A stretch of 64,000 bases of DNA, taken from positions 436,001-500,000 of the forward strand of contig MU053933.1 of the NCBI GenBank assembly GCA_013239625.1, given 5' to 3'. Positions 1 to 64,000 of this stretch are shown piece by piece. Within the stretch, counting starts at the first letter, position 1, and the number at the start of each line of letters is the position of its first letter. Under the pieces are notes generated by a model. That model saw only the letters and a program-made list of their open reading frames with translations, was not told where the DNA came from and searched no databases. The DNA comes from Lama guanicoe. Lineage: Eukaryota. The position numbers and the translations under genes were made by a program.

Positions 1-50
1 AAAAAGCAACTAGTTCTCTTGAACTGCTCTTGGGTTAAAGGGAAGATTTC

Positions 51-72
51 ATATATATATATATATATATAT
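51..72. repeat. (AT)11 microsatellite
   Basis: Direct reading. Confidence 0.95.
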
Positions 73-1726
73 TTCTCTTCCATCACCATAGTAATCTGTC
101 AAAATCAGGAGACTTAACATAGCTACATCCTAGTCTCTAATCTACCATCCATATTCAAACATAATTCCCCCTTTCTAAGTTAAAAAACGTCGATCTGGTT
201 AACATTTAGCATGACCATTCGGTTACCACTTCACCATCGGTACATTAGAGCAAATCAAAACGATGGCGGTAGCCCCGGGAACAGGGTGGCGCAAAGTGGA
301 GCGGTGCCCCCGCCGCCTCTTTCTGGTGGGTCAGAGCTGCTGGTCGGTTGGCCCTTCGTCATCGTCCTCACAAGCTCCTTCCCCGGGACGAATAAGGGAG
401 GCTTTCTCTGCCTGTTTCTGTTCCCTTGAAAAGGGCCTGGAAGGCTTGAAAAACGTTCAAATAATTACTTGTCCAGAGGTGACTTCTTTTGGGGAACTGA
501 GGGACATTTCTTCGGGGCGAGGTATAGCTGCTGATGAAGAGGGAGAATAAAGAAGCCCTGCAAATGGGCTGACCCTCTTCATAGTTTGTAAAATACAGAC
601 GCCCTTTACAGCTACTTTTTTCTGGTCCAGGATCCTCTCCAGAATCACATGGCACATTAGTTGTCGTGATCATGATGATATTGAGGGGAAATACTATCTT
701 CATTTTCTTTAGTAAAGCATAAAACTAGAGTGAATGGCATAAACGTTGCTTTTATTTAAAGACTCAGAACCCACAGATCCTGTCCATCAATCAGCACACA
801 AAATCTGTAACGACGCCCTGGGCAGACCTCACGGGGCTGACGCCAGGCAGCGGGGGGCGAAGGCCTGGCTTCAGGTTTCAGGCTGTGGAGCCCAGTCGGC
901 CGTCCTGCCCCGGGCCGTCCTGAGCCTGTTCTTCAGACGGCAGTGCCTGGTTCTCCACTCCTGAATCTGGTTTCAGACACTGCTCTTGTGTTAAAAGGCA
1001 GGTTTCTTGGCCGTGCTCTTCGATCATGAATTTAACTACAAGTTTTGCCCTAGCTGTGACGGAATGAAGGCTTCCCAGCCAAATCAAAGCCGTGAGTCAC
1101 CAGGGTTCAACTGGATCAGCCCGTCTTTCCATAATGGAATAACAGTTCTTTGTCCAGAGTGATGTGGGTCCCTCTCAACCTCCATGCCCTTTTGTGGAGA
1201 GGCGTTACCTCCGAGGGCCTGTGTGGTGCAGGTAAGGGGCAAGAGAGGCGATGAGGAGGGGGCTGGTGGCCACACTCTTCAGGCTCCAAGCTGGGGCGCA
1301 ATTTGGACCAGAGCCTCTAACTGACCTCGGCCTGGGACCGCCTGCATCCCAGCGTCCAGCAGGTGAGACTAGGAAGAACCACAGACAAAATGAAGGGATG
1401 TTTTTAGCCTGCCTTTCATCTAAAAAAAAATCTTTTTAAACATATTAAACGTTTTGCCCAACAGCAAAATGTCCAGGAAGCTTTCTGGGTGGACAGAGGA
1501 TACTTAAAGGGCAGCTAAACCTGGCTTGGGTAACATTCTTGGTTTTTCGACCCAGGTGTTGAGGTTGTTTTGCCTCCCTAAATGTGCTTTCATTGTGGCG
1601 CAGAAACAAGCGTTTCTATAACACCTGCTCTCCCTTGCGGGTGGAGGATGGGGCTCACAGTGTGTGGGAAGTTTGTCCAGGGTGACCCAGCTGGTGAGGG
1701 GCAGAGCCAGGCTGTTTAGAGATACC

Positions 1727-1815
1727 TCAGAGGCACCAGTTCAGAGGTGAGTGCTTTTGAGGTCACTATGTCAGAGGTCATCATCCCAGAGGTCACCAGC
1801 TCGGAGGTAACCCTG
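1727..1815. repeat. Degenerate ~15-bp tandem repeat, six units, core (t/c)cagaggtca
   Basis: Units start at 1727, 1741, 1756, 1771, 1786 and 1801. Confidence 0.8.
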
Positions 1816-2357
1816 GCACGACCCAGAGTTACCCGGCAGGTGATCCGGGCAGCGAGGAGCGGAGCACAGCCCCTGCACTCGGAGAGCCCGTCCCCGCCCT
1901 GATCTTCCAGGCGCGTGCTGCTCCTTTGATGATTAACTGCTGACAGATTTCGAAGGACACTCCCCGGAATCTACTATTCTGTAAAAGGCACCCGATTCCC
2001 TGGTGAGACAGGAAGAGGGTGTGGAATCAGGTGACCTGAGTTTAACTCCCCATCTTCTGTCGGGAGACGAGTGCAGGAACACATTTCCTATCCTCTCAGA
2101 CGGTCATTTCCAGGAATCCACGAGGTCACATGCATGAGAGCTGCAGTCCCGCTGCCTGGATCTCAACAACACACTCAATACACACTGGAGACCTGGCCAG
2201 GCTCCTCCGCACCTTGCCACGGATCAAGGGTGCGGACTTCCCAGGAGAAGCTTTTTAAAATTCTAAACATTTTATTCTGAACATTTTCAGACGTACGGAA
2301 AGGTTGTAACAAATCGTAAAGGTGAAAATCCCACATTCTACAATCAACTCTGGCTCC

Positions 2358-2550
2358 ACTACTGTGTATAAAACGGGTAAACAACAAGGTCCTACTGCAC
2401 AGCACAGGGCGCTATAGTCGGTATCTGTAATAACCTGGGATGGAAAAGACTCTGAAAGAGAACACATATATATGCATGACTGAGTCACCTTGCTGTGCAC
2501 CTGAAATGAATACAACGTTGTAAATCAGCTATGCTTCAATTTAAAAAAAA
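2358..2550 (+). mobile_element. L1 3' end, cetartiodactyl type
   Basis: aacaacaaggtcctactgcacagcacaggg...tgtaaatcagctatgcttcaatt followed by an A-tail; boundaries approximate. Confidence 0.8.
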
Positions 2551-2759
2551 GGAAGAGGAAAAATGTAAAAAAAACCCACCACTCGCTGCTCCCGCCTTCT
2601 CCCAGGTGCGCCGCCCTTCACCCTCCATCCTGCAGCCTGTGCTGTCTTGCTTTAATGCAGAGCGACTTGCAGAGTTCAGACATTTCACCCTAAATCTCGG
2701 TTCCCTGCGGGCGACATTAGACTCCAACACTTGTTTACAGGGGTTTTTTTTGTTTTGTT

Positions 2760-3430
2760 TTTGAAGTAAAATTTAGAAACATTGAAATGCACAAATTTTA
2801 CCTGTACATCCACTGAATTTTGATGAATGCGTAAACCTCCCTCAAGGCCTGGAACACCTCCCGTACTCCAGAACGTTCCCTGATGCTCCCCGCTAGGCAG
2901 TCCCCATGCTCACCCATCAGAAGCAACCACTGCTCAGGCGTTTCCCCCCGGGGCCATGTCTAGCTTGTGCCAGAACCATGTGAAAATGGCATCATCACAT
3001 GTGAAGTCAGTTGTACCTGGTTCCTTCCACCCAGCACGGGGCTTCGGCGATGCGCCTGTGTTGTTTGTGATTCATCAAAAGCTCATTCCTCCGTAGGGCT
3101 GAGCGGCGCCCCACTGTACGAACGCACTACAGTGTGCTCGTCCGCCCCCTTGTTAGTAAACCCGGGGGTGGTTTCCAGTGCGTGGCTATTAGGAATTCAG
3201 CTGCCGTGAACATACAAGAACACATTTCCGTGTGGTGTTTTGGTTTTTCATGTATCTTGGGTAAGTGTCTCAGATGGAATTGCTGGGTTTAGGGTAGGAG
3301 TGTGTTTAATTTTATAACAAACTTCCAGTCCTTTTCCTTCCACCAGCCACACGTGTTTGTGAGCTCCAGTCCCTTCACATCCTTGTCAGTGTTTTGTGTT
3401 ATCTTTTGAAACATGAGCCGCTCCAGCGGG
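2760..3430 (-). mobile_element. Old L1M 3' fragment
   Basis: Degraded L1M-like motifs (cagaagcaaccactg, ggtttccagtgcgtggctatt, ggaattgctggg); boundaries approximate. Confidence 0.65.
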
Positions 3431-6335
3431 CAACTTCAATAAACTGTAACCTTTCAAAAACCCCAATGTCATATTCTGTTTGGTTTCCATCCACCTTTGA
3501 AGGCCCGTTAAATTTTATGCAGATCAACAGATCGGGAGCCAATTCTCCAAAATAGCAAAGAATCTAAAATTTGTCTTTTCTGCGGCCGAGCCCCCCAGCT
3601 GGCACCGCTCTGCCATTAGGCATTGGGTGGCTGGGGTCGGCTTGTCACCTCTCCCAGGGTCTCCGGGAATGGGTCAGGGCCCACGTGTCACATCGCCATG
3701 TGAATGAGCCTGTCTTTCACTTACTTCTCTCAGGAGGGGGCCGCCAGCGCTCTGGGCAGCATGGTGTCAGCTCTCCTTTTCCTTAGAAGGACACTGAGGC
3801 CTGGGTGGCCGGGCCGCCGGGCGGCCCCGGGAAGCTTGGCCCAAGCTGACTCCGCAGCCTGCACCCCCCGCCCGGCTCCGTGCCCTCTACGGGCTGTTCC
3901 CCCTCTTAGTCCCCCGCCTTGGGGCCCCCAGGGGCTGGTGCTTTTATGGAGACGGCTGTCTCTACGTCTCACTCAGCCCTCAAAAACACTCTAGGCAGAG
4001 TGATAGCCTCCTTCAGAAGGTGTCAGGGAGGTGCCAGTCTTGCCCCTGGCACGTGATGTCCGGGTGCAGCACTCATGCGGCTGGCGGGCGCAGGATCCTC
4101 TACACCTGCCCAGGGGGGAGCTCTCTGGGTTCACTCTGGCCCCCGCGGGCCCCCGGCCCCGTCACATTCTTTGTAGCTCTGGCCTGAATGCAATGGGGCT
4201 GTGGGGACAGAGTCTGTGAGTATCTCAACCCAGACAGGGCCATTCCCAGCAAGAGTGAAGGCCTGTGATGCCCCCAGCATGACCCCTTTCCCCAGCCCAG
4301 AGCGGAGCCCCCCTTCCCGAAAGCCAGGGTGGCCCAGAGGCCGTCTCTGGCCGCTGAGTGCTCTTCGGTGACCCGTGTTCAGTCAGGGATTCTGTTGCTG
4401 TTCTCTTTCCCTGAAGCTTCCTCCCACTTGGTGGACAAACCCACTTCTCCCTTCAGGGACTTTCCTGTGAACCAGTGTCCAACACTGCTGCCCCGAGCAA
4501 GGGCTCAGCCTGTCCCAGCAGCCCCGGGCCCGCCCACAATGCTCCAGCTCACAGGACCCTACCTGGGCCTTCGGTCTGCTTGAATACTTTCAGGGTCGGG
4601 GAGCTCATCACCGAACCCAGCAGCCGTCTGCCCAGCTCCAGCTATGAGAGACCTCTTCCTGAACTGAGCCAAAACCCGCCTGGAGACAACCTCCAGCCAC
4701 CATCCCTTGTTCCAATTTTTGGCTTTCTTTCCGAACAAGTATGTGCTTCTTCTCCACGGCATGTTCAGACACTTGACACGCCTGCCTCTGGTCTTCTCCG
4801 GGGGAACTATTCCCACAGGTGGACACCACACCTTTCCTGCCCACACCCCCCCCCAGCGAGTCCATGTTCCACCAATATTTTCTCCTCCTGCATAGATGTC
4901 AGTCAGTTAGCAGTGGGGCCCCACGGACCCCGGAGGATGTGGATTCTGCTGGTGTTAGCCCGAGGGGAAGACAGGCCAGGAGTGGGCAGCCCGGGTGAAG
5001 TGAGAACAGTGTGACATGCTGGGGGTGGGGCAGCCTTGCCATGGCCTCGCTCCACACCACGTGGGTGGAGTGAGTGGGGTGGGGCAGGTGGCGGTTGTGA
5101 GCCTGGGCTGGCAGGAGGCCTGAGAGCTCAGAACTGGGGGAGGACCCTGAGAAAGCTAGAGGGGGACCTCAGCGCCCGCCTCACAGCTTTGCCCTGGGCA
5201 TCCCGGAGCTGCCCTGGCACAGGGCAGAGCAATCTAGAACATACCTGGGGCAGGAAGTCTCCCTACTGGGGACCTTCTGAGTGGGGAACACTGGGCACAG
5301 GGCCCAGGAGGTCACCACAGGGAGAGAGGTGCCCTGGAGGGGCCCCGCCCCCTACCCTACCCCACCTTTCCTGAGCCTCTGGGGTTTCGGGCCACCAGGC
5401 GGGGGGCAGGTCTCCTTCTGGTTCCTCCTCACAGACAGAGATAAGGCCTGAGGGCAAAGTCACAGCCGTCTCTGCTGCAACTCTAAGCACGCCATGGCAA
5501 GTCCAAGGCCAGGGTCGGACTCACTGACTGAGGGCAGTGGGGGTGGCACTGGGGGGACAGAGCCAGCACCAGGAAGGTGGCCCTGACCCGAGGGCCACGG
5601 CCGTCTCTCTGGGTTATCCCCTTCTCCCTCCTTCCCTCCCATCCTTTCTTCTTTCTTTCCTTCCATTCTTCTAAGGACTATTTCCAAGAGGATAAACTGG
5701 GTGATCTAAAGGCCATTTTATTTCCGTTTTATAAAAGTTGAGAGAAGGAAAATCGAAAATATCGTGCACCACGGAGTTTCAGCTCTGGCAGGCCCCAGGG
5801 GGTGGGGCGGAATCCCTCAGGGGGACAGGTGGACACGAAGGTCCTGTGAGGTTGTGTTGCTGGTTTCAGCCCCTCCTGCTGTGCACGGCCGGACCTAGCC
5901 CAGCTGGTCCTGCCCCCTGGCCGCGCTGCCTTCCTCCAGGTGCTTAGAGACACAATGCCGCGCCTTCCTTGGGCTCGTAGGCCAGGGGAGAGGGGAGGCC
6001 TCGGCCTGGAAGCAGAGTGAGCTGATTTCAGAATTCCTCGCCCCATCCTCTGCTCCCACCACTGCTGGCCCAACAGCTTCCTCATCTCATTTTCTCAGAA
6101 TCATTTGGGAAGTCTCAAGGACAAGCCACTTAAACACATAGCAGTTCTCATGTCCAGAGGCATCATCTTCAGTGAGCAGACGTATCCCAGCAGGAGAATA
6201 ATTCCCCTCTTTGTGGGTCGCCTCTGCGTGAGCATTGCAACAGGCGACCGTATTAAGATGTCTGCAGACAAGAGCAAGCAAAGGCTCGGGGTGGGGCCCA
6301 CCTGGGTCCTGTGGGATCCTCTCTTCCCTTTCATT

Positions 6336-7378
6336 TGTAATTGTGTCCTGGGGCCGCAGCAACAAATTACTGACAATCTGGGGCTTCAGACAACAGAAAT
6401 TTGTTGTGCAAGGCAGAGGCCAGAGGTCTGAGATCAAGGGGCCTGCAGGGCCGCGCTCCTGGGGAGAATGCACCTCCTTCTTCCAGCTCCGGTGTGGCTG
6501 GCGTCCTTGGCGGTCCTCCGCCTGGAAAGGCATCACTCCGGTCTCCATGTCCTCTGTGTCCTCTTCTGCCTCTTAGAAGGACAGGCTCCCTGGGTACAGG
6601 GCCCACCCCGAGCCAGGCGACCTCACCCTCTGTCCTTACCTTCATTACACCTGCAGAGACCCGATTTCCGAAAGAGCTGTGGCCAGTGACGAGGTTCTTG
6701 TCTCATCGCAGAAAGAACTCAGAGATGAGACGTGGAGGTTAAGAAAGTAAAGTGTGGATTTATTAAGGGATGGACAGTACACTCTCAGGGGAGAGCGGGC
6801 AGGCTCAGGTGAGCGGCTGCCCTGAGTTTCTTTGGCAAGCTGGTCACACAGGGTGTAAAAATGAGTGGGCAGAATATTCACTGGGGAGGGAAGGGTTTGG
6901 GGTCAGATTCCCTGATTTTCGCCCCAGCTCCACCCTCCCGAGGGGAGGAGGGATTTTCGTCCTCATTTAGTCTGGATCGGGAGTGTCCTGGCACCTGTGC
7001 TTGACGGGTCCTTCTAACCTGCAAGGCTGATTTCACTGAAATGAGGGCATGAAGAGAAGGTTACATTTGGACACTGGAGGTTCCCGCCTTCTCCCACTGT
7101 TCTTTGTTATCCTCCAGGCCGCTTGTCACCCCAAAAGTCGTGACCACTTATCAGCACAGAGGTTCCTGTTGTTCTCTCTGCCCAGGGACCCCTGCTGTTT
7201 ACATGATGGAGGGCTTCCTGCATTCGGCCGGTGCCCCTCCTTTCTGTCCAATTCCTGCTCTTTGGCCCACGCCCCCCTTTCTCTGCTCACATCTAGCTGT
7301 CGGCCTGCCCTCGCAGAGTCACGTTCCAAGGCTCTGAGTGGACACAGACTTGGGGGGAGGGGACACTGCTCAGTCACC
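6336..7378 (-). mobile_element. MLT1 (MaLR) solo LTR split into 6336-6677 and 7316-7378 by a nested LTR
   Basis: MLT1 hallmarks (aacaaattac...aacagaaattt, aaggaca...gggcccaccc, ttacacctgcagagac) resume after the insert (gtcacgttcc...ggggacactgctcag). Confidence 0.8.
6678..7315 (-). mobile_element. ERV1-like solo LTR, 638 bp
   Basis: TG...CA termini, flanks GAGC/GAGT, minus-strand AATAAA (tttatt near 6759). Confidence 0.75.
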
Positions 7379-10239
7379 GGGTCACCACCCTCGGTTGTCG
7401 CCTTCTCCTTCTCGGTCCCCCTACTTGCTCCTCTCCTCTTCAAACGCTGTGAGATATTCACAGGAGATGGCTGCGCCCAAACGCTGCGTCTTTTATTTCT
7501 CCCTAACTCACTCAGCAGGACCCCTCAAAGTCGTGCAGGCGACACTGCAGTATCTGGGATGGAAAACTGTTCTCCACGGGCCACCAGTCAGAGAGACATT
7601 CCAGGCCGGTCTTTCCATTTGGACTTTCTCATCTGTCTGTCTTTTATTTACACAAGGCCCAAACCACCGAGCACCGCGTGGTAAACACTCATTCATTTAC
7701 TCTGTAAGTGCTGGGCTCGGAATTCCAGGCACCCCCTTCCCCGGAAGAGCCTCGGCCAAGTGCTGGGACACTGATGGACTTTCTTCACATACTCTGAGGT
7801 TTTTCTGAAAGGGTATGTTTTTCCTAACATCACTTCCAATGTATTTCTTAACAAAACACCTCCTAACCTTTGGAAAATAGAAAAGAAGTTACTCATCTGG
7901 AAGGAAGTTCCCAGTTTTAAGAACTCACTTCCAAGCCCTCCAGGATGACTGTGGTGGCCTGACGGTCCAGCCCCTCGGAAGGCGCCTCCCGCCTCAGGGT
8001 TGAGTGTCCAGCGGAGATTTCTGCATCACGTTGTGCGGCTGTTCCGGGTTCAAATCCTGGCCATGATTTTCCAGAGGGTCTTCTCTGTCTTGTGCAATAC
8101 CCAGTCTTTTCTTGGTCAGTGAGTTGTATAAAGGGGTCCAATTTAGAAGGAACCACTGCCCCATAAGAGTTTTAAATACATGATAATATTAAATTCAGAT
8201 TCATTTCTAAGACCAAGCACATTATTGAACATCAGTTCCTTATCTGGGAATGTCTTCCTCTCACTCTGGAGCTGCTGAAAAGTGCCTTTCCCCGTCTGTG
8301 AGCTCCATGGGAAAGGGACCCAGCCAGCCAGAGCCTCAATCACCAGAATGAGGCCTGTTCCCGACGGGCTGGGCCCCGGAGCCGTCTTGAGTACCCTGGG
8401 AGGCAGGGCTGTGGGTCTGTCCAGGAGGAGGCTGGGGGAAGCCGGCCTCGGGGACCTGTCTTGCATGCGCTCGTCTTGGTGGTCCCCTAATGTGCGTGCA
8501 GGCTGACCCAAGGCCATTCTAACAAGAATGTACGGAGCACCGCCTGCAGGAGGAGTGGGCTTAGCCACGGTCCCTCCTGCTGCGTTGCCAACTGTCCATC
8601 AGGGGAAGAGACATCAGGGATAAAGGGGCCAAAACGTCAGAGGGAGGAGAGAGGGCGGCGGGCCAGGAAACCACAGGAAGGATTGAGTATTTGAGCGGCT
8701 GCTGATTGGGCCAAAATTTGTTTCCTTCTTGGCCCGATCCTGACCTGGTGGCCCTGGTGTCCTTCCCGAGCACTCGCCTCTCAGGCCGGGCCCCTGTGGT
8801 GATGCCTGACCTTGGCCTTTGACCTTAGGCTGGCTTGGACCCTGGACCCAGTTCCTGCCACCCAGCTCTGCCTCTGTTTGTGCCCTGGTCCTGGGCTCTG
8901 CTCAGGGGCCCTCCCCGTCCCGTGACAGCCCTGGGCATTGCCCTCTATGGTCTGGAGCTTCTGGACCAGGGCCAGCCTTACCACCCCTGGGGGACCTCCT
9001 TGAGGCTGACCAGGTGACCCCTGCTCTGGCTCCCTGCCTGTGGCATCCGTGTGCCCGTGGTCCACGTGCTCCCAGCTGCCACAGTGTCACCTGCTTGTGC
9101 CAAACGTGACCAGCTACTAAGGCCCAGCAGGGCCCACTCAACCTGACCGCTGGTGGGGACAGCAACTCGCCAGCTCCCAGTGGGCCCACCTCCCTCGCTG
9201 CCTGCCTGTCTGTCCCCAGACCACCAGTAGCAACGGGTCTGCATGTCCAGCGGGTCCCACGTGTGGACATGGGCATTTCATAGCCCTTCCTGCACGAGGC
9301 CATCCCCTGGTCACTCCTGCAGTCCATCTTCATGAGGCGGGAGCAGGGACTCCAGGCTTAATGGAGCACCGGTCATGTGCCAGGGCCACCTCCGAGGTGA
9401 AATGTCCCTGTTTGCAGATGAGGGCACAGCCCGGGTGCTTTCCAACGCTGCTCAGAAAGCGAGCAGTGATGGAGGGACAGAGCCAGATCCATGAGACCCA
9501 AGGACCACAGTAGGTTTTCTCCTCTTCTTCCTGGGGGGCCATTGGGTCCCAGTAGCTCTGCATCCTGCCCCCTGGAGCGGAGTGCCTGTTTGCTCCCAGC
9601 TGAAGCCACCCTCTTGTAAGGGAAACTTAATCTCAGACACAGAGGCTGGGGGCGCAGAGGTGGGGCTCATGGGTGCCCCTGGTGGGGAGGATGGGGTGCG
9701 GATGGGGTGGATGGGGACCCAGCGCCTCTGGCAGGTACGCCAGCGCCAGTGTTTCCTCGTCACTGAGCTCCAGGTACTGCCTTCCAGGGCTTAACAGCGC
9801 TGTTATCTGACCCACATACCTCCTGCTGAAACTGCAGTCGGCCTCCTGTGACTCGGCCCTGAGTGACTCCGATGCCCCGACACATACCCTGTGGAGTCAG
9901 CCCCTTGTCCACAGGAGCGAGAAGTGACCTGGGGCCACGCTCCCCAGTGCTCCGCTTCAGCACCCACGTACAGAGAGGCACGGCCCCCGGGTGCCTCGCC
10001 GTCCTGGGCAGAAGAGTGGCTGGAAGGATGGCGGGCGGGCTGGGGCTGCGCCTGGTCTCTCTGAGCCCCCAGGCCCTTCCCCTCCTCCCGTCCCTTGGAG
10101 GAACCAAGCATTCGGTGTCCCAGGGCCTTTGCAGGCTGTGCCTCTCCCTCTGGGTCCTGGCTTTCATCCAAGGGCTGTATTGTCAGGACTTAGTTATGAG
10201 GCCAGTACGTTGGATGTCAGTCTTCTCCATCACACTCCA

Positions 10240-10586
10240 TGTTGGATTTCTAGGGCTGCCACAACAAAGCATCACAAACCGGGGGGCTAAAAACCACAGA
10301 AATGCATTCTCCTACAGCCCTGGGGCCAGAAGCCCCAAATGGAGGGGTGGGCAGGGCTGCACCCCGTACTGTGGTGGACTGCAGCTGTCGTCCCCCAACC
10401 CCCACCTCTGCCATGACACGACCTCTCTCTGTGTGTCTAACCCAGCTTCCCTTCTGGGAGAACACTGGGTGTATCGGATTCAGGGTCCGCCCTAAACGAG
10501 GATAACCCTGTTGTAACTAAATCGCACCTGCCAAGACTGGATAGGGCCTGAACACATCTTTTTGGAGACACGATTTAACCCACAGC
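10240..10586 (-). mobile_element. MLT1 solo LTR
   Basis: ttctagggctgccacaacaaagcatcacaaaccgggg...gacacgatttaacccaca. Confidence 0.75.
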
Positions 10587-11235
10587 CGACCTGAGGGCTT
10601 TCTGGGTCGGGGTTAGCCTTGCCCACGGCCGAGTCCCAAGGGGGCCCCGAGGGCAGGTGGGGACATCTGTGGGCTGAATGAATGGACAGGCAGGGCAGTG
10701 ACTGCCAGCAGCTTGTGGATGAGAGGACGGACATCCCAGTGGAGCCTGATCTGGGTGGGCGAGCTCTCTTCCTCTCCTTCCTTCTCCCTTGGGGTCTTCT
10801 CTGTACCAAGGTCGCCCCCTCCCCACTCCAACTATCCCCCTTCCTGTTTTCTGCCCCTCTTTGAGGCTGTTTCTCGAGTCGGGGCTGGACGTGCCCGTGA
10901 GAGCAGGGCCTGTGACAGTGCTTCCTCCTGGGCTCTGTGCTTGTCCCCTGTGTCTTCCTGTGTCTCCCTTGGAACAGCTGGCACTGACAGCTCCTGGATG
11001 TGATGCTGACCTGGCTCACTCCCTTGGAGGCCAGGCAGCCCCTCTGTGCCCTGTTGTTCCCACCTAGGGCCCGGAGAGGCCGGCTCGGGCAGTGATCTCG
11101 GGTACTTTCTTCTCCCCCCGGGTGGCTCTGAGCACTTCTCTGACCTTGACTCCGTGTCAAGGAAACAAACAAGACCCCTCGTGCAAGGTGGCTACTGTCA
11201 CCAACGTCTTGGCGAGCTTCTCGGATTCATGATGA

Positions 11236-11602
11236 CACGTAGTCGGCTGGGGCTGCCATACCAAATGCCACAGACCAGAGGACTTAAACAACGGACGTTT
11301 GCTTTCTCACGGTTCTGGAGGCTGGGCATCCACCATTAAGGTCCAGCAAGACTGGTGTCCTGTGAGGAGCCTTCTTAGCTTGCAGACGGCTACCTTCTGG
11401 CTGTGTCCTCTGGTGGCAGAGGGAGTGAGGACAAGAGAGAGCAGGCTATGGTGTCTCCTGTGACAAGGGCACTAATCCCACCCGATTAGGGCCCCACCCC
11501 AAGACCTCGTTAAACCTTAATTACTTCCTTGCTCCAGTACAGCCACCCTCCTTAGGGCTTCAACCTAAGAATCATGAGGGGACAAACAGTCAGTTCACAA
11601 CA
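11236..11602 (-). mobile_element. MLT1A-like solo LTR
   Basis: ggggctgccatacc...ttctcacggttctggaggctggg...aagggcactaatccc...cagttcacaaca. Confidence 0.8.
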
Positions 11603-12517
11603 TACACACCTCCTCATCCCTAGTGAAACAGAAAAAGAAACACCACTGTGTGCTGCTGGCTGAGGCCCTGAGGGGCAGACGGACAGAGAGGGCAGAGTCT
11701 GGGTGGGGGCCCTGGACCCCTGGACGCCTGGATGCTGGGCGCTGGGTGCCCTGACACCTTCCGCACCAGCCCCGCTCAGGCGGCTGTGCTGAACTGCAGG
11801 GCCTCCCAGCCAAGATAAAAGCCTCAGGACGAGGACAGCTGTCTCTGAAAGCGCACACCCTCGGCAGCACGAGAGACAGAACGTGAGAGAATTTCCAAGG
11901 GAAAGGGAGGGAAAGTGTGCGAAGAAGCCGGGCAGGGTCGCGCGGGGCTGTGCAAGGCCGGGCAGGGCCAGAGCCGAGTGCGGGACGCTAGCGAGTCCCC
12001 CTGCGGGACAATCGCCCAGATGTGGCTGAGACAATGTGGCCAAGCCCCCAGCACAGCTCCCTCGCACCAGGGGAGGGGAGAGGTGCTTTCCTAGTGGGAT
12101 GAAAGCGTTACAGTTCAGATCGAAGGGCGGGACCGTCCTAGGCACGGTGGTGGGTGGGGACAGCGAGAGAAGTGCACTGGGCCATCCACGGGGGATGCCC
12201 GGGATGGGACTACCAGTCACCTCAGGAGACATTTCCCCAAGGCTGACCTTGGGCCCTGCAAACCCCCAAGCCTGGGAGGCCTGCAGCTTGGCCGTGTTCC
12301 TTTAGATTGATGACCCGAAAGGACGAGTGTACATGTCACCTACAGGTGTCACGTGTATTGAGGGTCTCTCATTGTTCACCTCCCACAGCCTCTATGGGGT
12401 CTGGGGTGGGGCTTGTTGGGGGCAGAGGGAGGAGGTGGGCAGAGGGCAGGGGTGGTGGGAAGGGCCAGCGGGGGTCCAGTGAAAACTGAATGAGCCTCCA
12501 CTTCTGACCGATGGGGT

Positions 12518-12740
12518 GTGTGAGTGTCCTGGGGGGCCATGACTCAGTCCCACAGACGGGGCGCCTTAAAACACCTGAAACCGTTCTCTCACAGTCCTGG
12601 AGGCCAAATGTCTGAACCCAGAGGCAGCAGTGCTGGTTCCTTCTGGATAACCAGATGGGTCTCCTTCGCCTCTTCTAGTTTCTGGTGTGGCCGCCAACCC
12701 TTGTCGGCACATCGCTCCCGTCTCAGCCTTCATGGGGCTT
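12518..12740 (-). mobile_element. MLT1 fragment
   Basis: ttctctcacagtcctggaggccaaatgtctgaa...ctcttctagtttctggtg. Confidence 0.65.
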
Positions 12741-15278
12741 TCCTGGGATTTGGAGTGAAAGTCGCACATCCTGAGGTGCCTCAGCCCCACAAACCAGGAT
12801 GGCTGGTCACTCCATCTTTAGGGCGGGCAGGGGTGAAATCCCCCAGACTTGACCCCCTGGACAGGCCCCTCTGCCTCCAAGTAGGGGCACTGAGGCCCCC
12901 ACCAGGAATGTCGCCCTGCCTGCCCCTTGCTGGCTCCCTCCCTCTGTCCCCCGGGGTGGCTTTGCCCAAAGTAGAGGGTGGGGCACCGCAGTTGATGCTG
13001 GATGTCCTTTCAGAAGCAGCCTGGCTGGAGCAGAAGGTGCCTCGGGCTCAGGACACCAGCTCCCTCGGCCGCCCCTTCTCCCGCACCTCCTCGCCTCCCG
13101 AGTTTCTGGGCCCCTTCCTGCACCCCCTTTCCCGAATGCTCGGAGGGGGTGAGTCAGACTGTGCTCACCGAGCTCCTGGAGGCCACGGCCCATCGAGCTG
13201 GCGCGGCGGGGCTTCTGGGCCCCCTCCCCCAGTGCCCACCCCCGGAGGAGGGGAGGGAGAGGGCGGGCGAGCTGTCACCCAGGCAGGGGCTGCGAAGGGG
13301 ACCCGGGAAGCCCCCAAGAGCCCTCCAGAGAGTGACGGAGGCCACACGCCTCTGGGCTCCGTTTCTCTCAAGAACCCTCTAAACACGGCCCATCTGAGAC
13401 TCTGGAACAGCTTACTGTGCTGATTGAATCTGCTGCTTCCTGTCCTTAACCTCTAAAATCCTCGGAGGGGAGGGGCTGTCAGTGTTTTCTCTCTTCCTCT
13501 TAACAGCCTGACTCAGGTTAGCAGGAAAGGACTTCGGCAATTTGCTTTTAACTCTGCGGGAAGACTCCCTCCTGGGGGACTGAAGTCCCGAGGCCCGAGG
13601 TGCCCCACCGCACACAGCCCGGCCTGAACCCGGGACACCCTTCTCATCCGAGTGCCCTTGGGCCAACACGCTGCCCTCCACTCCGGAGTCCTGGGGCCCT
13701 CAGAGGGGTGGCCTTCTGTTTCTGGGCTGGTGTTACCTCTCTGCGAGAACACTGATCATAAGATTGTTTGTTCAGCCCACGGTTATCCTGATCGTAGCAC
13801 GTGGGCTCTTACTACTAGATTCTAGAACTCAAGTGGGGCGCTCAGATGCTCAGCCCTCCTGGCAGGGGCCTCGGAGGGCACGCGGCCCAGTCTCCCTGGC
13901 TCTGTCGTCCTAACCCCCACACCTGGCAGAGTGCTTTGGGGCATTCATACTCTAAAGACAAATACAAATTAAAAATAATAAAAGGTCTAATTCTTTCTGT
14001 GAAAAATAAGGGAAGAGATTTCCCTCCCCTCTTTTCTTTGAGCACGTACTTTAGAAAACGTGTAAGCACCGTCCCCTCTCTGAAACGCATGTGTCCCCTT
14101 TTGAAGACTAGGTTAGCATTTCCTGGGCTCTATGGCCCAAGAACATCACTCTCAAGACCCTGGGAACATCTCTTTGCCTTGGAAACGTCAAGAGCGCTGT
14201 CACCCCGTCTCCCCCCAGTCTCTGTGAGGTGGGTGGGGCCCTAACTCTGTGGGCTCCTTGCTCTACTTTGCCAAACAGCCTCCTGTGCTAAAGACAGAAG
14301 TTTCTTTTCCCTCTGGATGAAGCCGTTTGGCTAGGACAGAAGGTCGCCCCAGTCGCAGGCCGAGGTGAGCATGAGATGTGTGTGACCAGCGGTGCTGGCA
14401 AGCCCTCTTACCTGGGGACTGGTCATTGTTTGCCTTGCAAGCCTGACCTGGTGGGCGCGTCTGCTCGATCGCAGGGAAGGTGGGATTTCCGTGCCTGTGC
14501 AGTCTCGCATCGGGCTGCCCGCGGCTCGCCTTGCCATCTGGTCTAATGTTCGTTCAGCAGTGAAAGAATCTTCTTTCTCCTTTAACTTTGTGGAGAGGTT
14601 CCCTGGGGTGGGAGCAGAACTTGCTTTTAATGAAATTCCCCCAATAACACTTTACCTACATTTAATGACACTAGAGGACGGATGTCTTAAAGCGCTTTCA
14701 AGTTCTAGAGCAGTTCCCACACGCGGCCTTGCTTGTTTTTCACAAAATCACGAGGCGTTACCCCACACTGCTAAGTTTGGAGGCACAAGGGTCCCCATTC
14801 TGTAGATTGGGAGGTGCAGAGAGATGCAGCATTGCCCCTGGTAACCCCTCTGGTTGTTGGCAAAACTAGGGTAGACCAGGATGTCCGGCTCCTAGGCCAG
14901 GGCTTTTCCCGCGAGTCTATGAGAAGGGGGCTGTGCAGGGTCGCCTGCCTTCCCAGCCTCCCGTGCAGCTTTGCAGAGCAGAGGCCTGGGCCCCCAGCTC
15001 CAGCCCCAGCTGCTTTGGCCACCCGGGCACCCGCGCAGGCAGACCTGCTTCTCCTCACCGTCCAACCCACCCTGGCTGGAAGCAGAGTGTCCAGCACGCT
15101 CCCTGGGGCTTGGTGACCACGTGCTGGACCCCCGCTTTCCATTCAACTCTGCTCAGAGGGCAATGGTCTCCAGGCTGGGATGGGAAGAGAGGGTGAGAAA
15201 CAGCGTCCACTCTGTGATTTTATAACGTCGAGGATTTGCAAAACCAAACACAGAAGAAAAAGACAGGGATAAAAAGGA

Positions 15279-15380
15279 TGTGTGTGTGTGTGTCTGTGTG
15301 TCTCTGTGTGTGTCTGTGTGTCTGCATGTCTGTGTGTGTGCCTGTGTATCTCTGTGTGTGTGTCAGTGTGTCTGCGTGTG
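15279..15380. repeat. Imperfect (TG)n/(TGTC)n tract
   Basis: Direct reading. Confidence 0.9.
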
Positions 15381-16642
15381 CAGTGGGGGAGACAAGTATG
15401 GGGAGGGACCAGGAAGAGCAACCACACCAGAAACAAGGGTGCCAGGAGAACTCCCCAGAAGAGTCTGCAGGGCTGTCAGGTGGAAGGCGATGCGATTCCT
15501 TAGTCTAGTTGAAGGACCATGGCCGCGCTCCTGGTGGTGCCAGCGGAGGTCAATTTGACCCCCCATCAGGAGGAATGTTTCAGCAGAGCACTGCCCGGGG
15601 AGGGGCTGCTCCACCCAGGGCCGCGTCCCTGCGAATTTACAAGGATTTGTCAGTGTCTTCAAGCTTCTGCGCACCTGAAGGACCTGAGCCCCTGCAGACC
15701 CACCCTAATAGCCTGAGAAGTTTGGGGCACCTGAATTTCCAGTGAGCCTGCCCCCCTGATTCTGCAGCGTCAGAGAGCAGTCCGGACTGGGTCAGAAGCT
15801 GGGCCAGATTGCTCAAGGTGACTTCCAAACCCAACATTTCTACAGCTTCATAAAGCTCCTCTCTAGCTCTCTGTCTTGACCGTCCATCACAGCCAGTGTT
15901 CCCTGGAAATAGCCCCTTAGGGAGAGGATGCCTCCCTGCCCCACCTCCAGCTCCGTCCTCACCAAGCAGAGCCGTCGCCAGACCCCACGCTGCTCCTCCT
16001 GAGCCCCCCAGTTCCCTCGTGCCCCATGTCACTTTGCACCGCAGCCTCCACACCCTGGAGGCTGCACCCCACCCCAGGCCAGGCAGGGCAGGAGAGCACC
16101 GGGTCCCTGCCCGCCCCTCCCTGCCCACTGGCCTGGCGCATGGTGGTCCCCGGGGCTGCCGATGGAGCAGGGGTCGGAAGAAGGCTGGGAGCGGAGCTGT
16201 CCTGCCATCCCCGCCCCAGACCATGGCTACGCGTATCTCTCCCTTGGGACATGATGGCCACAACCCAGGATAGCGCTGGGGGCGTATATATTTTGGCCTG
16301 TGGGGTCATGACAGATGTGATTTTGTCTTGGAGTTGTTGGAACTCTGTGCTTAGGACCACGGAACTCAGAACCCGAGAGGAGAAGGGCCATTTGGAGGTA
16401 ACCTGATTCAACCCCCTCCTCCTGCTGACGGTGGGGGCGGGCGGCACTCAGCCCAGGCGCTGTCACCAGCAGCAGAGAGCACAGCTCCCTCCACGGAGAC
16501 GCTGTTTGCAGGGTCGGGAGCTCACCCGCATCCCGTGTGTCCGTGCGTGTGTGTGAGCGTCCCAGGGTGTGTCTGCAGTAAACCCGCACATGGAGGGGTA
16601 AGAGTGTGGACGTGTGAGCAAGTGTGCATATGTGACAGTGAA

Positions 16643-16663
16643 TGTGTGTGTGTGTGTGTGTGT
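16643..16663. repeat. (TG)10 microsatellite
   Basis: Direct reading. Confidence 0.9.
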
Positions 16664-18960
16664 CCTTAGATCTAGAACTGCAGCCTGAGGGCCTCCCCTA
16701 GTTCCCCAGTTTCTGGTCACCATGTTGACAGGATGTTGGATTTTCTCCCCAGGAGCGTGGACTGGAGGGCTCTTTGCTGGATGGACCTGTGGCCAGACTC
16801 ACCTGGACACGGTGCCCTGGAGGGACAGCCCTCTCCCTCTGGTTAGCGCGTGGTTACTTCTCCTCAAGTAGACCGTTTACATGGAAAAGCCAAAAGTGGA
16901 AAATCCCTGTGGCCGTCACGCAGTAAAATATGCGTGAGCACCAGGAGGGGAACCCCTCCCCGTGGATGGAAAAGAAACAACACGCACGCTTACCCTTCCC
17001 GTGCCTGACTGGGGGGGAGGGAGGCAGCGCGGCGCTAGAAGCAGACAGACAATCTGGGGGCTTTTTTTTTAATTGTATGAGTTTTGATATATAGAGAAAG
17101 CCCTGCGACAACGTCTTACGGACAATTCCAAGTTAGCGTGACGTGTGCAGCGGGCAGGAAGTCCTGACTTCGCTCCTCTTCTTGGGGTCTGTGGCGGGTG
17201 TCCTCCGGGCCGGCCCCGGGGCCAGCCAGGGAGCGAGCTGTGAAGCCGGGTTTGGAGCGGAGTCCTCCTCGCTAGCCGTGTGGCCTCTCGGACCCGCAGC
17301 TTCTTTATGTGTGTGAGGCGGGTAAGGGACCTACTTCATAGGGTGGGCCTGAAGATGAGAAAGAAGGTGCACAAGGCCAATTTCAAGTTTTTAAATATAA
17401 TATTGTCCCAGATCCCACCTTGGTGTTTTCTAGAAGCGTTCGTACGCGATTGTAGCCAAAGTTCTAAGAGATGATAGATCCGAATACTGTAATACAGATT
17501 CAGCTCCCACTTGTAAATGCTCAGGTTTGCCTTCAACATAACACCCTTGCTGTTTATTCTGTGCGTGCTGATTACATTTTCTTTTCTTGAATATTATACT
17601 ATAGCTTTAAAAGTTTGTCTTTGCTTGTTGGAACTCTTTTTCACGCCTCTGTGACAGCAGTAGAGTTTATGAGCCGAGCTCTGAAGGGCGCTGCTGTCTC
17701 CTGGGAGACTCGCGCTGAGCCCCTTAACTGTGGGATTATTTCCAGCTCCTTTTTTTTAGTCTTCTTGTCCCGGCACCTGCCACGTGGGCACTAACCGCGC
17801 AAGCGCAGCAGTTGCGTATCTCAGCGCTTAATCTCCTGGGGGTGGAAGACGCACCCGTGTGGCAGACCTGCTCTGTATCTCGGACACGAGGGAATCACAC
17901 TTCTGGACCAAGACGGGTCTTTGTGGCCCTGTTTGAAAGTTTTCTCGGAGGACTAAAGAGACCCTCGTCTAATGCTACTAACTGTGCCTCATCAAATGTT
18001 AAAGATTGTACCAGGCGATAAAAGACCCCCCGACGGAGGAACGAGAAGGCTTCGTCAACAGGCAGGTCTTCGCTATGAAATTTAAAAACCCGTTTCACAC
18101 CACGTGACAGCTCCTGAAACACACCACGACCCAGCCATCAGCCTGCCGCCCCTCACAGTGTTTCCTTTCAGTCCTGCGGCCTGTTCTGGGCTGAGCCCAC
18201 AACTGCAGACTTGCCGTCCTTCTGGAGGCAGCGCGGCGCCAGGCACAGCTTTGACTCCGTGTCGGGAGATATCGTTTCCTCGCTGCCCAAAGTCTTCATG
18301 GTCTTCACGCCGGGGTGCGGTCACGTCCAGGGGCTCTGCAACAACCTCCCCTCCCCTCCTCCCGCAAAGGCTCACTTCTACGCTCTGCTGCTTTAAATGC
18401 TGGCCAATGACAGACATCTCTGAGACAGCAGCTCCGTGGTCCCCAGACCAGGCTGGGGAAGAGATCGCTGGGTCGCAGGGACGTTGTCTCTGGCTTTTGA
18501 TCTGGCCTGTCCAATTGTGTGAAGGACGCTTTTCTGAATCCGATGAGCCTCTTTGATGCCATGCTGTTTTCTCCTGCCAGCTCGTGACTATAAAGTAAAA
18601 GGATGCTTTGTACTTGATGGAAGGAGTCAGATTCAGGGCTGAAATGTGTTTCCTACGTAACAGTGAGATGCGAACCAGCGATGCAGCCAGGCGGTAGGGT
18701 ACTCACCTTTCCTAAGAGATGCCATCTGCCTGGAGGGAGAATGGGCTGTGACACGCAGGTGCCCCAAGGGACAGGCCCCGGCGGTGGCAGGTGTTTATGA
18801 GCGGGCATAAGGGACTGCTCCCGGTGAGCACACCTTCTGAGGCCACTGCCACGGTCGGCGACGCAGGGGAAAATCAGGACCTTGTCTCTGGGTCCAGGCG
18901 GCCCAGGTACCTTTGTGCTGCCGCTCAGGAGAGGCCCAGAGCCACTGCCACTGCCCAGCC

Positions 18961-19036
18961 ATGCTCAGGACCCTCGGGCTGGCCCTGCTGGCCATGGTCA
19001 GCGCCGTGGGCCCCACCCTGGCCAGCGGCTTCACAG
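18961..19036 (+). CDS. UMODL1: UMODL1 exon 1: signal peptide MLRTLGLALLAMVSAVGPTLASGFT
   Basis: GCC-ATG context, hydrophobic leader, donor CAG|GTGAGG; 76 nt, phase 1. Confidence 0.93.
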
Positions 19037-20418
19037 GTGAGGAGTCCGAGCTCAGGGTGTGGGATGCTGGAGGAGCGAGGGGCTCCCGGGGAGCAGGTCT
19101 CCTGGGGACAGAGGCCCTGCCGAGAGCTGGGCTGGCAAAGATGCATCTGCTTTGAGAGCCAGGATCTGGGCCAAACTTGCTCGTATCCAGCAAAGAGGTG
19201 GTGGGACCGTCTCCGAATCCCCTGGGGGTCGGTGGGATGAGAATGCAGATCCTGAATCAGCAGGGCTGGGGTGGCCTAGGACTCTGCATTTCTGCCGGTG
19301 TTGCAGACGCTGCAGGCCTCGGGCAGTGCAGTGAGTGGCGAATTCCTGGAGACCCAGAGTCGAGGTCTCTGCAGCCTTGGTGTATTACTCTCCAGCTTCC
19401 AGATAAGCGGAGGGAGGCCCAGAGTGGTCAGGGACTCGCCCAAGGCCACGCGGCTGGCAGAGGGCAGATTCCCCCGGGGCGGCCCCTGCCGTTGACCCTG
19501 GCTAAGTCCGCCTTTCGCCTGCCTGGGAGGTGGAATCCCGAAGTGGGCTCTCACGCCTAGCCCTGCTTCCTCACATTTCCACGGGGGCAGAGGGGCCAGT
19601 ACACGTCCAAGGCCTCTGAGAGGCACGTGTCAGCTGCTAAAAACACATCAGATTTCTGAAGCACCAGATTTCTGAGCATTGAGGTTGCAAATCTTTCAAA
19701 TCATTTTCCTCTTGAAATCTGACTTCTGCAGTTGGAAATTCAAACAGATCCATTCTGTGCCTGCAAGCAACTTCAATTTTGTCCTAGTTTAACTTTTTTT
19801 TTCACCCATAAATAGGATTTTGTGATTTTTTAAAAGTAATTGTGATTTTTTTCTACTTGATTTTTCCTTTGGAATATGAATAATGTGCAAACCCTACAGC
19901 TCAGTGGCAGAGCAAAGGGGAAAGTCTGGGAGCAGGGAACTCTCGGGAGGAAGTTCGTGCACCGGTGAGGACAGGGCAGCGCCACTCGGGGGTCCATTGG
20001 GGCTGCTCGGTTGTCTGCTCCCATGAGCTGGCCCGCCGGCCCCAGGCAGGATTTCACCGAATCCTTCTAAAACCCCGGGAGTAGCGGTGATTTTACAAGT
20101 GACAAGACTGGGGCACCAAGAGGGCACGGACGTACTCAGAATCACATGGCTGGTATTTGCAAAGCTGGTGTGAATGCAGGTGTTCTGACCCCAGGACCAG
20201 CCAGGGCATTAAGATTTTCAGCCTCTGGGACCAGAACCCTGGGCCCCTGACTCCTGTGCTGAGAGCTCCTGAAAGAATTTGTTGAACGGCAGGGTCTGCT
20301 GAAAGGTTTTTATTCCGGGCTCTGCCAAGAAGCCAGGCCCTCAGAGGACCCAGTGGCTTCCAGTAGAAGGTGAAAAACAAAACAAGTAGATGCAAGTGCA
20401 GTTTCCTTGGAAGGAGGG

Positions 20419-20435
20419 GTGTGTATGTGTATGTA

Positions 20436-20472
<37 letters not shown>

Positions 20473-20473
20473 A
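20419..20473. repeat. Compound (TATG)n/(TG)n microsatellite
   Basis: Direct reading. Confidence 0.9.
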
Positions 20474-21269
20474 AGGCTCTGCTGATGATCAGCTGGGACC
20501 TTGTCGTGACCAGGCGGAGCCCAGAGGCTCTCTAGAGGCAGAGAAGTGTAACCTTCATTACTGTTGTCATCTGGTCTTGTGTGAAGATGAAAAACAACAT
20601 CTAAATCTGCCTCGCCGACCTCTCTGTGCAGGAGGCCTTGCCTTGTTTGGCCCCGTCATCAACCAGTGACCATGTTCACGGTGGTCATTTTCTGCAGGCC
20701 CCACGTCCCATCCCAGTCACCTCTAAGTTCTGGCCTCAGATGCTGCCTCTCCTGCCCCACCCCACACGGCGAGGGGCCTCCCGACCCTGAAGCCTACTGG
20801 AACCCACCCTGTGGTGAGCACAGGCTGTGTGTACCCCCAAGGCCCTGACACTGCGGGGGAGGCCACCACGTGGCTGGGGAGTGGGCTGCTCTCCCACCAG
20901 CCCGGCTGGAGGGCTGGCTCAGCCCCACTTCCTCCCGGGGTCACCAGCCCCCACGTCTTGTTTTCTGTGTGCTTGTGAGTGACTATGAGGCCATAGGAGG
21001 GAAACTTCTGGTGCTGTCCTGGGGTTGAGGGTGAAGATTATTTCTTCTGCCATCTTTGAGCTCCTCCCCAGAAACCCAGCTCTGCCCTGAGGGGAGTGCA
21101 CTACTCTGTGGGAACCCACCCAACGGCTGCACAGTGTCGGGAAGCTTAGGGCTCGAGGCTGAGTATCTGAAACTGCAAAGATATTCAAGCCGTTCATCCA
21201 TCCCACAAGGAGGTCCCGCGCTGCGGTGGGCCCTGTGCTGGCTGCGGAGGTGGGGGCACCCCTGGCTCC

Positions 21270-21721
21270 TGTGTCAGTTCCCCGGGGCCACTGGGCAAGC
21301 ACCACAGGCTGGGGGCTTAACAGGAGGGGTTTATTTCTTCACAGTCTGGAGACCAGAAGTCTGAGGTCAAGGTGCGGGCAGGGTTGGCTCCCCCTGAGGC
21401 TGTGATGGAGAATCTGTCCCAGGCTCTCCTCCAACTTCTGGGGGTTTGCTGAAAATCTTTGTCACTCCTTGACTTTTAGAAGCATCTCCCTGATTTCTGC
21501 CTCCATCTTAACGTGGCCGTCTGGGTACATTCCTGTCTCCGGGTCTAAATGTCTCCTTTTATAAGGACACCAGTCATATTGGACCAGGGCCACCTTCCTC
21601 CAGTATCCCTTCAGCTAAACTAATTATATCTGCAAAGGCCCTGTTTCCAAATACAGTCACACGCTGAGGTCCTGGGGTTCAGGACATGAATGAGGGGTGG
21701 GACACATTTCAGCCCATGACA
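21270..21721 (-). mobile_element. MLT1C-like full-length solo LTR
   Basis: TG...CA ends; gaagtctgaggtcaaggtg, ttttataaggacaccagtcatattgga, tttccaaatacagtcac. Confidence 0.85.
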
Positions 21722-22516
21722 GTCCCTGTTTCAGGAGGCCACAGAGGCTCCTTGGGCAGATGGGACACCTGAGGACCCCGTGGGAGATGGTCCATGACAA
21801 AGGGGCGTAGGGCTGGTGAAGGCAGTGTGTGCCACGGGGCCTCGAGAACCAAGTGACAGTGCTAATGAATGGCCACAGGTGTCTGTGCACAGGAACCAGG
21901 CTCCAAGTGGGAGACGCAGCGGGCCTGATCAGGCCAGCTCCTGTCGTCCTGCTGCTGGTGACAGTGATGGAGGACTGACCTTTCCCACCTATGAACTTCT
22001 CACATGGGCTGGATGTGATCATCCACCTTGTGTCTCGTTCCAAAAGAGGGTGCCAGTGCCAGCGTGCCCAGGACGTCATGCATTCATTACGGGAATAGTG
22101 TGTGTTCAGCTCACCTGGGACGACCCTGGGGCTCGCACAGAGAAAAGGTGCGCACAAGGCTCCCCAGCCCGTGGAGTCAGAGAGCACGGAGCCTGGGACG
22201 GCAGCCCCAGATGCTCGGTTCCTCCGTGTCCCCTTCCATGTCACGTCAGACCCCCGGGCAGGCGCCAGGCGGGGGCGGTGTCCCCCGCCATGTAGAGGAG
22301 GCTTTCTCGGCCCACGGGGGCCCGCTCCTGCTTTAGTCCTTCAAGTCCACGCCTTGGCGTCTCCTTCTCGGGTCTGGGCTGGGCGGCAGATTCCGAGGGT
22401 CCGCCACGCTGGGGGTCCTGTCTCACCGGCTCTGACAGAGAGCCCTCGGATGGATTTGACTGTGCCATTTTCCACTTCTTGTTTCCTCCATCAACCCCCT
22501 CCACCTCCTCCGGTAG

Positions 22517-22759
22517 AAAAAGGCCTCTCTTTGCTGAGTTACCAGCTGTGCAACCAGAGCGTGGCCCGGAGCGTGCCGCGTGTGGAGGCCGTGCAGACGT
22601 CCCTCCTGACCCACGTGCCCTGCGGCCGCTGGATCCCCTGGCGGCGCTGCCCCAAGACGGTCTACAGGACCCGCTTCCAGGCAGTGGAGGTTCCCGAGTG
22701 GAGGAATGTGACCGACTGCTGCGAGGGCTACGAGCAGCTGGGCCTCTACTGCGTCCTGC
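22517..22759 (+). CDS. UMODL1: UMODL1 exon 2: EMI domain
   Basis: Pyrimidine tract + TAG acceptor; EKGLSLLSYQLC...CGRWIPWRRCPK...DCCEGYEQLGLYCVL; donor GTGAGT; 243 nt. Confidence 0.95.
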
Positions 22760-25759
22760 GTGAGTTCAGGGGCGGTGCCCCCCCGGGCCCCGCCCACTCT
22801 CGGGATGGTCTCTGTCCACATCCCTTAACCCAGAACCAGCAGATCCTTCTGGAACCCTGGTTTCAGCCTTGTGTGTGCACCAGGGCCATCCAAGCACAGG
22901 TGACTGGCCCCACCCAGATTTCAGATCCAGGGGGTCAGGGGTGGAGCACAGGGCCCCAGTTGTGCTGATGCCGCCCGAGGCTACACTCTAAGAACGTCTG
23001 TGATTGGCTGGCTCTCGGACCTGACTGCACAGTGACAGTGTCCCCGGGGCAGCTTTCAAAACTCTGATCCCTGGGTCCCCTCTCGGAGACTGGGATGGAC
23101 TAGGTCTGGGGCAGATCTTCGGGGCAGGTTGTTTAGGCTCTGCGAGCAGTTCTAACCTGCAGCTGAGTTTGGGAGCCAGCACTGTCATCTCTGCTATACT
23201 GACAGCCAGTGCTTTTATTCAGAAAGCTATGAAATCCTGGTCTGAGCTCCAGTCTGTAGAAGAGTTGGAAAGGGTGCCCTCTGTGCCCCTCTCCATGGCC
23301 CAGAAGCCCCCGAGCCCCCCGACTTCCTCAGTGCGGTTCAGAACATGCCCGGGGCGGCTGCCAGCACCGGTGCGGCTCTGCCGGACAGTGTCTGAGGCCA
23401 AGTGGGCTGAGCTGGAGGGGGGTTCAGGGCTCAGTCCCTGACACACAGGGAACTTTCCAGAAGACTTCTTCCAGGGGAAAGGATGCAGGCGTGTGCTTGT
23501 GTGAATGTGTGTGGGAGGTGGTGATTGTTAAATCTGAGTCAATACCAGAGCTAAGATGAGTCTCTGAACAGTCAGTCCCCAAACCCGTGGTGTAGGCGAA
23601 GTGAGAAGGGTGTGGCTTCGTGGGGTGTCAGGGTGACACTCTGAGACGTGAGGGCTGCTGCCTTCAGATTCCAGAAAGCACCAGCTCAGGGGGTGCAGGG
23701 AGGGGCCCCGGGACAGCTGTGGGCTAGGGCGTGGGTGCTGCGCCCCTGGGGAACAGCTTCCCAGCACCAGGGGCTCCCAGATGCGGAGTCTTGGGTCAGC
23801 CGGACCCTGCAGAAGGGTGCATGGGCTGGGCACGCCGAGCCGTCCTGATCGTGCTGCCCTTAGTCCTCCAAAGCCATCTCACAGAGGACAAGGATGGTGA
23901 CACTTTGCCCTGACCCCATGCAGAGGACCAGGCTCAGAGATGACCAGACAGCTCAGGGTTGAGCAGTTCACAGGGGTACACCTCTTCCGGGAGTGGTACA
24001 ATGACACCACTGCCACCAGTGCCGCCACCATGCATAGAAACAAGGAGGGGCCAGCTGGCCTCAGGTCTGCAGGGGGAGCCTGTGGTGGGTTCCCACTGGG
24101 TCTCTGTCCCCTGGCGGTCCTGTCCAGGTGCTGGGTCAAAGGCGCCCCTTTCTGTGCTGACCGCAGTCCCCTCCCTGCTGTCCTTGTCTCGGAGGGCCAC
24201 GTGCACAGAGGGAGCTGCCTTGGCCTGGGAGCACCCTGCACCTGAGGGTCGGGGTCTCCTGTCGGAGAGGCCTCGGGTCCCCTTGGGTGGGGGCGGCAGG
24301 TAGAATGAGGCGTCCGCCCTGCCCCATCCACCTTCACCTGCGAAGACCACACTCTCCCCACCTGCCGGCTGTCGTGGGGCCGGTGAGGTCACACGTCCAG
24401 AGGCGCCCCTGGAAGAGGCTGAGCCCCGAGGTCACCTTTCTGTGCAGGTGCGGTCCTGCTGCGCTCACAAGTGAGTCCCCCCCAGAGAGAAGGAGGGAGA
24501 CACCTGCGGCTCATCTCTCTCCCAACAAGCCAGCCACCAAGACCGCCTCTCGGGGGGCTCAGATCCACGTTTAAGGTGTCAGCACCTTTAAATAGGAGCT
24601 GCCCAGGCGGGAGAGGGCCAGAACGTTCTAGAAAGAGTCCCGCAGGCAGGTCTGCTCTGGGGAACCACAGGTCTTGGTGCGGCAGGTGTAGGGAGGGTGG
24701 GGACGGGGTGGGGGGCGCGTTGGGAATGAGGGAGGGAGGACTCACCCTGAAGCCCCCAGGCCCTGCAGAGGGGGCTGAGCTGGGGTGGTGGGGTCTCCCC
24801 ACCCCAACGCCGGGCCTTAGAAGGGTCTCTCTAGAGGCAGTGTGGACAGGAGAGACAGGAGCCCAGGAGGAGGGAGAAGAGAGAGGAAAGGGGGCTTTGA
24901 GCGAGTGCCAGGGACACAGACCGGGGGGAGGCGGGTGACTTGACCAAGATCCCACAGACTTGGGCCTGGGTCTCCCTGATCCCAGTCGGATTCAGACTGT
25001 GGCATCTGAGGACGGGGACTGTCAGGGGTGGGGGCGAGAAGGGAATGGTGATGAGGGAGGTTGGGCACAGAGCACAGTGGACTCAGGAAGGTCCTGGCTG
25101 GCTGGCCCTGCGGTGGCTGGGGGGTCTGGGCTGTGACCCCTGGTGGGGGCTGCAACGCTCCCCCACCTCTGTGTTCAGGGACGCCACGTGAGCAGCTGCA
25201 AAGTGCCTGGGTTAGAGGCATTTACACCAGGGACACCGGCAGCTCAGCTTTCTCCACGCCTTCCTGGCCCCCAATCAAAGCTTGAATATTTGATCAGACT
25301 TGGTTCAGAGATGCTTCATGACAGCCTGGCCTTGTGGAACAGGAAGTGAGAAGGCTCTGTAAGTGGCCCACGGAGACCTGCGGGGGCTCTGCGCAGAAAG
25401 AGGCAGAGGCCTGGAGCTGGTAGCCACGGGAAGAGCCTGGGATTCTGATGCGTGATGGGCCGGGGGCCGGGACGGGGGCAGGCACTCTGTCCTCGGGGCA
25501 GGACCTCCGGGTTGCCCGGATAAGGGGTGACTTGTGTCTTGGCAGCTTCAGCTAGAGGTCTCATCCTCGGTGGCAGCAAAACCTCAGCCTTGCTTTCTTC
25601 TTCCTCCTCCCACTCAACGACCGTTGTCTAACAAGGGAAGGGCCTTCTGAGAACATGTGCTATTTCTTTCGGTCTAGATGCCTTTTTCCATTTTTTTAAG
25701 TCCAACATTGGAATGCAGTAAGTTGTACGAGATTGCATTTTAATCTCTTTTAAAGTACA

Positions 25760-26200
25760 ATTACAAAAATGAATGCACCAGCCATGTGGAAAATTTGGAA
25801 AGAGCAAAAAGAACAAAGGGAGACTGCGTGTGAAGTCCTCCCCGATCCCGCCACCAAGAGTAACCACCGTTAACGTTTCCTTCTAGTCTCTTAGGCCAGA
25901 CGCTTAACAATGCTCGGTCAGCCTGCTCAAGATGGTTTGTAGTGCACTTTTACCACTTGGCAATTTATCTGGAACATCTTTCATGTCAATAAATAGTGTT
26001 TCTCAGCATGATTTAATGGTCACAGGCATTACCTCACATGGATGTATCAGCATTAAGCAATCTCTCACCACTTAACATCTAGTTGCTTCCAATTTTTCAC
26101 GATTGTAAATAAGGCTGCGGTGAGTACCATATGGCGCAAACACAGTCGTGCACAAGCTGGAATGGCTACTCAGGACGGATTCCTCGGAATGGATCCGAGC
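25760..26200 (-). mobile_element. Old L1ME-like fragment
   Basis: gtaaccaccgttaac, ggaacatctttcatgtcaataaat, agttgcttccaatttttc; boundaries approximate. Confidence 0.6.
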
Positions 26201-27699
26201 ACCTCGGTAAACACTGGGCACCTGCAGTGATGCCCCTGGTTCCTCCCTCCCTGGCCCGTCTCCTCCGCAGACCCTTCTCCATGGCAAGCCCAGGATGCCC
26301 CTGCACCAGGAGCCTACCCCAAACTTCCCATCTCCTCCCGGGCTGACGGCAGGGCCCCTTCGGGGGAGAGGACCCTGAGGAAGGAGGCAGAGGTGGGAAT
26401 AATCATCCCAGAGATCAGATTCCCCAGCCCTAGGAAGCCTTCAGGGCTGTGGCTCAGACAGAAGCCTCTGCCTTGTCTCACTGAGCTGTGACTCACCTGG
26501 GGTTGCCGGGCCCGGGGCCGCCCTGTGTCACTGTTTGGAAGGAGAAGCAGGTTTTTGACTTTGTACCAAGTTGGAACTGCTGGCCGCTCTCTGTAAGCTG
26601 CCAGCCCTGACGGATGCAGGGAGATTCCCAGCTGCATCCAAATTAAGACGAACTTTAACTTGAAACCCTTCTGCTGTGATCAGGCAATCATTTTTGAAAG
26701 TCAGTTTTTCCTGGGGGCCTATATTTTCCTCTCATGTAGGTAAACCTCTGGGTTGAAATATTTTTGATTTGAAGACAAGGAGCTCACACGGCCTCTCTGG
26801 CTGCGCCGCACGCCTATTCTTCGTGCCCCCAAAGCCAGTCCCTGAATGGCTGCGCCTCCAGGACTTTAGGCACTAGAATCGCCACTGGGACAGCTGGGAA
26901 GTGAAGGGGGAGCCGAGGAGGGCGTGGAAAGGAGAATGCCCTTGAGAGTGACCTCCAAGTCCGGGCTCAGCGGTGTGAACAGACAGCGAGCCGGCAGCCT
27001 GGGCCCCAGGAGGAGAGTGGCCATGGGGCCGCTCTATGTGTGTTTCAGCCACTTTGTCTTTCTCTTCTCGTCCTTGGCTGACGCAGCCGCCCTTGGTGAA
27101 GTGTTCCCAGCAGGTCTGGCTTTGAAGCATCCTGCAGAGACCCTGGGGGACCCCAAAGGTTTGTCCCTGGGACTGCAGTCCCTCGGGGATTCTCTTCTAC
27201 CTGGTGACCCCTCAAGTCCCCCCAAGAGGCTGATGCTCCCAGCTCTGTGGGCACTTTTCCAGACTGCGGTTGTCAGCAGCCTCTTTTGACTTTCCTGGAC
27301 TTTGAGGGGCCTGGAACTGCACCTCTCAAAGTCATGTGGGACACAGAGCTTTAAATGGATCTGGGTGGGAACCAGATGGGCTTGAGGGGCACCCAAGCTG
27401 CATGGAGCCCTCGTCTCAGGATGGGTGGCAGGAAGCTTGTGAGCACACACGCTATGCTGGAGTCTCACCCTCCTGGCACCTCTCTCCCTGCTGCCCTCAG
27501 CCCGCTGCTCCCAGCTTCCCAGCTTCCGACCGTCCCTCACTGCCCTGAGCCCCACTGCTGGGCACGTGCAGACCCGCAGGCTCTCCCGGGCGGTCAGCCA
27601 CCGAGTGTCTGGCAGACTCACCAGGGCTGCCTTCCCTGCCCGGCTGCCCGGGCCCTGTTTTCTTCCCCACAGCAATCCTCCAACTGAACTTCCGTAGGT

Positions 27700-27840
27700 C
27701 TGCTTGTATATTGACCTCTGTCCCCTGGAATCTGTGTCCTGAGGCAGGATTTGCCTCTGGCCGATTGCTGGGTCCCGGGCACCTTGTACCATGTCTAGTA
27801 TATGGCAGGTGCTCAGTAAATACTGAACAAGTGAGTGAGG
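27700..27840 (+). mobile_element. L2 3' end
   Basis: atggcaggtgctcagtaaatactgaacaagtgagtga tail. Confidence 0.6.
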
Positions 27841-28199
27841 GAGGGAGCTGTCAGGACACAGAGCAGCAAGGGGCCCTCTATGGGGTGGTGGAGGCTCCTG
27901 TGTCTGGACCCCTGAGGCCTAGAGGAAGGGGGACACCTGGGCTCCCAGCTGAGGCTGCCTTCCTTCCAGGACAGACGGTCAGGCTACATTAGACTCAGAG
28001 CCCTGGCCCTCAGCAGCTGCTCCGCAGGATGTGGTGAGGTGCCGCCAGGCCCGGACATGGCCCGGGAGCGGGCCGCACTGTGGGCCTGGGAGCTGCGGAC
28101 GGGTTCCCGTGCTAGGAGGCACCCAGACGCAGCGCCTGCACGGCCCATCAGGGGCTCTGTTGCCAGCGTCACTAACTGCTAATTGCTTGTCCCCCCCAG

Positions 28200-28361
28200 C
28201 CCTGAATCGGTCGGCGGAGTTTGCGTCCAGACCTGGGACCTGCCCGACAGTGGGGCCGGAAGCATCCACCTCGCCATGTGCCCTGGACACCGACTGCCCC
28301 GGCCTTCAGAAGTGCTGCCCCTGGCCGGGGGGCCTGCGCTGTGCGGCTCCCGCTCCCCAAG
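28200..28361 (+). CDS. UMODL1: UMODL1 exon 3: WAP-like domain
   Basis: CACTAAC branch-like site at 28170-28176, CAG acceptor; RPGTCP...CALDTDCPGLQKCCPWPGGLRC; donor GTGGGG; 162 nt. Confidence 0.94.
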
Positions 28362-29144
28362 GTGGGGCTGGCGCCTGAGCAGAGGAGGTCTCCAGTTAGG
28401 GAGTGGAGCGGGGCTGGGGGCCCAGGCACTGGGTGATGGGGTGATGGGGAGTGAGCTTCCAGAAGCAGCGGCTCGGGTTTTACAGGAAGCCTGTGCCCAG
28501 GCCCCCTGTACTCATCCAAACCGGCCACTGGCCCCTCAGGGCGGGCCGCGGGCTCGCAGGTGCCCTGAGGAGGCAGGGCGTTCCAGGAAGAGCAGTGACC
28601 CCAGTTTCCCAAGTTTGCCTGACGAAGCCCCCGAGCTCCCGGCGGAGCTTCCTGGAAGCTGAGCTGTGTAAGAGGGGAAAGGGGTAAGGCTGTCTGCTGG
28701 AGAAGCTCCATGGGGCCCCGAGGTCCTCCCCGTGGCCCCCTTCCGGCAGGTGGGCGGCCTGGCCCTCAGGGCCCGCCCCCCGGAGAACGGGCTGGAAAGG
28801 TTCAGAGCTGGGGAGACAGATACAAAAAGCCTTACAATATACAACATCCGTTACATGTTGTGTGTTAGTGCAGTGTGTGCCTTATTAGCGCAGTATGAAG
28901 TGATAGCACAAATAACGTAAAGCAGGGCATTATAATATTTATGCAATACTACGACACAAACAACGCACAACGGTACTCGCGCTGTGCGCGTCGTAGTGCG
29001 CGCAGTATCAATGGCACACCGCGCTACCTAGGGCGTGCTGTGTACAACAATGTACAGTGTATACGGGATTATACGCAAGAGGAGGGGGCGGGGGGCTGTC
29101 CCGCGCTGTCCTGGCCTGGGGCTCAGCGATGTGTCCTCATGCAG

Positions 29145-29266
29145 CTCCGGAGGGGACCCTGGCAGGTTTCTGGTACAACGTGACCGTCCTGGTGAAGATG
29201 GACTTCAAGGAGCTCCGGCAGGTGGACCCCGGGCTCCGGGATCACATGCGGCTCCTGCACTCCATG
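29145..29266 (+). CDS. UMODL1: UMODL1 exon 4
   Basis: GCAG acceptor; APEGTLAGFWYNVTVLVKMDFKELRQVDPGLRDHMRLLHSM; donor GTAGGT; 122 nt, phase 1 to 0. Confidence 0.93.
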
Positions 29267-30244
29267 GTAGGTGGGGCAGGGAGCCTGTGGGCTGCACGGG
29301 AGACCCAGGTGGGAACTGGGGTTTGGGGAGAGGTTCCACGAGCGATCCCCGAACGACTGACTCTGACCAAGTGAGAAGTCTCAGCTGAAAGCCGCTTTGA
29401 AAGGGTGGGTATCCGTGCGGTAAAATGCACCCTTGGAAGCGTGCAGTTTGGTGTGTTTTGAGGTACACAGCGTGCAGGCCCTGCCCCATCGTGCTGCAGA
29501 GCACGGAGCCCCTCCTCCTCGCGCTCGGGTCTGTGGCTTAAACAAAGGTGCCCCGGTGCAGACGGCCTAGGCCCCGGAGCCGTGCCCTCGCGCACCTCCC
29601 TCACAGATCTCGAGGTCTAGCTCCCGCACGAGGGAATGTCCTGGAAGGTGCCGGGCTGGGCCCTGTGGACCGGGCTCCTCCACCTCGGCACCACTGACGT
29701 TTGGGGCTGGATGGCTCTGTGTCGTGGGGCTGCCTGTCCCCACGGGGTTCCACAGCTGTGACAACCAGAACTGTCCCCCGAGGGGCAGTGCCGCTCCGGG
29801 TGGAGAGCCCCTGCTGGAGACACAGCTTGTGCCTTGGTGACTTCCAACCAGGAGGGCTGTCACGTGCCGGGTGCACCCTGGTCCTGGCAACCCAGTCGTG
29901 GGCAGGCCTGGCTTGTCTTCACCACGCGGTGCCTTCCCAGAGTGGGGGTCTGGCCTCAGGGCCCGCTTCAAGGTCGAGCGGCCCGCACAGTCACCCCACA
30001 CTCAGAAGAGCCCACACACCACGTGGCTGGTCCCGCCTGATCGTCGGGTCCCACAGATGTGTCCCACGTGTCGTGGCAAGAACAGACGGCCCGCCCCTCA
30101 CCTTGCCGTGGGCTGTCCAGTCAGACGGTTTGAGAGATGTTCCCAAATGTCCCTGTGACCCGAGAGCCTCCTAAGTGCCCCGGTGGGAGGGGGCTTCTGT
30201 CTCCTTAGCTCATTGGAGGGCTGGGGCTGCCTGCTTGGCCAGTG

Positions 30245-30435
30245 AGGCTGTGGCTCTGGAGCGAGACTACCTTGATTCAGATCCTCACGCTGCCACTCAT
30301 CAGCTGTGTGACCTTGAGCAAGTTACTTAACCTCTCTGTGCCTTCAATGCCTCCTCCAGGAAACAGGAATGAGCAGAGTCTCACTTGAGCAGTGGCTGTG
30401 GGGTTTAAACAGTACATGTAAAGAGCATAAAAGGA
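30245..30435 (+). mobile_element. MIR SINE
   Basis: MIR core agctgtgtgaccttgagcaagttacttaacctctctgtgcct. Confidence 0.85.
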
Positions 30436-30994
30436 TCCTGCTGCGTATCAGTTCTGAGCTGCTGCAGCTGTTGGTATTTGAATATTGCTGCCCCGTGTCA
30501 CCCGTTGTCTCCTCAGGTGGTAGGTTTTGTCCCTCCCTGCAGGAGGGGCCTGTCCGCACGGGCTCCTGACTGCAGCAGGTGCTGGCCCCTGACTGAGGGA
30601 TTTGCACGAGGCTAGCGTTGGCCTTCTGTTCTGCCTGCCCCCGTGAAGGGTTCCAGGTCTGCCGAGGGGAGCAGGGACCCCAGTGCCCAGACGCCACCAC
30701 AGGCCTTCCTGGCTCCCGTGGAGGCTTGGGGGTTTGTTGGCAAAGTCCCCTCCAGTGATGTTCTGTGCCTGAGTGGCCACGCCGCTTTGCCTGGCTTCCC
30801 AAGGCAAATACTATCTTGAGATTTCGAGGTATTAGGTTGGAGTAAAAAGAATTCATGTGAAGTGAGAAAGGGGTCATTAAACTTCAGAAAATGTCAGATG
30901 TGCACCACGTGAGCTTGAAGTCTAGTCCCTAATTCCATCCCGATGCCGTCATCAGCTGCCAGGGTGGGGACTGGGGTGTCCTGGGGTTGACCGA

Positions 30995-31291
30995 TGTCTC
31001 TCCCTGGGCGGCTGTAACAAAGCACACAGACGGAGGTGCCCCCCAGGCCTCTCCTTGGCGTCTCCCTGTGTCCTCCCATCACTTCCTTCTGCCAGCGTCT
31101 GTATCCAACTTTCTTTGTGTAAGGACACCAGTCATACTGGACACAGGCCCACCCTAATGAGCTCATCTTAACTAATTACATTTGCCACGGCTGTCTCTCC
31201 AAATAAGGTCACATTCTGAGGTTCCCGGGGGGGTTAGGGCTCTGAATTGGGGATTTTTGCTAGGGAGGGGGACACCATTCAATCCATAACA
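30995..31291 (-). mobile_element. MLT1B-like LTR with internal deletion
   Basis: ggctgtaacaaagcac...aaggacaccagtcatactgga...ccaaataaggtcacattctgagg...attcaatccataaca. Confidence 0.8.
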
Positions 31292-31389
31292 ACTGGTGTT
31301 GCCATTCAATCTGTAACAACCTCGTTTGCAGAATGATTACAGAAATAAAAATATTGTAGAGATTTTTTCCCCCCCTGCACAGGAGAAAG

Positions 31390-31391
<2 letters not shown>

Positions 31392-31427
<36 letters not shown>
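31392..31427. repeat. (GT)18 microsatellite
   Basis: Direct reading. Confidence 0.95.
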
Positions 31428-31430
<3 letters not shown>

Positions 31431-31512
31431 TTTAACATCTCTGGGCTGCCATCTCCCTGTCCGTCTGATGGGGGCGCCCTTCCACCGCGTGACACTCTGG
31501 CTGGTTTCACAG

Positions 31513-31699
31513 GTCACCGGTGCCCTGCAGCCGCTGGACACCACGGTCCACCACCTGCGCTCGGCCGGCGGGGCCACGTCGACCACGGTGTCCTGGCTGC
31601 TGCTGGGCTTGCCACGGCCGGCGCCGCCGGCCCGCGTGTCCTCAGCCCTGGACGGCATGGTGCAGCGCATCTACGAAGTGATGGCTGTCCAGGTGCAAG
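31513..31699 (+). CDS. UMODL1: UMODL1 exon 5
   Basis: TTTCACAG acceptor; VTGALQPLDTTVHHL...RIYEVMAVQVQ; donor GTGGGT; 187 nt, phase 0 to 1. Confidence 0.92.
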
Positions 31700-31749
31700 G
31701 TGGGTGGGGCGGGGCCGCAGGAGCAGAGAGGGCCTCCAGCCGGGGGGGG

Positions 31750-31766
31750 NNNNNNNNNNNNNNNNN
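31750..31766. other. Assembly gap of 17 N after a G-run in intron 5
   Basis: N run; does not touch an exon. Confidence 0.99.
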
Positions 31767-32147
31767 CTACTCCTTTTTAGCTTGTCTGGGGCCAGAGGTA
31801 AACTCCAAGTTCTGCAGCCCAAGGTTTGAGAACTGGTCCTGCCCTGACGCTGCTTTTCCCTTCCCTCCCTGTGTCTCCCCCGCTGCCTCTCAGGCCCAGG
31901 CTTCTTCTTCCGTCCAGATGGGGCCGGAGAACAGATTCCGGAAAAGCCCCCGAATAACTCGCTTCCTTGGTTCTTGGGAAGTTCTTCCAAAGTTCCCTCT
32001 CGCCTCTTTCCCTCCCTCGCCAGGGACACCCTTGGATCTAGGAGGCTCTCAGCCGAATTTGCGAAAAGCTGTGTTTGGTGATGCTCATGGATGCATTTCT
32101 AGAGAAAATTGCCTCGTCCTTTTGTGTTTGTTTATTTTAGCCTATGT

Positions 32148-32205
32148 CAGGGGTCGGCGGACTTTCTGAAAAAGGCCAGACAGTGAATGTTTTTGGCTGG
32201 GGCCA
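32148..32205. mobile_element. MER58-like hAT-Charlie fragment
   Basis: caggggtcggcggactttctgaaaaaggccagacagtgaatgtttt resembles the MER58 end as recalled. Confidence 0.55.
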
Positions 32206-33292
32206 AGTGGCATGAAGGTAGCTGTGGACAGTGTGTGTGAGCAGATGGCTGGGCCCCAGTAGAACTTTCTTTCCTGCCGCAGCCCTGGAAGGGCGGCTGC
32301 TCTGCAGAGGCCGGGCCTCCTGTGACGCTGAAGTCACACATAAGGGTGCCAGGGTCTGGGGCCCGGGGATAGCTCCAGGGAAGGCATTAGCTCTCTTCAG
32401 ACTCTGCAAATGTTCTTGAAAACCAAACCGAGACGTGCCGGTCAGCAAAGTGCCTGCCCTGTCTGTTCTGACTAGTCCTCCACCCAGATACTGGGACGCC
32501 CCTGTAGGTGAACACGGTTACACACGAGGTGGCAAGAGAGATGGCACATGGCGGGCACCGCAGGCATCTCTGTGGGAGGGTCTAGAGAACCCATTATAGG
32601 ATATGGGCTTGAATTGGATGGTTGCGGGCTGGGTGGGGGAGTGGGGTTCTGGGTTGGATGCTGTTGGAAAGAGGAGGCGATTCTGCGACTGGGTACCTGG
32701 GTAAGTCTCACCCACGGGAGGGGCAGCATGAAGGTGAGCTGTGATTGGTTATGAACCAATAGTCACTCATTGTGGCCGAGAAGGGGCTGGTACCTCGTGA
32801 GGCCGCAGTGGCCCTCTGCCCATCTGGTTTAGATAAAGTCGTGATGTGGCCTTGCCAGTGTCACTCTCCCTTGGTCGTGGGTCGGCCTGGCTGCCTGTCC
32901 TGAGCTGGTGCGCTGCAAGGCTGCTCCCGCCGTGAGGCCAGGCCCCCCTGCACATCGGCGGCTGCTCTGTTCTCCGCCTCTGCCCAGAGCACTGCTGTCT
33001 GCGGGGCTGATGCTTGGGGTGGATGTATGGGCCCCATTATTTCAGCCCCAGAGTGATTTACTCCAGCAGCAGCCCCCAAGCACGGATGGCAGCTGGGAGG
33101 CTGTGCCCTGAGACGTGGCCGGCTGCTCCAGTAAGGGGGCCGGAGGGCTGCACGAGCCATCTAAGGCAGGGCGTCAAGAGGCCCCTCCGGACCAAGGCCC
33201 AGTCCACGTCCTCAACTTGTGTGACGCACGCTCGGAGGTTAATGAGAAGGACAGTGGCTCTGATGAGCATCCTCACCTGTTCTCTTCAATAG

Positions 33293-33433
33293 ATGTAAAC
33301 GAATGTTCCTTTGACGAACTCCACACCTGCCCTGCAAGGGAATGGTGTGTGAATGTGGAGGGCTCGTACCGGTGTGTCTGTCCCCCTGCGTCGCTGACTT
33401 CATCTCCCCAGGAGCTGGACAGCCCGTGTGAAG
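33293..33433 (+). CDS. UMODL1: UMODL1 exon 6: calcium-binding EGF-like domain 1
   Basis: DVNECSFDELHTCPAREWCVNVEGSYRCVC...SPCE; TAG acceptor, GTGAGA donor; 141 nt. Confidence 0.95.
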
Positions 33434-33518
33434 GTGAGAGACCAGGAGCTCCCAGGGGGAAGGAGTGCCCTAAGGAATCTCCCAGGCCAGATGCGCCTCA
33501 GACCACGAGGATCCTCTC

Positions 33519-34111
33519 CTTTTATTTTTTTAAAATCTATTTCTATATACAGGGGTTAACATTTGCAAATCTCAAACTCCTAAATGTATCTATCCCTTCC
33601 CATGCCCTTTCCCCTGGTAACCGTAAGATTCTTTACTGTGTCTGTGAGTCTGTTTCTGTCTTGTAGATGAGTTTATTAGTGTCCTCTTTTTTCTTTTTCT
33701 TTTTTTTTAGATTCGATGTATGTGTGACATCATATGGTATTTCTCTTTCTCTTTTTGGCTTACTTCACCTAGTATGATGATCTCCAGGTCCATCCATGTT
33801 GCTGCAAATGGCATTATTTTGTTCTTTTTTATGGCTCAGTAGTATTCCATTGTATAAACATACCACAACTTCTTTAGCCAGTCATCTGTTGACATACATT
33901 TAGGTTGTTTCCATGTTTGGCTGTTGTAACTAGTGCTGCTATGAACATTGGGGTGTAGGTGTATTTTTGAATTAGAGTTCCTTCCAGATATATGCCCAGG
34001 AGTGGGATTGCTGGATCACAGGGTAAGTTTATTTTTAGTTTTTTGAGGAATCTCCGTACTGTTTTCCATAGTGGCTGCAGCAAATTGCACTCCCACCAGC
34101 AGTGTAGGAGG
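33519..34111 (-). mobile_element. Lineage-specific L1 fragment (ORF2 end and 3' UTR)
   Basis: tccatccatgttgctgcaaatggcatt...tgcccaggagtgggattgctgg; minus-strand ORF 33874..34083 reads [30 protein letters not shown], the L1 ORF2 C-terminus. Confidence 0.92.
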
Positions 34112-34377
34112 GGACCCTCTCTTCATCCAAAGAGGAAATGTGGGCCCATGGGCAGGGAAGGGTCACTTCTGAGTGTTCCCAGCTCCTAGTGGGCTATTCT
34201 TCCCTTTGTTCTTTGAGGTAACAAATGTTTATTTATGTGCCATTCACTGTGTTAGGTGCCGGTCATAGAACACGTCTGACTAGATCATAATCATTGCTTT
34301 CAGGAAACTCAGTAGAAAACAAGCCAGATGCTTGCCAGGCTGGTGTGTAACTTGGATGCCCATGTAATTTGTCGTTT

Positions 34378-34649
34378 AGTATATACTTTTTATTGAAGTC
34401 AGTTTACAGTGTTGTGTCGATTTCTGGAGCACAGCGCACTGCTTCAGTCCTACGTGAACACACATGTATTCGTTCTCATATTCTTTTTCACTGTAAGTTA
34501 CGAAATGTTGAATAGAGTTCCCTGTGCTATACAGTAGAAACGTGGTCTATCTAATTTATATATAGTAGTTAGTACCTGCAAATCTCAAACTCCCAGTTTA
34601 TCCCTTCCCGCCACCGGTAACCATAAGTTCATTTTCTATGTTGTGAGCC
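34378..34649 (-). mobile_element. L1 3' end inserted in a MER96-like hAT element (about 34352-34758)
   Basis: tttttattgaagtcagtttac...gttccctgtgctatacag...ggtaaccataagtt; flanks tgtcgttt/tgtcattt. Confidence 0.8.
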
Positions 34650-34759
34650 TGTCATTTTTTAAATTGGGACCCTTTAGGGAGTGAAAGGTCATGATGACTG
34701 CTTACACTGGGGCTCCAGGAATAAACTGCTCCGTCCCTGCATTGTGTGGTCAGCCTAGA

Positions 34760-35500
34760 TGGTAACAGAGTGTCCTGGGTGCTGGTGGACAGACCGAAAA
34801 GGAAGACCTAGCCCTGTGCCAGTAGGGTCAGAAGTGGGTGACAGGTGCCAGTGTGTGCCATTCCTGGTATATGTGAGTGGCTCCTTGTGGGAAATAAGTG
34901 TATCTTGCCAAGTGCAGAGAGCTGGAACCTGGGTGGTAGAAGGCAGCAGTGAGAGGGGAACATTTTGGAGTGCGAACCTTTGGAACTTACTGACGGATGA
35001 GATGCCGGAGAGAAAGAGGAGAATGAGGTAGTGAGTCCCGCTTGAACAATGAATAGATGGTGACTCCTGAATGAGCTGGGGGGAGACAGGGATTATTGTA
35101 ATCATTTTTGACAGTAGCAGTTTATATTGAGATGGAGTTGAAATCAGGTGGAGACGCCAGGGTGCTGGCTGAGTTGGCTGTCTGGTGCTGGAGCTCAGAG
35201 GCGGGGCTGGGCTATGGCAAACCTGGGGCATCGGTGTGCAAGTGACACTTGAACCATGGGCATGGCTGGGAGAAGGGAAGGAGTCCCGGTATTTACACGT
35301 CATTGTGGGAGGAGGGGCTCGCAGAGACGGAGTGAGGCGGGAAGAGCAGCAGGAAAGACGGCTTCCAGGAGTCACGAGCGCCTGATCCTTACAGACGCTT
35401 CCTAAGAAGGGGCCGAGAGATGAGGCCGAGTCTGAAGATGCAGGCCTCCAGGAGGGGCTTGTTAAAAAGACGGTGATGCCAAAGCATATCTGCATGTGAT
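34760..35500 (-). mobile_element. L2 fragment; further L2 pieces at about 34220-34330 and 35615-35900
   Basis: ggagctcagaggcggggctgggct...ttgaaccatggg; cattcactc...tgagcatctgctatgtcccaggcac; boundaries approximate. Confidence 0.6.
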
Positions 35501-35924
35501 GGGAGAGATGCTGGTTGATTCCTGGAGCTCTGGAGAGCAAGCAGGGGATGAGCAGGTGGCGAGCAGGTGGAAGGCTCAGCCTGCGTGGATGGGGCGGTGA
35601 GGGCCAGGTGAGCTCCATTCACTCATGGACACATTTTAATGAGCATCTGCTATGTCCCAGGCACCATTCTAACTGGGATTCTTTAGTATCCCAGAGCCCT
35701 CACTCCCTTAGAACTCACATTTCATTGGGAAGGTGACAAAGATGTGGATGAATACAAAATATGGGATGACAGTTCTGCTACGAAGAAAAATGAGGTCAGA
35801 GAGTCGCAGGTGGATGGGGCCTGGGTGCTCTGTCTCAGGCGCTGTGGCCGGGGCCACCTCTTGGACAGGGTGACTTTCCAGAGTGCGGGAGGGAGCCATG
35901 AGGCCGACGAGGGGCGAGGAGGGA

Positions 35925-36190
35925 TGTGGTAGGCTGAGTGATGACCCTAAAGAGGATCACGTGCCCAGCATGTGCCTGGGCTGCCTCACACTGCAAAGCA
36001 GACTTTGCAGATGGGATCAGGCTAAGAACCTTGAGATGAAGAGATTATCCTGGATGATCTGGTGGACCCGCTGTCATCACAGGGCCTTATGAGAGGGAGA
36101 TGGAGGGTCAGAGCCAGGGAGAGCAGACGTGATGAGGGAGGCAGAGAGGGGAGAAGATGAGGGCTGAGGAGCACAGATGCGACTTGGAGA
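35925..36190 (+). mobile_element. MLT1D-like 5' fragment
   Basis: tgtggtaggctgagtgatg...gactttgcagatg...ttgagatgaagagattatcctggat. Confidence 0.8.
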
Positions 36191-36325
36191 AGTGCCACAT
36201 CGTCCGGTGACGTGGGAGTGATGACTGTGGGTCCCAAAGCCACAACTGAAGGAACGTCTCCATTTTAGCTAGATGTCAATGAAAATCAAGATTTTTTTTT
36301 CTCATCTGAATTTTGGACCCCTGGC

Positions 36326-36680
36326 TATGACCGAGCTGCACTTGGATCCGTTCACCCCTGTGCAGCAAAGCCGATCTCCTGACACGGGGTTGGGGTGAAG
36401 GGAAGTGCAGTGTGTATTGCAGGACCAGGCAAGGAGTCTGGGCGGCTGATGCTCAAAGGACCGATCTCCCTGATAGGTTTCACAGAGGGGATTTAAAGAC
36501 AAAGTGAGGGAGAGGGTCACAGAGTACATGACCAGCTCATGCACAGTTCTCTGACTGGTTGATGGTGAGGTCACAGGGTGAGGTCACAGAGGTTAACATC
36601 ATCAATCCTCAGGCTCCATCTAGTACAGGGGCTCTGTGCTCATGGTCATCATGCAGTTAACATCCTCCAACTGGTAGGGG
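36326..36680 (-). mobile_element. ERV1-class LTR fragment
   Basis: gcagcaaagccgatctcctgacac...cagctcatgcacagttctctgactggttgatggtgagg...catcatcaatcctcaggctcc; family uncertain. Confidence 0.6.
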
Positions 36681-38902
36681 GAGCCAGCGCTGATGCTGGG
36701 AGCTGGCACTGGTGGGGAGGTGCATCTGGGAGGTGGACATCAGCCCTTGCCTGGACAGCTGACCGCAAACTGCAGACGGGGGTGGCAGGACAAGAGACAG
36801 CAGGAGAGGACTTTGATGGACTCAGTAACTTCTCTCAGATGGTCCAGCCGAGATGCAGACACATCTTATTCAATTTGGCTGCTAGAACGTTCTCTTACCC
36901 TTCCGGAATCTGACTAATTACTTTAACAACATGCTAACAGCAGTGGAAGGAGTGGTCACCCCCAGTCTCAGTGTCTCGGAAAATTGTCTTTATTTTCCCT
37001 GTTCCCTTCCAGGTTTTTTTTTTTTTAACCTTATTTAAATTCTGTAACCCATGCAGTTTTGTATTCTGCTTTCTTCATTTACCATCATATCACCTGAAGT
37101 TTTCCAAGAAGCAACCCGATCTTCATAATTATGATGTCCCGCGTTTGAGCAGTAGCAGTGCCCTGTAGCTGTGGTGTCACACGCTTGTGCTGTTTCCCTG
37201 GGGAGGGGGGGACTCTGACATCCTGCTCTGAAAACTGGAACTTTCACTAGAATTGTGAGACGGTTACGGAGAATTCTGTCATAACTGAGTTTCAATCAAC
37301 TAATAATGTAACCTGCATGTCCTTTTCCCTTTAAAGGAAGTGGGAGGGTTGAGTGGTGGCTATTCCTAAAGTCTCTGGATTTTAAAAAAGCACCAGCCAG
37401 CACCCCCTCTGGCAACAAAACACTCCCCTCCTGCGTCTCAAGGCTCAGTCCGCTGAGAACTGGGTTCCCCTCCCAGGCACGGATTTGCCCACAAAGCTTT
37501 GCACGAAACACCTGCAGAGGTTCCAGATCTCCTAGACTGTGGCCTCCGGGGGAGCATCCAGTCCCTGCCATGAGAATGCACGGTTGGAGTACAGCTATGA
37601 AAACACTCCGCTCAGTAATGTGAAAAAACATGAGACTCCGCTGACAGAGAGGACTGTTGCCAGCCGAACTGCCACGCCGCTGGCGTCACGAGTTGCAAGT
37701 TCCCCTCAAGACCAGGGCCTCCTGACAGCTCAGCGCCCGCAGGGGACGTGCACCGGCTTGACTCCACTTCCAGACTGGCGGAAAACACAATGCCAGCGTT
37801 TCCAGATCAGAGCTTTCAAATGGATTCCAATCGCATATGGCTCCAGGCAAAGAGCACATGTTTTAAATTTAGAAGCTAATATCATAAATGAGCAATCTGC
37901 TGGAACGGGTTAGAGGTACAAACCCGTGGAAAATACAGCACGAATTTCAGATGCTTTTCTTGTGAAATTAGTCACCCGATTAACGACACGTGGAGCAGCT
38001 AGATTCTTGCACTAAACAACAAAACCTGTAAGAAATACGCCACGGTTCGTGCTTCATGGCCCAGGAACGCATTAGGAGGGAGTGGATCTGTACTCAAGGG
38101 GCATCCATGCTCCCTCCGGCATGGTCCCTTCCCGACTGGAGCCTGAGAGCTCTTCCGCTGCATAAAGAACCGGGTCCTGAGTCCCCTGCTGGGCGAGGGC
38201 AGGGCTGCTGCTGGGGAGGCCCCTGGGCTGCCAAGAATCTCCAGGCACACTGGCTGAGCTGGTATTCTGCAGCCACAGTCAGGTTATCGACAATCGAATG
38301 CTCACAATCTTGGCTAGAATCCTCAGTGTTTCTACCCTGACAAAGTTCAGGTGTCCTGCTGACAGGCGCGTGGGTTCATGAGGATCAGAGCTGGACACGG
38401 GAGATGATGGAAGGGCGGTGTCCCCAGGAGCGCCCATCCTGCCCCCTTGGACACAGGTCAGGCTGCTGGAAAAAACAAGGGCCTGGACCCGTGGACCCAG
38501 GGAATCCTGTGTGCCTCCCTGAGATAAATGTCAACTCCTGAATCCAGGTTCACGGCCATGGCCTGGGGAGGCCACAGGGCAGCGGTGCCCTGTGATCACG
38601 CCTGGGCGAGAACTGGGTTTATTGCCTGGGGCCACATTTTACAAGGGAGGGACGCTGTAAAGCCAAAGGGCAGCAGCAGAGGGTGTCCTGCCAGTGAACT
38701 GAAATCCAAGTCAGAGGGACGACAGAAGGGTCGGGAGAGAAGGACTGCGCCGTTGACCGCATCTCAAGGTCTGCCCTACAGATGGGGGATGAGCCTTCGG
38801 ATGTCAGAAGTTGGCTGATTTTGTAGCAACACAAAGAACTTTCCAACGAGTCATGCTGCCCCGCCCATGGCCGCCTTGAAAACTACTTAAAGATCTGGGA
38901 GG

Positions 38903-39192
38903 TGGATTCGCTTCCTGGGGCTGCTGTGATGAAACACCACGACCTTGGGGGTTGAAGATGATGGAGACACATCCTCTCAGCGTCTGGAGGGCAGAGGCCC
39001 GCCAACGTCGTCACGGGCCCATGTCAAGGTGTCGGCAGGGCCAGGCTCCCTCCAGGGGTCTGGGGAGAACCCCCCTTTGCCTTCCCCTCCTTCCGGGGGG
39101 CCGCGCGAATTCCTTGGCTTGCGGCCACATCACTCCCATCCTCAGGGCCAGCATCTTCAATTCTCTCTCGCTCCCTTGTCACACGGCTTTGT

Positions 39193-39234
<42 letters not shown>

Positions 39235-39417
39235 CTCTGCTGGCTCTCTTACAGGGACACGTGTGATTGCATTTAGGGCCACCCTGGATAATCCATGATA
39301 ATCTCTTCTTCAGATCCTTAATCACACTTGCAAAGATGCTTTTTCCAAATAAGGTCCGATTTACAAGTTCCAGGGATTAGGAGCTGCTGTCTTTGGAGGG
39401 CACTATCCAGTCTACTT
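38903..39417 (-). mobile_element. MLT1D/E-like solo LTR containing (TG)19 at 39195-39232
   Basis: ttcctggggctgctgtga...tgtgattgcatttagggcccaccctggataatcc...ttccagggattagga. Confidence 0.8.
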
Positions 39418-41321
39418 CTGTGGTGGGGTAGTTTAGGACTGCAGCCCAGGACCTTTGTCACTGGTTATTAGACGGCTTTGCCATTTATTCTCTGCTTGAC
39501 CTTTCTAGACCTCAGTCTCGTTCTCTGTAAAATGGGAACATAGTAGAACCCACTACCTGGTTTTGTTGGAAGGACTGCAAGGAATAACCCGCCCAGTGCG
39601 CACAGCCCGCAGCCGGTGGTGGCTCTGAGTGTGTCACTGATGGCTTGGATGGCAGTGTGACGTGTGTGGTGGGCGGGGTGCTCACCGCCCCGGGAGTGCC
39701 CCCGCAGCCCCAAGTCCCCACGGTGCTACAACACGGGCCACGCTGACTTAGATGTCCCGTGTGTGTGTCTGGCATCGCTGGGGGCCAGAATCCATCCTCG
39801 TTTCCACCACTGGCTGTGACGGTGCTAGGTACACAGCAGATGCTCAATAAATGCTGAACTGTATGAAATTGCCACTGCAATTGCTCAAAAATGGTTAAAT
39901 TCGGACAATGGCAAGTCCCTAAAAGTAACACGGAGAAAGAGCTACACAGATACTCAGTGGTCGCACTCTCCCCAGGGAGGGTCTGTTACTTGGGACGAGA
40001 AGCCACATGCTCATAGTCTCTCAGCTGCAGAAACCACTGCCGGACGGCAGCTCCTGCAGGTGCCTCTGAGGGTTTCAGAGCCATCGGAACGGCCGGGTTG
40101 GCGACTCCTCTGCCCAGTGATCTAGGAACACACTGGCATCTTAATTCAAAGAGTGAGCATGTCTCCAGCCAGCCCGATGCCCTCTCAGACGCTCCCTAAA
40201 CATCATCCCTGGGTCTCCCGGTACCTGGGGGGCCCTTTCCGTTTTAATCCCCCCGACCTGGAGGTGCTCTCTAAAGAATGTGCTTGTAAAGGACTACTCC
40301 ACACAGGCCCAGGATGTGGGTTTGTTCTCAGTCCCATGACGAGTCTGATGCCCAGAGGGCAACCGAGAGGCGGGGCCGCAGCCCCAGTGGGAGCCGGCCC
40401 TCAGGCCTCGTGCCCACCCCCGTCCCCTGTCCTGTTTGCTGGGTGTCATGTCATCACCGTGGGACTGAAACAATGCTCGGGGTTTTGTGGTCTGACTGCA
40501 CGAGATAGAATTTTCGGCGCTTTTTGCCGATTTTTAGAAAAATTGTAGCCCTTCCTCACTTTCTTGGTGAGACATGTCCCTGGGGACAGGCTGCAGAGCT
40601 TAGACCTCCAGTAAGGGGCGTTCTGATTTCAGGGTCCCGGTGACTGGGGGTTGAGGGCAAGATCCATAGTCCCAGGGCCCCAGCTGCTGGCCAGTCCTCA
40701 GCTGTAACACAGGACAGTGTCATAAAGAATGAACATTTATGAGTCAAAGATGTGGATAAATACTGGACAATTCAGTGAAAGGACAGATGCTGCTTCTTCA
40801 AAGTGCACTGCCTCCCCACACAAGGAGAGTCTTCCGGAAACTGCATGAGTTTAGATGGAGGGAGGGCTGGGCTCCCCTCCCTCTCCAGCATCCAACAGTC
40901 TATACCCCCTGCTTTGTGGGGTTCTGCAGGGGCTCGTGGGGGCTGTGGGGGGGACATATTCACAGGGCACTGTGGTTTATGCTGGCAGCTCGGGGAGGAG
41001 GGCACTGCAGGACCGAGTTGCAGGACGAGAGTGGGGCACCAACTTTGATCCTGAGTCTCCCAGCAGCCAAGACAAAAAGAAACGCATTGAATTGTACCAG
41101 TTTTTATCTGTTACCGAAAGGAAGCATACACACTTGTCTGGAAAGACCTTTTTTTTTTTGGTAATACTAGAAAGCATTTAGCCTAAAGATCCTTACATGA
41201 AGGGCTTTGGAAATGTTGCACATATTTTAATTCTTTTTTTTTTTTAACCATGGTTTTGCAAAAGATTGTTTTTTTAAAAAATTTCTTAACTTATTTCTCA
41301 TGGAACTCAAATTCTGATGTT

Positions 41322-41451
41322 AAAACAAGTTTCTACTGTATAGGAACAGGGAACTATACTCAATATCTCGTAGTCACGTATAATGAAAAAGGGTATGAGA
41401 AGGAATATACGTATGTGTGTGTGTGGCTGAAACGCCGTGCTGTACACCCGA
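41322..41451 (+). mobile_element. L1 3' UTR fragment, camelid-like
   Basis: aaaacaagtttctactgtataggaacagggaactatactcaatatc...gtgctgtacacc. Confidence 0.75.
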
Positions 41452-41603
41452 GTCCTGCTTCTCCAGGGGCCACCGTTTCAGCGGCGAATTATCCAAGCAG
41501 AAGTCCCTGGGCAAGCGATCAGGCACATGTGCATCGGAGGACCAGGCCCCCTGAATCTGGGCTGGGGGGCTGTTTATAAACGAAGCACAGAAACGTCATG
41601 CCG

Positions 41604-41960
41604 CGTGGTCACCTGCTCAGGCCGCTGTGGCGCGTAGTGCAGAACAGACCCTCTCGGGGTCCGGGTGCTGGGTGCCCAGGATCAAGGTGCTGGCCAGCTG
41701 GCGCCTCCGGAGGCCTCTTGGCCTGAAGACGGCCGGCTTCTCCCCGTGTCCCCACGTGGTCGTCCCTCTGCGAGTCTGGGGCCCAGTCTCCTCTCCTTGT
41801 AAGGACACTAGCCTTACTGGCTTAGGGCCCACGCCAATGACCTCGCTTTAGCTTAGTAACTTCTTCAAAGACTCCACCTCCAAATACAGTCTGTTCTGAG
41901 GTACTGGGGGTTAGGACCCCGACACATGAATTTTAGGGGAGCACAGCTCAGCCCGAGGCA
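41604..41960 (-). mobile_element. MLT1B-like solo LTR
   Basis: gatcaaggtgctggc...taaggacactagcc...ccaaatacagtc...ctgaggtactgggggttaggac. Confidence 0.8.
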
Positions 41961-41984
41961 CACCGCAGTGGTCATTACCACAGG

Positions 41985-42615
41985 AACCTCGAGTTGTTTC
42001 CGTGTCTTGGCTGTTGTAAATGGGGGAGCAGTGAACCTGGGGGAGCAGTGTCTTCCAGAGACAGTGATTTCATTTCCTTCAGACAAACGCCCAGGAGCAG
42101 AATTGCTGGACATGGGAGTTTTACTTTTAATTTCTTGAGGAGCTTCCGTACTGTTTTCCATGGTGGTGGCACCAACTTACATCTCTGCCCACAAGGCACA
42201 AGGGTCGCCTTTGCTCCGGACCCTCCCCAGCACTTGTTATCTGTCGTCTTCGGAGAGCAGCTATTCTGACAGGTGTGAGGTGACCCCCCATCGTGGTTTT
42301 GTGTGCGTCTCCCTGAGGATTAGCGGCGGTGAGCACCCTTCCGCTTACCTGCTGACCATCTGTGTGTCTTCTTTGGAAAACTGTCTATTCAGATCCTTTG
42401 CCCATTTTTAAATGGGATGATTATGATGACGATACTTTCTGCGGTTGCATGGTCTGCTTCTCACGTGTGTTTTGGACGCTGAGCCCTCCCCGACATGACC
42501 AGCAGGCCTCCTCCCGGCCTGCAGGCGGCCTTCTCGTTCTGAGGGCGGCGCCCTCGCTGTGCGGGAGCGTCTCCGTCTGCCGTCGGCCACTCGTTGACTT
42601 TTGCTCCCGCTGCTT
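41985..42615 (-). mobile_element. L1MA-like ORF2 3' fragment, strongly GC-shifted
   Basis: Minus-strand ORF 41975..42199 reads PPWKTVRKLLKKLKVKLP; ttctttggaaaactgtctattcagatcctttgcccatttttaa. Confidence 0.85.
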
Positions 42616-42658
42616 CTCTCTGACGTTCTCTGCATCTTCCTCCCTCCGCACGTCCTAG

Positions 42659-42913
42659 ATTGCCCGCCCATCAGAGACCACGTGACCCTCAACGTCACCA
42701 GCAGCAGCTTTCAAGTGTCCTGGCGTTTAAATTCCACCCAGAACCACAGTGTCCAGGTGCAGGTGTACAAGGGTGAGGAGCTGCTCAGGACTTCCAGGAC
42801 CCGGGGGACGAGCCTGGAGGTGGCCGGGCTGGAGGCTGGAGTGCGGTACGGGGTGAAGACCAGCTACCAGGCGTGTGGGGCCAACATCACCGCTGCACTG
42901 ACGGTCAAGACCG
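42659..42913 (+). CDS. UMODL1: UMODL1 exon 7: fibronectin type III domain 1
   Basis: DCPPIRDHVTLNVTSSSFQVSW...GLEAGVRY...TVKT; TAG acceptor, GTAAGG donor; 255 nt. Confidence 0.95.
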
Positions 42914-43042
42914 GTAAGGCTGCTCGTCCAAAGCCACGTTCCCTGTCAGCTTGTTTCTGGCTCAGTTCTGTTGGCGCCGATGATTCAAATCATTGTGCTT
43001 CCTATGAGCTGGGTTGGGGGTCACTGACCCGGCCCAGCTGGG

Positions 43043-43155
43043 TAGCGTGACCAACCCTATCATTTTGCCTGGGACAGAGGAGGCTCCTGAGAGGTGGGAA
43101 TTTGGGTGGGAAAACTGGAAAATTTGGGCAAATTGGGGTAAATTTGTTACCCGCA
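43043..43155. mobile_element. MER81/MER94-like hAT MITE
   Basis: tagcgtgaccaac...tgcctgggac...aaaactgg...gggcaaattggg...gttaccc; degraded terminal inverted repeats. Confidence 0.5.
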
Positions 43156-43509
43156 TTTTGGGGGCTCGGGTGGTGTGCGGCCTGAGGACCGGCTGGGGTG
43201 TGTGGTTGTGAAAAGGGCCAAGGAGAGCAGCAGTCGTGATGTGGGAGGAGTTGCTGGAGGGGCCACGTGCGCTGGGGAGCCCCGGCTCCCGCGGGTGTGA
43301 GCGTGTGACGTTGGTACTCACTCTGCAGGTGTCTCTGCTCGGGCTCTGGAAGTGTGTGTTTGTGCCCGGGGGGCCTTCTCCCCCGCGCTGAGACATACAC
43401 TCCTTGTGCTCCTTCTCCCGATTTGGCGACCAAACCTAAGACTCATGCCTCAATCTTTTTTTTTTTTTTAATTTCCCCTTCAAAGAGCAGGGAAAGGGGG
43501 GGCACTGGC

Positions 43510-44210
43510 TGTAATTTCTCCATTTTCCTTTCTTATTTTGTTTATGTGTGTCCTCTCTTTCCTTCTGGGTGAGCCCGGCCAGAGGTCTGTCAATTCTGTT
43601 TACTCTTTCAAAAAACCAGCTCTTGCTGTGATCGATTTTTACTGTTTTTTAATCTCTATTTTATTCATTGCCTCCTGGTCTTTATTATTTCCTTCCTCCT
43701 GCTGCCTCCGGGTTTTGCTTGCGCTTCTTTTTCTAGCTCTTTCAGGTGGTGGGCTAGGCTGTTTGTTTGAGATTGTGCTTGGTTTTTGAAGAAGGCCTGT
43801 ACCGCCGTGAGCCTCCCTCTTAGGACTGCTTTTGCTGCGTCCTGTAGATTTTGTGTTGTTTTTTCATTGTCATTTGTCTCAAAGTGTTTTGATTTCTTCT
43901 TTGAGTTCATCACTGACCCACTGGTGTTTTAGAAGCATGCTGTTTAGTCTCCAGGCTGTCATTTTTTTCTCATTTGTTTTTCTGTAGTTGATTTTTAGTT
44001 TCATGGCATTGTGGTCAGAAAGATGCTTAAAATAATTTCTATCCTCTTAAATTTGTTGAGGCTTCTTCCGAGCCTGAGTATGTGATCTACCCTAGAGAAT
44101 GTTCCATGCGCACTTGAAAAGAGTGTATTTTATGTTTTGGGGGATGTAATGTCCTAAAAATATTGACCAAGTCCAACTCCTCTGCTGTGTTGTGTAGTGT
44201 CACCGCTGCT
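43510..44210 (-). mobile_element. L1 ORF2 N-terminal-region fragment
   Basis: Minus-strand ORF 43665..43913 reads QNLQDAAKAVLRG...HLKELEKE...SRRKEIIK, typical of L1 ORF2. Confidence 0.92.
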
Positions 44211-44300
44211 TTGCGTGGAGGAAATTGGAAAATGCTGACAGGAAGGCACGTGACTCGTGCTCACCGGATTGCAGCTAATTTGCATTGTCTTCTGTCTCAG

Positions 44301-44413
44301 ATGCCTGGGTCTTTGAAGTCACGGTGAGGATCCTAAACCACAATGTGACGGAGAGGCTGCTGGACCGCAGCAGCCCTGAGTACCTGAACTTCTCCCGACA
44401 GCTGCTACACGAG
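44301..44413 (+). CDS. UMODL1: UMODL1 exon 8: SEA domain 1, N-terminal half
   Basis: DAWVFEVTVRILNHNVTERLLDRSSPEYLNFSRQLLHE; CAG acceptor, GTAAAG donor; 113 nt. Confidence 0.94.
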
Positions 44414-45830
44414 GTAAAGCCGGGAGAGGAGCTTCCCCCGGGTCCAAGCCAGAAACCCGCGCTAGCCCGCCTGTGCCGCTGAACGCCCTGTGCGCTTGTG
44501 GGACAAGCACACGCCACCACGCTTGGGGAGGGGCCGTGCCCAAATCCCACAGTGATTACTCAAAGTGCCCCCTTTTATGGGGCGCTTAATCTAGATCTGG
44601 GGCCAAACCACCCCTATGCACACGGGCTGTGCCACTTGGTGGCTCAGCTGGGCTTTCTGGGGGACCTGGGGCCTCTGCCCTGCTGCTCTGGGGCAGCTTT
44701 TTAAGGATGCATTTACCACTGATTCTGGCATCCATTCCTCCCTGGGGCTGGAGGGAGGTATCAGAACACAGCCTGGGAGAACCTGGATGCTGAGTTGGAG
44801 TGAAAAGCGACTTGCTGAACTGTCCAGAACTGTGACTTTGTCCTTCCTGCAAGCTAGTAAGTTAGCCTGTGCCGTGGATGCTGGCAGAGGACATGAGATG
44901 CCTGGGTCAGAGACAAAGGACTTCATCACTCACAGCCCCGCAGGCACGAGCACAACTTTGGTGCCAGGTCCCTAGGGGGTGACACAGAGGGAACCAGGCA
45001 GGTGGCACACCTGCAGTGGACCAGTGTCACCGCCGAGGACCCGCAAGCCAACTCGCCTATGTGTGCTCCAGAAAGAGATGTGAACTTTATGACATCCGAC
45101 AGTGAGCAGATCTGCCCTTGCTCTGGGCAGGGCCATTCTCTCTCTCCCAAAGCTGTTCATCATACAAACGACTTGGAAAGATATTCTGGAGCAAGAGGGC
45201 AGTTAGGGCTTCTACTTACAAGATGTATGGACGTGGGAGAGAAGGAAGGAGGGTCGCCCCTCAGTGTGCACCTGCAGGGGGAGTCATTTTTAGAACTTTC
45301 TTGGAGAATTCTCTCTCCTTTTTAGCAGGAGTTCGCCTGCATGTGCAGGAGTGGTGTGGGAGGAAGGTGGGGCAAGGCTGGTGTCTCCCCTGCTCGGGCA
45401 CGGCTGGCCCTAAGCCCCTGGCTGTGCCTGGGTGCTGCCTAGGGGATACAGCCCAGTGAGGGGGAGCAGCTCCAAAGAGCCACAGGATTGTCCCTCAGCA
45501 GCCCCTCCCCTCTTGGCCACTCAGTCTAGAGGTCAATCCCACTGTCTGTCTGTCTCTCACAAATTACCTTCCTACCAGTTTCCGGAGCACCCAGAGCAGG
45601 CTGTGCATGATGGGGCCCAGACTGCAGTAGTCTCTGAGTTCTCACAAAGGCAGACAGACCCAGCCTCCAGTCCCAGGGGCGCCGTGAGCTGGGGGGCCTC
45701 CTGGCCATAAAGGGGACACATAGACTCTGGGCCCCTTTCGATGGTCTCGCCTGGGGCCCCGCTAGACCATTCTGAAGATGTGATGGGAGAGTCTGCTCTG
45801 TCTGAGTGTCTGTTGCCTCTTCTGGGCCAG

Positions 45831-46050
45831 GTTGAAAACTCCTTCCCGCCAGCGGTTTCCGATCTGTACAGAAGAGGGAAGCTGAGGGTACAGATCGTGT
45901 CCCTCCAGGCTGGAAGCGTGGTCGTGAGGCTCAGACTCACAGCATGGGACCCCGAGTTCCCAGTGGGTGTGTCCACGCTGGCCCCCATGCTCCCGCCACT
46001 GTGGGCGAGCAGCGTGTTCCGGATCGACCCGCAGGGGACACGTGTGCAAG
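45831..46050 (+). CDS. UMODL1: UMODL1 exon 9: SEA domain 1, C-terminal half
   Basis: VENSFPPAVSDLY...QAGSVVVRL...GTRVQ; CAG acceptor, GTGAGT donor; 220 nt. Confidence 0.95.
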
Positions 46051-46514
46051 GTGAGTCCTCATCCCCTCACCTGGGCGCCGCCGCAATGCCCTCGAGTCCA
46101 GGCAGTGTTGTTTCTGCTCAATGTTCACTTTATTCTGAAAGGTAGTTAAAGAAAATGAACCCTGAGCCCTGCCCCTGGGTTCCTCCACGGGGCCCTCAGG
46201 CCACAGCCCCCGCCAGTGAGCCCGCCTGCACCCCGCACCTCCTGGTGGGAGAAGCGACCCCGTGGAGCCCGGGGAAGCTTATTCCCTTGGATGATGCTTC
46301 TGGGGCCGTGGGCCCAGAACCGAGGAGGGAACCGGGCTGGGGGGTCCCCAAGGGGCAGGAAGGCGGGGAGCTCACTGTGTCTGCGTCCAAGTCCAAGCAC
46401 CGCCCGGCCGCTGGACCTCACACTGACACATGGATCTACTTCAGGAGACCGAACGTTCTGTAATTCTACTTGGAGTTGCCTTGAGGCAGGAAGTCACAGG
46501 TCAGCAGAAGAGTG

Positions 46515-46650
46515 GGGAGGGGACAGAGACAGAGAGAGAGATGGAGGATACGGTCAGAGATAAGACAGAGACGGAGACACCGAGAGACAGAGAGAGATGT
46601 GGGGGGAGCAGAAGGGACGAGGGGAGGTGAGAGACAGAAGCAGGGACAGA
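46515..46650. repeat. GA-rich low-complexity tract
   Basis: Direct reading. Confidence 0.8.
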
Positions 46651-47168
46651 GGCGGTGCGCTGTCGTGTCGGGAAGGCTTTGCCGTCATACTCCGGGATGC
46701 AGGTCCTGCGCGCAGTGAGGGCACCGCGGTCCCTACGTCAGAGAGCCTGTTTGGGGCCCAGTCTGTGGGATGGGCGTCCCTCTGACCCCGCAGTGGAGCT
46801 GGGTCCCAGAGTGAGCCCTGCAGTGCCCTTTGAGCTCCGTCGTGTGTCGGCTTGCTGTCCCAACCGCCCCCGCCCCGACCCAACCCAGGGAAGGCCGTGG
46901 GAAAGTCACGCCTGAAGTCACACCTGGGAAGCACCTGCCTGCGTAGCCTGGGGTCTCCCTGAGTGGCCCTCGGCACCTGGGTGGCCCTGCCTGCCTGGGC
47001 TCAGGGGCTAAGAGCCAGGCAGGCACTGGGCACCAAGTGGGTGTGTCCTTAGTGTGCGCCCCCAGAGCCCACCTGAGACAGAGCTGAGCAGCCATCAGGT
47101 GGCCCAGCCCAGGCCTCCAGCGATGCTTCCCAGCCAGGTCCCCGTGCACCTGGGCGTAGGTCAAACGA

Positions 47169-47601
47169 TGCAGTGTGCTGAGTGGTGGCCCCAAAAGACA
47201 GTACACTCAGAACTTTAAATGTGACCGTATTTGGAAGAAAGGTCTTTGCAGGTGAAATTAAGGTAAGGCTCTGAAATCGTCCTGGATCAGGGTGGGCCCT
47301 AAATCCAGTGACAGTGTCGTTAGAAGGAACAGAAAAGGAGGAGACCCAGGGCCACTGGAGGAGGCACATGAAGATGGAGGCAGAGGCTGGAGGCATGCGG
47401 CCACAAGCCAAGGAAGCCCAGGGGCCACCAGAAGCTGGAAGAGGCAGGAAGGACTCCCCTGAGAGCCCCAGAGGGCACTGGGCCCTGCCGACAGTTTGAT
47501 TTTGGACTCTGACCTCTAGGACTGGAGAGTGCATTCTGTTGCTTTAAGCCAGCTTGACAGCATGCGACAGTTTGTCATGGCAGCCTCAGCAAACTTACAC
47601 A
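47169..47601 (+). mobile_element. MLT1 full-length solo LTR, sense to the gene
   Basis: TG...CA; gtgaccgtatttggaa...ggtctttgcagg...ccacaagccaagga...cagaagctggaagaggcaggaagga...tttgtcatggcagcc...aaacttacaca. Confidence 0.88.
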
Positions 47602-50423
47602 AAGAAGAAGGGGTACCTTGCGTTGCTAACACCCCAGGCTTCTCAGCAGATCGTTTTAAGCCTCCCCATGTAGTTCTAGAGGCGCCCTGGGAAGTTGGGA
47701 GCCCTGGGCAGGCTGTCACCACGGTGCCCTTGACAAGCAGGAGGCAGTTTGCTTCACATCTGGGAGCTGAGGGCGTCTTTGGGAGCCCCCCCTGGGCCGG
47801 GGAGTTGTCCTCGCCCAGCGACAAGGCGGCAACCCCGCCCCGCTCCGAGTCCCCTGACCCGGTTCCCGCTGGCTTCTGACACCGGAGCGCGAGAGCAGCC
47901 CCCAGGCTGCTGCCCCCACCTGGGGAGGCCGCGCAGGCCTGACCTGAGTGTGGGGAAGCTGTTCTCCCCGCACCCGCCCATCCACCCCTCAAGAGCCCCC
48001 AGCCCCGCAGCCTGGAACCTGGAGAAGCCCATCCGTTGCCCTTCTGCTCAAAGTCAACAAACCACGGCACAGAAAACTCTCCTCCGCGGCCCCCACGGGA
48101 ACGGTGCGGTTGCACCCCGAGCATGCTGGGTTAGCTGGGCGCTCTCGCCTCCCGCGGGTCGACGTGTCCCAGCAGCGTGGGGGTCACGATGCTCTGACCC
48201 CATCTTCTCCCGGAGGTCAGTGCGCCCGGGGTCACCGGGTGGCCTCGTGTCCTGCTCTTCCCCGAGGGGTGGGCCCTGTGCTGGAGGCCTGAGGGCGGGC
48301 AGCACCCCGGGTCCAGTCCCACCCGTGCTGCCCCAAGACAGGAGTCTTGACTCAGCAGGTACTTTATGGGCCGGGCGGGGGTCCTAGCTCTGACGCTCGC
48401 TCACCCTGGGCCCTGCACAAGGGCCTCCATGTGCTTATCCAGGAGGCAGGAAGGTTAGGACGCGGCCCACCTCGGGGGCGAATGACGTGATGCCCAGCAC
48501 ACATCTGACGGCAGTTCCTCCTCCTCCAGGGGCTCCTCTCCCTCCTCCCGCCCCGTCACTCTCCCTGAGTCTCCAGCCCCTGCCTCTACCCTTCCTTGAA
48601 ATCTGCTCAGTAAGGGCCACCCCGCTCATCTGCTGTAAGCGCACTGACCGGCTGGGCCTCCACTCTGTGGCCCCTTTGTGCCTCCATGTCTGCGCAGACG
48701 CCAGCCAGACGAGCTCTAACTGCAGCCCCGTTCTGTGTGAGGCTCCCTGGGTCACCACAGCAGTGGGGGGCAGGCTCAGGACAGGCCGAACTGCTCCCCA
48801 AAGCTCCCCGCGGCTGCTGGCTCCCAACAGCACTTCAGACGCAGTGGCCCTTTCTGTGTCTCTGTGGGCGGCGGGAGAAGGGGTGTGAGCTGGGGAGCCT
48901 GGCCCCGGGGATGTCACCATCCACCTGGCCTGCTGGTGTGGCCTTTCTTAATCCAGATTGGGTGGCACTGCCTTTGGTCCAGCTTCTGTGGGTGGTGCCC
49001 TTAGAACCAGGTTCTCTGTGCCCATCTTCCTCCTTGAGACTCTGACGCCGGCCCCAGGAAGGGCTGAGGGCTATGGCCAGGCTTCACCTCCAAAGGCCGC
49101 CCAGGCCTCAGAGACAGCTTGGGGCCCCCCGAGGAGCCTGCCTTTGCAGGGAAGGGGTGGCCTGGCCTGGGTCCTCCACGACTCATTCTGAGGTCTCACC
49201 TGTGCCAGGAGGCGCGGCTCTGCCACGGCTGCCCCGCTCCTCCGGGAGGTGGGCCACATTCCTGTCCCAGACCCGCACTGGGCTCCTGCCTGTGTCCTTG
49301 TCTGATGGCCCAGGAGGTGCAGAGGCCACCTAGCAGCTCTCACGGTGCACAGACCTGCCTCTTCTTTCAGAATCAGAAAACCGTGTGGCCTCGGGCTTTG
49401 TTGCAAGACCAGATGGAGCTGCCTGCATCTCACTCAGCCTTGCTCCCGAGCCATGTGCTGGGGGAGCGAAGGCCAGGGGAGTCACCACCCCAAGGTGGCC
49501 TCCCGGGGTTCTGCGGTTTGAGCCCAGGTCTTGACCGGGGCCTCCGCTCTTCTAGGGGCCCTGCTGTCTGGCCAGCCTGGCTCCAGCCCCATCAAGCGGC
49601 CTGCAGGTTGGAGGTCAGATTCCTTCCTGGGGCAGGGACGAGGGTGGGGGTGGCGGTGACCTGGGGGAGCAGAAGTAGGAGAGGAGAGGCTGGTAGGAGG
49701 AGGAGGGATGGTCCTCCTGGTGAGTTTTGCCTCCATGTGGCCTAAAGCTGGTCCTGGCTGCTCGCTGATTGGCCACTGGGGGCTGGATTGCGTGATGAGA
49801 GGTCGAGCAAGGGGGGCTTACAGGCAGGGGGGCTTCCTTCACAGACTTCCCTGCACCAGTCAGAAGGCTCCGGGCTTCCCGGGGCACGGCCCTCGGGCTC
49901 CAACAGTCGCCTCCCGGACTCAGGTGGGAGGAGTTGCAGGGCCGTTCCTCTCCGTGTCTCGGAAGGTTCATGTTCCACTAACTGGGCACCTCCTGGCTCC
50001 GCGATTTTTCTGTTTCTTTCTTGAGACACTAAGTGTTAGGGGATGTTGGCACATCAGAGAGAAGAGAAAGCACCCTGGGAGCAAAGAATGAGCAAGAGGG
50101 GACTGTGTTCACCCTTGTGGGTGCTAATGTCCCCAAAGGAACCGACGCCCCTAACCCCTGCCCAGATCAGCCAGCCATGGGGGAGGTGGGAGCAGGAGGC
50201 ACGCAGCCTGGCAGCTTGGTTCACACAGAGGCTTCCAGGGAGGGCTCTGGGCAGGGCTTCCCCCCGGGGGCTGGGCGCCAAAGGCCTCACTGATGCCCCG
50301 CCACGTCCCCCCAGCTGCTCGCTGCAAAGACAGGAAGAACTCCGCTCCGTGGCCCGTCTGCTCTCTGGGCAGCTTCTGACCACCTCCTCACCGCCTGTGT
50401 CCTGTCTCCTTCCCGCCCGGCAG

Positions 50424-50561
50424 ACTGGGACGAGTGCGCGGACACTCTGGAGCACGACTGCTCGCCGGCCGCCCGGTGCATCAACCTCGAGGGCTCGTAC
50501 ACCTGCCGGTGCCGCACAGCCAGGGACGCCGACCCCTCCAGACCGGGCCGGGCCTGTGAGG
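50424..50561 (+). CDS. UMODL1: UMODL1 exon 10: calcium-binding EGF-like domain 2
   Basis: DWDECADTLEHDCSPAARCINLEGSYTCRC...RACE. Read by hand because this frame is absent from the ORF track. CAG acceptor, weak GTGCGC donor; 138 nt. Confidence 0.94.
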
Positions 50562-51637
50562 GTGCGCCCGCTGCCCCCCCCCACCCCCCGCTCCGGGCTG
50601 TGCCTCCTCCCTGGGGACCTGGGGCGGAGCAGGGACAGCTTCTCCATCGAGCAGGGTGGGCACAGTGCCCGGGGCCCACCATACTGTTAGGGGCCCACAA
50701 GAGTGATTTAATTTCTCTTAAAACCAAAAGAAAGAAATCTATATAATGACAGCAAACATCAGTGATGAACCCAGTCTTCATACCAGTATTTTACAGTATG
50801 ATTTTTCATTATTTTTATGAGTGGAAGGGTCTGAGAAAGTCATGACACAACCCAGGAGCGAGGTCCCTCCCTGGGTGGCTGGAGCCCGAGGGTGGAAGAG
50901 CCCAGGTGAGATGGAGATGGTCTTGATGTGGGGCCTGAGCCCCAGTCTTGGCATGCCTCGGCCCCAAGTTTTTTGTGGGGCCAGTTCTGACCGGCTGGCT
51001 GGGGTCACCTGGAGTGCCGAGTTGAGAAACATAGGGAGGTCCCATCCAGACTTAAAATGCTGTGATCAATTGGCAGTGTCTGCTCTGGACACAGTGGGCA
51101 GCAGAGGCACTCAGCCACCTGCCTGCCCTGCCTGCTAAGGCCCTCTGTCTGGAGCAGCAGCAGAGAGCAATTCCCTGGGGAGAGAGCCTCCGGTCCTTAC
51201 CTGCCACACGCACTGTCCTGCTTCCTCAGAGCCACACAGCCTCCTTCTCCCGTCCACCCACGCCATGTCCAGCAAGCTGGTGAGTGGCCAGCACCAGGCC
51301 CCACACGGAGCACACACTTGGGGGAACTTTCCCGAAGGCCCAAGGGATCAGTCTGAGGCCTGCGAGAACCGAGCCCTGCATTGGTGTCCGGGGTCTGCAG
51401 CCACCCCAGTGGGGCCCTGCTCTCAGGGTTGAGCGCCCTTGCTGACCACAGGGACAGGCCCCGTGGCCTTCCAAAGAGAGCGCCTGGGAGACTGCAAACA
51501 CAGGTCTCTTGAAACGTTCTTAATCACCCCCTGGGACAGTTTGTGTCCCCACTCGGGGTGCACCTGTGGGGGGGGTTGCTCTTGCTCAGACTCATGTGGA
51601 CCAGATGCCCCTTCTGAGAGTGGCTGTGTCTTGGCAG

Positions 51638-52234
51638 GTGACGTGGTGAGCCCCACGGGAGCTGTGCTGACTCCAGTGACAGGGGAAACAGCCCCAGCTC
51701 CCAGCACAGAAGCGACAGCCCTTGGCCTGGAGACCCCTGCCCGGTCACCCAGCCCCGCGCACCCATGGGACACCCCTGCAGTGGGCCAGGCCTGGACCCC
51801 AGGGCCCCCACCCAGGAGAGGGGTCAGTGGCACGGTCGGCTACGGTAGTAAGAGCACAGGGCAAGGCGTGGAGGAGGAGGCCAGCACGGCCCTAGGCCTG
51901 GAGACCGGCCAGTGGACAGCCAGCAGGGTGGCCAACACCGCCTTCTCCCCCAGGGCTCCTGGGCCAACCCCCAGCTCCCTCCCCCGGGCTGCAGACATCT
52001 TGCTGGACCCCTTTGGGGGGTTGCCTCCAAACGCCACTATGGAGCCGCCCTTTCGGCCCACTCCTACTGAAGGACCCACAGGCCACATTGAGTGGCATGC
52101 CAGCCTCCCAACAAGGGACACACTGCCAGCACCTCTGGACCCCACGTGGCCTCAGAACTCGGACCCTGGACCCTCCGGCTCCCCAGACCTGCCCTCAGCC
52201 CCAGCCCCTGCATCTCTGAAGATCCCGGCCTGCG
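51638..52234 (+). CDS. UMODL1: UMODL1 exon 11: Pro/Thr/Ser-rich linker
   Basis: GDVVSPTG...GQAWTPGP...MEPP...LKIPAC; GCAG acceptor, GTGAGT donor; 597 nt, open throughout, phase 1-1. Confidence 0.87.
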
Positions 52235-53364
52235 GTGAGTGGTTGGGATGTGCGTCCCAGAGGGACCAGTGCAGCCACGTGGTGTGTGTTTCCGTTGGCA
52301 AAGCTCACACCGTCGTCTGGTTGAAGGCTGCTCTGCAGCTCCGAAGTGGAGCACTCACCTCATGGCTGTGCAAACCCAGTGCAGAGCAGCCCCGGCCCTC
52401 AGCGCCTGGAGTCCAGTCTAGTTAGGACGGACCTTGGTCTCCCCACTTTCCCTCCAACCCTGTCCTCCCCCTTCCAAAACCTCCCTGGTTGCCGGCGGTT
52501 GGAGCAGGAAGTCAGGCATGAGTTGCATTAAGCGCATTGAGCAGGTGGCCCCTCAGCAGCAGTGTTGGGCCCCCAACATTTCTGCACCTCCCTAGCAGTG
52601 CTGCACCCCCAGCCTGGTGTAGCCCCCCAACATCTATAGCCCCCCATCCAAGTATAGACCCCCAGGAGTACCAACCCCGTACCCTGATGCAGCCCCCAGC
52701 TGTTCCAAATTGCTCACTACTTTCAGAGTGTTTAGCCATCACTGAGACCCCTGGGTGATGTCCCAGGAGACAGGCAGCCTCTGTGCAGGAAAGGGCCTGG
52801 CCGTGCAGCCCCCACTGAGAAGGCGGTGCTGGCATCCTTGTGTGAGAGCACTGAGCCAGCCTGACCCTGGGTTGCATCCAAATGGAACCAACTGTTAAGT
52901 GTAACTCCATCGATGCATTTCCTCTGCTGAACAGTGCCAGATCCTAGACTAAACCCTTCAGCCTGTGTACACCACCTCGGGTCCCCTATAGGAATGACTG
53001 TAGCCAGATGGCCCCCCAGCTGACTCCTCCCGACTCTGCCCAGGGCTTGAGGGGGACAGCTGCTCTGGAGGACCCCTCAGAACCTGCTCAAGGAAACTTG
53101 GTTTCTCCAAGTCCCGGGACCTCAGGCTGGGAAACAGGGCAAAACTGAGGGGCGGGGGCCGTCCCCGGGAGCCCAGGGCTCAGGAGGCAGTCAGGGACCG
53201 TGCACCGGCCTGTGCAGCCAGCAGCCAGGGGACTTGACTCCCCCTGGGTTGGCGTCCCTGAGGACTCGTGTCCCCGAGCAGTGGGGTGAGGCTTCTCTTT
53301 GCCTGTGTCCTCAGAATGGATCCTTGAATTGATTTTAATTAGAGCATTTATATTCTGTTTCCAG

Positions 53365-53622
53365 CTCCCGTCCCCATCGGCAGGGTCACAGTTTCCAATG
53401 TGACCAGCACGGGCTTCCACGTGGCGTGGGCGACAGATCTCACCCTGCACCCCACTTTCCAGCTCACGCTGATTTCTGCTCGGAGCCCTGCAGTGCATCT
53501 GGAGACCCAGAACGCAAGTCTGACTCTGTCCGACCTGGAGCCTGGCGTCTTGCACCTGGTTGAGATCATGGCCAAAGCATGTGGGGAAGAAAGTTCCAGA
53601 GCCCACCTGAGAGTGAGGACAG
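53365..53622 (+). CDS. UMODL1: UMODL1 exon 12: fibronectin type III domain 2
   Basis: APVPIGRVTVSNVTSTGFHVAW...DLEPGVLHLVEIMAKACG...VRT; CAG acceptor, GTAAGG donor; 258 nt. Confidence 0.95.
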
Positions 53623-55272
53623 GTAAGGGGCTTCAGATGCGCCATCACCACTGATTCTCAAAGGGCGGAGGAAAGGGCCCGGGTGGTTGGGTGTTTAGAG
53701 GAGCTGGACTTCTTTGTGGGCGTCTGGGTTTCTGCTTCCTTCTCCGCCTCGGAACATCGGGCTCAATGTATGCTCAGCTGGTGTGTGAAGGCCACACTGC
53801 AGGTGGCTTATTTCAGGGAACAGGTGCTGGGCAGACGGTGAGCCATGAGGCTGTGTTGCAAAGTGTTCCAGACTCTGCAGAGGTTACAGATGCTCACCTG
53901 CGTCCTCACGGGTGCACGGCAGGGAAACTGTCACCCACGTGTTTTCCTGAATGTCTGACTTAGCTGAGCAGCCAGGGTGGAACTGATGTTGCAGAGAAGT
54001 CCTCCGAGCTTGGGCAGCTGTCCAAGAGTTGATAGTGGTGGTCTCCAAGGTGGGGTGCACAACCCCGGGAGATGCCTAAGATGACCTGTTAGGGTGCAGC
54101 TGGGAAAGTTTAGAACTCTTGTTTGTACGCTTTGAAGTACGAATTAGCCGTGGACTGGGAAGTCAGAGCAGGGAAGGTGGGTGACGACGCCACACGTAAG
54201 CTGGTGGCGAGCTGGGGAAGGGGAGGTCACTGCTAGCCAGACAGGCAGGCAGGGCAGCCCCGGAGGAGTCTGGGAGCTGGGGCTGGGCGTTCAGGGCAGG
54301 TTGGGCCTCTGAAGGTCTCACCCGCGCCTACAGGGCGGAGCTGCCCGTGAGCGTGTGACCCTGGCCTGAGACGGGTCCGCACCTGCTCTCACCTGTGCAC
54401 CAGGTCAGTCACTCTAGTTGCTGGAGTCTGGACCGGTGGCTCCCAGGCGCAGTGAGAGCCGTGAACCTGAGGACATGGGGTTGGGGTTCACCCAGGAATG
54501 CATAATGGGGCGGCTTTGTGGTTTGTCTCATGTCTGGGCAGCAAGCTTCTGGGGGAGGGACTCTCAGCCCCCGACAGGACCACCTGGTCCTCCTCCTGCG
54601 CTGCCCAGAACGCCCCGCGCGTAGCGGGTGCTTCGCAAATCCCTGGCGAGGCACTGAGCGGGACCGGAGACGGCGGCCACGCCCGGGGCGATGCTCCCGG
54701 GCCACGTACTCTCAGAAGCCCCACTGGAAGGGAGACGATTCAGATGGAACAGACCAGCGCGAAAGCAGGAGCTGCCCTTACCCGCAGAGGGGCAGGGCTG
54801 CGGGGGAGGAGAGCCGGCTGCGGCAGGACCCCGGGGCGGTCTGTCGGGAGCAGGCACTCGGCAAGGCGATCCTACGCCGTGCTGGCCCGCACCGCCGGCG
54901 CACGCCCGTGGCCCTGGCGCTGTCACCATAGAGGGCCTCCTTTCACACGCAGAGCTGCCCCGGCTGGCCGGTGGGTTACGTGGGCACCCCGTGCACAGGT
55001 CACCGCCCTGGCAGGCAGGACAGGGCTGCAGTGGCTGAGCTCCGTGGCCTCCAGGAGGCTCTCCCTCTGTGCCCAGGCTTTGTCCTGCCGCCCCCTAGAG
55101 TCTGGTGGGTGGCGTCTGTGTGTCCCGGGTGCCGTTCCTTCTTTACACAGTGCAGCTCAACCTCAGTGTGATGCTGCTCCTGGCCAACACAGAAACACTA
55201 TTACTAAGATAGAGCTGATAATCTGGCACCTGTTACGTACCCTTCCAAACATGTTTGTTTTCCGTCCTGCAG

Positions 55273-55385
55273 CGGCCCAGAAGCTCAGCGGACAGGTCAG
55301 AATAGCGAACGTCAGGTATTCAGAATCCTTCCGCAACGCGAGCAGCGGGGAGTACCAGGCCTTCCTGCGGCTGCTCTTCAGGGCG
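55273..55385 (+). CDS. UMODL1: UMODL1 exon 13: SEA domain 2, N-terminal half
   Basis: AAQKLSGQVRIANVRYSESFRNASSGEYQAFLRLLFRA; CAG acceptor, GTACGT donor; 113 nt. Confidence 0.94.
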
Positions 55386-55699
55386 GTACGTTGGCGGAAT
55401 CTTCTTCCTTTTCTTTTGGGACGTGATTGAGGGAGGTGGTAGCATCCTAGTCGCGGCCAGCCAGGACTCAGACCTGAAGATGCTGCAAGCTCCTCGTTTC
55501 TGAAGGAAGCTGGCGCCTCTGGCTCTGGCGTGGTGCCTGTGTGTCCTGGATCTGCCATTAGTCACGGCAGCAGGAGGCAGACACACCTCCTCCTCTTGCT
55601 GTGTCCTTGCCTCGCATCGCTTCCTGCTTAGGGCGACTTCTTTATTGACGTGGGGTCCCGAGGAGCAGAAAGCCTCCCCGCCCCCGCCTTAAAAGGAAA

Positions 55700-56455
55700 G
55701 AAATTGAACATTGAGATCTGTTTCACACACCAGAAAACTCACACTTCAAAAAAATTACTGAAGTGTACTTGGCTTCCTGTGTTGTGTTAGTTTCTGGTGT
55801 ACAGCGCAGTGATTCAGCTACACATCTTCATATAGGTTCTTTTCCAGACTCTTTTCCATTACGGGTTATTACAGGATACGGAATACAGCCCCCTGTACTG
55901 TGTAGCAGGACCTTGTTGTTTATCTAGTTTGTATACGGTCGTTTGTATCTGCTAATCCCAGACTCCTAATGCAGCCCCCCACCCCCTTTCCCCTCTGTAA
56001 CCATAGTTTGTTGTTGATGTCCGTGAAAACTCACACTTTTAAAGTGCACAATTCAGTGGTTCGGGCTGTATTTACAAAGTTGTGCAACCTTCATCACCAC
56101 CTAATTTCAGAACATTTTCATCGTCTCAGCAAAGAAACCCCATACCCATCAGTAGTCGCTCACCCTCGCCCCTTCTCTGCGCCCCTGGAACCAGGCATGT
56201 GCTTTCTGCCTCTATGGGTTTGTCTATTCTGGATGCTTCATAGAAATGAAATCATACAGTTCGGCCCCTTTGAGTCTGGCTTATCTCGCTGAGTGTGATG
56301 TCCTCAAGCTTCATCCATCTCGTACCAGTATCAGGACTTCATCCCTTTTAGGGCTTGCTTCCATTGTGCGGACAGACCACGTTCTGTTTATCCAGTCATT
56401 CGATGGACATTTGGGTGGCTTCCGCTTTCTGGCTACTGTGAATAACAGTGCTATG
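55700..56455 (-). mobile_element. L1MB-like 3' fragment interrupted by a younger L1 3' end (55747-56024)
   Basis: ttttaaagtgcacaattcagtgg...aatttcagaacattttcatc...gatggacatttgggt; exact 14-bp direct repeat around the insert. Confidence 0.85.
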
Positions 56456-56714
56456 ATCCCTGCCTTAAAAATTCTTTTTCCTGCTCTCTTTCAGTGCCCT
56501 CTGCCGTCCCACTGGCCCTCTTTGGGAAGGTCCATTGTTGCTATTCAGTTAGGGTAGCAGCCTCAGCATTCTTTTCGCTGGTGGTTAGGTTGCCCTTTGG
56601 CGAATAGAGAATGCACTTGTCTTAATCTAGGGCTCTTGTTTGCACAGACGACATCTCTACATTTTAGCTTTTCCAAGTTCTGGGAGGTTAGGATGTGGGC
56701 TGGAGAGGGCTTGG

Positions 56715-56733
56715 CAGCGCCACCTACTGGTGG
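56715..56733 (-). promoter_or_regulatory. Candidate CTCF site
   Basis: Minus strand reads CCACCAGTAGGTGGCGCTG, matching the core CCASYAGRKGGCRSY with no mismatch. Confidence 0.7.
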
Positions 56734-58160
56734 AGTAGCATGATGGCGCGTCGGTGATGCTGGCGGCTGCAGTGTTGGGTGAGGCTGTCCACACGCACAG
56801 GCGCTCCTCCCCAATAAAGCCAGCATGCTGCCTCCAGGAACTGTCCCCTCGGGCTCCCTGGGGTCTGGGCTCCTGCTCTATTTATTCTGAGGTCCCAGCT
56901 CCTGGCCCAGTGAGTGGATTCAAGAGCTGTTGATGGCTCGATTCACACGTGTATCGTCATCTTCTTTAGGGTAAATCACAGTTACACGTCACATTAAGCA
57001 ACGACCACTGAAATCAGTTCCCGTGTCTCTAGCATCACACGAGGCAGCGTCCCTGCCACCCCAGTTCCTTGATTAATCTTGCCCTTTTAAAGCATTTCGT
57101 CTTTTGCCTATATGGGGCCAAAGTTTTTATCTGTCTAGAATTTCAGGACAGCAAACAACTGTGCACCTTAACACGTGTGTAGGACATTAAGACACATTCG
57201 GGGAGGTTGTGGGTTAATGTGTCACCTTGCTCTTTGTCACTTCCTACCAAAGGGCCTGGAACTTTGCTTTGAGACTGGCTTGAAATGCAGACAAAAATGA
57301 CTTTAACCCGACTGTGACAGATCCCACTCTGGAAACCCCAGAGAGAGAGAGAGAGAGACGGAGACAGAAGACAAACTATTCCGAGGATAATGATGGCGGC
57401 CGCGTGGCTGCAGGTGGCTCTGGGGTCTCGCAGGCATCTGCAGCCTCCGACGGGCGACAGCACACTTGCTCACGCTGGCTGTCCCAAGGCTGGGAACCCA
57501 TCTGCCTGGGCCTTGAACCTCATGCAGGTTCAGATGAAGACGAGGTTTTCTCTGTGAGGGAAAACCGTGCAGGGGGGCTCTTCCATAGCACGTTGCATTA
57601 TGTGGATTACTTACAGCTCATTCTAAGATAGGGTGTCTTTCTGGGCATTTCAGCCCTGATAGGAGAGAATGGAATAATACAGTGTGTGATTAGGATTCTG
57701 TCCAAACGTAGAGCAGTAAACAAGGCGTTTACAGGTGAGAACCACCTGTCCCCCTAGGACGTCCGCAGGGAAGCGGTTCTCAGCAAAGCAGGAGGCAGAA
57801 GGGAAGGCGGGATGTTCTGCAGCATGAGGTTCACAGGACTGTTCTAGAAAAAACGCAGTGGGGAAGGTGGTGTCCCTTCCTATGATCACTCGTTCAGCCC
57901 CCTCCCAAGTTACAAGCCCACAGGGTATGTGCCCACCAGCTGGCTGGGGGGGAATGGGGCTCGGTGTCTCAGAACCCCCTGCATTTGTGCTGGGCCTGGG
58001 GATGCGGCAGACAGGCGGGGGCCCGAGATGACGTGAGGCTTTGACCTCTTTGCCGAGGCCAGCCGGCTGCTGGCCGGAACCCCAGGAGGACCCCCTCAGG
58101 ACGAGCGCCCCGTTTCCCCTCTTGCGGGCGGCTCTCCTCACCAGCCCTGTTTCTCTAAAG

Positions 58161-58374
58161 GTGCGGGATTCCTTGCCAGCCTCCATGCGTCAGCTCCTGG
58201 ACACAGGTGGGGTGCGGGTGGAGGTGACCCGCATCGCCAATGGCAGTATCGTGGTGGAGTTTACCCTGCTGATCGTTGCAGACGTGGATGTCCAGGAGGT
58301 GTCTGCCGCGTTCCTCACCGCCTTTCAGAACATGTCTCTGCTGGAGGTGGTCGGAGGGGACACCTCCATCTGGG
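58161..58374 (+). CDS. UMODL1: UMODL1 exon 14: SEA domain 2, C-terminal half
   Basis: VRDSLPASM...ANGSIVVEF...DVQEVSAAFLTAFQ...GDTSIW; AAG acceptor, GTACGT donor; 214 nt. Confidence 0.94.
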
Positions 58375-58772
58375 GTACGTGGAGGCTGGGTCCCACGGAG
58401 ACTCACTGCGTTCCGACGAGAGAGTGAAATCTTAGCCACTGGCTTTGTTTCTAAAAGGTGCTCTTCCTCTTAAGGGCTTCCCCTGTGTTCGATGAAAATG
58501 TGAAATTAAGGGACCCTCAGCTCCCTTATTGCTACTGTGGTTCTTTTAAAAATAGTTTTTAGAGTTGGAAACCTCTTTGGGGGAGCCTGCGAGGATCCCC
58601 ACAGCGGCTGCATCCTGCCCCTCCTTCCCCCGCAGTGTCTGGGCGAGTTGAGGGCAGACACGTCCGTCTCCGCAGCCGGACCTCCTCCCAGGCACAGTTT
58701 CCAAGGAGACCTAGTGAAAACAAGTGAAAAAAGAAGCAGGGAGAAGAGGCAATTTAGAGTCTTTTCTCATGT

Positions 58773-59148
58773 TGTATTAGTCACCTTGAGCTGTTGCAAC
58801 AAAATACCATGGACTGAGCGGCTTCAACGACAGACATTTATTTTCTCACGGTTTGAGAGGCTTTAAGTCCAAGATCAGGGTCCTGGTGATGCTGGTGAGG
58901 GACCCTCCTGGCAGGTAGGCAGCCCCCTTTCTGCTGTGTCCTCGCCTGGCTTTTCCTCTGGGTGTGTAGACAGAGAGGGATCTGGCATCTCTTCTTATAA
59001 AGACGTCAGTTCTCTTGGGTCAGGGCCCCTCCCTTATGACCTCATTTAACCTTAATTATCTCCTAACGGGCCCGTCTCCAAATGTACTCACACTGGGAGT
59101 CCGGGCTTCGACACACAAGTTTTGAGGGGACATGATTCAGTCTCTAGC
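58773..59148 (-). mobile_element. MLT1A-like solo LTR
   Basis: tgtattagtc...caaaataccatggactg...atttattttctcacgg...ttatgacctcatttaaccttaatta. Confidence 0.85.
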
Positions 59149-59169
59149 TTACATCACAGCTGAGAATAA

Positions 59170-59900
59170 ATGAGGAAAGGCTTATAGTTACATGTATGAA
59201 TAAAATCAAAGACAATGTAGATGAATATTTTTCTGATTTTTGGAGTGAGAAGGGTGAACTCTGCAGAGAAAAGGCTGGAATATTTGCCTCTATGAATTAC
59301 ATCTCTCATAGGCAACAAAAGAGAGAATCATTCCGAAAATCTGATGAAGAATTACATCCTAAATATAGAGTGATCACAGGCATTGAGGATAAAATACTAG
59401 GACCCCAATAAACACGTGCACAGGGGACCCGGATAGACAGTCCATGAAAGAAGAAACACGCCGCTAACAAAGACAGGAGAATCAAGGCATGCCCATCGAG
59501 GAGCAGTAATAATAATTAAGAAGGTGACCCTGGTGGGGGCGTAGGGAGCCAGCACCCGCAGGCCGCCCTCGGGGGACAGGAGTGGCTCGCACTTCCTGGA
59601 AGCCAGTTTGACAGCGTGTGTCAGGAGCTTTAAAACTGTTCGTCCACTTTGGCTTTAGAATAACAGCGCGTCTAGGACTTCATCCTAAGGAAACCTATCT
59701 CAGTCTGGACCATAGCTTATGTACGAGGACATTCATGTCAGTGCTACTTTAAAAGCAGGAGGCTGGAAACGACTCGTAATCCCGTGCAGGGAAGATACTA
59801 GCTAAATGCTGTGTTCATGCCACGGGCCGTCAGGCAATTCTTAAAAGTGAGGTTTGTTGAGACAGAAAATATTCCTGACCCAAGGAAAGGGGAGAACGCA
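59170..59900 (+). mobile_element. Old L1ME-like fragment
   Basis: aatgtagatgaatattttt...tgtcaggagctttaaaa...tctaggacttcatcctaaggaaa; boundaries approximate. Confidence 0.55.
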
Positions 59901-59984
59901 GGGCTCACGCTTGTGTGTAGAACGCGGTTTCAGCTGCGCTGCAGCCTGCCTCTTACTTACTTACTCAAATTGTCCTTGTTTTCC

Positions 59985-60600
59985 TTTGGCGGCGGCGCGG
60001 CGGCTCGCGCCCAGGACCTGTGCGTGCTGGCGCGCCCTGCCGCTGAGCGGCACCTGCCCCCAGTCGGCCTGTTAAAGGACCGGAAGGAAGTGTGTCAGCG
60101 AGCGAACGCGCACGCCGGGCGGCGGCCGCCCGGGGGACTGTGTGCTCTCTGCTGAGCTGCCCGGGGTTTCATCTGTTTTCCGCAGTAAACCTGCGTTACC
60201 AGTCAGGTGACCAAGCGGAGAGATAAACGGAGAGCGGCTGCTGGGGTCCCTCTGCCCGAGCCCGGGGCTGGGTGGGGTCCCTCCGGCCTGCTGGCCTCCA
60301 GGGAGCTGAGGGGCTGCTGCCCCACGCCCCGGCCCCACCCCCTCCCCGGCAGAACGTCGGAGCCGCTCTGGCTCCCGAACCCGGGAGTCCGGCTGTCGCT
60401 TGAGCACGGAACTTCGCTCCCCGAGGCGCGCCTGCCCCGTCGGGCGGCCGCGGAGGGCCTCCGGACTAGCTTTCTAAATGCCGTGCAGATTACGACGAGT
60501 GCGAGAGGAGGGAGGACGACTGCGGACCGGGCTCCGCCTGCCGCAACTCCCTGGGGTCGTTCACCTGCAGCTGCGGGGGAGGCGCCCCCGGCGTCCCCGT
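59985..60600. promoter_or_regulatory. Intragenic CpG-island-like region overlapping exon 15
   Basis: Visibly very high GC and CpG density (not computed); ETS- and E2F-like motifs. Confidence 0.65.
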
Positions 60601-60626
60601 AGAATATTCTGGAAGACCCTGTGAAG
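60489..60626 (+). CDS. UMODL1: UMODL1 exon 15: calcium-binding EGF-like domain 3
   Basis: DYDECERREDDCGPGSACRNSLGSFTCSC...RPCE, read by hand; GCAG acceptor, GTAAGA donor; 138 nt. Confidence 0.94.
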
Positions 60627-60751
60627 GTAAGAGTCTCAGGACCCCTTGTCCGGAATACTGTCGGGTAGTCTGTTCTTTTAAGGATATTCACCCCAAAAGT
60701 GTGTCTTGCAAATGAGGTCAGCATATTTTTGTGTCCCGGGCAAGTCTCCTA

Positions 60752-60781
60752 GCGTGTGTGTGCGCGCGCGCGCGCGCACGC
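60752..60781. repeat. (GT)n(GC)8 alternating purine-pyrimidine tract
   Basis: gcgtgtgtgt-(gc)8-acgc. Confidence 0.95.
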
Positions 60782-61458
60782 TCACATGCATGTGGTTATG
60801 TGGGTACGTGTGCCTGTGCGTGCCTGTGCCTCCCTAGCCCTCCGTACCCCTCCAGCCTTCCGGGTGGTGCCCGCAAGCACTTCTCCTGACGCCTGTGCTG
60901 AGAAAACGCACACACGTCAACTCAGGTGTGTCCTCTCAGATGCTAGAAGATGATCTTGCCCGAGTGACAGACAACACATGGAAATGTTTCTACTCGGCCG
61001 CACTTTCCACTCCACACTTTTTCCATTAATTGGAGCTTTTGGGGATTCAGTGTTGACCCTGAGATGACCCCTGCCATCTAGGCTCGAGGGTCCTGAGAGT
61101 AAACTTCATTAACCCATTTTAGAGCTAAGACTCGGGGCCCCGGGGGCAGATGGCTGATCCCAAGTCAGTGGGTCCGGCGCCTGCCCAATGTCGGGCTGGA
61201 GAGGCTGGGAGGGCGGAGGGCGTCTCAGTTCCCCTGCCCACGGGGGCCACGGGGGCCACGTGTGCCACGCCAGGCCCCGCTGCCTGGGCTGGCAGGAACA
61301 TGCAACACGCGTGTGTGTGGCCGTGCTGGCACGTGCAGCCCCAGGTGTGCACGTCTGCTGTCCAACCGGCCCCTCAGTGCCCACCTCCCCAGCTGGGCTC
61401 ACCTGGTGGTCCCAAAACACAGACCCACCCTATGCTTTTCTCTCCTCATGCCTTGCAG

Positions 61459-61760
61459 GCGACCCCTCTGGCAACACGACCCGGCCCCCTACCGCGGCAG
61501 GAACTGGGACTGTCTCTGCGCAGGGGCCCCACCTGACTCCCCAGGGCCTGCCCCCACGGCTGAACCTGACCGGAGCGGTCAAGGTGCTCTGTGAGATCGA
61601 GAAGGTGGCCATCGCCATCCAGAAGCGCTTCCTGCAGCAGGAGTCCATCCCCGAGTCCTCCCTGTACCTGGGCCACCCATCCTGTGGCGTCAGCGACCGC
61701 AACAGCACGCACGTGATTCTGGTGGCTGCGTGGAACGAGTGTGGGACCGTCGTGCAGAGC
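61459..61760 (+). CDS. UMODL1: UMODL1 exon 16: linker and start of the ZP domain
   Basis: GDPSGNTT...RLNLTGAVKVLCEIEKVAIAIQKRFLQQESIPESSLYLGHPSC...WNECGTVVQS; GCAG acceptor, GTGAGG donor; 302 nt. Confidence 0.94.
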
Positions 61761-62064
61761 GTGAGGCCAGGCCCGGACCGCTGTGGGGGCGCGGGGAGGC
61801 GGCATCCGGGGGTCTGCATCTCAACATGGGGAGGGGCCGCGTCCAGCCCAGGGGCCCCAGAAGACTTAGCACCCTGAGGTCTCTGACTCTAAGTGGGGGA
61901 CCCAGTAAAGGGTCAGGATAGGGCTGAGCTCTCGCCGGGAACCAGGCTGCCCTGCTGCAGGGATTCTGGTGCAAAGTCAGGGTTTGAAAAATCCTCCCAG
62001 AGAAGTGGTGCACAGGCAGGATGGGGAGCCAGAGGGGGAGGGGACAGGGCAGGGAAGCCGGGAG

Positions 62065-62212
62065 CCTGCGTGTGTCCGAGTGTGCATTTGTGTGCACGTG
62101 TGTATGTGTATAAGAACGTGTCTGTGTGCACGTGCGCGGACGAGTATGAGCGTGTGTGTGCATGTGGTGGGTGTCTGTGAAGTATGTGTGAAGGGCCGTG
62201 TGTGCGCGTGCG
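62065..62212. repeat. Decayed (GT)-rich simple repeat
   Basis: Direct reading. Confidence 0.8.
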
Positions 62213-64000
62213 GGGTGGGGATGTGGGCGGCGCCATCAGCAGCACCTGGCCTCAGGGTTGTGGCCCCATCAGAAATCTCTTTATTCGAGGGTCTTTCCTC
62301 CTCCGTGCAGTGGTGCGAGGGGGACTGTCCTGGCGGGGGGGCACTCACACCCCACCTGCAGAGAGGGGCTCTGGTTTGTCCCCTGCTCGCTGTGGTGACT
62401 CTGGGCCAGGGCTCCCAGGCCCCTGTCAGCATCTCGGATTTGCAGCATCCAACAGGTGGTCCATCCTGCTCCTCCAAAGGCTGTCTCTAGGCCTTGGTTA
62501 CACTCCGGCTTCCCAGCTGTCCTCCTCAGCCCCACACTCAGCCACTGGGCACGAAGCCTCTGTTGTCAGGGCCATGCCCGGCAGCGGGGCAGCCCCTTCC
62601 AGGGTTCAGCCGGCACCCAGCACTGGGGGCAGCAGAAGCAGCACCGGGTGGGGCTGTCCCTGGAGGAACGTGCGGTCCTGGGACAGCAGGTGCCATCACC
62701 TGCCAGTACAGGGTGCGGCCAGGCCAGCGCTGGGCCCACAGCCCGGCATCGGGCAGGGATGCTTTCGGAAGACGACTGTGAAAGGAGGCTGAAACGTCCC
62801 AAGGGGCTTACGGTGCAGGGACCGCGAGTGTGGCTGGGGGAATGTGTGCTGGGGGCCGGAGTAGGGAGCCTGGACATGGGGGAGGAATTGCTAGGTAGGG
62901 GGTGTCCAGGTGGTGGGGCCAGCGGGGCAGCTGGGCTCTGGGAGGAGGGGTCCTAGGTTGGAGGTGGGCCGGGGGTGGGTCTCAGCAGGGGGCCCGGGCC
63001 GCTGCGGGCAGGTTGTTCTCATCAAGGATGTTGTGCCACTGGGCGGGGAGGGCCCGAGGGCCTTCAACCTTGTTTAGGAACAGGGGTGGGGAGGGTATCA
63101 GGCCCTGAGGACCCCAGGAGCTGCTGGCTGGGTGTTGAGCACCCCCAGTCACCCCAGACCAGGAATTAATATCCACATTTAGCCAATGGGACCTGGAGGC
63201 TCAGAAAGGTTGGGGTGGGGAGCAAGGTCAATGTCACACTGCCTCTGAGGAGCAGCCCTGTGCCCTCTGTGACTGCCTCTGCAGGGGCCTCCTTGGCGCA
63301 GGGTGGGCGGGAGACCCTCACCCTCCGAGCCTCTGGCTGGAGCCCTCGGCGAGTTCCCTGGTGGAGGCCGGGCCTGGGGCCGAGGGCGGGCCAAGCGGCT
63401 ACCGGGTCAGCGTGGATGGACACGTGGGCCTGGCTGGCCTCCCTCGAGCGTGAATCCACTTTCCCCTTGGGGGCCCTCAGGCCACAGACACGGTCCTTGG
63501 GTTGAAGGACCAACTGGGACGTTTCCAGTGTCCACAGCCTTCATCGGCCCCACTCCAACCCCTCCAACCAGCACAGCTGGAAAAAAACCATCAGGGTTTT
63601 GCTTCCCTTTCTTAACGATCTCTAAGCCTGCCACCTGGAGGTGGGCACACGGGGAGGGGGGCTGGCAGCCTTGAGGGGGCAGCTTCCCTTCTGAGCTGGC
63701 GTCTGAGCACAAGCCGGGCTGGGGTGCGGCGTGGGCAGAGCTGCCCCCGCAGTTCTCAGGCCCGCACGGACGCGGGGCTGGTAGACTGTAAGTGAAAGGT
63801 GCTGGAGGCAAGGCCGCTCCTGCCCGCGGCGCTCAGGCGCGGGGGGCGCCAGGCTGTCCCCCGGTGAGTCAGCACCTCCTGCAGACGGGCGGGTGGGCCG
63901 AGGGCGAGGCGCCGACGTGGGCTCTCCTGCTCGCTGTTTTTCTGAGCTAGACAAACACCTGGTTTAGCAATTAAATTCAGTAGGATTCAGGGCCGTACAG

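Follow-up and report, generated by a model that had tools for sequence, protein, structure and literature searches.

Exons 4 and 5 of camelid UMODL1 probably encode a divergent, non-cleaving SEA domain

SEA domains cut themselves because a short hairpin is under strain, and inserting glycine greatly reduces this autoproteolysis (10.1101/2023.06.27.546760). Other SEA-like domains, those of Notch NRR, EpCAM/Trop2, PCDH15/CDH23 and Nup54, are not autoproteolytic; they are divergent and ferredoxin-like, carry no cleavage motif, adjoin a structured N-terminal neighbor and in most cases are juxtamembrane proteolytic switches (PMC6586460, citing Pei and Grishin, 2017). For UMODL1, known in the mouse as olfactorin, a 62-kDa shed N-terminal form, detected as an N-terminally FLAG-tagged product, was found to attract GN11 cells in a heparin-sensitive manner (PMC8874799). 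The passages of PMC8874799, PMC3489600 and PMC3542605 that concern UMODL1 list SEA domains without the copy described here, in line with the depiction assumed in an earlier prediction made from the sequence of this locus (the original prediction). That prediction proposed a cryptic third SEA domain in exons 4 and 5 and allowed that structure studies might already have noticed it. They have: Schaeffer et al. (2023; PMC10041065, Dataset S1) place residues 91-115 and 166-265 of human Q5DID0 in an ECOD SEA domain (H-group 304.47, reference e1ivzA1). Q5DID0 is human UMODL1, and 1318-aa primate orthologues put the segment at 161-266. A third SEA domain of UMODL1 is already catalogued in this structure-based classification of 2023, as one spreadsheet row; the main text of PMC10041065 mentions neither SEA nor UMODL1, the supplements of PMC10368619 have no UMODL1 row, and the passages returned by a literature search on UMODL1 mention no third SEA. 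Beyond the ECOD entry, the present analysis contributes annotation and a hypothesis on a protein that has received little study; the exon evidence, the motif loss and the function are not discussed in the ECOD paper.

The window analyzed here, a 64,000-nt stretch of Lama guanicoe DNA, contains a camelid UMODL1 gene. A model of 16 exons, built by tblastn and splice-site inspection, spans 18961-61760 and gives 1093 aa open without a stop; its alignment to Camelus ferus UMODL1 (P0001) needs no gaps and shows 94.4% identity. P0001 was also the top match (95%) among the UMODL1 proteins returned by an exon 5 query. The encoded order is signal, EMI, WAP, exons 4-5 (aa 161-263), cbEGF, FN3, SEA1, cbEGF, mucin-like exon, FN3, SEA2, cbEGF and ZP (Table 1). 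We refer to the segment encoded by exons 4 and 5 as SEA0. It lies between the WAP and a cbEGF of an extracellular, glycosylated mosaic surface protein and itself carries a conserved N-x-T sequon. Both exons have canonical AG/GT splice sites, and their junction was placed on the basis of splice sites, reading frame and orthologous proteins. Just 5´ of exon 4, a ~270 bp stretch of intron 3 (28810-29080) is AT-rich yet CpG-rich between GC-rich flanks; no tandem repeat was found in it, and its RNA fold was unremarkable (z -0.94). Fifty bases 3´ of the exon 5 donor there is a 17-base N gap (31750-31766), which leaves the exon untouched.

Table 1. Positions in the window of SEA0, the two canonical SEA domains and adjoining features of UMODL1
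Feature	Position	Strand	Remarks
Exon 2 end, aa 91-106, first part of ECOD 91-115	22711-22759	+	Remainder at 28200-28225; human numbering assumed to equal camelid
Exon 3, WAP, directly 5´ of SEA0	28200-28361	+	Pfam, gene model
Exon 4, aa 161-201: linker, β1, short helix and most of long helix α1 of SEA0	29145-29266	+	122 nt, phase 1-0
Conserved N-x-T sequon, exon 4	29177-29185	+	76/85 aligned rows
Exon 5, aa 202-263: end of α1, β2-β3 hairpin, α2 and β4 of SEA0	31513-31699	+	187 nt, phase 0-1
β2-β3 hairpin of SEA0, predicted non-cleaving	31543-31611	+	No G-S-V-V-V; 5-residue loop at 31570-31584
Exon 6, cbEGF 1, 3´ of SEA0	33293-33433	+	141 nt
Exon 8, SEA1 first half	44301-44413	+	113 nt
Exon 9, SEA1 second half	45831-46050	+	220 nt; G-S-V-V-V at 45912-45926, likely autoproteolysis site
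Exon 10, cbEGF 2	50424-50561	+	138 nt
Exon 13, SEA2 first half	55273-55385	+	113 nt
Exon 14, SEA2 second half	58161-58374	+	214 nt; G-S-I-V-V at 58242-58256
Exon 15, cbEGF 3	60489-60626	+	138 nt

The exon pairs of SEA0 (122+187 nt), SEA1 (113+220 nt) and SEA2 (113+214 nt) share one layout, exactly as had been claimed: the phases are 1-0-1 throughout, and a cbEGF exon comes next in every case. Exons 1 to 16 are separated by 15 introns, exactly three of which are in phase 0: those that split the segment, SEA1 and SEA2. When the profiles of the segment and SEA1 were aligned end to end, their phase-0 introns occupied one and the same column, after M41 of the segment and E38 of SEA1. In the structure models presented below, they lie within the long helix of each (32-45 in the segment, 26-41 in SEA1), which bears out, for these two modules, the proposal that the intron interrupts the same helix position. 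The comparison of intron phase and position was made against the two SEA modules of UMODL1; a literature search returned nothing on intron positions in SEA domains. We also considered that the segment might be a ferredoxin-like domain of separate origin, similar to ACT, S6 or PheRS domains, that has come to resemble SEA by convergence and shares the exon layout by coincidence. Extracellular modules are usually bounded by phase-1 introns, so the outer boundaries are compatible with such an origin, while the shared column of the phase-0 intron within the helix, and the restriction of phase 0 to these three of 15 introns, argue for common descent with SEA1 and SEA2, as do the extracellular location of the segment, its adjoining cbEGF and the presence of two true SEA-EGF units in the same gene.

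The sequence itself gave no comparable signal. Global BLOSUM62 alignment of the segment with SEA1 and SEA2 yielded z scores of 1.3 and 1.4, with 60 and 55 of 500 shuffles scoring as well, compared with 8.0 for SEA1 against SEA2 and 1.6 for an FN3 control. The residue-level likeness alone is no better than chance, and the alignments drawn by eye in the original prediction therefore needed a structural test. The register proposed for the first strand agrees with the profile alignment; that of the hairpins is ambiguous by a few residues. A SEA profile match to the exon 4-5 peptide, one of the checks suggested for the prediction, was not obtained. Pfam SEA (PF01390) matched none of nine segments at a maximum E of 10, nor exons 4-5 alone, with just weak matches to DUF7673 and similar families (E at least 0.013), whereas Pfam identified two SEA stretches in each of four full-length UMODL1 proteins. 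By threshold, SEA0 is outside PF01390. The hhalign probabilities for the segment against SEA1/SEA2 were 0.22/0.43% with clean profiles, 0.30/0.44% in a second version, in which cross-contamination of the SEA1 and SEA2 profiles inflated their mutual score, and at best 2.8% in a third (A2/A3 alignments), where the E of 0.016 over 65 columns is the best of three versions and is to be discounted accordingly. In the second version, unrelated controls scored E=0.004-0.015 across short alignments, and none of the segment-SEA scores is significant. Similarly, no known SEA protein other than UMODL1 was among the 96 matches of a 9-sequence segment profile in 1.84 billion representatives, an HMM of the UMODL1 canonical SEA reached a best E of 0.16 on 58 SEA0 sequences, a search of PDB sequences with the segment profile gave two chance matches (E 0.3-0.35), a further PDB sequence search showed no solved UMODL1 structure, and a feature-based search of the ESM Atlas came back blank, reaching no SEA. 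The lack of significant sequence or profile likeness to SEA1 and SEA2 would be expected for a domain of separate origin, and the missing Pfam match and pairwise similarity would equally suit a degenerate or unstructured linker, in which case the third SEA would be illusory.

The linker reading is largely refuted by computation, and we consider it scarcely credible. AlphaFold2 was run without templates on the segment of Camelus ferus P0001 with 85 sequences, covering SEA0 alone; just 3 of its 104 residues are different in the window, making the P0001 stretch a fair stand-in for the guanaco segment. The model had a pLDDT of 90.1 and a pTM of 0.80, with a pLDDT of at least 90 for 78 of the 104 residues, and all five models scored 88-90. 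The alignment of 85 rows is almost gap-free, with hydrophobic residues spaced as in a β-α-α-β-β-α-β domain. For SEA0, identity was 72% to 14 mammals, 58% to 9 birds and 38% to 21 distant rows, compared with 73, 52 and 29% for SEA1; SEA0 is as conserved as SEA1. The structure matches described next and the ECOD row also both indicate SEA rather than a linker.

As modeled (E9-17, H21-27, H32-45, E52-60, E66-74, H80-93, E97-103), SEA0 is a ferredoxin-like β-α-β-β-α-β domain. When the model was compared with 48,161 PDB representatives, ranks 1-6 were all SEA domains (Z 10.3-9.0), namely MUC16 SEA5 (7sa9; Z 10.3, rmsd 2.9, 100 residues aligned), 1ivz (10.3), GPR126 (6v55; 10.2), 8gkl (10.1), TMPRSS6 (9nrc; 9.4) and 2e7v (9.0). 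The nearest solved structures are thus SEA domains with a ferredoxin-like fold, which is the structural outcome that the original prediction had anticipated. The SEA domains of MUC16 (7sa9, 1ivz, 8gkl and 8vm1), GPR126/ADGRG6 (6v55) and the TMPRSS proteins (9nrc and 2e7v) have the same fold as SEA0 over 92-104 residues (Z 9.0-10.3, rmsd 2.9-4.1), but their identity to it is only 7-15%. MUC1 and enteropeptidase SEA, which had been named for comparison, were absent among the SEA0 matches listed; the cleaved half-chain of MUC1 had a Z of 5.7 even with a SEA1 control. For this control, UMODL1 SEA1 of the narwhal (P0013) was folded likewise (pLDDT 93.4; E2-15, H18-21, H26-41, H45-52, E56-64, E67-77, H85-96, E109-111). 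The same six SEA entries occupied its ranks 1-6 (Z 13.2-8.5), with a best non-SEA match of 7.5. GPR126/ADGRG6 SEA scored higher with SEA0 (10.2) than with SEA1 (8.5), and mesothelin-bound MUC16 SEA (8vm1), a hint that SEA domains can act as binding modules, was rank five when the Foldseek matches were re-examined.

The sharing of all six nearest structures places SEA0 in the same structural neighborhood as SEA1, of which the models indicate that it is a more divergent member, less clearly set apart from other ferredoxin-like folds. At ~95 aa, SEA0 is shorter than the SEA domains that it matched, and the additional helix found between α1 and β2 of SEA1 is missing from it. Folds of this kind abound (3,263 chains at Z of at least 2), non-SEA matches to SEA0 reached Z 8.1-8.5 with PheRS best at 8.5, the sixth SEA (9.0) ties with PheRS, and the margin of SEA0 over non-SEA ferredoxin folds is modest. 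With Foldseek alone, an ACT domain ranked first and SEA-like chains were mixed with S6, ACT and PheRS domains, all of which could point to separate origin; on re-examination of the Foldseek top 1000, however, five SEA chains led. The identity of the top six ranks with those of the SEA1 control, in addition to the intron evidence and the ECOD assignment, makes separate origin highly unlikely in our estimation, and SEA0 very probably has a SEA fold and is homologous to SEA1 and SEA2. The ECOD entry for Q5DID0 makes the same assignment for the same segment, and its reference, 1ivz, is the joint top match found here. That classification was also derived from an AlphaFold model, which makes it independent of ours in pipeline though not in method. 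On the evidence of the two models, SEA0 belongs to the structure-defined SEA group (ECOD H-group 304.47).

The original prediction further described the UMODL1 ectodomain as three SEA-EGF units. Fold, nearest structures, intron position and the ECOD assignment support the repetition of SEA-EGF, with two refinements: an FN3 domain precedes only SEA1 and SEA2, while the WAP precedes SEA0, and many distant orthologues have SEA0 with one canonical SEA. Homologue searches gave 74 proteins, mostly from mammals, and a bird query gave 264, of which the 120 matches listed were from birds. From the 96 profile matches, we left out two repeat proteins (P0206 and P0288) as false positives. Among the 43 kept matches that were longer than 400 aa and had a UMODL1-type architecture, 37 had one canonical SEA, five had two and one had none; because the segment itself served to select these proteins, finding it in them is circular, and some gene models are possibly partial. 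The majority with one SEA suggests that the doubling of FN3-SEA-EGF is younger than SEA0. SEA0 probably arose long ago, when a SEA exon pair of phase 1-0-1 was duplicated or shuffled together with its cbEGF exon. In some distant UMODL1 orthologues the FN3 arrays are expanded (six domains in P0207, five in P0264), and P0229 has an internal ZP-FN3-SEA duplication; P0273 is in the same group. In the set of models P0029, P0043 and P0049, the mucin-like exon is missing from those of the golden mole and elephant shrew, and FN3-SEA1-EGF2 from that of the pocket gopher, with SEA0 kept in each; these gaps may be isoforms or annotation gaps.

SEA0 shares with SEA1 and SEA2 the 1-0-1 exon pair, the intron column, the following cbEGF and the nearest structures, but unlike them it does not match Pfam and has no G-S-x-x-V in a 2-residue turn. 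For SEA1, the hairpin is a 2-residue turn ending G|S, whereas that of SEA0 has a 5-residue variable loop (positions 60-61 variable). The anchor-to-anchor span was 20-22 aa in 85/85 rows for SEA0 and 15 in 73/73 rows for SEA1 (3 of 76 SEA1 rows were dropped for gaps). The SEA0 hairpin is 3-5 residues longer. The G-S motif was present in 71/73 SEA1 rows and in 1/85 SEA0 rows, in agreement with the claim that the first unit lacks G-S-V-V-V. By motif and by tightness of the hairpin, SEA0 would not fall in the self-cleaving (MUC1-type) subclass. Since cleavage of SEA domains needs a strained tight hairpin, the longer hairpin and the loss of the motif suggest by analogy that SEA0 is probably non-cleaving. 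In this it would be similar to the divergent SEA-like domains mentioned above, of which Nup54, PCDH15, CDH23 and Notch chains appeared at lower ranks in the SEA0 structure searches. SEA0 likewise has a structured N-terminal neighbor, but it is ~1,050 residues from the membrane anchor, in contrast to the juxtamembrane position of most of these switches (PMC6586460).

Cleavage of SEA0 in another way, by non-canonical self-cleavage through conserved Ser, His and Glu residues or by a protease at the longer hairpin loop, strikes us as improbable. Several polar residues of the segment are strongly conserved (numbered as in the model: K18 83/85, H34 83/85, R36 81/85, S68 77/85, E96 84/85) and, to judge by the topology, would come together at the hairpin end and not near the chain termini; bacterial SEAL domains are reported to self-cleave without a SEA motif, and the SEA-like domains of PMC6586460 are, as noted, proteolytic switches. 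Against this, the loop is variable in sequence and longer than a strained turn, and the 62-kDa N-terminally FLAG-tagged form of olfactorin is too large for a cut there. With Mus pahari as a stand-in, a cut in SEA0 would leave 22 kDa with 4 sequons, one in SEA1 48.5 kDa with 12 and one in SEA2 83 kDa with 15; the fit of these masses to 62 kDa assumes a glycan mass. Judged by size, SEA1 is the somewhat favored source of the fragment, and since a SEA1 cut fits best, SEA0 would remain intact in the active fragment. The G-S-V-V-V of SEA1 (Table 1) is a candidate cut site for 62-kDa secreted olfactorin.

The overall reading that we regard as likely is that exons 4-5 encode a divergent SEA domain homologous to SEA1 and SEA2 that does not cleave, the cut being made in SEA1 instead. 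SEA0 would then be a stable structural and binding module of an N-terminal head (EMI-WAP-SEA0-EGF-FN3), and cutting at the SEA1 G|S would free this head with SEA0 intact, consistent with the 62-kDa mouse olfactorin. This gives an account of shedding that is simple and testable. The domain map of UMODL1 would be corrected to EMI-WAP-SEA0-EGF-FN3-SEA1, with a SEA domain and an EGF, ~150 residues, separating the WAP from the first FN3. In passages of PMC8874799, the first 700 residues are modeled on anosmin-1 at 13% identity and a "WAP-FnIII.1" segment is docked on FGFR1; given the SEA domain and EGF between WAP and FN3, this model probably misthreads the SEA0 region.

The ECOD domain also takes in residues 91-115, which are absent from our model of SEA0. 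This stretch contains cysteines, and C93, C94, G96, E98, G101, Y103, C104 and F114 are conserved at 90% or more; its grouping with SEA0 in ECOD hints that it packs on the domain. A complex prediction for residues 28-159 and 165-264 gave a score of 0.01 in a run in which the alignment was not used and the partner fold was uncertain. Possible roles for the conserved polar residues of SEA0 are capping of the fold, contact with residues 91-115 and ligand binding. A bolder proposal, which we hold to be doubtful, is that SEA0 forms the ligand-binding core of the shed olfactorin head, as a composite EMI/WAP-SEA module with residues 91-115 and a polar binding site conserved since early vertebrates, that this explains the chemoattraction of GnRH neurons, and that the anosmin-based model published for the N-terminus is incorrect there. 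If so, the putative site would comprise K18, N33, H34, R36, S68 and E96, the partner might be heparan sulfate, FGFR or another molecule, and the chemoattractant activity for GnRH neurons would be due to the SEA0 module instead of to a WAP-FNIII pair of the kind found in anosmin-1. Finally, we noted that the guanaco model shows two Arg-to-Trp differences from Camelus ferus P0001, in cbEGF1 (exon 6) and at aa 398 in strand β1 of SEA1 (exon 8); each may be a species difference, a polymorphism or an assembly error.
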